A DNA stretch of 60,997 nucleotides, from positions 1-60,997 of the forward strand of contig VMTF01000025.1 in NCBI GenBank assembly GCA_013791705.1, given 5' to 3'. Shown here piece by piece: positions 1 to 60,997 of the stretch. Made by a program: the position numbers and the translations under genes. A model generated the notes under the pieces. The model was not told the origin of the DNA and ran no database searches. It saw only the letters and a list, made by a program, of their open reading frames with translations. Source of the stretch: Sphingomonadales bacterium (GTDB lineage: Bacteria; Pseudomonadota; Alphaproteobacteria; Sphingomonadales; Sphingomonadaceae). Within the stretch, counting starts at the first letter, position 1. Each line of letters begins with the position of its first letter.

Positions 1-3000
1 CCGGGCGAGGAAGGGACCGTCACGTTCGACTACACGATCCAGGACGGCGACGGTGATCCTTCGCGCGCGACGGTCACGATCACGCTGCTGGAGGATTCGG
101 AACCGAGCGTATCGGTGAGCGGCGAGAACACGGTCTATGAGGCCGGTCTGCCGGCGCGTCCGGTGGATGAGCCGGCCGGCTCGGGCAGTGGCGGGAGCGC
201 GACGACCACCGGCACGCTGACGATCGGTACAGGCAACGATACGCTCGCGTCGCTGGTGATCAACGGCACTGACGTAACCGCAGGCGGCACCGTCACCACG
301 GCCAAGGGCGAATTGACCGTCACGCTGACGGCCGGTGTCTATAGCTACAGCTACACGCTGACCGACAACACACTGAGCGACCCCGACAGCGATACGTTCT
401 CCGTCATGGTGACGGACAGCGACGGTGATCCGGCTTCGACGTCGCTGGTGATCGGGATCGAGGACGACGTGCCGACCGCCGTCGATGACGGGACATTCAC
501 CGTTGCCGAGCAGACGCCGCTGACGTTCAACGCGCTGACGAACGACACATTCGGTGCCGACGGCGTCGATATCGCGACCAAGGTGGCGATCACGACGGAT
601 CCGGCTAAAGGTACGGTAACGTACAATTCTGCCACCGGCGCGTTCACCTATACTCCGGCGGCCGGGGCCGAGGGGCTGGACAGCTTCCAATATACCATCA
701 CCGACGGTGACAGCGATCCTTCGACAGCGACCGTCACGCTGAACATCGCGGCAGATTCGGTTCCGAACATTCTTTCGATCGCAAACCTGGCGGTTGACGA
801 GGACGGGCTTCCGGGCGCCAACAGCGACACCGCGCCGCTGCAGGTATCGCCGGCGGAAACGGCCGGCACCGGCCTTGCCGCCGCCAGTGGCTCGACCACG
901 GTGAACTTCGGCGCCGACACCCCGGCGAACCTCGCCGCGTCGATCGTGCTGGTCGATACCGCCGGGCTCGACACCCAGCTCAAGACGCTCGACGGCAATT
1001 TCGTGACGTTCGCGCTGGAAAGCGGCGTGCTGGTCGGGCGCAGCACTGGCGGCACCGAAGTGATCAGCGTCGCGATCACCGGCGCGAGCGCGGGAGTAAA
1101 CCCGGGCGACGTGATCTATACCTATGCGGTCACGCTCTCGCAGCCGGTCCAGCATCCGACCGCAGGCACCGAAGACGTCGTGACGCTGAGCGGCGTGACC
1201 TTCCAGGTCACCGACAGCGACGGCAGCACCGCGACCGGCAACTTCGCGATCACGGAGCTTGATGACGTACCGTCGATCGATCTGACCATGGGCGCGGACG
1301 CGGGCGTGGTGCTGGGCACCCTCGATGCCAACACGGATGGTACGCCGACCAGCGAGGACACCGCCAGTTCGACCGCGAGCTTTGGCGGCGTATTCTCGAT
1401 CAATGCCGCCGGCACCAGCGCCGGGGCCGATGGCGCGGCCAGCCAGTCGGTTACCTATGATCTGACGATCGCGAATGCGGTTTCGGGCCTGACCAGCCAC
1501 GGCACGGCGATCACGCTTTACGAACTGGCGGACGGCACCGTGGTCGGCGCCACCTCGGCCAGCGCGCCGGCAAATGTCCTGAGCCCGTCGGTGGTGTTCA
1601 GCGTCGGCGTCGCCGGTGACGGCGTCGTCACGCTCACCCAGTATCAGCAGATCGATCATGGCGCGCCGGGCGTATCGACCGGCCCCTATGACACGCAGTT
1701 CACGACCCTCGCCGACGGCAAGCTCTCGCTGACCGCAACGGCCACGCTGACCGACCGCGACGGTGACGTCGCGACCGATCAGGAGACGGTCGATCTGGGC
1801 GGCAACATCCGCTTTGCCGATGACGGTCCGGGCTTTTCCGGCGTATCGGCCGGCGGCACGGTCACACTCGACGAAACAGTGGCGGGTTCGCCCGCCGGCT
1901 ATGGCGCGACCGGGATCAGCGTGACTTCGGCCACGGCGATGATCTCGGCCACCGCAGCCTTCGGAGCGGACGGCCCGGCGGCGTCCGGTTCGCTGGTCTA
2001 TGGCCTCACGATCACCGGCGGGGGCGCCACGCCGCTCAAGACCGCTATCGGCGACTATCCGATCGGCCTGGTGCAAGTCGGCGCAGACACGGTCGAGGGC
2101 CGCTATGTCGATGGCGCGGCCGTCACGCAGGTGGCGTTCCGGCTGGTCATCGGCGGTGACGGCAAAGTCACGGTCACCGAATTCGTGCCGCTTGAGCACA
2201 ACCTCGACGGCAATACCGCACCTGCTTACGACGATCCGCTCACGCTCACCGATGCGCAGGGCGCAAGCCTGATTTCGGCGACGGTGACCGCGAAGGACTT
2301 CGACGGCGACACCGCAAGCGCAACTGCAGCGATCGGCGCGAACATCACGTTCCGCGATGATGGTCCGGCCGCGAACGACGATACCGACAGCATCGCCGCG
2401 GGTTCGACCGGGCCGGCCGATGGCAACCTCATCACCGGAGCGGGCGGGACCGACGGGAACCCGACCGACGGCGTGGCCGACTATGTCGGCGCCGATGGCG
2501 CGTTCATCTCGTCGGTCACCGGCGTAGGCGCTCCGGTCAGCGTTCCGGGCACCGGTACCACGCTCGTTGCTGGCCTTTATGGCACCCTGACAATCGCTGC
2601 CGACGGCTCCTATTCCTATGCCCGTACGGCCGGGGCAGGCGGCGGCCTTTCCGACAGCTTCACTTATACGCTGACCGACAATGACGGCGATTATTCGACC
2701 GCGACGTTGACGATCGCCATCGATAACCTTGTTCCAGTGGCGGGAACCGCCTCGGCGACAGTCGATGACGAAGGGCTGGGCGGCATCCCCGGCGGGACGG
2801 GCGACATCAACGCCAACACAGGCGATCTCGATCTGACCAGCGAGGCCATCTTCAAGGGCGTGCTCGGCGGAACTGCGGGCGATGGCACCAGCACCTTCCT
2901 GTTCCAGGCGAGCCTCGCCGGGACGACGCAGATCATGGGGCAGGAAACGGTGACCTATTCGGTTTCGCCGGACGGCGCGCTGCTGACCGCGACAATCACT

Positions 3001-5436
3001 GCGTCGCCCGATAGTGGCCGGCTTGGTGATCCGCTGTTCACGGTGCAGATCACCAATCAGGCGACCGGCGCCTACACGTTGACCCTGGCGGACAACGTGC
3101 TGCACGCGGCCGGCGGCAATGAGAACAGCGTTAACATCGCGATCCCCTATCAGTTGCAGGATCAGGGCGGCGAACTGTCTGCGGCTCCCGGCAGCCTTTC
3201 GGTGCAGTTCAACGACGACACGCCGACGCTCGGCACGGTCCAGAACCAGCAGGCCAGCAACAACCCCGTGCAGACACCGGCAGTGGGCACGCTGCACTTT
3301 GCTTCCGGGGCGGACGGCGCCGGATCGGCCATGACCATCACGGCCGACCTCACAGGGATCAAGTCGGGCGGCCACAACCTGCTCGCCAGCCAGTCCGGCA
3401 ATGTGCTGACCGCTTATGCCGACGTCGACGGCAGCGGGACGATCAATGCCGGCGATACCGCCGTGTTCACGCTCACGGTGAACCCCACTGCCGGAACTTC
3501 GGGTCAGTATGTGTTCGATCTGGTGGCCCCGCTTGATGGCACGGTCGTCGATACTGCGATCGGCGGTGCTTCCTCGTTTGGGGCGGGGCCGACCCAGTTG
3601 CAGGTTCTCAACGACGGCGGTTCCACACCGCTGGCGGTCATCTCGGGGTACGCCGTAGGGGCCGGCTTCGATGCCGCTGCCTGGTTTGCCGCGGCCGGAC
3701 CCGCGCTGCCCGCCGGCCTGACACTGTCTGCCGTGAACGGGTCGACTTCAGGCTGGGGCGTTGACAACAACAACTTCAACGGCGGCAGTCCGCTGGAGTT
3801 CATGCGCTTCGATTTCGGGGCGCCGATGGACGATTTCGACGGCGCCGGACCCTATGTGCCCCCTGCCGTGGCCCTCCCTGAAGTGAGTTACGCCACGATT
3901 GACTTCATCAGCTTCTCCAGCAGCGAAATCGTCCAGGTCAGGGTGCATTATACCGACGGCACATCGGGCATCCAGACGGTTACCGGGGCGGCCATCGGCG
4001 GCGAGGTGACGTTCACAGCGCCGAGCGGGAAATTCATTGACTGGATCGATCTCTATACCGCGAGCGTTTCGAACGGTGGCGGCAAGATCAACCTGGTCTC
4101 GGTCGGTGTCCAGTCCACTGTCGTGAACAACACCATCCCCTTCACGGTGCAGCTCACCGATGCCGATGGCGCTCCGACCGCAAGCTCGGCGTTCACGGTT
4201 CACGTTGCTGACGGACTTGTGCCGCTCAGCCCGGCGGCTCCGGTGGTTGTCGACCTCAACGGCGACGGGGTGAACTTCCTCGGCACCTTTGATGGCGTGA
4301 CGTATGATTATGCTGGCGATGGCATCAAGGTGGCGACGGCCTGGGCCGCGCCGGACGATGGCATCGTGGCAATCGACCTCAATTCCGATGGGCAGGTTTC
4401 GTCGGCGTCCGAGTTCGTGTTCGGCGGCAATGGCCTGACCGACCTTCAGGGGCTCGCTGCGCAGTATGACAGCAACAGCGATGGCGTGCTTGACGCGCAG
4501 GATGCCCAGTTTGCCAGCTTCGGCGTGTGGCAGGATGCGAATTCGAACGGGGTCAGCGATGCCGGCGAGTTCCACACGCTCACCGATCTGGGGATCGCGT
4601 CGATCGAGTTGACGTCGGACGGCGTCAGCTATGCGGCGGCCGACGGCGACGTGGTCGTAGCCGGCACGACTGTCGTGCAGTACGGGAATGGCGACACTAC
4701 CACGGCCGCCGACGCGAGCTTTGCAATATCGCGGCTCAGCCAGCAGGTGGAAAGCGCGGTAACCGTGGCGGCGGCCAGCAGCCTCGTCACGGCGGCGGCG
4801 GCGATCGCGGTGGCCGAAATCGTCACTTCGCCGGCCGCACCGTCAGTGGGCGGCGCGCACGCCGAGACGACCACGGTGACTGCCGCGACGGGCGAATCCG
4901 GCGCCGCGCATCCCGCGTTCGACCTTCCGCCGGCCACGTCCGACGAGGCGGCCAAGGCGCCCGAACCGGCTCATGATCTTCAGACTGTGCCCGAGCCTGC
5001 GGCCCCGGCCCATCTGGCCGCGCTGGCGGACAACGCGGCCGATTTGGGCAGCGGCGGCGCCGAGGGCGATCATGCCGCAGGGGCGGAGCAGTTCGCCGCG
5101 CTCACGTTCGATGCTCCGGCGACGGTGCAGGCGATGGACGCGTTGCTGGTGGCAGCGGCGGGCGGCGACCAGGCCGGCACGCAGGGTCCGGCGGAATTGC
5201 CGGCGGTGCAGGAAGCCCTGGCCGAGGGTCATGCCGCAAACTTCGTAGATAGTCTGATTGACTCCGTCATCGGACAAGCGGCAGACACGGGCGCGACAGG
5301 CGCGGGACACTCGCCGATGTTGGCGGAACTGCTCGCGGCGCACGTCGATACGGGCGCGACAATGACGATGGCACCGGCCAACTTCGACATGGGCCATGCC
5401 GGGCTTGAAGCCGCACTGGCAACTGCCCACGCCTGA
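1..5436 (+). CDS. Giant T1SS-secreted repetitive adhesin (Ig/cadherin-like and DUF5801/T1SS-143-like repeats), 5'-truncated by the window
   Basis: Frame is open from base 1 (PGEEGTVTFDYTIQDGDGD...). T/G/A/D-rich repeats ending D(x)DGD...DD(G/V)P; C-terminal acidic Ca-binding-type domain; directly upstream of T1SS genes. Confidence 0.85.
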   Translation, partial: PGEEGTVTFDYTIQDGDGDPSRATVTITLLEDSEPSVSVSGENTVYEAGLPARPVDEPAGSGSGGSATTTGTLTIGTGNDTLASLVINGTDVTAGGTVTTAKGELTVTLTAGVYSYSYTLTDNTLSDPDSDTFSVMVTDSDGDPASTSLVIGIEDDVPTAVDDGTFTVAEQTPLTFNALTNDTFGADGVDIATKVAITTDPAKGTVTYNSATGAFTYTPAAGAEGLDSFQYTITDGDSDPSTATVTLNIAADSVPNILSIANLAVDEDGLPGANSDTAPLQVSPAETAGTGLAAASGSTTVNFGADTPANLAASIVLVDTAGLDTQLKTLDGNFVTFALESGVLVGRSTGGTEVISVAITGASAGVNPGDVIYTYAVTLSQPVQHPTAGTEDVVTLSGVTFQVTDSDGSTATGNFAITELDDVPSIDLTMGADAGVVLGTLDANTDGTPTSEDTASSTASFGGVFSINAAGTSAGADGAASQSVTYDLTIANAVSGLTSHGTAITLYELADGTVVGATSASAPANVLSPSVVFSVGVAGDGVVTLTQYQQIDHGAPGVSTGPYDTQFTTLADGKLSLTATATLTDRDGDVATDQETVDLGGNIRFADDGPGFSGVSAGGTVTLDETVAGSPAGYGATGISVTSATAMISATAAFGADGPAASGSLVYGLTITGGGATPLKTAIGDYPIGLVQVGADTVEGRYVDGAAVTQVAFRLVIGGDGKVTVTEFVPLEHNLDGNTAPAYDDPLTLTDAQGASLISATVTAKDFDGDTASATAAIGANITFRDDGPAANDDTDSIAAGSTGPADGNLITGAGGTDGNPTDGVADYVGADGAFISSVTGVGAPVSVPGTGTTLVAGLYGTLTIAADGSYSYARTAGAGGGLSDSFTYTLTDNDGDYSTATLTIAIDNLVPVAGTASATVDDEGLGGIPGGTGDINANTGDLDLTSEAIFKGVLGGTAGDGTSTFLFQASLAGTTQIMGQETVTYSVSPDGALLTATITASPDSGRLGDPLFTVQITNQATGAYTLTLADNVLHAAGGNENSVNIAIPYQLQDQGGELSAAPGSLSVQFNDDTPTLGTVQNQQASNNPVQTPAVGTLHFASGADGAGSAMTITADLTGIKSGGHNLLASQSGNVLTAYADVDGSGTINAGDTAVFTLTVNPTAGTSGQYVFDLVAPLDGTVVDTAIGGASSFGAGPTQLQVLNDGGSTPLAVISGYAVGAGFDAAAWFAAAGPALPAGLTLSAVNGSTSGWGVDNNNFNGGSPLEFMRFDFGAPMDDFDGAGPYVPPAVALPEVSYATIDFISFSSSEIVQVRVHYTDGTSGIQTVTGAAIGGEVTFTAPSGKFIDWIDLYTASVSNGGGKINLVSVGVQSTVVNNTIPFTVQLTDADGAPTASSAFTVHVADGLVPLSPAAPVVVDLNGDGVNFLGTFDGVTYDYAGDGIKVATAWAAPDDGIVAIDLNSDGQVSSASEFVFGGNGLTDLQGLAAQYDSNSDGVLDAQDAQFASFGVWQDANSNGVSDAGEFHTLTDLGIASIELTSDGVSYAAADGDVVVAGTTVVQYGNGDTTTAADASFAISRLSQQVESAVTVAAASSLVTAAAAIAVAEIVTSPAAPSVGGAHAETTTVTAATGESGAAHPAFDLPPATSDEAAKAPEPAHDLQTVPEPAAPAHLAALADNAADLGSGGAEGDHAAGAEQFAALTFDAPATVQAMDALLVAAAGGDQAGTQGPAELPAVQEALAEGHAANFVDSLIDSVIGQAADTGATGAGHSPMLAELLAAHVDTGATMTMAPANFDMGHAGLEAALATAHA

Positions 5437-5479
5437 CCAGCGGGGGAACGATGATGAGACTGAAAAGGGGGACCGAGCA

Positions 5480-6196
5480 ATGCGTTGGAAAGCTGCCTTC
5501 ATGGCAACGGGAGGCGCAGTAGCGGCGCTGGCATGGGCTGCGCCTGCGCGGGCGCAGGTAGCCGGGGATGATCTGATGGCGCTCGACGGGCAGAGCCTGA
5601 AGAGCGAAATCGGATCCCGCTACGACGAGGCGCTGGGGCTGACCCAGGATTCCGCCATCGTTTCGGCCGACAGCAACCGCTTCACCTGGGCCGCTCAGGC
5701 CAAGGCGCAGTGCGGCATCGCGCTCGGCTTTCTGAAGAGCGGGACCAAAGACCCCGTGAGCATCGGCAAGTGCGAGGATGCGGCCAGGCGGATGCGCGTC
5801 ATCGCGCCGCCGCCGGTGATTGCCGCGTCCGAAGCGCCGGCCGTGCGGCCCGATGCCTGTTCGGAGCCGATCGCCGGGATCGTGTTCTTCGATTTCGATA
5901 GCGCGGTGCCGCCTGAATCGGCCAACCAGACGATCGATTCGGTGGTCAACTTCACCCAGGTCTGCAACTGGACCGGCCTGGTGGTGACCGGCCATACCGA
6001 TCGCTCCGGCAGCGATGCCTATAATCAGGCCCTTTCGGTACGCCGGGCCAATGCGATTGGCGCGCTGCTCGAGTCGCGGGGAGTTCCCGCCGGCGTCGTG
6101 CACGTGTCAGGCAAGGGCGAGACCGAGCCGAAGGTTCCCACGATTGACGGCGAACGCAATCCGACCAACCGCCGCGTGGAAATCACGGTCAAGTAA
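5480..6196 (+). CDS. OmpA-family peptidoglycan-binding protein with signal peptide
   Basis: N-terminal signal (MRWKAAFMATGGAVAALAWAAPARA); OmpA_C motifs FFDFDS, GHTDRSG..YNQALSVRRA, NRRVEI. Confidence 0.9.
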   Translation: MRWKAAFMATGGAVAALAWAAPARAQVAGDDLMALDGQSLKSEIGSRYDEALGLTQDSAIVSADSNRFTWAAQAKAQCGIALGFLKSGTKDPVSIGKCEDAARRMRVIAPPPVIAASEAPAVRPDACSEPIAGIVFFDFDSAVPPESANQTIDSVVNFTQVCNWTGLVVTGHTDRSGSDAYNQALSVRRANAIGALLESRGVPAGVVHVSGKGETEPKVPTIDGERNPTNRRVEITVK

Positions 6197-6215
6197 TCCA
6201 GGGGTGGAGACCATC

Positions 6216-7613
6216 ATGAATACCATCAAGCGCATCTCGACCGGGCTGGCCATGCTGCTCGCGGGCACTGCCGAACTGGCGCTCGCGCAGTCCGCCCCGG
6301 TCAGCTTGCCCGAAGCGATCACCGTTGCGGTCAATTCCAATCCGCAGGTTGCCCAGGCGCAATACAACAAGGAAGCGATCCAGTTCGAACGCAAGCAGGC
6401 CCAGGGGCTCTATGCGCCGCGCGTCGATATCGAAGGCTCGGCCGGCATTCGTAGCCTGGACAATACCACGCGGCGCTCGCTTGGCATTGCCGATGATGAA
6501 CTCTATCCGCTGGAAGCGCATGCGCGCCTCGACTGGACCGTGTTCGACTTCGGACGCCGCCGGGGAGAGTTGCATCGCCAGTCCGCGCGGGTAGACGGCG
6601 CTTCGCTGCGGGTGCTCGAGCGTTCGGAATTCATCGCCCTGCAGGTGACGCGCCAGTATCTCGACCTGATGCTTCAGCAGCGGGTGGTCGCGGCCACGCT
6701 CGACAACGTTTCGTTCCACCGGACCCTGGCGGGCGACCTTGGCACCGGGGTGGAGCAGGGTTCTATCTCGATCGCGGACAAGCAGCAGGCCGAAGAGCGC
6801 TTGCAGGCGGCGATCGTGCGCCAGGCCGAAGCCGAGCAGGATCTCGCCGAAGCCAGGATCAAACTGCGCCACCTGACCGCGCTTGACATCACCGACGTGC
6901 AGATGCCGCCGGAGCTGGCCGCGAGCCTGCCGGCCACGCTCGAAGAGGCGGTGGGTCTGGCCCGCAGCCAGAATCCGCTGGTCCGCGAAGCGATGGCGGA
7001 TGTCGATGCTGCCTCGGCCCACGCGAGCAGCGTCAAGGGTGATGGTTTACCGAAGATTGGCGTCGAATTGATCAGCCGGATCGGCGAAGACGTCGATGGC
7101 TTTAAGGGCAGGACGACCGACCTGCAGGCGCGTGGTTATCTGCGCTGGAACGTGTTCGACGGCGGGATCAGCCGCGCGAACTATCAGGAGATGGTGCGCC
7201 GGGCGAGCGAGAGCCGCTACCGGCTTTATGACGTGACCCGTCAGGCCGAAGAAGATGTCCGGATTGCGTGGACGACGATGAACACGCAGAAGCGGCTGGT
7301 GAAAGAGGTGACCACGCAGACCCGCGTGAGCGACGATCTGTTGCTGTCCTATCGCAGCCAGTTCAATGTCGGCCGCCGTTCGCTGCTCGATGTGCTCGAC
7401 GCCCAGAACACCCGCTACAATGCGCAAGTCCGGCTTGAAACAGCGCGCTTCTCCGAAATTTTCGCGCAATACCAAACTCTTGCGGCAACCAACCGGTTGC
7501 TGACGGCGTTGAATGTGGCGCCCGGCGCCGGAGCCGGCGAGACCGAGCGCGAGCGGTTCAAGTTCGGGCCGGCGGCACCTGCGGAAGTGCAGTACCGAAC
7601 GCCGCCCAAGTAG
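6216..7613 (+). CDS. TolC/LapE-family T1SS outer-membrane channel
   Basis: Signal peptide; QFNVGRRSLLDVLDAQN motif; T1SS context. Confidence 0.9.
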   Translation: MNTIKRISTGLAMLLAGTAELALAQSAPVSLPEAITVAVNSNPQVAQAQYNKEAIQFERKQAQGLYAPRVDIEGSAGIRSLDNTTRRSLGIADDELYPLEAHARLDWTVFDFGRRRGELHRQSARVDGASLRVLERSEFIALQVTRQYLDLMLQQRVVAATLDNVSFHRTLAGDLGTGVEQGSISIADKQQAEERLQAAIVRQAEAEQDLAEARIKLRHLTALDITDVQMPPELAASLPATLEEAVGLARSQNPLVREAMADVDAASAHASSVKGDGLPKIGVELISRIGEDVDGFKGRTTDLQARGYLRWNVFDGGISRANYQEMVRRASESRYRLYDVTRQAEEDVRIAWTTMNTQKRLVKEVTTQTRVSDDLLLSYRSQFNVGRRSLLDVLDAQNTRYNAQVRLETARFSEIFAQYQTLAATNRLLTALNVAPGAGAGETERERFKFGPAAPAEVQYRTPPK

Positions 7614-7628
7614 CCGCAAACCGAGGTA

Positions 7629-9770
7629 ATGATGATGGCCGCTGGGCCGGATCCGATTTCGGGCACGCCCGACAGCTTGCGCGCCTGTATTGTCCAGCTC
7701 GCGGATCGCTTCGGCGTGTCGTGCGGGCCGGGGCAGTTCGATTCGCTCGCGCTGGATGTGAGGGGCCGGTTGCCGCTCCATCAGGCGGAGGCGGCGCTTG
7801 AACTGATCGGTCTGGATGGCCATGGGCGCCGCGCCGCGCGGATGCCGCGCCGGCCGGAAATCTATCCGGTGATCCTGGCGGTTGGCGGCGACGGGCAATG
7901 CATCGTCGTCCACGAATTGCGCGACGGCGATGCGCTGGTCTGGCGGCCGGAAACCGGCGCGGCGACATGGGAACCGCTGGCCGCGCTCGAGGCGGCCTAC
8001 GCGGGTTGGTTCGCCACCGTCTATGGCGATCCCACCGTCCTGCGCGATGCGGCGCAGCCGTGGCGGGCGGCCGCGCGGGGACACTGGTTCTGGAGCGAGG
8101 TCGACAAATTGCGCCATCGCTTCGGCATGGTGCTGCTGGCGAGCGTGCTGATCAACCTGCTCTCGCTGGCGCTGCCGTTGTTCTCGATGAACGTTTACGA
8201 CCGGGTCATTCCGAATCGCGCGCAGGCCACCTTGTGGGTGCTGGCGATCGGCGTGCTGCTGGCGTTCGCGCTCGACTATGTGCTGCGCCGTGCCCGCACC
8301 GGGGTGATCGATCACCTGGGCCGCGAGCTCGATCTCAAGCTGTCGCAGAAGATCTTCGGCAAGATCCTCGCGGCGCCCTTGTCGGAGCGCAAAGGCCACA
8401 CCGGCAACCTCGTGGCGCGGGTGAGCGAATATGCGATCGTCCGCGATTTCTTCACCTCGACCACGATCGTGCTGATTGTCGATATGCTGTTCCTGTTCCT
8501 GTTCGTGCTGCTGATCGCGTGGCTGGCGGGCTGGCTCGCGCTCGTCCCGCTGTTCGCGATGGCGGTGATGGCGCTGCTGGGCCTGCGCCTGCAAAAGCGG
8601 GTGGAGCGCAGCGCGCTGGAGGCGCAGGCCGATCACGGGTTGCAGCAGACACTGCTGGTCGAATCGATCACCGGGCTCGAAACGCTCAAGAGCGTGAGCG
8701 CGGAAGGGGTGATGCTGGGCCGGTGGCGGACCCTTGCGGAACTGGGTTCCCGCTCGCAGGAGCGCCTGCGCGACGTTTCGACCACCGCCATCGGCGCCGC
8801 GGCCACCTGTCAGCAAGCCTGCAACGTACTGCTCATCCTCGGCGGATATTACCTGTTCGATGCGGGCAAGATCACGATGGGCGCGATCATCGCGATCGTC
8901 ATGCTGTCGGCCCGCTCGCTGGCGCCGGCCGCGCAGCTCGCCTTCCTGCTGACGCGGGGGCAACAGGCCAAGCAGACGCTGGACGCGTTGCAGGAACTGT
9001 GGGTCGGCGAGGACGAGCGGCGCAAGGGCGCCGCCTCGATGACCCCCGCGATCCGCGCCGGCGAAGTCCGGTTCGAAAACGTGTCGTTCGCTTATCCGGC
9101 CGCCGCCCAGCCCGCGCTCGATGCGATCAACCTGACGATCCGGCCGGGCGACCGCGTCGCGATCATCGGCCGCGTGGCCTCGGGCAAATCGACCCTGGGG
9201 CGCCTGCTGTGCGGATTGCACGAGCCGACCGGCGGCGCGATGCTGATCGACGGGCTCGACAGCCGGCAATATCGGCCGCGTGATATCCGTGCGGCGTTCC
9301 GTTTCGTCGGACAGGATGCGGCGCTGTTCAGCGGAACGATCAAGGACAACCTGATGCTCGGCGGGGGGGAAGCCGCCGACGATGACCTGCTGGCCGCGCT
9401 GGAGGCGGTCGGCGCGGAGCAGTTCCTCACGCGGGATGAGGGCGGGTTCGATCGCAGCGTGGGCGAATCCGGCGGGCGTCTGTCTGGCGGGCAACGCTCG
9501 TTCCTGACCATCGCGCGCGCGCTGGTGCGCCCGTCGCGCATCCTGTTCCTTGATGAGCCTTCCGGGGCGATGGACAGCCAGAGCGAGAAACTTCTGGTCG
9601 AGCGGTTGTCCCGCTTTCTGACGCCGCAGCAGACATTGGTTATTTCGACCCACCGTCCGGCCCTTCTGGCGGTCTGCAACCGCATCATCGTGCTGGACAA
9701 GGGGCGGATCGTGGTCGACGGCCCAGCTTCGGAGGTGCTTTCGCGCGCCGGAACGGAGATCGGCCAATGA
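7629..9770 (+). CDS. T1SS permease/ATPase (LapB/HlyB family, degenerate C39-like N-terminus)
   Basis: MNVYDRVIP; Walker A GRVASGKS; signature LSGGQ; Walker B ILFLDEP. Confidence 0.92.
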   Translation: MMMAAGPDPISGTPDSLRACIVQLADRFGVSCGPGQFDSLALDVRGRLPLHQAEAALELIGLDGHGRRAARMPRRPEIYPVILAVGGDGQCIVVHELRDGDALVWRPETGAATWEPLAALEAAYAGWFATVYGDPTVLRDAAQPWRAAARGHWFWSEVDKLRHRFGMVLLASVLINLLSLALPLFSMNVYDRVIPNRAQATLWVLAIGVLLAFALDYVLRRARTGVIDHLGRELDLKLSQKIFGKILAAPLSERKGHTGNLVARVSEYAIVRDFFTSTTIVLIVDMLFLFLFVLLIAWLAGWLALVPLFAMAVMALLGLRLQKRVERSALEAQADHGLQQTLLVESITGLETLKSVSAEGVMLGRWRTLAELGSRSQERLRDVSTTAIGAAATCQQACNVLLILGGYYLFDAGKITMGAIIAIVMLSARSLAPAAQLAFLLTRGQQAKQTLDALQELWVGEDERRKGAASMTPAIRAGEVRFENVSFAYPAAAQPALDAINLTIRPGDRVAIIGRVASGKSTLGRLLCGLHEPTGGAMLIDGLDSRQYRPRDIRAAFRFVGQDAALFSGTIKDNLMLGGGEAADDDLLAALEAVGAEQFLTRDEGGFDRSVGESGGRLSGGQRSFLTIARALVRPSRILFLDEPSGAMDSQSEKLLVERLSRFLTPQQTLVISTHRPALLAVCNRIIVLDKGRIVVDGPASEVLSRAGTEIGQ

Positions 9771-10858
9771 CGGTGTCCACGCTTCCCGTCCTCGACCTTG
9801 CGGAGGGCACCGCACCGCCGCCGCCTCCGGCCGCGCGCGCGCGGCGGGCAAAATTTGTGATTCTCGCGCTGGCCGTGGTGCTCGGCATGGGGCTTTCCCT
9901 CGCGGGGTGGCGCTTTATCGCCGAACCGGCGAATAATGCGCCGTCCGGCCCGGTGTTGCGGATCGCCTTCGATCAGGCGGCAGCGGTCGCCGCGATCTCT
10001 GTGGACGATCGCACCCAGATCATCGCCGAAGGCACCGACGCCGAATCGCGCAATGCCGCGATCCCGTTCGCCGCGGGCGCAAATGCGCCGATGCGCGGTT
10101 TCCTCCTCCACGCGTCGGCGCCCGCTGCGGCCACCGCGCTCAAGTGCCTGACCCAGGCGATCTATTACGAAGCGGCGACCGAGCCGGTCGCGGGGCGCCG
10201 CGCGGTGGCGCAAGTGGTGCTCAACCGGATGCGCCATCCGGCCTATCCCAAAAGCGTGTGCGGCGTTGTCTATCAGGGCGCCGAACGGGCGACCGGGTGC
10301 CAGTTCAGTTTCACCTGTGACGGATCGTTGCTGCGCCAGCCGATGGCTGGTCCGTGGCGCGAGGCAGAGGGCATCGCACAGGCCGCTCTGGCGGGCCGGG
10401 TCGAGCCGAGCGTGGGCACGGCAACCTTTTACCATGCGGACTATGTGCTGCCGCGCTGGGCGTTCGAACTGGCCAAGGTCAACAAGCTGGGGCGGCACCT
10501 GTTTTACCGGTTCACCGGCGCCGGCGGGCGGCCTGGCAAGTTCAACGGGCAATACAGCGCGCAGGAAAGCATTCCCGCTTTCGATCTCGCCCGGCTGCAG
10601 GCCCGGCTGCTGGCGGCGGGCAATCCTGCCGATGGACTGGCCGATACCGTTCCCGGCCTGACCGTTGCGCCGCACGTGACCGACCGTCATGCGAGCGACG
10701 ACGTCGGTGGGCGGCTTGATGTGACGCGCGCGTGGCGGCTGACTATCCCCGATCCGGCCGAGAGCAGCAGCCGCTACCGGGCTCTGGTGAGTGGCGCTGA
10801 CGCAGGTGCGCCGCCGCAGACCGGCGGATCGCCGGCAGCGGCGGAGATCGCCCAGTGA
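9767..10858 (+). CDS. SleB/Hydrolase_2-family cell-wall hydrolase, membrane anchored
   Basis: CLTQAIYYEA, VAQVVLNR, CGVVYQG, CQFSFTCDG, FYHADYV; 4-nt overlaps with both neighbours. Confidence 0.88.
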   Translation: MTVSTLPVLDLAEGTAPPPPPAARARRAKFVILALAVVLGMGLSLAGWRFIAEPANNAPSGPVLRIAFDQAAAVAAISVDDRTQIIAEGTDAESRNAAIPFAAGANAPMRGFLLHASAPAAATALKCLTQAIYYEAATEPVAGRRAVAQVVLNRMRHPAYPKSVCGVVYQGAERATGCQFSFTCDGSLLRQPMAGPWREAEGIAQAALAGRVEPSVGTATFYHADYVLPRWAFELAKVNKLGRHLFYRFTGAGGRPGKFNGQYSAQESIPAFDLARLQARLLAAGNPADGLADTVPGLTVAPHVTDRHASDDVGGRLDVTRAWRLTIPDPAESSSRYRALVSGADAGAPPQTGGSPAAAEIAQ

Positions 10859-12141
10859 GCTGGCTCCGCGCGGTGCTGGCGCGATTCTGGCAGTGGGGCA
10901 TCTGGAGTCCGAACCAGCGGCTGATCGCGGTTTCTGCGGTCGGCATGGCGGTGATGCTGGTGTGGGCGGCGGTGGCGCCGGTCGATGAAATCACGCGCGG
11001 AATGGGCAAGGTGATCCCGTCGAGCAAGGTCCAGCTCATCCAGGCAGCGGCGCCTTCGGTGGTCCAGGAAATCCTCGTCCGGCAGGGCCAACTGGTCAAG
11101 AAAGGCCAGTTGCTCGTGCGGCTCGACGATTCGCAGTCCGCCTCGGCCCTTGGCCAGTTGCAGGCCGAAAGCGAACGCCTGACGGCCCGCGCGGAGCGGC
11201 TGCAGCGCGAAGGCACCGGGCAGGGCGGGGGCTGCGCGGAAGGCACGGTTTGCGCCGAGGAAGAGGCGCTCTCCGAAGTGCGGCGGGCGACCGCAGCCAG
11301 CAAACAGAACGCTCTGGCGGCTGCGGTGGAGCAGCGCCGCCGCGATTTGCAGGAAGGCCAGGCCACCGTGGCCTCGCTGACGAACAGCGCGCGACTGGCG
11401 CAGGATCAGGTAAACATGCTCTCGCCGCTCGCGGCCAAGGGCATCGTTCCCAAGACCGAGCTGCTTACCGCGCAGCGCGAGCTGGTCGACGTGCAGGGCC
11501 GCCTCGCCGCCGCGCGGCAGGGCGTCGGGCGCGCTTCCGCCGCGATCGCCGAGGCGCAGGCGCAATTGAACGAGGCACGGCTCGATTTCCGCCAGCAGGC
11601 GCTGAACGAGCGCAGCGACGTCACCACCAAGCTCGCCGTGAACGAAGAGACGATGAAGGGCGCCGCGGCCCGGCTTGAGCGCAACGAATTGCGCGCACCG
11701 GTCAACGGCCTCGTCAACGATGTGGCGATCGCCACCGTCGGCGGGTTCGTGAATGCGGGCGAAAAGGTGATGCAGGTCGTCCCGGTCGATGACAAGCTGC
11801 TGGTTGAGGCGCGGATTTCCCCGAAGGACATCGCTTTCCTGAAGCTTGGCGACCGGGCGAACGTGAAAGTCACCGCCTACGATTTCTCGATCTACGGCGG
11901 CCTGCCCGGCAAAGTGCGCAACATCAGCGCCGACAGCATTTATGACGAGGCCGAAAAGCAGGCCTACTACACCGTGGTCGTCGAGACCGACCGGGCCTAC
12001 CTCGTGAAAAGTGGCCGCAGATTGCCGATCATGCCGGGCATGATCTGCGATGTGGAAATCATCACCGGCAGCAAGAGCGTGCTGGCCTATCTGATGAAGC
12101 CGGTGTTGCGGGGGCTCGACGAGGCGCTGACCGAGCGGTGA
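10855..12141 (+). CDS. HlyD/LapC-family T1SS membrane fusion protein
   Basis: N-terminal TM, coiled coil, KVTAYDFSIYG, IMPGM..VEIITG motifs. Confidence 0.92.
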   Translation: MSWLRAVLARFWQWGIWSPNQRLIAVSAVGMAVMLVWAAVAPVDEITRGMGKVIPSSKVQLIQAAAPSVVQEILVRQGQLVKKGQLLVRLDDSQSASALGQLQAESERLTARAERLQREGTGQGGGCAEGTVCAEEEALSEVRRATAASKQNALAAAVEQRRRDLQEGQATVASLTNSARLAQDQVNMLSPLAAKGIVPKTELLTAQRELVDVQGRLAAARQGVGRASAAIAEAQAQLNEARLDFRQQALNERSDVTTKLAVNEETMKGAAARLERNELRAPVNGLVNDVAIATVGGFVNAGEKVMQVVPVDDKLLVEARISPKDIAFLKLGDRANVKVTAYDFSIYGGLPGKVRNISADSIYDEAEKQAYYTVVVETDRAYLVKSGRRLPIMPGMICDVEIITGSKSVLAYLMKPVLRGLDEALTER

Positions 12142-12165
12142 CGGCTGCCGGGTGCGGCGCCTGTC

Positions 12166-13101
12166 TCAGTAGCCGTGCAGCCACTTGCCCTGCTGGTTGA
12201 AGGGCATGATCGGGCGGTAGTCGATCGCGGCATTGGCATCGACCAGCGTGTTGGTCGCGTTGTCGAGCAGCCAGAACGTGCTGCCGTCGCGCACCACCAG
12301 CAGGGCATGATCGGCATTGCGGGCAAGGTCGCGGGCGATCGTCAGGAACATCGCATCGCGCGGCACGCCGGCGGCGGCCAGCAGTTGCATCTTGAGGATC
12401 GCGATGTCTTCGCAATCACCGGCGCGCCGGCGCAAGGTGGTGCGGGCATCGGCCCAGAAATCCGCCTTGCGGTAAAGATCCCGGTCCTCGGCATAGCGGA
12501 TGCGTCCGTTCGCCCAGACGTTCACCGCCTTGATCCGCGCCAGTTGACCGCCGTTTTCGGAGCCGAGCGGCAGTCCCCGCACCAAGCCGCCCGGCAGCGC
12601 GGCGCCGCTCACGCGCGCCCATTGCGCGTCGAAGCTGGTGTGCGAAACCGGCAGGCGCCGGCTCGACAGGAAGTCGTCCGGGCCGACGGTGCGGGCCGGG
12701 CGGGGCAGCGCCAGTCCGGGCGCCATCCGGGTGATCGCCGGCTGGCTGAAGGTGAACTGCGCGGACCCGCTGCAACCGGTCGGTCCCGCCGCCGGACCGG
12801 ACGGGCTGGCCGGAGCCGGCGCCAGACCTGCCGACGCGGCCGAAGCCTGCTGGCGCATGATCCGTTCGAGCTGGCTTGGCTCGCCGCCCAGGATTGCCGA
12901 AGCCTTGGAAAACGGAGAAGCTCGTGCCGCAAGCTGGCCGGTAGCGGGTCCGGCACCTGCACAGCCGGGCTGGGCCGGCAGCGAAATCGCCGTCGCGAAC
13001 GCGGCCGGCAGCAGGCCGAAGCCGGTCGCGGCCGAGGCTTGCCCGGCAAGGGCAAGACCGGAGGCCATGGTCAGCAGCAGGGGCAGGGTGCGGCACTTCA
13101 T
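12166..13101 (-). CDS. LapG-like transglutaminase-like cysteine protease (BTLCP)
   Basis: Signal peptide; DFWA...GDCEDIAILK; HALLVV; LDN (C-H-D triad); convergent on the T1SS operon. Confidence 0.88.
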   Translation of the reverse strand: MKCRTLPLLLTMASGLALAGQASAATGFGLLPAAFATAISLPAQPGCAGAGPATGQLAARASPFSKASAILGGEPSQLERIMRQQASAASAGLAPAPASPSGPAAGPTGCSGSAQFTFSQPAITRMAPGLALPRPARTVGPDDFLSSRRLPVSHTSFDAQWARVSGAALPGGLVRGLPLGSENGGQLARIKAVNVWANGRIRYAEDRDLYRKADFWADARTTLRRRAGDCEDIAILKMQLLAAAGVPRDAMFLTIARDLARNADHALLVVRDGSTFWLLDNATNTLVDANAAIDYRPIMPFNQQGKWLHGY

Positions 13102-13291
13102 TGCCGGCACAATGTCGCCGCAAGTTCACCATCAGGTGCAGCGATCTGGTTAACGCCCGCTTCGGATTTACCGAGACGGGCACCGCACGAGCGGCGGCCG
13201 GCGCAAGGCTCCTTGCTCCCGCCGCCATGGCTGGGATACCCTCCCCCGCAACCAAAGTGCCGCGTGGCCTGATCGTGAGAGGAATACCCGA

Positions 13292-15220
<1,929 letters not shown>

Positions 15221-15251
15221 GCGCCTGCTCCGGTGGAGAAGCAGGGCCGGT

Positions 15252-15995
15252 TCAGGCCGGCGGTTCGCCCCCGACCGGCGCGGCGCCATACTTGTAGTCG
15301 AGATAGCGGGTCCGGATAGCGAGATCGTCGATCTTGCCCGAGGCGAGCTGGCGGGTGACCGAATCGACTTCCCCGCTGATCCGGCCGAGCCCTTCGATCA
15401 GTTGCTCGCCCGGCGTTCCGCCCGCGCGCGGTTCGGTGCGCAGCCTGGCCGGAATGGCGGTGTAGGTGCTGACCAGATCGGGCAGGTGTTCGCCCACCAG
15501 CTTGCGGATTTCGGCGGCGGCGGGCTGTTTCTCGTCTACCTGGTCGAGCTGGAGGCCCAGCGCGTCGAGCTGCACGCCAATCTGGTCGATCAGGCGGATG
15601 GCGGGCGCGGGCAGCGCGGGGCGCTGGCTTTCGAGCCAGAGCTCGGTGTTGCCGACAGTCGACTTCAGCGACCCGTGCGCGAGCTGCTGGCGGGTCGGCA
15701 CTTTGAGTCGCGGATAGCGCAGCAGCAGCGCCGCGACGAGTACCGCGGCCAGCACGGTGTAGAACAGGCCGGCAAAGCCGATGCCGTCAACCGCCAGGCC
15801 GAGCCCGATCGCGGCGATGATGACGCCGATCACGCCCAGCACCATGCGCCGGATGCGCCCGAGCAGGTGCTGCCGCTTCAGCGCGCGCGAACGGCCGCCG
15901 ATCGACGGGCCGGTTGTGCGGGCCAGCCGCTGATCCGTCATGGCGGCGTTCGCCGTGGCGAGAATGCGGTCGCTGTCGTGGGCGGGCGAGGGCAA
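15252..15995 (-). CDS. Membrane protein, putative XpaC-like partner of TelA
   Basis: Two N-terminal TM helices then a helical cytoplasmic domain; 5 bp downstream of telA. Confidence 0.6.
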   Translation of the reverse strand: MPSPAHDSDRILATANAAMTDQRLARTTGPSIGGRSRALKRQHLLGRIRRMVLGVIGVIIAAIGLGLAVDGIGFAGLFYTVLAAVLVAALLLRYPRLKVPTRQQLAHGSLKSTVGNTELWLESQRPALPAPAIRLIDQIGVQLDALGLQLDQVDEKQPAAAEIRKLVGEHLPDLVSTYTAIPARLRTEPRAGGTPGEQLIEGLGRISGEVDSVTRQLASGKIDDLAIRTRYLDYKYGAAPVGGEPPA

Positions 15996-16000
15996 GCGGC

Positions 16001-17233
16001 CTAACCTTCGAGGCTGAGCGGCGAGGGCATCGCTTCCACCGCCTTGGCCTGATCCGCGCCCTGTGCCCGGGCGATATAGCCCTTGGACTTTTCGAGTTCG
16101 GTCGAGAGTGTGTCGACTGTCTGCTTCATTGCGTCGAGCGCCTTGAGCTTGAAGGTGTCGATCGAATCCATCGTGTCATAGATGTTCTGGAAAGCGCGCT
16201 GCAGCGTTTCGAGCGGGACCGTGCTGGCGGCGGCCTGTTCGTGGATTTGCGCGGTCTGGTCCTTGAGCAGCTTGCCGGTCGAATCGATGATGTTTGCGGT
16301 CGTCGTGTTGAGCGCGGTCACCTGTTCGAGCACGAGCCGCTGGTTGGTCATCGCCTGGGCCACGGTCACGGCGGTGCGCAGCGCGGCGACCGTGGTGGTG
16401 CTGGCGCGGTCAACCCCTTTCACCAGCTCGACATTGTTCTTCTTGACGAGATCGAGCGCGAGATAGCCCTGCACGCTCACGGCCATCTGCGTCATCAGAT
16501 CCTGCGTGCGCTGGCGGGTGTAGAACAGCGCGCTTTCGCGGATCGCCTTGGCTTTGGCGGGTTCGGTCGCGTCGCATTCGGCGGCAACTTCTTCCAGTCT
16601 AGCATCCATCGCGCGGCTGATGTGGATCATCTGCTCGAGGTTGCCCATGGCTTCCCACAGTTTCTGCCGCTCCACATCGATCGAGGCATTGTCCATCAGC
16701 AGCTCGTCCTTGCCCGAGCCGAGGTGGGTGAGGATCGACTGGATATGGCCCTGCGCCGACTCGTAGGAATTGAAGTAGCGCTTGAGATTGTTGCCGAAAG
16801 GAATGAACCCCAGGATCTTGCGGCCGACCGACAGCTTGCCGCTGCGGCCCGGATCGAGCTCCTCCACCGTGCGGCGCAATTCTGCCAGATCGGCGCCGAC
16901 GCCGGAATCCTTGTCCATCGCGCGAACCGGCCGGTCGAGAAACCGGTTCGACATGCCCGCCGCCGCCGCGATTTCCTTGCGGCCCATGTTGGTGAGCTGG
17001 TCGATCCGCTTGCCGAATTCGGGGCTGTTGGGATCCTGTGCGACGAGATCGGCGATGAACGCATCGACCTTCTGCGCGAGCTTGTCCTTGTTCTCGTTCG
17101 AAATGGGGACAAGGCCGACCGCCTGCGCCGGAGTGACCTGCGGAACCGGGTCCGGCGGGGTCAGCGAGAGGGCGCCGGAAGCGCCCGGCCCTTCGGCCAG
17201 CTTGGTCGCAGTCGCGTCAGGATCAGTTGCCAT
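16001..17233 (-). CDS. telA: Toxic anion resistance protein TelA/KlaA family
   Basis: Long coiled-coil protein; NN.EL..GVDRA..TTV.ALRTAV motif. Confidence 0.85.
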   Translation of the reverse strand: MATDPDATATKLAEGPGASGALSLTPPDPVPQVTPAQAVGLVPISNENKDKLAQKVDAFIADLVAQDPNSPEFGKRIDQLTNMGRKEIAAAAGMSNRFLDRPVRAMDKDSGVGADLAELRRTVEELDPGRSGKLSVGRKILGFIPFGNNLKRYFNSYESAQGHIQSILTHLGSGKDELLMDNASIDVERQKLWEAMGNLEQMIHISRAMDARLEEVAAECDATEPAKAKAIRESALFYTRQRTQDLMTQMAVSVQGYLALDLVKKNNVELVKGVDRASTTTVAALRTAVTVAQAMTNQRLVLEQVTALNTTTANIIDSTGKLLKDQTAQIHEQAAASTVPLETLQRAFQNIYDTMDSIDTFKLKALDAMKQTVDTLSTELEKSKGYIARAQGADQAKAVEAMPSPLSLEG

Positions 17234-17351
17234 GCTCGTGGATATCCCGGTTTCCAGCCGCCTGAGATGGCGTGTTACAGCATCAGGTTCAAGCTGTATT
17301 ATGAGTGTAATACAGAGTTTCTCGTGACGGTAGCGCCCCCGTCGGCCCCGC

Positions 17352-17651
17352 TCAGCCCCCGCTCAATCGCCGCATCATGCGCCTGAGGCGGCCTTCGCGC
17401 GGACCTTCGGGCAAAGTCTGTCCGGTGGCGTCGAGCAGGTACTTGGCGAGGATCAGCGCCTGGTTCTTCGTCATCAGGTAATGGCGCGCGGCAATCGTGT
17501 CGTGATCGCGGTTGTCGCCGATCGTCGATTGCAGCTTGAGCTGGATGCCGCGGGTAAAGGGGGCGTGCGACCAGCCGAGCAATACGCCGAAATCGTCGCT
17601 CGCGCCGGTGTCTTGCGGCTGCCGGCCCGCTTCGCTTGCCGATGTGGCCAT
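17352..17651 (-). CDS. Small hypothetical protein
   Basis: 99 aa ORF with plausible composition (GVLLGWSH...LMTKNQALILAKYL). Confidence 0.65.
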   Translation of the reverse strand: MATSASEAGRQPQDTGASDDFGVLLGWSHAPFTRGIQLKLQSTIGDNRDHDTIAARHYLMTKNQALILAKYLLDATGQTLPEGPREGRLRRMMRRLSGG

Positions 17652-17791
17652 CACAACATTCCTAAACAGCGTTAACCACGCGATTACACTATCGATTGGC
17701 CCGGCAGGTCAAGCGCCTTGCCGGTGTCGAGCGCAATTGCCCACCATTCGGATCGATCCGGTCGCAACTTGTGCCGCCGCCGGTCGCGCGA

Positions 17792-19534
17792 TCAGGCCGC
17801 CAGTTCGTAGGGCTGGATATCGCCGGCCAGATAGAGATTGCGCGCCTTGGCCCGGCTGAGCTTGCCCGAACTGGTGCGCGGCAGCGTGCGCGGGGGCACG
17901 AGTTCGACCACGCAGTTCATGCCGGTGATCGAGCGGACCTTGTCGCGGATCTGGTCGTGCAGCTTGCGGCGTTCGGCAGGGTCGGTGATGCGGCAGTGGA
18001 CCAGCACCGCAGGTACTTCCTCGCCACTTGCGGACTGGACCGCGAAGGCCGCGATATCGCCCTGATGGAAGCCGGGCAATTGTTCGACCGCCCACTCGAT
18101 GTCCTGCGGCCAGTGGTTCTTGCCGTTGATGATGATCATGTCCTTCGCCCGGCCGACGATGAACAGATAGCCCTTGGTCATGTAGCCCATGTCGCCGGTG
18201 TCGAGCCAGCCGTCGACCAGGCAGGCCCCGGTCGATTCCGGATCGCGGAAGTAAGAATGCATGACGGACGGACCCTTGCACCAGACCTTGCCGATATGGT
18301 GATCGGCCACGACCTGACCATGCTCGCCGCGGATTTCGACGGCCATGTCGCGCACCGGCTTGCCGCAATTGACGATTGCGCGATAGCGGGCCGGGCGAGA
18401 GAGGTCGCGCGGGCAGCCGGACAGGCGCTCTTCCTCGACCAGTTCGACGCGGATTCCTTCGCCCGGCGGCATGATCGTGACCGCCAGCGTCGCCTCGGCC
18501 AGGCCATAGCTCGGCAGGAACGCGCTGGCCCTGAATCCGGCATCGGCAAAGGCGTTGACGAAGCCCTGCATCACGTCGGGCCGGATCATGTCGGCCCCGT
18601 TGCCGGCGACCCGCCAGCGCGAAAGGTCGAACCGTTCCGCCACGTGGCTCTGGCTCGAGATGCGGCGCGAGCAGATGTCATAGCCGAAGGTTGGCGAATA
18701 GGAGAGCGTGGTGCCCGGGTTGCGGCTGATCATGTCGAGCCAGGCCAGCGGGCGGCGCGCGAAATCCTCGGTCTTGAGATAGTCGGTCGAAACCTGGTTG
18801 GCGATCACCGAGAGGAAGCAGCCGACCAGCCCCATGTCGTGATACCACGGTAGCCAGCTCACGCAGCGATCCTGCTGCTGGACCTTCATGCCGTGGCCGT
18901 GGCCGGCGAGGTTGTTGAGCAGCGCCTCGTGCGTGACGGCAACGCCGTGGGGAAAGCGGGTCGAACCCGAGGAATATTGCAGGTAGCAGATGTCGTCCGG
19001 GCTGGCCTGCGGCAGGAGGGCATCGGTCGGCGGCGCGATGTCCAGCAAATCCTGCCAGGCGATACCTTCGCAGCCTTGCCGGTTTGCGGCGATTCCGGCG
19101 ATCTCGGCAATTTCGCCGGGGTAGAACAGGATCGAAGGGTCGGCGCTTCCAAGCTGGACGACGAGCTGCTCGATGTAGTTGTCCTTGCCGCCGAAGCTGG
19201 TCGGCAGCGGCAGCGGGACCGGCCAGGCGCCCGCATAGATCGTGCCACAGAACAGGGCGGCGAATTCCGGCCCGGTTTCGGCGATCAGCGCGATCCGGTC
19301 TTCCGGCCGAACCCCGCGCGCGACCAGGCGGCGGGCGACGGCCAGCGCATCGGTGCGCAGCTCGGAGTATGGATAGACGCGGGCAAGGTTGCCGCGCGCG
19401 TCGTGGAAATTCAGCCCGCGCTTGCCGGTTGCGGCATAGTCGAGCGCTTCGCCGAAGGTTCGGAAATCCGAAAAACGGCGCGGCAACGTATCTTCATTGG
19501 GAGTCGGCACCAGCGTGGTGGTGGTGTCGTTCAT
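17792..19534 (-). CDS. Fatty acyl-AMP ligase
   Basis: YLQYSSGSTRFPHGV, SWLPWYHDMGLVG, SYGLAEATL, LPRTSSGKL; start at MNDTTT. Confidence 0.9.
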   Translation of the reverse strand: MNDTTTTLVPTPNEDTLPRRFSDFRTFGEALDYAATGKRGLNFHDARGNLARVYPYSELRTDALAVARRLVARGVRPEDRIALIAETGPEFAALFCGTIYAGAWPVPLPLPTSFGGKDNYIEQLVVQLGSADPSILFYPGEIAEIAGIAANRQGCEGIAWQDLLDIAPPTDALLPQASPDDICYLQYSSGSTRFPHGVAVTHEALLNNLAGHGHGMKVQQQDRCVSWLPWYHDMGLVGCFLSVIANQVSTDYLKTEDFARRPLAWLDMISRNPGTTLSYSPTFGYDICSRRISSQSHVAERFDLSRWRVAGNGADMIRPDVMQGFVNAFADAGFRASAFLPSYGLAEATLAVTIMPPGEGIRVELVEEERLSGCPRDLSRPARYRAIVNCGKPVRDMAVEIRGEHGQVVADHHIGKVWCKGPSVMHSYFRDPESTGACLVDGWLDTGDMGYMTKGYLFIVGRAKDMIIINGKNHWPQDIEWAVEQLPGFHQGDIAAFAVQSASGEEVPAVLVHCRITDPAERRKLHDQIRDKVRSITGMNCVVELVPPRTLPRTSSGKLSRAKARNLYLAGDIQPYELAA

Positions 19535-19695
19535 GCGCGATAGCCCGTCTGTTGTTGTCGCCTGGCGGTCGTAAAGTTGGCGCTTCTTAGTGCTTTGAAC
19601 TGAACTTGTCATGGCCGCGCGAACCCCCCGGCTGCGCCCCGGCCCCAATGCCGGGCCTCCCCAATCGTTAACGACTGTGGCACGAATAAGGCCAT

Positions 19696-20355
19696 ATGAC
19701 GTCCACACCAAGACAGAAACGTGCACCGCGACCGCTTGATGCCGCGCGTCTGGACGAGCTCGCACTCGCTTACGTCGCCCGATTCGCGGCGAGCGCGGCT
19801 AAACTCGAAAGCTATCTGAAACGCAAGGTGCGTGAGCGTGGCTGGGTTGAGGCAACTGGTCCGGATGGCGAAACTCGGCCAGAGTCAGAGCCAAAGTCGA
19901 GGTTGGGGCCAGAGTCGGGGCCAGAGTCGGGGCCGGAATCGGGAGGGGACTTTTCCCCGGAAATCTCGCCCGATACCCTGATTCCCGAACTGGTCGCCCG
20001 GTTTGTGCGGGCCGGTTACGTCGATGATGCCGCGTTTGCCCGGGCCAAGGCCGGATCGTTGCGCCGCCGGGGCTATGGCGAGCGGCGGGTGGCGCAGGCG
20101 CTCGATGCGGCGGGGATCGCGTCGGACGTGCGGGCCGAAATCCGCGCCGGGGAAGGGGACCAGCGCCGGTCCGCACTGGCGCTTGCCAGCAAGCGGCGGT
20201 TCGGGCCGTGGGGTCCGCCGGTTGATCGTCCGGCGCGCGAAAAGCATCTTGCGGCGATGCTGCGCGCGGGCCATCGGCGCGACATGGCCCGCGCGATCAT
20301 TCACGCGCCCGACATCGAAAGCGCGCAAGAGTGGGCGGCGGAGGAGGACGAGTGA
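19696..20355 (+). CDS. recX: RecX-family regulator
   Basis: LALAYVARFA...YL.RK; GYVDDAAFA; RRGYGERR; internal low-complexity insert. Confidence 0.8.
   Translation: MTSTPRQKRAPRPLDAARLDELALAYVARFAASAAKLESYLKRKVRERGWVEATGPDGETRPESEPKSRLGPESGPESGPESGGDFSPEISPDTLIPELVARFVRAGYVDDAAFARAKAGSLRRRGYGERRVAQALDAAGIASDVRAEIRAGEGDQRRSALALASKRRFGPWGPPVDRPAREKHLAAMLRAGHRRDMARAIIHAPDIESAQEWAAEEDE
19876..19941 (+). repeat. In-frame 12-bp tandem repeat (GGGCCAGAGTCG; GPES) in recX
   Basis: Three copies at 19906-19941 plus two degenerate copies at 19876-19899. Confidence 0.85.
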
Positions 20356-20885
20356 TGCGCGTGAAGGCCCTGTTTGCGTTGCCGTTAATGGCCGTTGCGG
20401 CGTGCTCGCCGTCCCATGCCGACAGCCCGCAGTCCCAGATTCAGCAGTCCCGGATTCAGGCGCAGACGGTCGCCCCCGCTGCCGGCCAGCAGCGCCACCC
20501 GGTCTCGAACCTCGCGGTCATTCCGTTGTCGGTCGGCCCCCACAAGTTTGCGGTGGAAGTCGCGGCGAGCCGGGCCGAGCAGGCGCGGGGGTTGATGTTC
20601 CGCACCCAGATCGGCCCGGATGAGGGGATGATCTTCCCGTTCGATCCGCCGCGGCCGGCCAGCTTCTGGATGCGCAACACGGTGATCCCGCTCGATATCA
20701 TTTTCATCGGGCCGGACCGGCGCGTGCTCAACATCGCGGCAGACGCGATTCCCTATGACGAGACACCGCTGTCCTCGCTTGGCCAGGCCGCCGCCGTGCT
20801 GGAATTGAATGGCGGGCGGGCGGCGCAGCTCGGGATCAAGCCCGGCGATCTCGTGCAATGGTCAGTGCCCGGCCCCGCGCAGTGA
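20355..20885 (+). CDS. DUF192-family lipoprotein
   Basis: Lipobox VAAC; GLMFR, GMIF.F, FWMRNTVIPLDIIF, VLELNGG. Confidence 0.9.
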   Translation: MRVKALFALPLMAVAACSPSHADSPQSQIQQSRIQAQTVAPAAGQQRHPVSNLAVIPLSVGPHKFAVEVAASRAEQARGLMFRTQIGPDEGMIFPFDPPRPASFWMRNTVIPLDIIFIGPDRRVLNIAADAIPYDETPLSSLGQAAAVLELNGGRAAQLGIKPGDLVQWSVPGPAQ

Positions 20886-20952
20886 CGAGATCGGCGCAGG
20901 GCGTGCAACGCCCCTTGCCGCAGACCCCTGATTTCCGCTAGGCGCAGGGGCC

Positions 20953-21393
20953 ATGGGTATCCTCTCGAAAATCTTCACCTGGTGGGATGGCGCCACCATC
21001 GGCACCATGCTCGATAGCGCGCGCCACGGCGAGCAGGTCGGGACCGACGCGCAAGGCAACAAGTACTACCGCGCGCGGGCGCCCTATCCGAAGGGCCATC
21101 CGCGAGTCGGTCAGGAACGGCGCTGGGTGATCTACAACGGCGCGAACGACGCCAGCCGCGTGCCGGCCGAATGGCATGGCTGGCTGCACGGTTCGTTCGA
21201 TGGCGTGCCCGAAAGCTTCCTGCCTCCGCCGCGCATCTGGGAAGTGGATTACACCCCCAATGCCACCGGCACCGCGCAGGCCTATCGGCCGCAGGGTGCG
21301 CTGGAAAAGGGCGGCGTTCGCGCCAAGGCTACCGGGGACTATGAGGCCTGGTCGCCGGAAGCAGACTCCGGAACCGCGGCGCCGGGCGCCTGA
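20953..21393 (+). CDS. NADH:ubiquinone oxidoreductase subunit NDUFA12 family
   Basis: VGTDAQGNKYY, RRWVIY, PAEWHGWLH, DYEAWSP. Confidence 0.92.
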   Translation: MGILSKIFTWWDGATIGTMLDSARHGEQVGTDAQGNKYYRARAPYPKGHPRVGQERRWVIYNGANDASRVPAEWHGWLHGSFDGVPESFLPPPRIWEVDYTPNATGTAQAYRPQGALEKGGVRAKATGDYEAWSPEADSGTAAPGA

Positions 21394-21397
21394 TCTG

Positions 21398-22030
21398 ATG
21401 TGCCGGGCGCTGGCCCTCGTTTCGCTGGCGGCAATTGCCCTGTCCGGAATCGGCCTGGCCGGTTGCACGGGCGAGCCGGGGCCGTCGGCTCCCGAGGCAA
21501 CCGATGTCCCGGCCGCGCTCGCCAGCGGGCCAAGCGCGGCGCCCGCAGTCGAAAGCAAGTACGGGACTCCGGTGAAGGACCGTGTCGCCACGCTGGGCCT
21601 GCTCAACAAGCGCAACAACCTGATTCAGGATCTGGTGATGAAGACCGGCGAAACGCGCCGGATCGGCAACGTCATCGTCAAGCTGGCGAATTGCGAACGG
21701 ACCTTGCCGTGGGAAGATCCGCCTGAAGTCGGCGCGTTCGTTCAGGTCTGGGTGGAAGAGCGCGAGAATTCCAGCAAACCGCTCGCCTGGCGAAAGGATT
21801 TTTCGGGCTGGCTGTTCAAGAATTCGCCCTCGCTCAACGTGGTCGAGCATCCGGTCTATGACATCTGGGTCAAGGACTGTGCGATGAGCTTCCCGGGCGA
21901 GGAGGAAGATCCGGCCGCCTCCGCATCTTCCAGCAAGGCCGCGAAGCCTGCGGGCAAGCCGGTCACGGCCCCTGCGCCGGTGCCGACGCCCGCGTCATCT
22001 CCCGCCGCGACACCTGACGCCGCGCTCTGA
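21398..22030 (+). CDS. DUF2155-family lipoprotein
   Basis: Lipobox LAGC; FSGWLF..SPSLN.VEHPVYDIWV.DC. Confidence 0.88.
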   Translation: MCRALALVSLAAIALSGIGLAGCTGEPGPSAPEATDVPAALASGPSAAPAVESKYGTPVKDRVATLGLLNKRNNLIQDLVMKTGETRRIGNVIVKLANCERTLPWEDPPEVGAFVQVWVEERENSSKPLAWRKDFSGWLFKNSPSLNVVEHPVYDIWVKDCAMSFPGEEEDPAASASSSKAAKPAGKPVTAPAPVPTPASSPAATPDAAL

Positions 22031-22638
22031 CCGGCGGGCCGCTGGGCCTGTTTCAGCAGCGCAAGGTAGCGAGCCTGCGGAATTTCCACCGCGCCGAGCG
22101 AGGCGAGGTGTTCGGTCATGAACTGGCAATCGAGCAGTTCCGTCCCGGCCCGGCGCAGCGCCGCCACCAGCCAGGCGAGCGCGACCTTCGAGGCATCGGG
22201 CACCCGGCTGAACATCGATTCGCCACAGAACACCCGGTCGAACCCGACGCCATAAAGCCCGCCGACGAGCAGCGGTTCGCCGTCCGGCCCGGCCTGCCAG
22301 CATTCGATCGAATGGGCCTGTCCGGCTTCATGGAGCGCGCGATAGCTGGCGGCGATGCGGCCGCTGATCCAGGTTTCGTCGCTCTCGCGGCGCGGCGCCG
22401 CGCAAGCGGCCATCACCGCATCGAACGCGGCATTGCAGGTCACCGTGAAATGGCCCCGGCGCAAGGTGCGGGCCAGGGAGCGCGAGCAGCGGAAGCCGTC
22501 CAGCGGAAGGATCGCGCGCAGGCGCGGTTCGACCCAGAACACCTCGGGATCTTCGCGGCTGTCCGCCATCGGGAAGATCCCGCTGCGGTAGGCCAGCATC
22601 AGTAGCTGAGGATCGATGATCTTGCCCGGCGCGTGCAC
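21856..22638 (-). CDS. aat: Leucyl/phenylalanyl-tRNA--protein transferase
   Basis: AYRSGIFPM, LVGGLYGV, FCGESMFS, DASKVAL, LDCQF.TEHLASLGA. Confidence 0.95.
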   Translation of the reverse strand: MHAPGKIIDPQLLMLAYRSGIFPMADSREDPEVFWVEPRLRAILPLDGFRCSRSLARTLRRGHFTVTCNAAFDAVMAACAAPRRESDETWISGRIAASYRALHEAGQAHSIECWQAGPDGEPLLVGGLYGVGFDRVFCGESMFSRVPDASKVALAWLVAALRRAGTELLDCQFMTEHLASLGAVEIPQARYLALLKQAQRPAGQSAASGVAAGDDAGVGTGAGAVTGLPAGFAALLEDAEAAGSSSSPGKLIAQSLTQMS

Positions 22639-22758
22639 CGCCCGTTTCTAGCGCGGAAACGGCAAGCTGCAAAACGGTGCCGCAATAAAGTGCTTCTCGC
22701 GGCGCGGCTTACGCACTTGCCTTCGGCAGGCTTGCCCTATAGAGGCGCGGCTGCCCGC

Positions 22759-22834
22759 AGGAGTGTAGCTCAGTTGGTAGAGCATCGGTCTCCAAAACCG
22801 AGGGCCGTGGGTTCGAGTCCCTCCACTCCTGCCA
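22759..22834 (+). tRNA. trnW: tRNA-Trp (CCA)
   Basis: 76 nt AGGAGTG...CACTCCTGCCA; D-arm AGCTCAGTTGGTAGAGC; anticodon loop CTCCAAA; T-loop GTTCGAG. Confidence 0.97.
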
Positions 22835-22956
22835 GCTTTTCAGCAGAAATCCGGTTTCCCGAATTGGCCGGCCGTGCGACCGGCGTGCGGCGCTGGAATC
22901 CGGGCATCTTCGCGTGCCGGGCCGCCGGTCAGGCCATCGGTGAGACTGTGATTGTT

Positions 22957-22997
22957 ATTGCAAGCGGCTCGCAGTAGACTGATTGCGACTCACTGGG
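22957..22997. promoter_or_regulatory. Putative iron-regulator (Fur-type) box upstream of bfd
   Basis: Imperfect palindrome ATTGCAAGCGGCTCGCAGT followed by a half site ATTGCGACTCACT just before bfd-bfr. Confidence 0.5.
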
Positions 22998-23005
22998 AGC
23001 CGCCC

Positions 23006-23200
23006 ATGTATGTCTGCGTGTGCAATGCTATTCGCGAATCCGATCTGCGGGCCGCAGCGCGCGGTTGCCGCGGCGATGCGGCCGATCTCTATGCCAGCTT
23101 CGGCCAGATGCCCCAATGCGGGCAGTGTCTTGATGAAGTGGAGGAAATCCTGATCGAGGAGCGCCGATTCGCGCGGCTGCCGGTTCGCACGCCGGCTTGA
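23006..23200 (+). CDS. bfd: Bacterioferritin-associated ferredoxin
   Basis: MYVCVCNAI...CGQC; upstream of bfr. Confidence 0.92.
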   Translation: MYVCVCNAIRESDLRAAARGCRGDAADLYASFGQMPQCGQCLDEVEEILIEERRFARLPVRTPA

Positions 23201-23257
23201 CTTGCCGTCGGCGCCGCGCCGGCGCATAGTCCTTCAGGCGAAAACTTGGAGGCGACC

Positions 23258-23740
23258 ATGCAGGGTGACAAACAGGTCATCGACTTCCTGAACAAGGCAC
23301 TTCTCAACGAACTGACTGCGGTCAACCAGTATTGGCTGCATTTCCGGATGCTCGATAACTGGGGTGTCGCCAAACTCGCCGCGTTCGAACGGCACGAATC
23401 GATCGACGAAATGAAGCATGCCGACCGCCTGACGGAACGCATCCTGTTTCTCGAAGGCCTGCCCAACTTCCAGGCGCTGGGAAAACTCCACATCGGGGAA
23501 TCGGTGGAGGAAATCCTGAAGTGCGACCTGCTGCTGGAGCACGAGGCAATCCCCCTGCTCAAGGAAGCCATCGCCCATTGCGAGGCGGTGCGCGACTATG
23601 TGAGCCGCGACCTGTTCAGCGATATCCTCGAAAATGAGGAAGATCATGTCGATATGCTCGAAAAGCAGTTCGACCTGATCAAGCGTATGGGGCTGGAAAA
23701 CTACATCCAGCTCAACAGCAAGGCGCCGGAAGCGAGCTAG
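23258..23740 (+). CDS. bfr: Bacterioferritin
   Basis: [28 protein letters not shown]. Confidence 0.96.
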
Positions 23741-23865
23741 GGTCTGACCCTGGGGTCCGGCGGGCGGTGGGCATCCGTCGCATCCTTGCTTGCGAAAAGT
23801 TGCGGTTCCACTAGGGCATAAGGCCACAATCGTGCCGCAATCGCGCTGCCGCGATTACCCGCTCC

Positions 23866-25368
23866 GTGCCGGAAACGCTAAGCCCTGTGCTGTCACCCGA
23901 TCAGACCCAAACCGCAATTTCTCCCCGCCTGACGCGCTATCAGTTCGCGGCGATCGTGCTGCTGTGCGTCGCCGCCGGGCTGCCGGGCCTGCTCGCGCGT
24001 TATCCGCAGATGACCGACTATCCGGCGCATCTCGCGCGCTGGTACATCATGATCGACGATGGCCGCACGGCGGATCTGGCGCGCTATTATGCGTTCAAGT
24101 GGGCCTGGGCGGGCAACCTCGGGGTCGATATCCTGATCCGCCCGTTCGCGGCGCTGTTCGGGCTGGAGCAGGCCGGGCGGATGTTCGTGATCGCCATCCC
24201 GATGCTCGTCGCGGGCGGCTTGTTCACGGTCGAATGGACGCTGCGCCGGCGGATCGGGGTGGGGCCGCTGCTGGCGCTGGCAACGGTCTGGTCGCCTGCG
24301 CTGCTGATGGGTTTCCTCAATTTCGAGCTGGCGCTGGCGCTGGCGCTGTTGGCCTTCGCGCTCTGGGTCGGGATGGAAGGAAACCGTTGGCGCAAAGTGA
24401 TTTTCGTGCCGCTGGGCGCGCTTGTCTGGCTCTGCCACCAGTCGGGCTGGGGTGTACTCGGGGTGATGGTGTTCGGCTATGAATGGTCGCGCCAGCCGCG
24501 CAAGCGCGATGTCTGGCGCGCCGCGCTGGCCACCTGGCCGCTGTGGTTGCCGCTGCTCCCCACCCTGCTCGCCGGCCATCAGGCCAAGGGCTCGTTCGAT
24601 TATGGCCCGAACGTGCTGAAGGTGAAGTGGATGTTCTGGAAGGAAGCCCTGCGCGACCGGGTCCGCTACATCGATTATGCGACGATGATCCTGCTGCTGG
24701 CCTTGCCGCTGGTGGCGATCTGGTTCCGCCGGCTTGACGGGCGGCTGGCCTGGGCCGGGCTGATCTGCCTGGTGCTGTCGCTGATCGTCCCGCGCCACCT
24801 TGGCGGCGGGGATCTGGCCGATTTGCGCCTGATCGCGGTCGGGCTGATGCTGCTGGCCCTGGCGATCGACTGGCGGCCGAGCCGAAAAGTGATGTGGATA
24901 GCGCTCGCGCCGTTCGCCCTCAGGCTTGCGCTCACCTCGATCATCTGGGCGGTCCATTCAGCCAATGTCGGCGGAATGATGGGCGCGCTCGACCGGATCC
25001 CGCGCGGCGCCAAAGTCGCGGTGGCGGTGCGCGAGGAATCCTCGCTGTGGGCCCAGCCGCTGTACGGCCATCTCGGCTGCTATGCGACGGTCCGGCGCGA
25101 TGCACTGGTCAATAGCCACTTTGCGATTTCCGGGGTTCATATGCTCACGCTCACGCCGCAGGCGTGGCACTGGGTCGATCCCTCGCAACGCATCTTCGCG
25201 CGCAAGGGCCGCTCGGTGGACCTGACCGGGTTCAGGCCGGCGGACGACGCCGACTACTTGTGGTACTTCGGCAAGTATCCGCCGGAACGGATGCCGGAGG
25301 GGGCGCAGGTGATCTATCGCACCAAGCACTCGCTGCTGGCGCGGCTCGTGCGCAAACGGCCGGATTGA
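23866..25368 (+). CDS. Polytopic membrane protein, putative GT-C-fold glycosyltransferase (paralogue 1)
   Basis: Many TM segments; loop motif QMTDYPAHLAR; GFLNF; soluble C-terminal domain. Confidence 0.55.
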   Translation: MPETLSPVLSPDQTQTAISPRLTRYQFAAIVLLCVAAGLPGLLARYPQMTDYPAHLARWYIMIDDGRTADLARYYAFKWAWAGNLGVDILIRPFAALFGLEQAGRMFVIAIPMLVAGGLFTVEWTLRRRIGVGPLLALATVWSPALLMGFLNFELALALALLAFALWVGMEGNRWRKVIFVPLGALVWLCHQSGWGVLGVMVFGYEWSRQPRKRDVWRAALATWPLWLPLLPTLLAGHQAKGSFDYGPNVLKVKWMFWKEALRDRVRYIDYATMILLLALPLVAIWFRRLDGRLAWAGLICLVLSLIVPRHLGGGDLADLRLIAVGLMLLALAIDWRPSRKVMWIALAPFALRLALTSIIWAVHSANVGGMMGALDRIPRGAKVAVAVREESSLWAQPLYGHLGCYATVRRDALVNSHFAISGVHMLTLTPQAWHWVDPSQRIFARKGRSVDLTGFRPADDADYLWYFGKYPPERMPEGAQVIYRTKHSLLARLVRKRPD

Positions 25369-25385
25369 ACGAAAAAGGGCACGGG

Positions 25386-26843
25386 ATGATTGATGCGGCG
25401 CGGGTGAGGGGGAGCACCGTCAGAACGGGTTTCGCGCTCCTGCTCGCCGTGCTGGCCGCGCTGCCGGGGCTGGTCGCGCGTTATCCGCAGATGGCCGATT
25501 ATCCAGCGCATCTGGCGCGCTGGCACATCATGCTCGATCAGGGCCGCAGTCCGTGGCTGGCTCGCTACTATGCGATCGACTGGCACTGGATTCCCAATCT
25601 CGGGGTCGATCTGCTGATCGGGCCGCTGGCCGGGCTGTTCGGCTTGACCGCCGCCGGCCGCATTGTCGTGATCGCCATCCCGCTGCTCACCGGCCTGGGC
25701 CTCGTCGCGGTCGATCGCGCGCTCGGGCGGCGGGTCGGGGTGGGGACAGTGCTCGCGTTCTGCACCATCTGGTCGCCCGCCCTGCTGATGGGCTTCCTGA
25801 ACTTTTCCCTGGCGGCGGCGCTGGCCTTGCTGGCTCTGGCGTTATGGCTGACGGCCGAGGGCAAGTCTTGGCGGGCGCCGGCGTTCGTCGTGATCGCGCC
25901 ATTGCTCTGGCTGTGTCACTTGTCCGGCTGGGCCGCGCTGGGCGTGATGGTATTTGCGTGTGAATGGGACCGGCGCGGATTCCTGCGCGCGATCCCGGCG
26001 ACCTGGCCGCTGTGGCCGCCCTTCGCACTCTCGTTGCTCACAGGTTCCGGCAGTGCCGGCGCTCTCTCCTATGGCGATGGCGTGGTGATCGACAAGCTGT
26101 CCAACTGGGTCAAGGCACTGTGCGATCAGGATTTCCGGGCAGACCTCCTGGTCACGGCGCTGCTCATCGCCGTGCCGCTCGTCGCCCTGGGGCGCGGCCG
26201 GATCGATTGGCGCATGGGCCGGGCCGCGCTGCTGTTTGCGGCGCTGTCGCTGCTGCTGCCGCGTCATCTGGGCGGGGGCGATTTTGCCGACTACCGGCTG
26301 GTTCCATTGGCGCTGATGGCGTGGTGCATGGCGATCCGCTGGGAAGGCCCGGTCTGGCTGCTGGCGGTCGCGGCGCTCCCGTTCGTGGGGCGACTCGCGA
26401 TCACGACCGTAGCCTGGGAGCGCAACTCGCAGGAGACGGCGCGGATTCTCACCGCGCTCGATCGGCTTCCGCCGGGCGCGCGGGTGGCGGGCGTGATCGC
26501 GGAGGAGGGCAGCGCCTGGGCGCAGCCGGTCTTCACCCATGTCCACGGCTGGGCGGTGGTCCGCAAGGACGCGCTGACCAACAGCAATTTCGCGATTCCG
26601 GGCGTTCATATGCTGCGCGTGCGCGGCGAGGACCCGGCGGTGTTCGCGGACCCCGCGCAGCGTATCTTCGTTCGCCCCGGCGAGCGGCCTGATCTGGCGA
26701 CATTTCCCGCCGCCGCGCGGGCCGACTGGTTGTGGTATGTCGGGCCAGGCGAGCCGCTGCGGCTGCCGGACGGGGCGCGGGTCGTCCATCGCACTTCGCA
26801 TTCGCTGCTGGCGCGTCTTGCCAATCCGCCGGTTCGTCGCTAA
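25386..26843 (+). CDS. Polytopic membrane protein, putative GT-C-fold glycosyltransferase (paralogue 2)
   Basis: Colinear similarity to the upstream gene (QMADYPAHLARW, WSPALLMGFLNF, PRHLGGGD, HSLLARL). Confidence 0.55.
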   Translation: MIDAARVRGSTVRTGFALLLAVLAALPGLVARYPQMADYPAHLARWHIMLDQGRSPWLARYYAIDWHWIPNLGVDLLIGPLAGLFGLTAAGRIVVIAIPLLTGLGLVAVDRALGRRVGVGTVLAFCTIWSPALLMGFLNFSLAAALALLALALWLTAEGKSWRAPAFVVIAPLLWLCHLSGWAALGVMVFACEWDRRGFLRAIPATWPLWPPFALSLLTGSGSAGALSYGDGVVIDKLSNWVKALCDQDFRADLLVTALLIAVPLVALGRGRIDWRMGRAALLFAALSLLLPRHLGGGDFADYRLVPLALMAWCMAIRWEGPVWLLAVAALPFVGRLAITTVAWERNSQETARILTALDRLPPGARVAGVIAEEGSAWAQPVFTHVHGWAVVRKDALTNSNFAIPGVHMLRVRGEDPAVFADPAQRIFVRPGERPDLATFPAAARADWLWYVGPGEPLRLPDGARVVHRTSHSLLARLANPPVRR

Positions 26844-26980
26844 CTGGGCGCTACTCCCGACATCGGAGACCTGATGCCCCTCCCGGTTGCCGCACAAGGC
26901 GCCGGGGCGGCGCTGTCCCCGTGGCGGAAGACGCGGTTTCGAATTCGCAGCAGATTTTTTTCGAGGAAGAGCGCGCAGTC

Positions 26981-27175
26981 ATGGCCAAGATCAACCCCGG
27001 CGAATTTGTCCGCCAGGTCCAGGCCGAAGGCCGCAAGGTCGTCTGGCCGACCCGGCAGGAAACCGTCACCACGGCGATTTTCGTCGCGATCATGATGGTC
27101 CTGCTCGCGGTGTTCTTCCTTGGCGTCGATACGCTGTTCGGCGAAATCGTGCGCTGGCTGCTGTCGCTGGCCTGA
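26981..27175 (+). CDS. secE: Preprotein translocase subunit SecE
   Basis: KVVWPTRQE followed by one TM; upstream of nusG. Confidence 0.95.
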   Translation: MAKINPGEFVRQVQAEGRKVVWPTRQETVTTAIFVAIMMVLLAVFFLGVDTLFGEIVRWLLSLA

Positions 27176-27219
27176 TGGCGGAACTGGCAGCAACCCACGT
27201 TCAGGGACGAGAGAGAAGC

Positions 27220-27756
27220 ATGACTCGCTGGTACATCATCCACGCCTATTCGGGCTTCGAGAACAAGGTGCGGGATTCGATCCTCGCCGAGGCGGAGCGC
27301 AAGGGGCTGACGCCGCTGGTCGAGGAGGTCGAAGTGCCGACCGAAACCATCACCGAAGTCAAGCGCGGCAAGAAAGTCCAGGTCGAACGCAAGTTCATGC
27401 CCGGCTATGTGCTGGCCAAGCTGAACCTGACCGACGATGTCTATCACCTCGTCAAGAACACCCCGAAGGTCACCGGCTTCCTCGGCCCGAACGGCAAGCC
27501 GCAGGCGATCAGCGACCGCGAGGCCGCGCGCTACTTCGGCGCGCGCGATCAGGCGGCCGCCCAGCCGCGCCGCGAAGTTTCGGTCGATTACGAGATCGGC
27601 GATCAGGTCAAGGTCAATGCCGGACCTTTCGCCAGCTTCAACGGGGTCGTGGAAGAGCTCGATTTCGACAAGCAGCGCGTCACTGTGGCGGTGTCGATCT
27701 TCGGCCGCGCCACCCCGGTCGAACTGGGCTTCGAGGAAGTTGAACTGGTCAAGTGA
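27220..27756 (+). CDS. nusG: Transcription termination/antitermination factor NusG
   Basis: [40 protein letters not shown]. Confidence 0.97.
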
Positions 27757-27857
27757 GCGGCGGGGCTCATGCCGCGCGGGAATTGCCGCGCCGCACGACC
27801 CGGCGCGAACTCCTCGCGTTAACCAGATGCCAAGCGTGACCGGCTAGGAGTTCCCGT

Positions 27858-28931
27858 ATGGGGAACTCGATGGCGCACGCGCACGATCAGCACCACGCCG
27901 GAATCGTCCGCCTCGGGCGGCTTGACGGCTTGCGCGGGATTGCGGCGTGCGGGGTCGCCTTCACTTACCATTCCACCGGGCTGTTCGCCGACGGGGCGCT
28001 CGCATCGACCAATCCGGTGGTGCACTGGCTGCATTGGTCGGGCTGGCTGTTCGTGGACATGTTCTTCGTGCTGTCGGGCTATATTTTCGCCCACGTCTAT
28101 CTCGGGCGTAACGCATTGAAGAACGGGACGGATCTTGCCGATTTCGGGATTGCCCGGGTCGCGCGGCTCTATCCGCTGCACCTGCTGATGCTGCTTCTCA
28201 CGGTAGCACTGTTCTGGAGCAAGCCTGAGAACACGGTACTCGCGTTCGGGGCTCACCTGGTGATGCTGCAGGCGCTGGTTCCTCCGGTCGCGCAGACGTT
28301 TAACGGACCCACCTGGTCGCTCTCGGTCGAGGCAATGTGCTATGTGCTGTTCGCGATGGGGGCGGCGGCTGGTCCAAGGGCGCTGCGGCTGGTGACCGGC
28401 CTCGCGATTTTTCTCGCACTCTTCATGATCGTCAGCAACGCCGCGCCGGAAGGTCCCTATGTGCGCGACAATTTTCCGCGCGGATTGCTGGGCTTCTTTC
28501 TTGGCCAGGTGCTGTGGCATCAGCGCGCGCGCCTCGCCGGGGTGCCGGGCTGGGTGCTGGCCGGGCTGATCGTCGCCGGCCTGGCGATCCCGCCTGCGGC
28601 ATTCGGCGCGATCCTGCCGCTGGTCCTGCTGACGTTTCCGGCCGTGCTGCTGCTCGGTCTGCGCCTCCGGTGGCTCGAAAGCCGGCCGCTGATCTGGCTG
28701 GGCGACCGCTCCTACGCGATCTACCTCGTTCATCTCCCGCTGCGCGATCTGTTCCTCGAGCTGTCCGGCCCGCTTGGCGGCAGCGCGGCCGAAATCGTGC
28801 TGGGCCACGCGCTGTTCATTGCCGTGACCCTGCTGCTCTCGGACCTTGCGCTGCGGTTTGTCGAGATGCCGGCCCGGCGGGCGATCCGTGCCGGCTGGGA
28901 CCGGCGCAGCCAGCGCGCCGCGCTCGCCTGA
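27858..28931 (+). CDS. Acyltransferase-3 (OafA-like) membrane O-acyltransferase
   Basis: LDGLRGIAA, VDMFFVLSGY, R.ARLYP, WSLSVE, LGDRSYAIYLVH, VE.P. Confidence 0.9.
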   Translation: MGNSMAHAHDQHHAGIVRLGRLDGLRGIAACGVAFTYHSTGLFADGALASTNPVVHWLHWSGWLFVDMFFVLSGYIFAHVYLGRNALKNGTDLADFGIARVARLYPLHLLMLLLTVALFWSKPENTVLAFGAHLVMLQALVPPVAQTFNGPTWSLSVEAMCYVLFAMGAAAGPRALRLVTGLAIFLALFMIVSNAAPEGPYVRDNFPRGLLGFFLGQVLWHQRARLAGVPGWVLAGLIVAGLAIPPAAFGAILPLVLLTFPAVLLLGLRLRWLESRPLIWLGDRSYAIYLVHLPLRDLFLELSGPLGGSAAEIVLGHALFIAVTLLLSDLALRFVEMPARRAIRAGWDRRSQRAALA

Positions 28932-29046
28932 GGCCTTGCCCTGCTCGCCGGACGAGGGCGCGCCGACCTGCGAAATTCCTTGGCTTTTGCCGCTCGTTGG
29001 GCTAGGCGCGCGGCCTTCGCGGTGGGAACCATCCACCGTGATTCCG

Positions 29047-29080
29047 AGCGGGAGGGCGCTTCGGCGTCTGCTTGACCGCT
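29047..29080 (+). promoter_or_regulatory. Putative L1-binding leader hairpin of rplK-rplA
   Basis: AGCGGGAG-GGCGC TTCG GCGTCT-GCTTGACCGCT stem with a GGGAG internal loop about 50 nt before rplK. Confidence 0.55.
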
Positions 29081-29127
29081 CACTCTGAGCCTCGCCGTGC
29101 GGGGCAACAGGAAGAAAGGAGGCCCCA

Positions 29128-29559
29128 GTGGCCAAGAAAATCGAAGGTTACATCAAGCTGCAGGTCGCAGCCGGTGCCGCCAACCCGTCGCCGCCGATCG
29201 GTCCTGCGCTGGGTCAACGCGGTGTCAACATCATGGAATTCTGCAAGGCGTTCAACGCCGCCACGCAGGAACTGGAAAAGGGCATGCCGATCCCGACGGT
29301 CATCACCGTCTATTCGGACCGTTCGTTCAGCTTCATCACCAAGACGCCGCCGGCCAGCTTCCTGATCAAGAAGGCCGCCAACCTCAAGTCGGGCTCGAAG
29401 GAGCCGGGCAAGGTTTCGGCCGGATCAATCAAGCGCTCGCAGCTCGCCGAGATCGCCCAGACCAAGATGGCGGACCTCAACGCGAACGATATCGAACAGG
29501 CGACGAAGATCATCGAAGGCTCCGCGCGTTCGATGGGCCTTCAGGTTGTGGAGGGCTGA
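29128..29559 (+). CDS. rplK: 50S ribosomal protein L11
   Basis: [26 protein letters not shown]. Confidence 0.98.
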
Positions 29560-29563
29560 TCAC

Positions 29564-30265
29564 ATGGCACAGCAGACCAAAAAGCAGAAGTCCCTGGCCG
29601 AAAAGCTCGGCGACAACCAGAAGCTCTACGGCGTCGATGAGGCGATCCAGCTCCTCAAGGATCTGAAGACCACCAAGTTCGACGAGAGCATTGAAGTCGC
29701 GCTGAACCTCGGCGTCGATCCGCGCCATGCCGACCAGATGGTTCGCGGCATGGTCACGTTGCCTTCGGGCACCGGCAAGGACGTCAAGGTCGCCGTGTTC
29801 GCGCGCGGCGACAAGGCCGAGGCCGCACTTGCCGCCGGCGCCGACAAGGTCGGTGCGGAAGACCTGCTGGAAGACATGCAGGCCGGCAATCTCGATTATG
29901 GCCGCGTCATCGCGACGCCGGACATGATGGGCATCGTCGGCCGTCTCGGCAAGGTGCTCGGTCCCAAGGGCCTGATGCCGAACCCGAAGCTCGGCACGGT
30001 CACGCCGAACGTCGCCGAAGCGGTCAAGGCAGCCAAGGGCGGCCAGATCGAATTCCGCGTCGAGAAGGCGGGCATCATCCACGGCGGCATCGGCAAGATG
30101 AGCTTCACGAATGATGCGCTGCGCGTCAATTTCGAAGCGTTCGTCGATGCGGTGGTCAAGTCCAAGCCGGCCGGCGCCAAGGGCAAGTACCTGCAGAAGG
30201 TCGGCCTGTCGTCGTCGATGGGGCCGGGCCTGAAGATCGACCTCGCCGAAGTGCAGGGCGGCTGA
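29564..30265 (+). CDS. rplA: 50S ribosomal protein L1
   Basis: [30 protein letters not shown]. Confidence 0.98.
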
Positions 30266-30293
30266 TCCGGTCAGCCCGAACGGCACGCGAATC

Positions 30294-30324
30294 AAGGGGC
30301 CGGGGGGAAACCTCCGGCCCTTTT
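30294..30324 (+). terminator. Intrinsic terminator after rplA
   Basis: AAGGGGCCGGGGG-GAAA-CCTCCGGCCCTTTT. Confidence 0.8.
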
Positions 30325-30368
30325 CGTGTCCGGCCCTTTTCGTGTCCTTGGCGCCGGCTCCGGCCCGG

Positions 30369-31127
30369 CTAGATCCCGCCGGGAACCGCGTCGCGTCCGG
30401 AGGCCTTGAGCCCGGCGACCAGGTCCGCCGTGCAGGCCGCCAGCTTGTCCGCGTCGGTCGAGCGGATCACGAAGTTCGCGCCGGTCTTGCCTTCGCGCCA
30501 AAACGGGTAGGAGCCGATCTGGCAGCTTTCATGCGCCTGCTCGGTCGCCCGCAGCAGGTCGGCGACGTCGCTTTCGCCGACCCAGCAGCCGATCGTCTCC
30601 GACAGCAGCGGCGCGCCGCCTTCCAGCGTGCCGGTCAGCGCCTCGAGCATGCCGGCGGTTATCGAAGGCACGCCTGCCATGATGAAGATGTTGTCGACCC
30701 GGATACCCGGAGCGCCGGTGAAGCGATTGGGAATGAGGTCAGCGCCGTCCGGCACGCGCGCCATCCGCAGCCGCGCCTCGGTCAGCCCGCCGCGCGTTTC
30801 GTAATAGCGCCCGAGGATGGCCCGCGCATCCGGGTGGATGATGACCCCAACGCCCAGCGCCTCGGCGATCGCATCGACGGTAATGTCGTCGTGAGTCGGG
30901 CCGATCCCGCCGGTGGTGAACAGATAATCGTTGCGCGCGCGCAGCGTGTTCACCGCCTCGACGATCGCCGCGGTATTGTCGGCCACCACGCGCACTTCCT
31001 TCAGGCGGATGCCCTGCACCTGCAACCACGCCGCCACTTGCGAAATGTTCCTGTCGTGCGTGCGGCCCGACAGGATCTCGTCACCGATGACGATGAGCGC
31101 GGCGGTAAAGATGCGTGAATTGACCAT
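30369..31127 (-). CDS. CinA-like molybdopterin-binding (MoCF_biosynth) protein
   Basis: IGDEILSGRT.D.N, TTGGIGPTHDDIT, AGVP. Confidence 0.9.
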   Translation of the reverse strand: MVNSRIFTAALIVIGDEILSGRTHDRNISQVAAWLQVQGIRLKEVRVVADNTAAIVEAVNTLRARNDYLFTTGGIGPTHDDITVDAIAEALGVGVIIHPDARAILGRYYETRGGLTEARLRMARVPDGADLIPNRFTGAPGIRVDNIFIMAGVPSITAGMLEALTGTLEGGAPLLSETIGCWVGESDVADLLRATEQAHESCQIGSYPFWREGKTGANFVIRSTDADKLAACTADLVAGLKASGRDAVPGGI

Positions 31128-31252
31128 GTCCGATGGTTAAGTCAGCGCGGCGGGTTCGACAAGCCACACGCACGCGCTCTTTGGTGCAGATTGTCGGCCG
31201 GGCGCGGTTCGCGCGGTTGCCAGAGCATCAGGAGTTTGCCAGACCGCACGCC

Positions 31253-32227
31253 ATGCCGATCGTTACCGCGCGCCGCTATTCTTCCGGGACGACCGAACTG
31301 CACGCGCTGGCCATTGATGGCGGCCCCCGCAGCACGCTCCCGCCGCACACGTTCGACTGGGTCGGGCTATACGATCCGGCGCCTGAGGAAATGGACGCCG
31401 TGCGTCGCCAGTTCGGCCTTCATCCACTCGCGGTGGAGGATGCGACCAGCCCGACCCAACTGCCCAAGGTCGATGTCTATGGCCGGCTGCTGTTCATCGT
31501 CGCGCGCACCGCCGAACTCGATGAGGGCGAGAAGATCGCTTACGGGCAGACCGCGCTGTTCCTCGGGCCGGACTATCTCGTCACCGTCCGGTTCGGGTCG
31601 ACCCGCGCCCACTCCCCGATCCGCCACCGGCTCGAAGCCAACCAGGAGCGCTTGGCCGAAGGGGCGGACTATGTCGCCCACGCGATCCTCGATTTCATCG
31701 TCGACGGGTTCCAGCCGATCATCGATCGCTTCGAGGAGCGGGTGCAGACGATGGAGGAACACGCGATCGATTCGTTCCCGCAGCCCTCCACGATCCGGCG
31801 GATCTTCCGCCTGCGCCGCCAGATCCGCCGATTCGAACGGATCGTCGGCCCGATGGACGCGATGTGCCAGCGCCTCTCCACCACCGAATTGCCGAATATC
31901 GATCCGGCCGCCCACGTCTGGTTTCGCGATGTGCTCGATCACGTCCGGCGGGCGATGGCGCGGATGCGCGGGCTCAAGGAAACCCTGGAGAGCATCGTCG
32001 AAACCGCGAGCCTGCTCGAACAGCACCGCCAGGGCATGATGACCCGCCAACTCGCCGCCTGGGCCGCGATTCTGGCCGTGCCCACTGCGATTGCCGGGAT
32101 CTACGGGATGAACTTCCAGTTCATGCCGGAACTCCACTGGCGCTATGGCTACTTTCTGGCACTCGGGCTGAGCTTCGGCTCGTGCGGGGGGCTCTGGTGG
32201 CAATTCCGCCGGATCGGGTGGCTTTAG
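31253..32227 (+). CDS. corA: CorA-family Mg/Co transporter
   Basis: LHPLAVED, PKVD.Y, IAGIYGMNF.FMPEL.W. Confidence 0.92.
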   Translation: MPIVTARRYSSGTTELHALAIDGGPRSTLPPHTFDWVGLYDPAPEEMDAVRRQFGLHPLAVEDATSPTQLPKVDVYGRLLFIVARTAELDEGEKIAYGQTALFLGPDYLVTVRFGSTRAHSPIRHRLEANQERLAEGADYVAHAILDFIVDGFQPIIDRFEERVQTMEEHAIDSFPQPSTIRRIFRLRRQIRRFERIVGPMDAMCQRLSTTELPNIDPAAHVWFRDVLDHVRRAMARMRGLKETLESIVETASLLEQHRQGMMTRQLAAWAAILAVPTAIAGIYGMNFQFMPELHWRYGYFLALGLSFGSCGGLWWQFRRIGWL

Positions 32228-32436
32228 GGGCAGTGGCTGTCGGGCGCATCGGGCCGCCTCGCTGCCGATGATCGGGTGGTGCGATCTGCACCCTGGCAAT
32301 TGCCGGGAACGTTGCGCCAATCGAAAGGCAGGCGGCGCGCGCGTTTCCGGTCGCTATGCCGGTGTTCGTACAGTCATGCGCTCCGGGCATCGCCTGCTGA
32401 ACGTGCCGGAACCCGATCAATACACTGAATACAGGC

Positions 32437-32503
32437 AAAAAATGGCCCGGTCGTTGCCGACCGGGCCTTGGAAGTTTTGGGAGAGGATGCCTGAAAGGCC
32501 TGT
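32437..32503 (-). ncRNA. Small RNA, probably suhB/alpha-r8 (MmgR-like) family; 5' end approximate
   Basis: Minus strand GCCTTTCAGGC-ATCCTCTCCCAAAACTT-terminator GGCCCGGTCG GCAA CGACCGGGCC-ATTTTTT; TTGCAG -35-like box at 32529-32534. Confidence 0.6.
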
Positions 32504-32609
32504 CCTGTATGTCCCCGACTCAGGTTTGCTGCAAGTGCGAAAGAGGCGACATCAGTTGCATACTTTGCAATTGACGGATCGTCAGGTTTTCAAAACTGTG
32601 AAATTCCGC

Positions 32610-33992
32610 TTACTTCTCCGGAATGATCACCCCGAAAAGATCGTGCGCATCGGCCTCTTCGATCTCTGCAGCCACGATATCCCCAGCTTTTAGCGTTGGC
32701 GGCACGTTGCGCAGGTAAACCGCGCCGTCGATCTCCGGGGCATCGGCCTGGCTCCGGCCGGTCGCGCCGATATCGCCGTCCTCGTCCGGTTCGCCGACTT
32801 CGTCGATGATCACCGGCAGCACCCGGCCGACTTTGGCGCCAAGCTTCGCCGCGCTGATCGCCGCGGTCTTTTCCATTAGCCGCGCATAGCGCTCTTCCTT
32901 GACCGCTTCGGGCACCGCGCCGGGCAGGTCGTTGGCGGCCGCGCCCGCAACCGGCTCGAAGCGGAACGCGCCCACCCGGTCGAGTTGCGCTTCGTCCAGC
33001 CAGTGCAGCAGGTACTGGAAATCGGCCTCGGTCTCGCCGGGGAAGCCGACCACGAAGCTCGAACGAATCGCGATCTCGGGGCAGATTTCGCGCCACGCCT
33101 TCAGCCGCTCCAGCACCCTGGCCTCGTTCGCCGGGCGCTTCATCGCCTTGAGCACCTTGGGGCTGGCGTGCTGGAACGGAATGTCGAGGTAGGGCGTCAA
33201 CAGCCCCTGCGCCATCAGCGGGATCACCGCATCGACATGGGGGTAGGGGTAAACATAGTGCAGCCGGATCCACGGGGCATGACCCTCCGGCGTGCGGAGC
33301 TGGCCCAGTTCGCGGGCCAGATCGGTCATGTGGGTGCGGACCTGCCGGCCTTTCCACGTCCGTTCCTCGTGGCGCACATCGACGCCGTAAGCCGAGGTAT
33401 CCTGGCTGATCACCAGCAGTTCCTTGGTCCCCGCCGCGACCAGCTTTTCCGCCTCGCGCAGCACTGCGTCGATCCGCCGGCTGGCCAGTTTTCCGCGCAA
33501 TTGCGGGATGATGCAGAACGCACAGGCGTGATTGCAACCCTCTGAAATCTTGAGATAACTGTAGTGGCGCGGGGTTAGCTTCACGTCACCGGGATCGGCC
33601 TGCGGGATCAGATCGACGTAAGGCCCCAGACTGGCCGGTGCGGCCTCGTGCACCGCCTCCACCACCGCCTCGTACTGATGCGCTCCCGTCACCGCGAGCA
33701 CGGCCGGGAACTTTGCGCGGATCAGTTCCGCCTCGCTGCCCATGCAGCCGGTCACGATTACCCGTCCGTTCTCGGCAATCGCCTCGCCGATCGCGGCCAG
33801 GCTTTCCTCCTTGGCCGAATCGAGGAACCCGCAAGTGTTGACCAGCACCACGTCGGCCCCGGCATAGTCGGGGCTCATCTGGTAGCCGTCGGCGCGCAGG
33901 CGGGTCAGGATACGCTCGGAATCGACCAGCGCCTTGGGGCAGCCAAGGCTGACCATGCCGATCTTCTTTGGTGCGGGAATCGTGGAAGCCAT
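32610..33992 (-). CDS. rimO: Ribosomal protein S12 methylthiotransferase
   Basis: [25 protein letters not shown] radical SAM motif, TRAM domain DAPEIDG. Confidence 0.96.
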
Positions 33993-34057
33993 GCGCGCGC
34001 GCCCTACACTGGGCTGAGCCAAAGTGCTACAGCGTCAGCCGCAAAGGGAGAGACGCC

Positions 34058-34450
34058 ATGGGACAGGTTGACTGGCTGGCCGTTGCGCTGGGCACATTGG
34101 CGTTCTTTCTGGTGGGCGCACTCTGGTATGGCGGCCTGTTCCGCAAGGCCTGGCAGGCCGAGGCCGGGGTTGACGATCCGCCGCGGGGCGCGGCTGGCGC
34201 CAAAGTGATGCTGGGCACGCTGTTTGCCGAGTTTATGGTTGTTGCCATGCTGGGCCATCTTATCGCGCGTACCCAGCCGCCCGGTCACGTCAAACTGATG
34301 ATGGCCGCAGGGTTCGCACTGACGGTGATGGCCCCCGCGATCGGGATCAGCTATCTTCATCAGAAAAGGTCGATGCAGTTGTTCCTGATTGATGCCGGGC
34401 ACTACCTTGTGGGTATGCTGGCGGCGGGCGCGGTGTTCGCGCTGCGCTGA
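34058..34450 (+). CDS. DUF1761-family membrane protein
   Basis: GALWYG.LF.KAW; IDAGH; four TM helices. Confidence 0.8.
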   Translation: MGQVDWLAVALGTLAFFLVGALWYGGLFRKAWQAEAGVDDPPRGAAGAKVMLGTLFAEFMVVAMLGHLIARTQPPGHVKLMMAAGFALTVMAPAIGISYLHQKRSMQLFLIDAGHYLVGMLAAGAVFALR

Positions 34451-34453
34451 AGC

Positions 34454-35296
34454 TCAGTTCTTAGGTTCCGGCAGCAGCGCCAGCGGGTCTTGCGGCACGG
34501 TCTTGTGGCGAATTTCGAAGTGCAGCTCGGTCTGCGGGGTCGATCCGGTATGGCCGAGCAGGCCGACCCGTTTGCCTTTACGCACAGCCTCGCCCTTCTT
34601 CACGGTGACCTTCTGCAGCTTGGCATAAGCCGAGAACCAGCCCTTGCCGTGGTCGATTATCACCAGGTTGCCAAAGCTCCTGGCCCCTCCGCCCGCAAAC
34701 GCCACCGTTCCCGGCGCGGCGGCGCGCACGGCGGCACCTTCCGGCCCGGTAATGTCGATGCCATCATGTGAACCGCGCTGCCCGCGCGGGGTGAAGCCGC
34801 GCCGCACCGGGCCGGTCGCGGGCCAGGCGAATGCCAGTGGCGCGCCGCGTTCGGCCTTGGCCGGTTCTGCCGCAGCCGCTGCTTCTGCCGCCGCCTCGGC
34901 TACGCCCGGCTTGCTCGGCGTCGGGATCACCAGTTTCTCGCCGGCCCGCACTTTGGCATCGCGTTCCAGCCCGTTGGCAGTAGCGATCAGCGACCACGGC
35001 ACGCCATAAGCATAGGCGATTGCGAACCCGGTCTCGCCCGCCGCCACGGTGTGCGAGCGCCGCCGCGGGATCACCAGCACTTGCCCGGCGCGCACGTGAT
35101 GCGGCGGTTTCAGCCCGTTGGCCTCGATGATCAGCACCCGCGGGACTTCGACCCGGCGGGCAATCCCGCCCAGCGTCTCGCCGGGTTTGACCGTGTATTC
35201 GGTGACTTCCTTGAGGTCCGACGCCTTGGCCGGCGCGGGTTCGCCCGCGCCCAGCAGCACGGGCAGCGCCGCCAGCAGGAGCAGCCGCTGTCTCAC
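34454..35296 (-). CDS. LysM + M23 peptidase (NlpD-like)
   Basis: Two LysM repeats; HDGID and LHFEIR M23 motifs; follows surE. Confidence 0.9.
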   Translation of the reverse strand: MRQRLLLLAALPVLLGAGEPAPAKASDLKEVTEYTVKPGETLGGIARRVEVPRVLIIEANGLKPPHHVRAGQVLVIPRRRSHTVAAGETGFAIAYAYGVPWSLIATANGLERDAKVRAGEKLVIPTPSKPGVAEAAAEAAAAAEPAKAERGAPLAFAWPATGPVRRGFTPRGQRGSHDGIDITGPEGAAVRAAAPGTVAFAGGGARSFGNLVIIDHGKGWFSAYAKLQKVTVKKGEAVRKGKRVGLLGHTGSTPQTELHFEIRHKTVPQDPLALLPEPKN

Positions 35297-36054
35297 GCAA
35301 ACCTGCCGCGCATTTCCTCCAGCGAGCCCTGGTGAGTCAGGTCGAGCTGGAGCGGCGTCACCGAAACATAGCCATCCTGAATCGCCTCGAGGTCGGTCTC
35401 GTGGCCCGGGGTATGCTCGATCCCGTGGAGGCCGAACCAGTAATAGGGGAAGCCGCGCGGGTCGGTTCCCTCGACGACCGAGCCGCGCGCATAGTCGTGG
35501 AACCCCTGGCGCACCACGCGGATGCCCTGAACCGCATCGGCGGCCAGCGGCGGGAAGTTCACGTTGACCAGCGTGCGCGGCGCGAACGGGGCTTCAAGCA
35601 GCGGGGCGATCACTTTCGCGCCCCATTCCTCGGCCGCCGCGAACGAAACGTCGTGACCCGCGTCCGCTTTCGAATAGACCTGGCTGAGCGCGATCGAGCG
35701 AACCCCCGCGAGCGCGCCTTCGATCGCGGCGGCGACGGTGCCCGAATAGGTCACGTCGTCGCCCAGGTTGGCGCCCCGGTTCACGCCTGAAAGGATCAGG
35801 TCGGGCGCCCCCGGCATCACTTTGCGCAGGCCCATCGTCACCGCATCGCTCGGCGTTCCAGTCACCGAAAAGCGCCGTTCGCTGTGACGCTGCAGCCGGA
35901 CCGGCCGGTTGAGCGTCAGCGAGTGACCCGCACCCGATTGCTCCTCGGCCGGGGCGCAGATCCAGACATCGTCGGAAAAACGCCGGGCGATCCGCTCCAG
36001 CACATTGAGCCCGGCCGCGTTGATCCCGTCGTCGTTGGTCAGGAGAATGCGCAT
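35293..36054 (-). CDS. surE: 5'/3'-nucleotidase SurE
   Basis: MRILLTNDDG, SGVNRGAN, YSGTVAAA. Confidence 0.97.
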   Translation of the reverse strand: MRILLTNDDGINAAGLNVLERIARRFSDDVWICAPAEEQSGAGHSLTLNRPVRLQRHSERRFSVTGTPSDAVTMGLRKVMPGAPDLILSGVNRGANLGDDVTYSGTVAAAIEGALAGVRSIALSQVYSKADAGHDVSFAAAEEWGAKVIAPLLEAPFAPRTLVNVNFPPLAADAVQGIRVVRQGFHDYARGSVVEGTDPRGFPYYWFGLHGIEHTPGHETDLEAIQDGYVSVTPLQLDLTHQGSLEEMRGRFA

Positions 36055-36070
36055 CGGACTGGGTACTCGC

Positions 36071-37351
36071 TCAGGGGGAGGGGACTAGGCGGGTCAGCCC
36101 GCCCATGTAGGGGTGGAGCGCCGGCGGCAGCTCGACCGAACCATCGGCCTGCTGGCAGTTCTCCAGCACCGCCACCAGCGTGCGGCCCACGGCCAGGCCG
36201 GAGCCGTTGAGGGTGTGGACGAACTCGGTGCCCTTCTGTCCGTCCGGCCGATAGCGCGTGTTCATCCGCCGCGCCTGAAAATCGCCGCAGTTGGAAATCG
36301 ATGAAATCTCGCGATAGGCGCCTTGGCCCGGCAACCACACCTCAAGATCGAACGTCAGCCGCGCCGTAAAGCCCATGTCCCCGGCGCAGAGCAGCATCTT
36401 GCGATAGGGCAAATCGAGCGCCTGGAGGATCGCTTCGGCCGCCGCCGTCATCTTCTCGTGCTCGGCGGGCGAGTCTTCCGGGCGGCAGATCGCAACCAGC
36501 TCGACCTTTTCGAACTGGTGCTGGCGGATGTAGCCGCGTGTGTCCTTGCCCGCCGCGCCCGCTTCGGAGCGGAAGCACGGCGTCAGCGCGGCCATGCGGA
36601 GCGGCAATGCGTCATGGCCAAGGATCTGTTCGCGCACCGCGTTGGTCAGCGAGACTTCGGCGGTCGGGATCAGCCAGCGGCCATCGGTGGTGCGGAACAG
36701 GTCTTCGGCGAACTTGGGCAGTTGTCCGGTGCCGAACACCGCCTCGTCCTTGACCAGCAGCGGCACCGCGCATTCGGTGTAGCCATGTGCGGCGGTCTGC
36801 ATATCGAGCATGAACTGGCCAAGCCCGCGCTGCAGCCGCGCCATCTGCCCCCGCAGGAAGGTAAAGCGCGAGCCCGCGATAGCCGCGCCGGTCTCGAAAT
36901 CGAGGCCCAGCGCGGGGCCAAGATCGGCGTGTTCCTTCGGCGTGAAATCGAAGCTGCGCGGGGTGCCCCAGCGGGATACTTCGACGTTGTCGGCCTCGTC
37001 CGTGCCTTCCGGCACAGCGGCGTCGGGCAGGTTGGGATGGCGGGCGAGCGCGTCGTGCAGGTTCGCGGTCAGTTCGCGCTCTTCCGCTTCGAGCGCGGGG
37101 AGCACGTCCTTGAGCGTGGCGACTTCGGCTTTGAGCGCTGCGGCCGCGTCCTGGTCGCCCCGGCCCATTGCCGCGCCGATCGCCTTGGAGGCCTCGTTGC
37201 GGCGGCTCTGCGCCTCCTGCATCCGGGTCGCAACGGCGCGCCGGGCCGTGTCGAGCGCAAGAATGGCGTCAGCCTGCGGCTCCACCCCGCGCCGGGCGAG
37301 GCCGGCGTCGAAGCTTTGCGGATTCTCGCGGATCAGTCGTATGTCGTGCAT
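36071..37351 (-). CDS. serS: Seryl-tRNA synthetase
   Basis: [34 protein letters not shown]. Confidence 0.98.
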
Positions 37352-37407
37352 GGCGCTGCGCTATGCCGTCGGCATCCGCGCAGCGCAAGCATCGGAACGG
37401 CCGGGCG

Positions 37408-37605
37408 TTACTCGGTGTCGGTCGAAACCGAGCTTCTGCCGAGCAGCGCATAGATCGGGCAGCTCGACAGGAAGCCGGTCGCCAGCGGGATCAGACCGAG
37501 CAGGCCCCACTTGGTCTGCGGCCCGACGAACATCAGCATGAGCAGCGCGGCACCGACGACAATGCGAACCATGCGTTCACTGCCGCCAACATTGGTCTTG
37601 AACAT
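37408..37605 (-). CDS. DUF2892/YgaP-like small membrane protein
   Basis: MFKTNVG..ER..R...CPIYALLG. Confidence 0.85.
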   Translation of the reverse strand: MFKTNVGGSERMVRIVVGAALLMLMFVGPQTKWGLLGLIPLATGFLSSCPIYALLGRSSVSTDTE

Positions 37606-37738
37606 GGAAGTTCCCCTGGAAATCCGTAGAACAGTCATTCCTGCGGGCACTGTGCTTTCCGCCCAGACCCGCAAGAATGAACAGCCTAAGGGATAGTCCC
37701 AAGGTCTGAGCGAACTGTTAACCCGGCGAATTCGCGGC

Positions 37739-37930
37739 CTAGTTGCGTGGGCAGGTATTCAGCCCCAGCAGCGAATAGATCGGACAGGTCGAAAAAAGCC
37801 CGGTGAGCAGCGGCACCAGCCCGATCCAGCCCCACGGGGTCTGCGGCCCGACGAACACCAGGGCGATCAGCACCACCCCCAAAACGATGCGCAGGATGCG
37901 ATCGGCCTTGCCGACATTGGTCTTGAACAT
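37739..37930 (-). CDS. DUF2892/YgaP-like small membrane protein
   Basis: MFKTNVG.ADR..R...CPIYSLLGLNTC. Confidence 0.85.
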   Translation of the reverse strand: MFKTNVGKADRILRIVLGVVLIALVFVGPQTPWGWIGLVPLLTGLFSTCPIYSLLGLNTCPRN

Positions 37931-38042
37931 GAGTTTCACTCCTTCCAGCGAAGGCCATGACTGACCACACGGCAAGCGCGCGCGCATTGATGGCGATCAA
38001 CGCGGGGCTTGCGATCACGGCGAAACGGGAAGGCCGAAGGAA

Positions 38043-38089
38043 TGGTGGGCGCGACAGGGATTGAACCTGTGACCCCACCCGTGTGAAGG
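38043..38089 (-). repeat. Prophage attachment site: 3' half of tRNA-Val(CAC)
   Basis: Minus strand CC-TTCACAC-GGGTGGGGTCACAGGTTCAATCCCTGTCGCGCCCACCA; no D-arm or 5' acceptor strand upstream; next to the integrase. Confidence 0.85.
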
Positions 38090-38172
38090 TCGCTGCCGAA
38101 ATTTTCCAAGATATTGGAAATAGATGGTAAAAACCGGGTCCGGCGCGGGGCGCTGTACGGGATTTGTACCGA

Positions 38173-39258
38173 TCAGCCCTTTGCGAGGGTGAGCCGGGTC
38201 TTCTTTTCGGCGGCTTTCAGGCCCCGGCGCTGGGCCTTGTGGATCTTGCCCGAGGTCTGTTCGGCGTGGGTGTAGGTGCGGCGCATCAGGGCGGTGTCGG
38301 ACCATCCGCCGAATTCGCCGGCGGCCTTTTCGTCGACCGGCTGGCGCACGTTCATTTCCTGGCCGAAGCCGTGGCGGCCGGCGGCGTGGAAGGGGAGCAG
38401 CTCGATCCCGGCTTGCTTGCACGCCCGGGCCCAGCCCTTGCGGGGGCTCGACCGATCCGCGAAGCCGAACAGGCGCAGGTTGTCCTGCTTGCGGTCCATG
38501 CCGCGCGGGTAGAGCGGCGGGAGGTTGGCGAGTTCGGTCACCAGTTCGGGCGGGATTGCGATCCAGCGATCGTCGTGGCCCTTGGCGGCCGGAATGCAGG
38601 CGCGGCCGTGCTGGAGATCGAGGTGTTTGCCGGGATGCATCGCGACGGCCTGGCTGATGCGCGCGCCGGTCATGAACATGAACAGCGCGAGCGCGGCATG
38701 GCGGCGATCGGCGTGGGCCCGGAATTTGAGCAGCCATTCCCAGCTGCCCGGGGTGCGCTTGACCCGGCTGACCTTGCCGCGCCGACGATCCTGCGCGATG
38801 CGCTCCTCGCGTTCATAGCCCTTGATCCGGATCGGCGGGCCCTTGCCGAGATCGTGCGCATTGTTGATCACCGACCGGACCGGGGTGACGACGTGGCGAA
38901 TCCAGGTGTCGGTGGCGGCGTCCGGGTAAAGCTCCGGGCCAAGGTCGCGGACCTGCCGGGGGGTGATATCGCGCACGAACAGGTTGCCGATCTTCGCGAC
39001 AATGGGGATCAGATAGCCCGCATCGGCGGGGCTGGCGGTGTAGAGCAGCACCGCCTCGGCGAACGTCAGCGCCCTTTCGTCGCCGAGAAGGTAACGACGG
39101 ACCCGGCGCTCTTCCTCGTCGCGGCACCATTGCCACGCGCCTGCTTCCTCAGATGCGCCAGTGCTGCATCGATAGTAGTCGCTGACGGGGGTGCCGAGGT
39201 ATTCGACGCGGCCGCGCGCCCACCAGGTGCTTCCTCGGCGATAGGGTTCGAGTGGCAT
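38173..39258 (-). CDS. int: Tyrosine recombinase (phage integrase)
   Basis: TGARISQ (R), AKG (K), FHAAGRH (H..R), GGW, RRTYTH (Y); start at MPLEPYRRG. Confidence 0.9.
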   Translation of the reverse strand: MPLEPYRRGSTWWARGRVEYLGTPVSDYYRCSTGASEEAGAWQWCRDEEERRVRRYLLGDERALTFAEAVLLYTASPADAGYLIPIVAKIGNLFVRDITPRQVRDLGPELYPDAATDTWIRHVVTPVRSVINNAHDLGKGPPIRIKGYEREERIAQDRRRGKVSRVKRTPGSWEWLLKFRAHADRRHAALALFMFMTGARISQAVAMHPGKHLDLQHGRACIPAAKGHDDRWIAIPPELVTELANLPPLYPRGMDRKQDNLRLFGFADRSSPRKGWARACKQAGIELLPFHAAGRHGFGQEMNVRQPVDEKAAGEFGGWSDTALMRRTYTHAEQTSGKIHKAQRRGLKAAEKKTRLTLAKG

Positions 39259-39455
39259 TTGCGCCCGGCCTCCAGGATAAGATCGATCTGCTCGGGCGTG
39301 ATCAGCATCGCGCGGCCGAGGCGGTGGCACGCGCCGAGTCGGTTGGCCTTCTCGCGCAATGCCCGCTCCGAGATATCGAGTCCGCGCGCGGCCAGCAACC
39401 GGACCCATTCGGCCGGGGTGCGCCCGCGATCGAGAATTGGGGAGAGCGCGGTCAC
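39066..39455 (-). CDS. Putative excisionase / HTH DNA-binding protein
   Basis: ISERALREKANRLGAC...MLITPEQID winged-helix-like segment; overlaps the 5' end of int. Confidence 0.6.
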   Translation of the reverse strand: MTALSPILDRGRTPAEWVRLLAARGLDISERALREKANRLGACHRLGRAMLITPEQIDLILEAGRKCHSNPIAEEAPGGRAAASNTSAPPSATTIDAALAHLRKQARGNGAATRKSAGSVVTFSATKGR

Positions 39456-39793
39456 CGCACGCTGTCTCCATAAATCTTAAGCCAGTCGTTGAAATTGAGG
39501 CCGCTGTCGTGATTGAGGAAGGCCCGGTAGCGCCGCTGACCACGAGTCAACTTCAGGGCCGCAGGGCTTTTTTCGCGAACAAAGTCCCGCCCGGCATCCG
39601 TTACGATGAAGATATGGCCACCCACGATGTGCGGGTTCTCATAATGAGTCATCAGCCCATTGGCTGCTGCTCGAAGGCAGATTTCGAAGTCGGAATGACC
39701 CGGTCCTGCGACGAAGTGGTCGCGGTACATTTCGCCCTGGCCATGGCAATCAACACCGAGCGAATGCTGGAGAATCTCGAGTAGCTCTGTCAC
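39452..39793 (-). CDS. Phage hypothetical protein
   Basis: 113 aa; GTGA overlaps with both neighbours; visibly lower GC than flanks. Confidence 0.7.
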   Translation of the reverse strand: MTELLEILQHSLGVDCHGQGEMYRDHFVAGPGHSDFEICLRAAANGLMTHYENPHIVGGHIFIVTDAGRDFVREKSPAALKLTRGQRRYRAFLNHDSGLNFNDWLKIYGDSVR

Positions 39794-40431
39794 GCCACCT
39801 CCGCGAACTTGTCGGTTTCATTGCCCCATGAATTCCAGCCCTTGCGCGGGTTTCTGGCGAACAGCTCGAGGCGGGGAATGTCACCGAACAGCGCTTCGAG
39901 GCGGTCGTATTGCGCAGCGGGCTTGCGGCTGTGCTGCGACTTGGGGGCGACGATCAACTGGCGGACGGCGTGGCTGGCCACGGGGACGCCCTTGCCGCGC
40001 CTGAACAGCAGGCAGAGCTCGACCTGGTTGCGGGTGTACTTGCCCATGCCGATCGCGGGCTCGGCGATATCGCCGGTGAAGATATCGAGCTGGTCGGGCC
40101 GGATGCGGCGCTGCTTGAGCCAGAAGAACAGGTCGGTGACGTAGCGGAAGCCCCAGGCCTCGCCGAGCGCCAGCGCCTGATCGAGGTGGCTGCCGATCAC
40201 CCACAGCGCCAGCACCGCATCCGGCGCGGCGATATCGGCGACCGGGAGCGCGGCGAGCTCGGCCAGCGACAGGGTGGGATAGTGATCCTCGCCCGCCTTC
40301 TGGGTCGGTGTGCGCTTGGCGCCCGACCACAGCACGGTCTGCCAGGGCGGATCGGCGAGGATCAGGCGCCAGGCGGCGCGGGGGAGCTGGGCGAACCCTT
40401 CGACAAGCTCGGGATGAGCGGCGGCAGTCAT
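39790..40431 (-). CDS. MT-A70-family N6-adenine methyltransferase
   Basis: LILADPPW, HYPTL, LALWV, WGF.Y, HSRKP, RLELFAR, W..WGN. Confidence 0.9.
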   Translation of the reverse strand: MTAAAHPELVEGFAQLPRAAWRLILADPPWQTVLWSGAKRTPTQKAGEDHYPTLSLAELAALPVADIAAPDAVLALWVIGSHLDQALALGEAWGFRYVTDLFFWLKQRRIRPDQLDIFTGDIAEPAIGMGKYTRNQVELCLLFRRGKGVPVASHAVRQLIVAPKSQHSRKPAAQYDRLEALFGDIPRLELFARNPRKGWNSWGNETDKFAEVA

Positions 40432-40832
40432 GCCCACCCGTCCAGGAAGCAATCGATCGCGCCGATCAGCCGGTTGTCCTCGTCCTCCCGTTCGAGGTCG
40501 TAGGGCGGGGCTGCCGTGGCGCGCTGGATGCACAGGATTGCGCGCAGCGCGTCTGCCGCGTTCTCGGCCGGCTCCAGCGCGAAAGGTTCGAAGGCCTCCT
40601 GATCGCCCTCGCGGGAAAACCTGAGCAGCTCGGCAACAACTTCGGAAAGCTGCACGGCGGCCACCAGCGCGAGGCTGCGGCGCGGATCGGGCTGGGCGCA
40701 ATGGCTGCACAGCCGGTCAGCCACCCACCAGCAATGTCCGCGCAAGTCGTCGTGGCAGGGGCTGGCATCGGTGCAGCCGCAGAGCGCGCAAGTCTGGGGC
40801 GGGGTTTCCGCATCGGGCTGATCATCAATCAT
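40428..40832 (-). CDS. Phage protein with N-terminal Cys-rich zinc finger
   Basis: CALCGCTDASPC...CWWVADRLCSHC. Confidence 0.75.
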   Translation of the reverse strand: MIDDQPDAETPPQTCALCGCTDASPCHDDLRGHCWWVADRLCSHCAQPDPRRSLALVAAVQLSEVVAELLRFSREGDQEAFEPFALEPAENAADALRAILCIQRATAAPPYDLEREDEDNRLIGAIDCFLDGWA

Positions 40833-41584
40833 CAGTGGCTCCTGAAGGCGATCGAGCGGCGCGATTGCCAGCACAGCGCGCAGGTGGCGCAGCAATCGGT
40901 GGCGCCGGTCTGGGCGGGGCAGAGAATCGCGTCCGGGTCGGTTTCGCCCGGGCCGACGACGCGGGCGGCGCCGTGATCGTGCGGCGCGCCGGAGAAGCGG
41001 ATCGCGCAGCGGCGCCATCCGGCATTGTGGATCAGCAGCGCGATGGCGCGGCCGAGCGGCGAGTGCGGCTCGTGCGCGGTGAAGCCGAACAGGTGCAGCG
41101 CCGGATGGCGCGCCAGCATCTCACCCCAGAAGGCAACATAATCGGCCGACCAGAAATCGCCCAGCACGTGGAGCCGGACGAGAAAGCCGGCGGGGTGGGC
41201 GGCGGCGAGCCCGGCGAGTTCAACCCCCAGCCCCTCGATCAGATCGGGGCCATGCAGCACGCGCTCGGCGGCCCGCATGTTGTTGCCGTAGCAGCTTGTC
41301 CACTGATCGCAGGTTCGCGGGCAAGAGGCGCGTTCTTCCAGCGTCAGGGTATAGATCGGCCAACCCCGGCGATGGCCCTTGGCGACCTGCTTGCCGATCT
41401 TGCGGCTGTGCTGGCCGGACTTGAGCAGGCGGGGCAATTCGCCGGGATCGAACACCCGGCTGGAAAAGGCGGTGCGCCCGGCGCGGACGGCCGGATGCAG
41501 CGCGGAGAGGATCACGCCGTGGCCGGTCGGCTGCTTCGTGCCGAACCTGCGCATCGTGGCGCGGGCGGGATTGCGGGTGGCCAT
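40832..41584 (-). CDS. Gp88-like, putative radical-SAM/Fe-S phage protein
   Basis: CPRTCDQWTSCYG, RLHVLGDF, FGFT, C-terminal CP......CCATCALCW. Confidence 0.7.
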   Translation of the reverse strand: MATRNPARATMRRFGTKQPTGHGVILSALHPAVRAGRTAFSSRVFDPGELPRLLKSGQHSRKIGKQVAKGHRRGWPIYTLTLEERASCPRTCDQWTSCYGNNMRAAERVLHGPDLIEGLGVELAGLAAAHPAGFLVRLHVLGDFWSADYVAFWGEMLARHPALHLFGFTAHEPHSPLGRAIALLIHNAGWRRCAIRFSGAPHDHGAARVVGPGETDPDAILCPAQTGATDCCATCALCWQSRRSIAFRSH

Positions 41585-42438
41585 CAGGCGTCGTCCTCGA
41601 CAAGCTCGCCGAGCAGTTCATGCCACGCGGCGAGGAACACGGCGGCGCTGGAGGCCGAATATTTCACGTTCGGATTGGCGACCCGATAGCGCGCGATATC
41701 GGCGCGCCACTGGGCCTGCTCGCCCGCGGCGATCATTTCGATGAACAGCGCCCAGCGATCGTCAGCGAAGCCGGCGCCATCCTTCAGAACCTCGGCACAG
41801 ACCGCGACGATGCCGGGGAAGATCGATCCGGCATAGCGCAGCACCTGCCCGGCCAGCGCCTCGCCCAGGGCGCGCAGCGCGAGGCGGGTGACTTTCGCCC
41901 CGTGGCGGCGCCAGGCCTGTTCGATGCCGGCGACATTGGAGATCATCCCCGGCTTCCACGCGGTGTAATTCGTATGGCGCGCGAGGCGCAATCCCGCCGC
42001 TTCCAGCGCGGCGGCGATCGCGTCGGCCTCGCTGTCTCCCCCGGCGACGGCGGCCTTGAACAGGTCGAGCTTGTTCAGCGCGCGGCGCTGCTGGTTCATC
42101 GCGACGAAGCTGGCCGCCTCGTCGGCCCGCGAGGCGGAGCGGGAAACGACGCAGGGCAGGTCAAGCAGATCGCGGCGCAGGCGCGCGGCGGCCAGGCGGT
42201 GCTGGCCGTCGATCACCCAGAGCGTGCCATCCTCGCGCCGCGCGACGGCGAGCGGATGGAACAGCGACCAGTCCCAGAACGACGCGATCTTGCGGACCAG
42301 CGTGAGGCTGGGCGCATTGTCGATCGAGCGCTGGTAGGCCGGATCGATGTTGAGCTCCTCGATCCGGCAATTTTCCAGACTGGGCCGCCGGCCGAGCGGC
42401 GGATTGACCTTCAGCCGGGCGGTGGCGGGGCGGGACAT
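41584..42438 (-). CDS. ParB/Srx-fold protein (DUF6551-like, DGQHR)
   Basis: IDPAYQR...VIDGQHRLAAA...EA..F..MN. Confidence 0.8.
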   Translation of the reverse strand: MSRPATARLKVNPPLGRRPSLENCRIEELNIDPAYQRSIDNAPSLTLVRKIASFWDWSLFHPLAVARREDGTLWVIDGQHRLAAARLRRDLLDLPCVVSRSASRADEAASFVAMNQQRRALNKLDLFKAAVAGGDSEADAIAAALEAAGLRLARHTNYTAWKPGMISNVAGIEQAWRRHGAKVTRLALRALGEALAGQVLRYAGSIFPGIVAVCAEVLKDGAGFADDRWALFIEMIAAGEQAQWRADIARYRVANPNVKYSASSAAVFLAAWHELLGELVEDDA

Positions 42439-42758
42439 TATGCGGCGCCCCCTGCCTGGGCGATCAAGCCGTAGGCGAGGCTTTCCAGCATCTCCAGCTC
42501 AAGCCAGTCGTCAAGGTTACCGCCGCACTTGCGCTGCTCGACCTCGTGAGAAAGGTGGGGCATCAGGCGCTCGAGGATGTCGTTCAGCTCGGGGGCTCTT
42601 GCGATCAGCCGGGCGTTTGCCACGGCGCAAGGTTCGCTTGGCGAGACGCCCTGCGCCCACGCAACCGGATAATCCATACCGCGCTCGATGTCTTCGTCCG
42701 GCACGTAAATCTTGAGACCATCCGAGAACCATGGCCCGGGCGTGTATTGCGCGGTCAC
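42438..42758 (-). CDS. Phage hypothetical protein (TPGPW...ANARLIA.AP type)
   Basis: Motif pair common in small phage early proteins; coupled by overlaps. Confidence 0.7.
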   Translation of the reverse strand: MTAQYTPGPWFSDGLKIYVPDEDIERGMDYPVAWAQGVSPSEPCAVANARLIARAPELNDILERLMPHLSHEVEQRKCGGNLDDWLELEMLESLAYGLIAQAGGAA

Positions 42759-44182
42759 GCGGCGACCTCCTCGTCCTCGGATTTGTCGTCGGCCTGGTCG
42801 TCGTCGAGGGGGGCATTCTCGCCGCGTTCGCGCGCGGCGTCGGCGGCGGCTTTGGCGGCCAGTTCCTCGTCGACCAGGCGGGTCGCATCGGCGCGGTTGG
42901 CTTCGACTTCGGCGATCGGCACCTTGATCCAGACGACGACAAAGGAATGTTCGTCGTCGCAGTCTTCGACCGGCCATCCGCCTCGTGGCCAGAAGGCTCG
43001 GTCTGCGAGCGGCGTGCCGGCGAATTTCGGCACGGCCATGCGGGCGGCGCGGGCTTCAATCGCGCGATCGCGGGCGGCGGTGGCGCGTTCGGCATCCCAG
43101 TCGCGGGTTTCGGCCGGTTCGCGCTTCTGCTCGGGCTTGAACGCGCCGAGGCAGTGCAGGCCGAGGCCGTCCGAAGCGACCGCATAGACGCCGATCGCCT
43201 TCTTCTTCGCGGTTTTCGAAAGCTCGGTGCCATAGCCCCAATGGCGTTCGTAGCCCTTGGGCGCGGCGCACCAGCTTGCGCCGTTACCCACACCCTTGAC
43301 GAACAGACCCTGCTTGTAGCCATCGGCCTTGGCCTGGGCGGGAATCATCGCCTCGGCGCGGGTGCGGGCGAGCTTCTCCAGCAAGGCCACATCGACCACG
43401 CGCTGTTCGCCATCGGTGCCCATGAACATCTCGGCCTCGATCCGGCCGCCTTCGGCCTGATAGGCGGCAAGCTCGACGAAGGTCATCAGCGGATGGTTGA
43501 TGGGCAGGGTCTTCCCGCGCAGTTCGTCGCGCACCCAGCGGGGATTGTGGTCGCCATATTTGAGGCGGCCCTTGAACACCTTGACCTGCAGCGCGTGATC
43601 GGTGGTGCCGGCATAGGCCTTGGCGCTTTCCAGCCCGATCGCGCCGGTGCGCAGGGCTTCGAGGATTTCGGGCGCGAGGGCGGCGAGGCGCAACCGGCCT
43701 TCGACGTGGCGGACGGTAACGCCGAAGCGGCGGGCGGTGTAGCTCACCGCATCGGCCTGCAGCGCGCCGCCGTTCACCTGCTGGGCGACGATCGCCGCGA
43801 AGGCCTCGAACTCGTCGGCCGGGTTCATCGCGACGCGGTGGAGGTTTTCCGACAGGCTGGTTTCTTCTGCCTCGGCGCGATCCTCGAGCAGGCAGGGCAC
43901 TTCGTGATCGGCCGGCAGGCGGCCATCTTCGACCAGCAGTTGCATGGCCTGAAAACGGCGGCCGCCGGCAATCACCTCGAACTTGTCTGCCCAGCGATCC
44001 ACGCCGTCCCATTGCTCGTTCACGGTAGACGTGGTGAAATGCGCTGGCACGACGACCAGGTTCTGCTTGAGCCCGCGCGCGGCGATATCGTCGGCCAGCG
44101 CGGCGATATCGGCATCGCGCTCGGTCTTGCGGACATTGAGGTCTGACAGCAGCAGGCTGGACAGCGGCAGCGTGGTGATCAT
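42755..44182 (-). CDS. ParB/RepB/Spo0J-family protein
   Basis: NVRK, GLKQNLVV, IAGGRR, SLSENLHR, HTH ARRFGVT.RHV..RLRLA.L. Confidence 0.88.
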   Translation of the reverse strand: MITTLPLSSLLLSDLNVRKTERDADIAALADDIAARGLKQNLVVVPAHFTTSTVNEQWDGVDRWADKFEVIAGGRRFQAMQLLVEDGRLPADHEVPCLLEDRAEAEETSLSENLHRVAMNPADEFEAFAAIVAQQVNGGALQADAVSYTARRFGVTVRHVEGRLRLAALAPEILEALRTGAIGLESAKAYAGTTDHALQVKVFKGRLKYGDHNPRWVRDELRGKTLPINHPLMTFVELAAYQAEGGRIEAEMFMGTDGEQRVVDVALLEKLARTRAEAMIPAQAKADGYKQGLFVKGVGNGASWCAAPKGYERHWGYGTELSKTAKKKAIGVYAVASDGLGLHCLGAFKPEQKREPAETRDWDAERATAARDRAIEARAARMAVPKFAGTPLADRAFWPRGGWPVEDCDDEHSFVVVWIKVPIAEVEANRADATRLVDEELAAKAAADAARERGENAPLDDDQADDKSEDEEVAA

Positions 44183-44508
44183 GCGGGTTCTCCAAGCGGG
44201 GAGGTGAGCGGGGGTGGTGCGCCTTCCGCCGCGCGGAGCTGCGCGACGGTGCGGATCACATCGGCGACGGTGTGCCAGCGCGCCGCCGAATGCGCGTCGA
44301 GCAAGGCGTCGGGGATCTCGATGCAGAACGCTTCGTCGAGCTCCATCGCCAGGCACTGGTAATCGACCACGCAGCAGCGCAGATCGCGCACCAGTTCGGC
44401 CTCGGCGGTGACGACGGGCACGCGGTGCGGGAAGCGGGTGCGGGTGAGCTCGTGCTGGATCAGCGCGATGACTTCAGCGGCGAGGGGGCCGGTGAGGGAC
44501 GCGCTCAT
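44179..44508 (-). CDS. Acyl-carrier-protein-like protein lacking the attachment serine
   Basis: VTAEAELVRDLRCCVVDYQCLAMELDEAFCIEIPD...WHTVADVI matches the ACP pattern DLG.DSLD..EL.M.LEE.F.IEIPD....TV. Confidence 0.7.
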   Translation of the reverse strand: MSASLTGPLAAEVIALIQHELTRTRFPHRVPVVTAEAELVRDLRCCVVDYQCLAMELDEAFCIEIPDALLDAHSAARWHTVADVIRTVAQLRAAEGAPPPLTSPLGEPA

Positions 44509-44957
44509 GATCCTGCCGCGCCTTTTGTCCGGGCCTTGCGGCGCAGTTTCTCGAAGTCGGTCGCGGCAAGGCCAAGGCGGATGCGGGGCAACTCGATCGG
44601 CCCGCGCATCCATTCCGGCGGGAGCGAGCCGGGGTTGGCAAGATGGAGCAGCACGTCGCCATGGCATCCGCCGCCATCGAGCGCGCACCAGCAGGCAAGG
44701 TCTTTCCCGGCCAGTGATGTGACGTCACGGCGGATGCGGCGCCACAGCGCAAGTTGCGCGTCCGGATCGGGCTGATCGGAAAAGGCGATGAAGCCCCCGG
44801 CGAGCAAGGCGAACTTCGCTGCACATTGCAGGCGGGTGCCATCCTGCCCGACGACGAAGGGATTGCCCCAGCGGCCGGGGCGCGCGACGTTGACGGCATT
44901 GTCCGGCAGGCGCCAGCCCCGGGCGCGCGAGAGGCGGATGCGGCGGGGAGCAGTCAT
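44505..44957 (-). CDS. DUF4326-domain protein
   Basis: VARPGRWGNPF; LAGKDLACWC...CHGDVLL. Confidence 0.85.
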   Translation of the reverse strand: MTAPRRIRLSRARGWRLPDNAVNVARPGRWGNPFVVGQDGTRLQCAAKFALLAGGFIAFSDQPDPDAQLALWRRIRRDVTSLAGKDLACWCALDGGGCHGDVLLHLANPGSLPPEWMRGPIELPRIRLGLAATDFEKLRRKARTKGAAGS

Positions 44958-45367
44958 GCCGGGAACCCGTCGTGGGGCTGGTCATCGAGCAGGCGTCCGG
45001 CGGCTTTGGGCAAAAGGCGACCTGTTTTTGGGCAACGCTCCCGTTTGTCCAGATGCGCGGCATTGTGCTGACCGCGCCGCTTCAATTCGAGATTACCGAT
45101 GCGATTGTCGGTCTTGTCCTCGTTCCGATGATGGATCAGCCAGCCCTTTGGGGGGCGTGGATTTCCTGCCGCGCACCAAACGACAGTATGCTCGTAGGCA
45201 TAACCGTTCGGGTCGGCGAGCGGATGGTCCTTCCCCACCCTGATCTTGACGTAGCCGTTCGACGCGACAGACCCGCCAGGCTTCCAGCGATGCTGGCGTG
45301 ACGCCTTGACGTGGTGCCCATGAGAGGCAGGATTATTGCCCCGGCCGATGCCAGTTGCCCGCGTCAT
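44954..45367 (-). CDS. Free-standing HNH endonuclease
   Basis: GYAYEH.VV...IHHRNEDKTDNRIGNLEL...H..H. Confidence 0.88.
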   Translation of the reverse strand: MTRATGIGRGNNPASHGHHVKASRQHRWKPGGSVASNGYVKIRVGKDHPLADPNGYAYEHTVVWCAAGNPRPPKGWLIHHRNEDKTDNRIGNLELKRRGQHNAAHLDKRERCPKTGRLLPKAAGRLLDDQPHDGFPA

Positions 45368-46290
45368 GCTGGATACTCCCGCACTCGCAATCCTTCAGGG
45401 AATTGCTCAATGTCCTTGATCGCCTTCGGGCCGCCGCTGGAAAGCTGCTTGACGAACACTGGAACCCCGGCCGCTTGGCATTGATCCACGATCGACTGCG
45501 CCCAGTCGATGTGCATCGGGCGGGCGCCGGGGCCGCTCTCACCGCCGGCTACGACCCAGTCGATCCGGGCTAACCGGGCAGGTTCGTCAAAGCCGAAGGT
45601 CTGCGGATTATATCCGATCAGTGCATCGCAGGTGTTCAGCCAATTATCGTCGATTGCCGGCACATTAAGCTTCGTCAAATCCACCGGCCCAAGCAGCGGC
45701 TCGGCGCTGATCCAGCGGACGGCGGCGGGGGTGGCGAGCAGATCGGGAATGCGCTCGTCGGCGCGGGTCTGGTCCTCGACCGAGACGCCGAGCCAGACGT
45801 TCGGGAGGGTGCCATTGGTAGTTTCCAGCAGAACCCCATGTCCTTTCGGGCGCTTCTGCAGTTCACGAAGATGCGGGACAAGGCGGGGTTGCCACAGGTC
45901 GTTCATATACTCCCGCATCCGCGCGCTACGCTTGGTCAGCACCTGGAAGGTATGCTGCGGCGCCAGCGCCATCACGGCGAACACCTTGTCGATCCATTCG
46001 TCCGGCACCGATTCGTGGAACAGGTCGCCATGGGCGCAGACGAAGATGCGGCGCGGTTTCTTCCAGCGCAGGGGCTGGGTCAGCCATTGCTCGTTGAAGC
46101 GCACCTCGCCGGTCCAGACCGGGCCGGCCTTGGTGTCGCGGGTGAGGCCCTTGCGGCTCTGGAGGTGTTGCAGGCGGGTGCCGGCGAGCTTCATCGCGTA
46201 GCAGTTGGTGCAGCCGGGCGAGGTGACGGTGCAGCCGGTGACCGGATTCCACGTCGCGTCGGTCCATTCGATCCTGGTGGTATCAGCCAT
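45364..46290 (-). CDS. Gp37/Gp68 (DUF5131) radical-SAM-like protein
   Basis: IEWTDATWNPVTGCT..SPGCTNCYA, DLFHE, LTKR, W.SAEPLLG, WVVAGGESG.GARP, FVKQ. Confidence 0.92.
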   Translation of the reverse strand: MADTTRIEWTDATWNPVTGCTVTSPGCTNCYAMKLAGTRLQHLQSRKGLTRDTKAGPVWTGEVRFNEQWLTQPLRWKKPRRIFVCAHGDLFHESVPDEWIDKVFAVMALAPQHTFQVLTKRSARMREYMNDLWQPRLVPHLRELQKRPKGHGVLLETTNGTLPNVWLGVSVEDQTRADERIPDLLATPAAVRWISAEPLLGPVDLTKLNVPAIDDNWLNTCDALIGYNPQTFGFDEPARLARIDWVVAGGESGPGARPMHIDWAQSIVDQCQAAGVPVFVKQLSSGGPKAIKDIEQFPEGLRVREYPA

Positions 46291-46402
46291 GGGTCAAGGC
46301 TCCCGTCAGCCAGGTCAGCGCGCCGATCAGCGCCCAGAGCAGCAGCGCGGCGGGCAGGCTGACCAGCAGGCCGCGCGTGAAGCAGTTTCCGGCGGGGTTC
46401 AT
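46283..46402 (-). CDS. 39-aa single-TM peptide (below the ORF-track cut-off)
   Basis: MNPAGNCFTRGLLVSLPAALLLWALIGALTWLTGALTHG; ATGA-coupled upstream, overlaps the next start. Confidence 0.6.
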   Translation of the reverse strand: MNPAGNCFTRGLLVSLPAALLLWALIGALTWLTGALTHG

Positions 46403-46545
46403 GCCGCACCGCCTTCGCCGGCGGGGCTTTCGCGCCGGCGGCGGAGTTCGTCCTGCACGCGTTGTTCGTGCGGGCAGATCGGCCGGATGCCGGTGCGGGC
46501 GCGGCGCACGCGGAACGCGGCGCGGAGCTGGTGGCGCAGGCTCAT
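46399..46545 (-). CDS. 48-aa basic phage protein
   Basis: MSLRHQLRAAFRVRRARTG...; ATGA overlaps at both ends. Confidence 0.55.
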   Translation of the reverse strand: MSLRHQLRAAFRVRRARTGIRPICPHEQRVQDELRRRRESPAGEGGAA

Positions 46546-46757
46546 GGCAGCGCCGCCATGATCAGCGCGGCGAGGACGAACAGCAGGGTGGCCCCGGCGA
46601 TCGGCAGCGCCAGGCCGCGCGCGGACGGGCGCGGCTCGGCGGCGAGCAGCGGGTTGCGGGCGGCCTCCTCGTCCCACCGGGCCTGCAGCCGGGCGAGCGG
46701 GTGGGGGTGCTTCCCCGATGACCAGTGGCCCCGATGACCAGTGCCCGGCGGGATCAT
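46542..46757 (-). CDS. 71-aa protein with C-terminal TM helix
   Basis: ...GLALPIAGATLLFVLAALIMAALP; ATGA overlaps at both ends. Confidence 0.55.
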   Translation of the reverse strand: MIPPGTGHRGHWSSGKHPHPLARLQARWDEEAARNPLLAAEPRPSARGLALPIAGATLLFVLAALIMAALP

Positions 46758-46855
46758 GCGAACCACCACAAGGCGGCCGCGCCGAGCGTGATCCACGCGG
46801 TGACGACGATGGCGGGCAGCCGGTGCAACCAGCGGTCGGGATCGGGACGGTTCAT
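46754..46855 (-). CDS. 33-aa single-TM peptide (below the ORF-track cut-off)
   Basis: MNRPDPDRWLHRLPAIVVTAWITLGAAALWWFA; ATGA overlaps at both ends; GGAG upstream. Confidence 0.6.
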   Translation of the reverse strand: MNRPDPDRWLHRLPAIVVTAWITLGAAALWWFA

Positions 46856-47409
46856 GCTGCTTTCTCCAGGGCGAAGGCGGCGGCGCAATCGAACGGCGGC
46901 ACATCATTGCGGCCGTTCGGATCGAACATCAGGTGGCTGGCCAGTTCGCGCAGGGCGACCGCGCCGGCGCGCTGTTCGGGTGTGGCGAGCGGGCCGGTCA
47001 GCGCCTTGTCGCGCGCGCTGGCGAGCAGCGGCGCCCAGACCGCGCGGGGGCTGATTTCATCCGCCAGACGCCCACGCGCTTCGGCTTCGCCTATTTCCTG
47101 CGGGTCGGCCGGACTAATGCCGCCGCCAAAGTAGCCGCCCCTCGCAGCAGCGAGGGCGGAGGGGCTCGCGGCGTCATGCCGCCGGACCTCCGGCCAGACA
47201 ATCTGGCGTTCGCGCATATCGGCGAGGCCCTCGGCCAGCTCGGGCAGGTCCGCGCCGCACAGGCAGGCGATGGCGAGCCACGGGCGCAAGTGCTGGGTGG
47301 CGGTGCGCGGGTCCATCCGGCCGGTGCGCACCGCTTCGCGGGCGCGGGCCTGGCGAAGCTGGAATTCGCTTGCCGCCGCGCGGGCGAGGTCGGGGTGATA
47401 GTGGGACAT
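46852..47409 (-). CDS. First gene of the leftward early operon, hypothetical
   Basis: GGAGG SD before MSHYHPD; directly downstream of PL. Confidence 0.7.
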   Translation of the reverse strand: MSHYHPDLARAAASEFQLRQARAREAVRTGRMDPRTATQHLRPWLAIACLCGADLPELAEGLADMRERQIVWPEVRRHDAASPSALAAARGGYFGGGISPADPQEIGEAEARGRLADEISPRAVWAPLLASARDKALTGPLATPEQRAGAVALRELASHLMFDPNGRNDVPPFDCAAAFALEKAA

Positions 47410-47434
47410 GGAAGCCTCCGCTGTTGCGGCGCCT

Positions 47435-47486
47435 AAATGCAGGATGGATAAATCCATTGTCAAGCGGGGAATATGGATAAATCCAT
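47435..47486 (-). promoter_or_regulatory. PL promoter with two operators (ATGGATAAATCCAT at 47444-47457 and 47473-47486)
   Basis: Minus strand TTGACA-17 nt-GCATTT; identical 14-bp near-palindromes flanking the -35. Confidence 0.85.
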
Positions 47487-47565
47487 CATTCTTGCGGTGA
47501 CCGGCGGATTTGCGCAGTCTGGCGCGCCCCGGTGAAACGGTTCGAGCGAGGAGGTGGCCATCGCA

Positions 47566-47934
47566 ATGGCAGGATTTGCCGGTTGTCGCACCGGGCGGTT
47601 GATCTGCCTCATCGGGCTGGCAGCCGCGCTATGTGCCTGCAGTGCGCGCAGCGCCGAGGAGGCCGATCGCGCCGAACGGGCGTTGCAGGATATGCAGGGG
47701 TTCGCCGGCAAATATGGGCCGGACGAGGCGATCGACGTTTACGCGCGGCGCCCCGGCACCGGGGCACTGGCGAACAGTGCGGTGACCTGCGGCAAGACGA
47801 TGAAGGGCATCTCGACCGGATCGGCCGATGGCCCGCGCCGCGCGATCGTGGTCGGCGGCGCGGTCGTCAGGGAAGGCGCGATCGGCCAGTCAGCCGGGTT
47901 GTTTGCCGAATTGTGGCGCCGCGCGGGCTGCTGA
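47566..47934 (+). CDS. Putative lipoprotein in the immunity region
   Basis: GGAGG SD; signal peptide with lipobox LCAC; convergent with cI. Confidence 0.65.
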   Translation: MAGFAGCRTGRLICLIGLAAALCACSARSAEEADRAERALQDMQGFAGKYGPDEAIDVYARRPGTGALANSAVTCGKTMKGISTGSADGPRRAIVVGGAVVREGAIGQSAGLFAELWRRAGC

Positions 47935-48666
47935 TCAGCCGCCGAGCAGTTCGTTGGTGCTGCAGATCCGGTGCATCCGGATGACCTGGCCGCGCGGGAT
48001 GCGGAAGGTGGCCTCCGGATTGAACTGAAGCAGTTCGACATAGGCGCTGGTGGTGCGGATCAGCTGTTTGACCAATACGGTGATGATGTGATCGTTCGCG
48101 CCGTTGCTCAACTGCACGACGACGAAATCGCCGGGACTGGGCGGCCGCCGCGGATCGACCACCGCAATCTCGCCCGAATAGAAGCGCTTTTCCATCGAGC
48201 TGCCGTGGAAGTAGATCGCGTAGGCATCGGGCGCATTCCATAGCGCCGGGGGCCGCTCGATCAATCGGACGGTATGGTCGAAATCGAGCAGCAGTCGCTC
48301 CACCCGCAGTTCTCCGTTGGCATCGTCCGGAACGGCAAGGTCGTCACAAAAGGCTGTGCCCAGCACCGGGATGCGCGATTCGGGCGGGCCGCTCCAGTTG
48401 AGCGGGGCGTCGCGGAAGCTGATCTCGCTGAGCGGTTGGGCGGGATCGTCGACCTTGCCCATCAGCCAGTCGGTGGTTGTTTCCAGCGCGGCGGCGAGCT
48501 TGTTCAGTCGTTCGGCCGAGGGCACGCCGGTCTTGTCCGGGTCCATCAGATCGCGGACGTAGCCGGCATTGGCGCCGATTTCCTTCGATACCGCATGAGC
48601 GGTTTTCCCGGTCGCATCGATGCGCTGCTTCACGCGATCCCGCAGGATTTCCTTCAGATCAGGCAT
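47935..48666 (-). CDS. CI-like repressor (HTH + S24 peptidase)
   Basis: HTH ...PSAERLNKLAAALETTTDWL; S24 GSSM (Ser) and VLVK (Lys). Confidence 0.9.
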   Translation of the reverse strand: MPDLKEILRDRVKQRIDATGKTAHAVSKEIGANAGYVRDLMDPDKTGVPSAERLNKLAAALETTTDWLMGKVDDPAQPLSEISFRDAPLNWSGPPESRIPVLGTAFCDDLAVPDDANGELRVERLLLDFDHTVRLIERPPALWNAPDAYAIYFHGSSMEKRFYSGEIAVVDPRRPPSPGDFVVVQLSNGANDHIITVLVKQLIRTTSAYVELLQFNPEATFRIPRGQVIRMHRICSTNELLGG

Positions 48667-48668
48667 TG

Positions 48669-48746
48669 ATGGGATTTCCCACACTGGCGCCGCCGGGGGA
48701 ATAATGGAAAAACCCGCTTGACGAGTGATGGATTTATCCATGATAC
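48669..48746 (+). promoter_or_regulatory. PR promoter with three operators
   Basis: TTGACG (48718)-17 nt-TGATAC; ATGGATTTATCCAT 48728-48741; degenerate ATGGAAAAACCCGC 48704-48717 and ATGGGATTTCCCAC 48669-48682. Confidence 0.8.
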
Positions 48747-48754
48747 ACGCCGTC

Positions 48755-49228
48755 ATGAACGCTTCTCCTCCTCATTCGCGCGCGTCCGTTCCGGTCGCAC
48801 CGCTGGTCGAACGGTTGCGGCTGTGTGCCCAGCTGTGGACTGACCATAACGCGGCAACGCTGGCCCGACTTGGCCGGACGGTGATCAATGACGGCGGCTA
48901 TTTCGCGCGGATCGATTCGCCCGAGGCCTCCACCACCACCGCTACCCTGGAAAAGTTTGCGCGCTTTCTGGGCGACGGGGCCAACTGGCCCGACGGGCTG
49001 GTGCCCGAAGCGGTGCGCGATTTCGTTCATGTGGTCGGTGTTTGTCCTGACCCCGCCATGCCGTCACCCGATACGAGCCCGGCGAATATCGCGGCTTCCG
49101 GGGACCATGACCGGGCCGTTCCCGAGCCCGCCTCGGGTCGCGCGCCTGCCGCAGTGGCTTTGCCTCCATCAGCGGCAGGCGCATTTGTTTCCGGCACGTT
49201 TCGGTCCGACGAAAAGGGGCGCGGCTGA
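48755..49228 (+). CDS. Cro-like regulator with low-complexity tail
   Basis: Divergent from cI; LARLG..VINDG.YF.RI.....T..TLEK...F...NWP resembles alphaproteobacterial Cro-like proteins. Confidence 0.7.
   Translation: MNASPPHSRASVPVAPLVERLRLCAQLWTDHNAATLARLGRTVINDGGYFARIDSPEASTTTATLEKFARFLGDGANWPDGLVPEAVRDFVHVVGVCPDPAMPSPDTSPANIAASGDHDRAVPEPASGRAPAAVALPPSAAGAFVSGTFRSDEKGRG
49142..49190 (+). terminator. tR1-like hairpin inside the cro ORF
   Basis: Perfect 11-bp stem GCGCCTGCCGC/GCGGCAGGCGC, 19-nt loop containing CCTCC, then ATTTGTTT. Confidence 0.5.
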
Positions 49229-49719
49229 TGGGCGCGGACCGGACCGTGCGGCTCTCGCCCGCCGACCTCGCGCTCAAGCTCGCCTGCGAGGAGGCGGTGC
49301 GCGCGGCGGGTGGGCAGGAGTTCGTCGCGCGCGAGGCGGGCTATGCGCAGTCGCGCATTTCGGACTGGTGCTCGCCGAACACCGCCGCGTTCATGCCGCT
49401 TCACGTCGCCCGGCAGGTCGAGGCGCTGGGCGCCGGAGCGCCCGGCCATCCGCATATCACCCGCGCGCTGGCGCGCGCCCAGGGTGCCGGGGTGAGCGAC
49501 CCCGCGCCGGCCGCCGATCCGCTCCACCTGTGCCAGTGGCTGGCGCGGATCGGCGGCGAAAGCGGCGATCTGCTGCGGGCGCTGGCCGATGGCGCGGCCG
49601 GTCCCGGGATTGCCGCCATGCCGCTCGAGCTGCGGCGGCGGATCGCGCGCGAGCTCGGCGAGATGACCGACCTGCTCGGTGAGCTGGGCCATGCGCTGCA
49701 GCGCGAGGATTCGCCCTGA
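49228..49719 (+). CDS. CII-like regulatory protein
   Basis: AAGGQEFVA......SRISDW.SP....FMP......LE......P.IT..LA pattern; position after cro. Confidence 0.7.
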   Translation: MGADRTVRLSPADLALKLACEEAVRAAGGQEFVAREAGYAQSRISDWCSPNTAAFMPLHVARQVEALGAGAPGHPHITRALARAQGAGVSDPAPAADPLHLCQWLARIGGESGDLLRALADGAAGPGIAAMPLELRRRIARELGEMTDLLGELGHALQREDSP

Positions 49720-49782
49720 GCCGCGCCGGCGGCGTTTGCGTGGTGGTGGCCTGCCTGGGGGCCTGCTTGGGGGTGATTTGCG

Positions 49783-50142
49783 ATGTACAGTGACGGGATC
49801 GGAAAATTTGAACCGCGGCGGCCGATGGGTCCGCCGGCGCTCGGCACCGGAGTGGCGGCGGTCGTGCCGCCCGAATTCAGCGGGCGGATGAGCTGCGAGC
49901 GGCTGCGCGAATGGGTGCGCGGGGCGCAGCCGGGGGCGCTGCTCGCCTATGCCCGCGGCTATGCGCTCGGGCCGTTCTGTGCCGAGGCGCTGCGCGACCT
50001 GGTGCTGGCGCTGCACGAACAGGAGTATCTCTCGCCGCACCTGATGCGCGGGGGCGAGGGCGAGCTGCTCTACGTGGTGCGGCGCTGGGCGCGGCCGGTG
50101 TTGCCGGGAGCGGTGCTGGCTGGCGCGGGGGCGAGGCCATGA
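49783..50142 (+). CDS. Phage hypothetical protein
   Basis: WV.GAQPG....YARG pattern; coupled to the next ORF. Confidence 0.6.
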   Translation: MYSDGIGKFEPRRPMGPPALGTGVAAVVPPEFSGRMSCERLREWVRGAQPGALLAYARGYALGPFCAEALRDLVLALHEQEYLSPHLMRGGEGELLYVVRRWARPVLPGAVLAGAGARP

Positions 50143-50516
50143 GGCCGCGCGCGATTCCCCGGTGGCTGGCGGCCGGACGCGGCAGCCGATCGTTCCGGGC
50201 GTTCGACAGTGCCGCGCCGCGCGGGTGGAACCTGACCGCCACGGCGAGCGGGCGCGGGATCGTCAGTCTTGCGATCGAGGTGGTGCCGCCCGCGCATTCG
50301 GGAATGCTGATCCTGCCGCGCACCGGCGCGGCGCGGATGCGGCTCGACCTGCTGCGCGCGCTCAGCGGCGATGGCGACGAGAGCGGAATGGGCGCGGAGC
50401 TGCTGATGGTGGCCGGAATTCCGTTCGCCGCCGCCGAGGCCGAGGCGCTGGCGCGGGTGCTGGGGCTGGCGCTGGACGCGCTGGAGACGGAGACGGCGGA
50501 GATCGGGCATGACTGA
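50139..50516 (+). CDS. Phage hypothetical protein
   Basis: ATGA overlap with the upstream ORF; GC3-rich codons. Confidence 0.55.
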   Translation: MRPRAIPRWLAAGRGSRSFRAFDSAAPRGWNLTATASGRGIVSLAIEVVPPAHSGMLILPRTGAARMRLDLLRALSGDGDESGMGAELLMVAGIPFAAAEAEALARVLGLALDALETETAEIGHD

Positions 50517-50871
50517 GGGCGGCGAGAATGGCCCGGCGCCGGACGGGCTGGCGGACGTGATCGCCTATCTCGAGCGCAAGCGCGGCAATGCCGGGCTGGT
50601 GGCCGGACGCAGCCCGGAGTTCGCCGAGCTGGCCCGCGACCGGGCGCGGCAGCTCGAAATCATGATCGATGAGCTGAAGGCCGGGCTGCACCAGGGCGAG
50701 GCCGCAGTGAGCTTAATGCTGTCGGCCGGATCGGCCGAGGAGCCCGGCAGTGCTGATGCCGCCGCCGATGAGCGCGCAGCCCGGAACACCGGGAGCGCAG
50801 GCGGCGTCATGCCGACAGCCGGATACCGCGGCGCGGGTGGGGCGGATTCGGCAAGCAAGGAGAGCGAATGA
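50509..50871 (+). CDS. Phage hypothetical protein
   Basis: GGAG SD; overlaps both neighbours; tail encoded by a structured element. Confidence 0.6.
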   Translation: MTEGGENGPAPDGLADVIAYLERKRGNAGLVAGRSPEFAELARDRARQLEIMIDELKAGLHQGEAAVSLMLSAGSAEEPGSADAAADERAARNTGSAGGVMPTAGYRGAGGADSASKESE

Positions 50872-52223
50872 TGGCACGTGGCGCAAACCGGGACGAGCCG
50901 GAGACCGGCGGCGGAACAGGCGGCGGCCCGCCGCCCGATCCGCGCAAGGCCGCCGTGAGGGTGCAGGCCGGGGTGTTGCACGCGGCGCTGAAGGACGTGA
51001 CCGGGGTGGTCGCCGGGCGCAACACGGTGCCGATCCTCGACCATGTGCTGTTCGCGGCCGGGGACGGGCGGATCACGCTGACCGCGACCGATCTCGACAT
51101 CTGGGTGACGCGCGATCTGGCCAGCAATGACCGGGACGGGCCGGACGGCGCCGAGTGGGTCAAATCGATCCGCCCGTTCGTGCTGACCCTGCCGGCGAAG
51201 GCGCTGCTGGCAGTGATCGGCGAGCTGGACAGCGAGGCGATGGTGACGATCGCGGCGCCGGGCCTTCGCCTTTCGCCAGGCTCAGGCCCCCAGGGTGAGC
51301 CTGGCGGCGATAATCGTGCGGCGATCAGCGCCGGGCGGGCGCGGTTCCGGCTGCACAGCCTGGCGCCGGACGATTTCCCGCAGCCGCCGCCGATGGCGGT
51401 CGCGGCCGGGTTCGAGTTGCCCTGCACGGTGCTGGGCGATGCCTTCGCGGCGGTGGAGCACGCGATCTCGACCGAGGAGACGCGCTATTACCTGAACGGG
51501 ATCTATCTGCATCCGTTTCAGGCGGGTGAGGGCGCGCCGATGGACCTGCGGATGGCGGCGACCGATGGCGCCCGGCTCGGGCGGGTGCTGCTTGACCTGC
51601 CCGACGGGGCGGCGAGCTTCCCGGCGGTGATCCTCGCGCGGCTGACCGTTGCGGTGCTGGACAAGCTGATGCTGGCGGCGATCAAGGGCGCGCCCGAGGA
51701 CGCCGAACCGCCGCGCATCCTGATCGAGGCGGCGAGCGAGGCGCCGGGCGCGCGGGTGCGGTTCGCCCTGCCGGCCGGCGATGGCGGCACGGTGGAGGTG
51801 ATCGCCAAGACGATCGACGGGAGCTTTCCCGATTATGCCCGGGTGATCCCGGCCGACCCACCGCTTCGCGCGGTGGTCGACCGGGCGGCGCTGCTCGCCG
51901 CGCTGCGGCGGGTGGCGGTGCTGGGCGCGGCCAAGAGCCGGGTGGTGCGCGCCAAGTTTGCCGCCGAGCAGCTGACCCTGACGGTGAGCACCCTCGAGCT
52001 GGGCGAGGCCTGCGAGGAACTGCCCTGCGCCTGGGCCGGCGAACCGCTGACGGTGGGGCTCGACAGCAAATACTGGCGCGAGGCGCTGCTCGCTTTGGAC
52101 GGGGACGAGGTGGCGCTCGGGCTGACCTATGCCGGCGCGCCGGTGCGGATGCGGGGCGTGGGGCGCGATGATGGATCGGAGAGCGACCGGCTTGTCCAGG
52201 TCGTGATGCCGGCGCGGGTGTGA
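50868..52223 (+). CDS. dnaN: Phage-encoded DNA polymerase III beta sliding clamp
   Basis: RNTVPILDHVL, LTATDLDI, DDFP, AISTEETRYYLNGIYL, ATDG.RL, K.IDGSFPDYARVIP, VVMPARV. Confidence 0.92.
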   Translation: MMARGANRDEPETGGGTGGGPPPDPRKAAVRVQAGVLHAALKDVTGVVAGRNTVPILDHVLFAAGDGRITLTATDLDIWVTRDLASNDRDGPDGAEWVKSIRPFVLTLPAKALLAVIGELDSEAMVTIAAPGLRLSPGSGPQGEPGGDNRAAISAGRARFRLHSLAPDDFPQPPPMAVAAGFELPCTVLGDAFAAVEHAISTEETRYYLNGIYLHPFQAGEGAPMDLRMAATDGARLGRVLLDLPDGAASFPAVILARLTVAVLDKLMLAAIKGAPEDAEPPRILIEAASEAPGARVRFALPAGDGGTVEVIAKTIDGSFPDYARVIPADPPLRAVVDRAALLAALRRVAVLGAAKSRVVRAKFAAEQLTLTVSTLELGEACEELPCAWAGEPLTVGLDSKYWREALLALDGDEVALGLTYAGAPVRMRGVGRDDGSESDRLVQVVMPARV

Positions 52224-52234
52224 GGGAGGTGGCG

Positions 52235-52510
52235 ATGCGCGATGATCTCAAAGTGCTTCACGGCACAATTCGGGAGGCCATATTCCGGATGATGGGCGCC
52301 CGCGAGCACGAAGGAGAGCCTTTCGTGCTTGCGGCGGTCGATGTCACCGGGATTCTTGGCGATGAGATCGCGATCCTGCTGGGCGCGATCGCAGACCAAC
52401 ACGAGCGGGCCAAGGTGGTCGAGCTATTCGGCAGGCATCTGGGTCCCGCCGTGGAACGGGCCCATCGGCTCGGCATGGCGGAGGCCGGGCTGGTGCCGGG
52501 CCTGCAATGA
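52235..52510 (+). CDS. Phage hypothetical protein
   Basis: GGAGG SD before MRDDLKV. Confidence 0.6.
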   Translation: MRDDLKVLHGTIREAIFRMMGAREHEGEPFVLAAVDVTGILGDEIAILLGAIADQHERAKVVELFGRHLGPAVERAHRLGMAEAGLVPGLQ

Positions 52511-52698
52511 TGGGTGCGCAGGCAGACATCGGGCCGAGCGGGCCGCGCCGCTGGCAGATCTATGCGCGGGCCAAGGAACTGCGGGCGCTGGCCGAGCTGG
52601 CGACCGCGCTGGCGGTGAGCGGGCCGGGGCAGGACCTGCCGCGCGCGCTGGCGCAGTTCGACCGGATGCGGGCGATATTGGGGGAGTGTGGCGAATGA
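52507..52698 (+). CDS. Phage hypothetical protein
   Basis: ATGA-coupled chain. Confidence 0.55.
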   Translation: MMGAQADIGPSGPRRWQIYARAKELRALAELATALAVSGPGQDLPRALAQFDRMRAILGECGE

Positions 52699-52919
52699 GC
52701 GGGCTAAGCCGGATTGCGGCGCTGGTGGTGATCGATATCGACGCGCTGACCGGCGAGATAATGAAATTCCGGTCTGCTCGCGCGCGCCGAGACGCGGCAG
52801 AAATAGCGCTGGCGGCGGCCAGGGCCGAGGATGCCGCGGCGGCGAAGGCTTACGAGCAGGCCGAAGCCGAGTTGAACCGGGTGTTCGATGATCTGGCCTG
52901 CGGGACAACGGAATCATGA
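52695..52919 (+). CDS. Small coiled-coil phage protein
   Basis: MSGLSRIAALVV...; ATGA overlaps at both ends. Confidence 0.55.
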   Translation: MSGLSRIAALVVIDIDALTGEIMKFRSARARRDAAEIALAAARAEDAAAAKAYEQAEAELNRVFDDLACGTTES

Positions 52920-53296
52920 CCGAAGCCGATGATCTGGCCCAGCGCCACGGGGTGACCCGCGACGACATCGAGGCCTGCGCCGACGAGGCGGTGCTGGCCG
53001 GATGGTTCGCCGCCTATGGCGAGACGATCGAGGAGCTGAAGGCCTTCGTCGAGGGGTTCCGCTTCACCGGCTCGGCCGATCCCGACTGGCTGCGCCGCAG
53101 CGGCGGGAAGCTCGGCTATCTCACGCTCACCCGGCGCCGGATCGAACGGCGGATGCTGACGCTCGGCTTCACCCCGCCCTGGTCTCCGCGCGACCCGCGC
53201 AGCGTGCTGATCCGGCGGCTCGAAGGCGAGGTGGCGCGGCTCCGGCGGCTGCTGGAAGCGGGCGATTCGGCAGTGGGGGAGGATGCAGATGGTTGA
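52916..53296 (+). CDS. Phage hypothetical protein
   Basis: Coupled ORF, GC3-rich. Confidence 0.6.
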   Translation: MTEADDLAQRHGVTRDDIEACADEAVLAGWFAAYGETIEELKAFVEGFRFTGSADPDWLRRSGGKLGYLTLTRRRIERRMLTLGFTPPWSPRDPRSVLIRRLEGEVARLRRLLEAGDSAVGEDADG

Positions 53297-53504
53297 GTGG
53301 TACAAGCCCGCCGCAAATCTCGACGAGGCGGCCGCGCTGCACCGGTTTCACCAGCGGGTCATGACCGAGTCGGCGGTTTCATCCGACGGCGAGGAATATC
53401 GCCGGCAAGCCGTGATTCCGGCCGGCTATCCGCAGCGTGGGCAATTCGCGAACCGCCATGCCTGGCGCGCGGCCGTCGCGCGCTGGCGGCGCGGTGATGC
53501 CTGA
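53289..53504 (+). CDS. Phage hypothetical protein
   Basis: GGAGG SD; ends 3 bp before dnaG. Confidence 0.55.
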   Translation: MVEWYKPAANLDEAAALHRFHQRVMTESAVSSDGEEYRRQAVIPAGYPQRGQFANRHAWRAAVARWRRGDA

Positions 53505-53507
53505 ACC

Positions 53508-55315
<1,808 letters not shown>

Positions 55316-55319
<4 letters not shown>

Positions 55320-55498
55320 GCGGGAATGCCAGGCCCTGGCTCCACCGCGTCGGGAAAGCGGCGCTGTCCGGCCTGACTGACGACGAAGTGCGCGAGCGCG
55401 GATTCGCCGTCGCGCTTTCGGCGATGCGCGCGGCCTATCACGCCCGGCGCGAGGCCGGGGAGGCCGCCACCACCACCGGCCGGCCGGAACAGCCATGA
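55316..55498 (+). CDS. Small phage protein
   Basis: ATGA overlaps with dnaG and the helicase. Confidence 0.6.
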
Positions 55499-57135
55499 AG
55501 CGCCTCACCCCGCTGGAACGGGCGAAATTGCTGCGCAACGATTCGGGCAATGCGCGGCGGCTGTTCGAGGCCGCGCGCGGCGAGAATGGCGAGGCCAAGC
55601 TGCTGTGGCTGGCCGACGGCAACGGCGGCAAGGGCTGCTGGGTGGCGTTTGACGGGGTGCGCTGGTCGATCGACGAGGGGCCGGCGCTGGCGCTGGCCTT
55701 TGCCCAGAAGGCGGCCGCGGGGATCATCGACGAGGTCGCGGCGGTGCGGGATGCCGAACCAGAGGAGCTGTCCGCCGTGTTCGGGCCGAAGTTCACCCGC
55801 GAAATGGCCGACGAGCTGATGACGCATCTGTATGGCTGGGCGGTGAAATCGGGTGACATGGCCAAGATTTCCGGGATGCAGGGCGCGTTCAAGGGGCTGC
55901 GGGACGGCGAGGAGGGTCCGTTCGTCACGCAGGCGTGGCTGCGCGAGTGCGATGCGCAGCCGCTGGCCTATCACGTCGGCAACGGCACGGTGCGGTTTAT
56001 CCTTCGACAGGCTCAGGATGGGCCGGAAGTGTGGGAGCACCAGTTCACGCCGGGGCACCACGCGGGTGACCGCTTCATGCAGATCGCGAATGTTGCCTAT
56101 GATGCCGGGGCAACCGCGCCGGCATGGATCACGCGGATGGAAGTGATGCACCATGACCCGGTGCAGCGCACGGCGATCCAGCGGATTTACGGCATGACGC
56201 TGACCGCGCTGATCACCGACCAGGCGTTCTACATCTTCCAGGGCAAGGGGCAGGACGGCAAGAGCCTGACCAACGACGTGATCTGCCAGCTGCACGGTCC
56301 CTATGCCCGCAAGACCGATCCCAAGACCTTCCTCGAAGGCCCAGCGCAGGCCGGATCGGCGCACCAGAGCGATATCGTGCGGCTTTCCGGCGATATCCGC
56401 CTGGTGGTGGGCGACGAGCCGAAGAAGAACAGCACCTGGGATGGCCAGCGGATCAAGCAGGCAACCGGCAGCGAGATGATCGCGCGCGGCGCCCATGCCA
56501 CGACCGAAATGAGTTTCGTGCCGCACTGGCAACTGATCTTCGAGTGCAACGGGCTGCCCAAGGCGCCCAGCGACGATCGGGGCTTTCGCCGGCGCTTCAA
56601 GCTTTACCCGTGGGTGATCCAGTTCGGCGTGACGCCGGGCGTTCCGGATGAGCCGGGCGACGTGGTCAAGGCCCGGTTGCAGGGCGAACTGCCGGGCATT
56701 CTCAACTGGATGATCGCCGGCTGCCTCGAATGGCTGGGCGACCGGGTAATCCCGCAGCCGGCGGCGTCGCAGCGGGCCAGCGCCAGCTTCTGGGCGACCA
56801 GCAGCGCGCTGGGCGAATGGATCGAGAGCTGCTGCGACCTGACCGATCCCGAGGCGCGCAGCGAGGCCACGCCGCTCTACCAGGCCTTCCGGCAGTTCTG
56901 CATCGATCGCGGCGACAAGGAAGACCGGATCATGAGCCAGACGACCTTTGGGCTGCGGCTCAACGATGCGCAGATCTACTCCGTGCCCAACCATGCGACG
57001 GGCAAGAAGGAGCGGGTGGGAATCAGGCTCAAGGCGGGCGGTGGCGGAGCCGGGGATGCCGGGACCGGCGGGGCGGGCGAGGGCTGGTTGCCGCCGGGAT
57101 CGGATGACGATCTCGATCCGTTCGGTGCGCCATGA
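55495..57135 (+). CDS. D5/P4-family SF3 helicase
   Basis: ND.GNARR D5_N segment; Walker A GKGQDGKS; Walker B LVVGDE; IKQATG; CN..P; DRGFRRR; GILNW. Confidence 0.9.
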   Translation: MKRLTPLERAKLLRNDSGNARRLFEAARGENGEAKLLWLADGNGGKGCWVAFDGVRWSIDEGPALALAFAQKAAAGIIDEVAAVRDAEPEELSAVFGPKFTREMADELMTHLYGWAVKSGDMAKISGMQGAFKGLRDGEEGPFVTQAWLRECDAQPLAYHVGNGTVRFILRQAQDGPEVWEHQFTPGHHAGDRFMQIANVAYDAGATAPAWITRMEVMHHDPVQRTAIQRIYGMTLTALITDQAFYIFQGKGQDGKSLTNDVICQLHGPYARKTDPKTFLEGPAQAGSAHQSDIVRLSGDIRLVVGDEPKKNSTWDGQRIKQATGSEMIARGAHATTEMSFVPHWQLIFECNGLPKAPSDDRGFRRRFKLYPWVIQFGVTPGVPDEPGDVVKARLQGELPGILNWMIAGCLEWLGDRVIPQPAASQRASASFWATSSALGEWIESCCDLTDPEARSEATPLYQAFRQFCIDRGDKEDRIMSQTTFGLRLNDAQIYSVPNHATGKKERVGIRLKAGGGGAGDAGTGGAGEGWLPPGSDDDLDPFGAP

Positions 57136-57158
57136 CGGGGTGGGTTGCCGAAGTGGTG

Positions 57159-57420
57159 AACTGTCGGGCGAACTGTCCGGGCAACCGTCTGGCAGGGTGT
57201 CGGGACGGGGTGCGGCAGCGGCGCTGGCGGCGGGCGGAAGGGGCTGAAACCGGGCGAGCCGACAGCTTTCCAGACAGTCGCCGGACAGTTGGACTGACAG
57301 TCTGGAAGCCGCTTTTCTGCGGGGTTCAGACAGGTCCGACAGGTTTGGCCGTAATTGGTCCAAGGCCTGTGCGGGCGCGCGCACAAGGGAATGAATTCTG
57401 TTCTTAACTGTAAGGGTATC
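57159..57420. repeat. Candidate replication origin: opposed iteron arrays plus AT-rich tract
   Basis: AACTGTC-like units every 12 bp (57159, 57171, 57183, 57195); GACAG units at 57261, 57273, 57284, 57296, 57329, 57338; AT-rich 57388-57420. Confidence 0.6.
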
Positions 57421-57431
57421 GGAGCAACACA

Positions 57432-58214
57432 ATGGTCAGCATCCTCAGGAGCGAAGTCACCCAGGTGCACGAGACGCCCGGCGCGGGTGCGCGGCCGTGG
57501 GAGCGGACCGGACGGATCGATGTCGAGCAGCTCGCCCGGTGGGCCTATGGGGTGCAGATGGTGGACCGGTTCGAGCGGACCGGGCTTCATGCGATCGAGG
57601 CGGCGGCGATGGGCTATGAGGTGAGCGGGCTCTCGACCGACGGGGTGGGCCAGATGATGCAGATCGGCCATCTCGGCGCGCGGATCGATCGGCGCGGCGG
57701 ACTGGTGCGCGACGTGGTGCATCCGGCCGCCTATGCGGTCGCGGTGGCGCTGGGACAGGTCGACGGCGGCGAGCGGGTCCGCGCCCATGCGCGCGCCGGG
57801 ACGCGGCCCTCGGCCTGGGTGCCGCCGGAGCACCGGGTGCGCCCGCGGATGTGGGTCAAGGAAGGGCGCGAGGGTCAGGTCGAGTATCAGGGGCCGGGGC
57901 GCAAGGGCGGGTATTGTCCGGTCATCATCGTGTGGGACCGCTCGCGCGAGGCATGGGGGCGCGCGGACTATGCGCAGTGGCACGGGGCGCTGGTCGAGCT
58001 GGCCTGGCGGCTGTCGATGCGGGCGCTGGGTTTCCTGGTCACCGGGCCGGAAGCGGCGGCCGAGCCGTGGTCGGGCGAGGGGAAATCGGACGGGCGGGGA
58101 CCGGTTTCGCTTGACGAATCGGCCGGGGCCACCCCCCCCCTCGCGGGTCCTCCCAGCGCCCCCCAACGCAATGGGGTGCGGCAGCGCGTAAGGCGGGGGT
58201 TTTCTGATTTTTAG
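57432..58214 (+). CDS. Phage hypothetical protein in the late-regulator position
   Basis: GGAG SD; lies between replication and packaging modules. Confidence 0.65.
   Translation: MVSILRSEVTQVHETPGAGARPWERTGRIDVEQLARWAYGVQMVDRFERTGLHAIEAAAMGYEVSGLSTDGVGQMMQIGHLGARIDRRGGLVRDVVHPAAYAVAVALGQVDGGERVRAHARAGTRPSAWVPPEHRVRPRMWVKEGREGQVEYQGPGRKGGYCPVIIVWDRSREAWGRADYAQWHGALVELAWRLSMRALGFLVTGPEAAAEPWSGEGKSDGRGPVSLDESAGATPPLAGPPSAPQRNGVRQRVRRGFSDF
58145..58188 (+). other. Putative lambda-like cos site (cosQ + cosN)
   Basis: GGGTCCT (identical to lambda cosQ), then GGGGTGCGGCAG-CGCG 21 nt later; about 120 bp upstream of terS. Confidence 0.55.
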
Positions 58215-58310
58215 GGCAAGTCTCGGTTTTGCTTGGGTTTTTTGTTCTTGCTTTGCGGCGGCTTGCGGCGGGAACGTAACGAAATTGCGGGGATTGGCCG
58301 GAGCGTGTCG

Positions 58311-58865
58311 ATGATCGTCAACATGGATGAATTCTCGGAACTCTGCGGGGTCACCTCGGAGACGATGCGGGTTCATGTGCGGACGGTCGAGGGCAACCCG
58401 GCCTGGTTGCTCGAGCGCGGGTCGCGCGGGCGGGATTACAAGATCGACGCCGATGGCGGGGTGGGGTGGTGGAAAGCGCGGCGCGAGGCGGATGAACTGG
58501 CATCGGCCGAGCGGCAGGCGCAGTTGCAGCAGCTCCGGCTCGAACTGCTCGGCGAGGCGGTGGAGGACGAAGAGTCGCTGGGCCTGTCGGGCCGCCAGAA
58601 GCGCGAGGAATATGCGGCGGTCGTGGAGCGGATCAAGCTGCGCCGGATGATGGGCGAGCTGGTCGAATGGATCGAACTCGAACCGTTGCTGGCCAACGCG
58701 GCGGTCGAGATCCGGCGCAAGCTGGCGCTTGTCCCAGGCGAATATGCCGCGCTCACCGGAATGACGCACGACGAAGTCAAGCCGCTGGCCGGCCTGATCG
58801 AACGTGCGGTCGACGCCTTCGTGAAAACTTTGCCGTCCCGGCCGGGAGCGAAACCGGATGCTTGA
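58311..58865 (+). CDS. Terminase small subunit (Nu1-like)
   Basis: N-terminal wHTH VNMDEFSELCGVT..T; coiled coil ending GELV; overlaps terL. Confidence 0.8.
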   Translation: MIVNMDEFSELCGVTSETMRVHVRTVEGNPAWLLERGSRGRDYKIDADGGVGWWKARREADELASAERQAQLQQLRLELLGEAVEDEESLGLSGRQKREEYAAVVERIKLRRMMGELVEWIELEPLLANAAVEIRRKLALVPGEYAALTGMTHDEVKPLAGLIERAVDAFVKTLPSRPGAKPDA

Positions 58866-60997
58866 TTTCGGGCAGAACGAGCAACTCGCCTTCGCGGACC
58901 CGGCCGAACTGGTCGGCCGCACGCTGGGCGAAATGCGATTCCCCGAAAAGGTGCCGGTCTCGATCGCGGCGCGGCGCCACCGCGAATTGAGCAACCCCGG
59001 CGCCTATTCCGGCCCCTGGGGCGGCGGGCCATATTTCGTCGATCACCTCGACCGGATCATGGACTGTCTCGGCGGAGACTCGCCCTATCGCGAAGTCGGG
59101 GTGATCGGGCCGGCCCAGACCGGCAAGTCCGAGATCGGAAACAACTGGCAGCTGCACGCGATCATCTACGATCCGGCCGACATGCTGTTCGTGATGCCTG
59201 ACCGCACTTCGATCGACAGCTACGTGAAGACCCAGTTCGACAAGATGATCGAACTGACCCCGGCACTGCAGGACCGGATGCTGGCGGGCGCATCGGCCGA
59301 TACGATCAATCTCAAGCGGTTTCGCGGCGCGGACCTGTTTTTCCTGTGGCCATCAGGGCCGACCTTCCGCGCCCGGCCGATTCCGCGCGGGCGGCTCGAT
59401 GATTATGACGACATCCCCGGCGATATCGCCGACCAGGGCGATGCGATCTCGCTGCTACGCGGGCGCATGGGGGCCTTCGCCGCCTATGGCCAGACGATGA
59501 TCTACGTCAATTCGACCCCGAAGCTCGGCCCGCAGGCCGGGATCGAGGGGTTCGTTGCCGGCGGCACCGACGAGCGGCTGTGGGTCGATTGCTTGCAGTG
59601 CGGCGAGCCGTTCGCGCTCTATGGCGATCGGCTTGATTTTGATCGGCAGGGCACCCCGCGCGATGCGGCGCTTTCTGCCTCGGTGGTCTGCCCGGAGTGC
59701 GGTGGCGCCCATGGCCAGCGCGACAAGCGCGCGCTGCTCGCCGGTTATCGCTGGATCGGCAAGGGCGAACAGGCCATCGCGCGGGCCAGGGAACCGGCGG
59801 GCAAGATCGGCGAGCTTGAGCCGAATGTCCGGGCCGGGTTCCGGCTCGACGGACTGTTCGGGTTTCGCCCCTGGCGCGAGATCGCCGAGCTGGGCCGCGC
59901 GGCCGAACTGAAGTTCGAATTCGAACAGGATGACGGGGGGCTGAAATCCTGGGACCAGACCGTGATCGGCCGCAACTTCCGGCCGCGCTCGGGCAATTCC
60001 GATCCGGTGAGCGAGAGCGACCTGCAGCGCCGGGCCAGGGCCTCGCCCTATGCGCTGGGCGAAGTGCCGCCCGGCGCGGAAGTGCTGATCGCGTCGATCG
60101 ATCAGCAGGGCAACCGGTTCGAGGTTTCGGTCTGGGGGTTCGGGCACAACTTCAAGGCCTGGCTGGTCGATCGCTTCCCGCTGCTGACGGTGGAGGAAGA
60201 CGGGCGCGAGCGGCCGCTGCGGCCGTTCACCCGGCCGGAGGATTGGGGGGTGATCCATCGCAAGGTGATGACGCGCACTTATCCGCTCGCCGGCGCTGCG
60301 CATCTGCGGATGAAGATCTTCAACACGGTGATCGATACCGGCGGGCTCGACAACGCGACCGACAACGCCTTCGCCTGGTGGCACGCGATGGTCGCCGGCG
60401 ACGTGGCGTCCGGGCGCGGGGCGATCCCGCCGACCGCGATCACGCTTTACAAGGGCGGCAACAACCCGAAGGGCCGGCTGCTGCCGCCGCCGACTGTTGA
60501 TGCCAAGCGCCAGATCAAGGGCGCGCCGCAAGCCGAGATGTTCATTCCGAACGTGAACCGGATGAAGGACATTCTCGATGTCCGGCTCAACCGCAAGGAC
60601 GATGGCCCGGGCTATGTCAGCTTCCCGCACGACGTGCCGCACGCCTACCTCGCCGAGCTGCGAGCCGAGACGAAGCAGGGCGAATTGTGGGTGCGGCCGC
60701 AACACACGGCGAACGAAACGATGGACCTTTACGTGATGGCCTACACGGTCGTGCTGCGGTTCGGCGGCAGCGATGCGAGCCTGGGCTGGGTGCCGGCCTG
60801 GGCGCGCCCGCCGCGCGGCGGGCCGGAGCGGCTCGCCCCCCGCGCCGCGGCGGCGGCGCGCCGGGTGCCGGCCGCCGGCCACGAGGCCCCGCCGGAGACT
60901 TCGCCGGGGGTGCGAATCGGGCGCCAGGCGACCCCCGGACAAGGCGGCCGAATCGGGGTGAAAAACGGCCGGCGGGGCATCCGATCGGTGCGTTCCC
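58858..60997 (+). CDS. Terminase large subunit (lambda GpA family), 3'-truncated; absent from the ORF track
   Basis: Read by hand: MLDFGQNEQ...; Walker A GPAQTGKSE; LDDYD; NSTP; CLQCG and CPECG; IDQQGNRFE; IDTGG; ANETMDL; no stop seen before the window end. Confidence 0.9.
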   Translation, partial: MLDFGQNEQLAFADPAELVGRTLGEMRFPEKVPVSIAARRHRELSNPGAYSGPWGGGPYFVDHLDRIMDCLGGDSPYREVGVIGPAQTGKSEIGNNWQLHAIIYDPADMLFVMPDRTSIDSYVKTQFDKMIELTPALQDRMLAGASADTINLKRFRGADLFFLWPSGPTFRARPIPRGRLDDYDDIPGDIADQGDAISLLRGRMGAFAAYGQTMIYVNSTPKLGPQAGIEGFVAGGTDERLWVDCLQCGEPFALYGDRLDFDRQGTPRDAALSASVVCPECGGAHGQRDKRALLAGYRWIGKGEQAIARAREPAGKIGELEPNVRAGFRLDGLFGFRPWREIAELGRAAELKFEFEQDDGGLKSWDQTVIGRNFRPRSGNSDPVSESDLQRRARASPYALGEVPPGAEVLIASIDQQGNRFEVSVWGFGHNFKAWLVDRFPLLTVEEDGRERPLRPFTRPEDWGVIHRKVMTRTYPLAGAAHLRMKIFNTVIDTGGLDNATDNAFAWWHAMVAGDVASGRGAIPPTAITLYKGGNNPKGRLLPPPTVDAKRQIKGAPQAEMFIPNVNRMKDILDVRLNRKDDGPGYVSFPHDVPHAYLAELRAETKQGELWVRPQHTANETMDLYVMAYTVVLRFGGSDASLGWVPAWARPPRGGPERLAPRAAAAARRVPAAGHEAPPETSPGVRIGRQATPGQGGRIGVKNGRRGIRSVRS

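Follow-up and report, generated by a model that had tools for sequence, protein, structure and literature searches.

A prophage of a Sphingomonadales bacterium carries, in the 60,997-nucleotide stretch of contig VMTF01000025.1 analyzed here (the window), a gene for a protein that is predicted to have the full acyl carrier protein (ACP) fold and that lacks Ser36, the serine that takes phosphopantetheine, so that the cofactor cannot attach (Table 1). This serine-less gene is maintained, and its product is not a member of the functional ACPs. We tentatively propose, at somewhat less than an even chance, that the protein is a phage-borne ACP descendant serving as a decoy that selectively binds an ACP-handling enzyme of the host.

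Table 1. Features of the ACP-like gene, its product and its surroundings in the window.
Feature	Coordinates	Strand	Basis
ACP-fold gene without phosphopantetheine serine (P0002, 109 aa)	44179..44508	minus	alignment, model, structure search
Degenerate attachment motif DLRCCVVD, residues 42-49	44362..44385	minus	alignment, model
Predicted helix II, residues 47-61	44326..44370	minus	model, conservation, selection
W78 at the I62 position, clade mark (66/76), also in 7/22 other phage ACPs	44275..44277	minus	
DUF4326 gene, upstream, ATGA overlap with ACP-like gene	44505..44957	minus	PF14216, E 9e-21
ParB-like gene, downstream, ATGA overlap with ACP-like gene	42755..44182	minus	
Leftward early operon of prophage	38173..47463	minus	
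S24-type phage repressor	47935..48756	minus	

The translation of the 109-residue frame and its coupling on both sides are as the original prediction gave them, with the minus strand now added: the start ATG overlaps the TGA of the DUF4326 gene at 44505-44508 and the TGA overlaps the ATG of the ParB-like gene at 44179-44182. We discarded an alternative, longer frame beginning with GTG at 44688, since it would overlap the DUF4326 gene and most relatives are 76-115 residues long. The GC3 of the gene (0.86) resembles that of neighboring genes. The GTG codon of Val47 (44368-44370), which occupies the Ser36 position, was unchanged in contigs of four sequencing runs (X4, X6, X7, and X8), so Val47 is no assembly error; these contigs held two variants within the gene, one synonymous and one V13I, their effects derived by hand from their positions. 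The host genome is 96.7% complete.

The operon that holds the gene spans from the S24 repressor to the integrase, which ends at 38173, and encodes DUF5131, HNH, DUF4326, the ACP-like protein, ParB, DUF6551, a GP88-like protein, an MT-A70 methylase, an excisionase-like HTH protein and the integrase. To the right of the repressor are CII-like, beta-clamp, primase, D5, and likely terminase genes. No lipid enzymes were found among the 25 prophage proteins scanned, and a scan for promoters and terminators returned matches at chance level only. The host has three serine-bearing ACPs of its own, along with AcpS, and thus has no need for an extra carrier. The DNA polymerase III beta clamp of the prophage (50868-52223, plus) also occurs in a related phage (L040), and the DnaG-type primase (53508-55319, plus), the gene for which adjoins that of the D5-like helicase, has a weak C-terminal match to a GapR-like DNA-binding domain (residues 485-556; 22.4 of 22.6 bits). 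The GP88-like (40832-41584, minus) and DUF5131 (45364-46290, minus) proteins are both cysteine-rich, and together with the two ParB-type genes and the MT-A70 methylase of the same operon they possibly form a DNA-modification module; the portions of the literature covered did not support a link between the ACP-like gene and DNA hypermodification. Between the integrase end and serS there are two short, tandem genes for paralogous membrane proteins (37408-37674 and 37739-37987, both minus).

An AlphaFold2 model built from 33 sequences (pLDDT 89) has helices at residues 8-24, 47-61, and 81-96. The original prediction held that helices II to IV were kept; II and IV were modeled, as was helix I, and III was not called as a helix of at least 4 residues. 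Each of the 50 matches listed by VIA-align is either a carrier protein or a complex that contains one; the best has Z 12.3 and an rmsd of 1.7 over 74 aligned residues. The aligner warns that Z values below about 13 may reflect nothing more specific than a helical bundle; this doubt is removed by the uniform nature of those matches and by the E value of 4e-19 for the family profile against solved ACPs. Foldseek likewise matched the model to carrier proteins in the PDB and BFVD, with a TM score by target of 0.84 to 2n57. The ACP fold expected at the outset is thus predicted, while searches with PP-binding HMMs gave a divided outcome: the prophage protein itself had no PP-binding match in the Pfam scan, whereas 25 of the 33 aligned relatives match PF00550. 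Its NCBIfam ACP matches are under the cut-off (best E 1e-5, 25 of 71 bits), with TIGR00517 scoring 22.2 bits vs. a cut-off of 70.45. A homodimer prediction (residues 1-98, alignment A8) scored 0.00, which speaks neither for nor against a dimer.

ACP positions are given here in E. coli numbering, by offset from S36, and were checked against papers for 35-48, 50, 54, and 64; positions 56, 59, and 62 follow from the offset. HMMER aligned DLRCCVVD without gaps to the DSLD motif of Helicobacter pylori ACP, pairing C46 with D35, V47 with S36, V48 with L37, and D49 with D38, which bears out the earlier alignment of DSL with CVV. The four clustered cysteines noted at that time are at residues 45, 46, 52, and 62, and in the model C46 stands immediately ahead of helix II. 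The two residues by which AcpS recognizes ACP, D35 and E41, are absent, with C46 and C52 in their places. Helix II further has A54 for V43 and an added E56, and the acidic D38, E47, and E48 positions are kept as D49, D58, and E59. In comparison with type II AcpP (PF00550, TIGR00517; PDB 2n57 and 4zjb; the host's L002), the prophage protein shares the predicted fold, the pattern of helices II and IV, D38, E47/E48, and the IPD and TVxD motifs; it differs at S36 (V), D35 (C), E41 (C), V43 (A), and I62 (W), and in that its loop I is longer, five extra residues precede helix IV, its net negative charge is half as large (-7.2 vs. -14.4 for host AcpP), and its gene lies outside any fab cluster.

To place the protein among its relatives, we searched 1.84 billion proteins with phmmer, which gave 34 matches, and two profile rounds then added more. 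Two of the 34 (P0021 and P0031) were dropped as long repetitive proteins, and P0039 was set aside as canonical. At a cut of our own choosing (at least 70 bits on profile A8) the clade comprises 76 proteins, leaving out the L040 protein as a near copy of P0041; a few further serine-less members score 58-67 bits, below this cut. Ser36 is kept in 13 of the 76 and missing from 63, with 13 different residues found at this position; in 42 representatives, none of 38 columns is more variable than this one, which shares the top rank. E41 is kept in a single member; even among the serine-keepers, 12 of 13 are without it. The acidic positions are retained, D38 in 69, D or E at 47 in 75, E48 in 59, and D56 in 65 members, and the clade is marked by A43 (60/76), E45 (45/76), and W62 (66/76). 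The 35 members outside profile building agree (Ser in 5, E41 in 1, W62 in 32), and 35 of the 41 members tested match phrog_5934. As controls, D35, S36, and E41 are kept in all 29 sphingomonad ACPs, and among 22 other phage ACPs S36 is kept in 19 and E41 in 21. Since 63 of the 76 are unable to bind the cofactor and Glu41 is absent from all but one of the serine-keepers, an auxiliary lipid-metabolism label would often be wrong in this clade. The residue at position 59 is bulkier in 69 of the 76, and positions 59 and 62 presumably line the acyl-binding pocket; together with W62 this hints at a pocket that may be filled. We rejected W62 as a mark of dead carriers, however, as six other phage ACPs carry it alongside intact S36 and E41. 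Among the clade members, P0036, P0040, and P0042-P0046 form a subclade in which some 20 conserved residues extend the C-terminus past the ACP fold, and P0028 has a 70-residue N-terminal extension.

In a fast tree with column 36 masked, the clade grouped with gp73 of HMSP1-Susan and L049 (SH-aLRT 87.8), and over all tips there were 7 changes of serine state, vs. 24.5 for shuffled labels. Because many inner nodes of this tree are weak, we infer rather than read from it that the serine was lost several times within the clade, and that E41 went first and the serine then drifted. Six clade loci were available with DNA (the window, L004, L040, L042, L043, and L070/L073) and all resemble phage early regions; L073 repeats the order DUF4326, ACP-like protein (with Trp at 36), ParB, and MT-A70.

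Under overlapping genome samples and strict cut-offs, one member beyond that of the window was found among 400 genomes of the family and one among 350 of the genus, while an order-wide search of 401 genomes, that of the window included, for which the cut-off was set to exclude host AcpP and weak members were missed, found no clade member except the window's own. Single-sequence searches with the prophage protein returned only itself, with no match in viral contigs; viral scans with profiles A4 and A5 gave no matches and that with A7 gave three serine-bearing ACPs, and a scan of genome contigs gave three loci, none belonging to the clade. Other candidates were discarded as chance matches (L005 and L006), as host AcpP (L007) or as intact ACPs (G318 and G569). 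In the latter two genomes a second, intact ACP (L012:1507-1758 minus and L071:536-787 minus), identical over the aligned stretch and adjoined in L012 by a MucR-like gene, is perhaps on a mobile element. In G350 (L010:10097-17803) a prophage with a serine-less homolog lies a few genes downstream of the host acpP-fabF cluster.

The loss of serine is common to the closest homologs, and these are under purifying selection, a point that the original prediction proposed to check: the genes of the window, L040, and L042 are all serine-less (codons GTG, GCG, and GCG at position 36), and the Nei-Gojobori omega values of the three pairs are 0.48, 0.42, and 0.35 (Fisher p 0.002 or less), as measured on three related genes. 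The prophage protein is thus predicted to have the ACP fold, and its close homologs share the loss rather than keeping the serine beside a relaxed prophage copy. Five neighbor genes compared with L040 have omega values of 0.17, 0.25, 0.25, 0.45, and 0.54. Along the gene, in short segments of these three genes, pN/pS is lowest over the motif and helix II (0.23-0.32); in the pairs of the window with a relative it is 0.62-0.64 in helix I and 0.82-0.93, near neutral, in helices III-IV, vs. 0.29 for the latter between L040 and L042. The L040 and L042 genes differ almost solely past codon 43, a pattern that suggests recombination.

The decoy that we favor is based on the intact gene, its position in the operon, the loss of S36, D35, and E41, the purifying selection centered on helix II, and the free variation at position 36. 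In this reading, a phage ACP descendant without the cofactor serine but with the predicted ACP fold would use the acidic residues retained in helix II and in the loop behind it (D38, E47, E48, and D56) to attach to some host enzyme whose usual partner is ACP, and would block this target while carrying nothing. The partner would probably be a host lipid-synthesis enzyme other than AcpS, and expression would be expected early after induction or infection. There are precedents for ACPs that act without the cofactor in the portions of the literature covered: an S39A ACP suppresses growth of E. coli (PMC4736557), apo-ACP stimulates MukB, the chromosome ATPase of E. coli (PMC8602292), apo-ACP inhibits glycerol-3-phosphate acyltransferase (PMC3896788), and helix II is described as the common partner surface of ACP (PMC3340395). 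These engineered apo and Ser-to-Ala or Ser-to-Thr ACPs have no cofactor either; unlike the prophage protein, they keep D35 and E41, and a search of the 96.7% complete host genome gave neither MukB nor PlsB, the targets of the two best precedents.

The same portions of the literature restrict the range of likely partners. A single D35N or E41A change abolishes modification by AcpS, and E41A also that by Sfp (bioRxiv 10.1101/2025.01.28.635281); binding of IscS requires D35, D38, and S36 (PMC13343975); SpoT does not bind apo-ACP (PMC3896788) and is reportedly confined to beta- and gammaproteobacteria (PMC3340395). With these requirements, and with MukB and PlsB not found, a broad ACP mimic is unlikely. 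ACP makes up 0.25% of soluble protein in E. coli in the account cited (PMC3896788), and this abundance would make plain titration costly. The idea that the protein titrates ACP partners thus stands as to the fold, the loss of serine and the selection, and is weakened as to titration in general by the additional loss of D35 and E41; AcpS and SpoT, which had been named as targets, fit poorly since they need residues or a cofactor that the protein does not have. Half of the recognition surface is lost (D35, S36, E41, and E49). The positions D35/D38 and T64/D67 are helix caps. Many kept residues may be structural, E47 being hydrogen-bonded to I54 in the part of one source covered (bioRxiv 2025.01.28.635281), so the conservation of helix II need not mean docking. 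On balance, the prophage protein is likely a cofactor-free binding protein that docks by the kept acidic end of helix II.

A cofactor-free protein of this type might also be partnered outside lipid metabolism, and we consider it conceivable, though on the whole unlikely, that the ACP fold was put to new use in a small acidic adaptor serving a protein such as the phage ParB or DUF6551 or a host DNA-handling protein. Positions 41 and 43 change together across the clade (T, C, S, or V at 41 in 70 members and A43 in 60), as if a new surface had formed, and the reported regulation of a chromosome ATPase by apo-ACP in E. coli (PMC8602292) would be in keeping with such a role. A ParB-type or DUF6551 gene comes directly after the ACP-like gene in four of the six loci with DNA (the window, L040, L042, and L073); however, these are related phages and not independent, and in L043 and L004 it is a DNA methylase gene that follows. 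In the window the two genes overlap by ATGA, but such overlaps occur throughout the leftward operon.

The decoy might also be directed at an ACP-requiring or ACP-sensing defense protein of the host, filling its ACP site, an explanation that we regard as improbable. The location of the gene in an early accessory operon alongside a DNA methylase and the recurrence of serine-less ACP folds in unrelated phages, one of them fused to rIIB, would be consistent with counter-defense, and the patchy presence of the clade among family and genus genomes fits an arms race; yet patchiness is usual for any prophage gene, and neither our analysis nor the titles and abstract openings of the literature identified an ACP-dependent defense system. 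Rather doubtful as well is the broader proposal that phages made cofactor-free ACP decoys several times and that this clade is a second design, without the AcpS contacts, which singles out one host protein dependent on ACP, perhaps a sensor or effector of anti-phage defense. If this were true, ACP would be a battleground of the conflict between phages and bacteria.

There is also little likelihood, in our view, that the gene is a formerly working phage ACP in decay that has no function and survives in the short term. Phage ACPs with an intact serine are indeed common, being the rule among the other phage ACPs above and with host AcpP as a query matching 353 of 50,697 phage records, and the intact HMSP1-Susan gp73 (S36 and E41) falls inside the clade; in addition, the omega of the ACP-like gene is at the high end of its neighbors' range. 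Against decay, the frames are intact, omega is below 1 in all three serine-less pairs, and the 63 serine-less members, many of them only 30-40% identical to the query, have kept the core and share the new signature. Least credible, to the point of being nearly dismissed, are a carrier working directly through a Cys thiol for neighboring enzymes, as suggested earlier, or through S, T, or C at 41 (found in 65 of 76), and a Cys-bound metal: C45, C46, and C52 do not vary among the closest relatives, but across the clade Cys occurs at position 36 in none, at 35 in 10, at 41 in 19, and at 51 in 4 of the 76, V, I, A, D, and N also occur at 41, C46 precedes helix II, and the neighbors shift between phages without a common enzyme, DUF5131 being unmatched in L040 and L073 and GP88 in L073.

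Returning to the selective decoy, a natural, conserved ACP that has no phosphopantetheinyl transferase contacts and has partly kept its docking helix would be a probe for those ACP partners that a phage gains by blocking, and the prophage protein may offer a way toward inhibitors that act selectively on lipid synthesis in bacteria. The phage ACPs that are serine-intact (PHROG 5934, gp73 of Sinorhizobium phage HMSP1-Susan and the roseobacter prophage acpP) are likewise stand-alone small genes in accessory regions, and gp73 shares the C-terminal WHTVADVI motif with the prophage protein; unlike it, they retain DSL and E41. Phage ACP genes of this kind have been read as auxiliary lipid or metabolic genes in the portion of the source covered (PMC8224337). 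ACP-like proteins without Ser36 are also found in the Ackermannviridae phages LPST94 (a Kuttervirus) and phiMAM1 and in the N-terminal domain of rIIB of Aeromonas phage Aswh_1 (L059:262-561, with Glu at the serine site). These have Asp or Glu at 36 (DDLD/DELD) and, in contrast to the prophage protein, keep D35 and E41; those of LPST94 and phiMAM1 are as acidic as AcpP and are annotated in GenBank as acyl carrier proteins. phiMAM1, the one of the three placed on the tree, fell outside the clade. One proteomic table records a single recovery of a Kuttervirus ACP in the part of the source covered (PMC10892097), and the full-text literature covered, which takes in few subscription papers, yielded no paper describing serine-less phage ACPs; the portions covered of PMC13159022 and PMC5977210 contained nothing of relevance. 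This clade, mostly without Ser36 and E41, is a further variation on a recurrent phage theme. As a side observation, in Rhizobium phage RHph_X2_24 (L060:995-1680) an intact ACP gene is followed by a MazG-like one, and a 246-residue putative NTP pyrophosphohydrolase of phage P106B (BFVD W6E8I3) matches the ACP fold, which suggests an ACP-MazG link in rhizobial phages.
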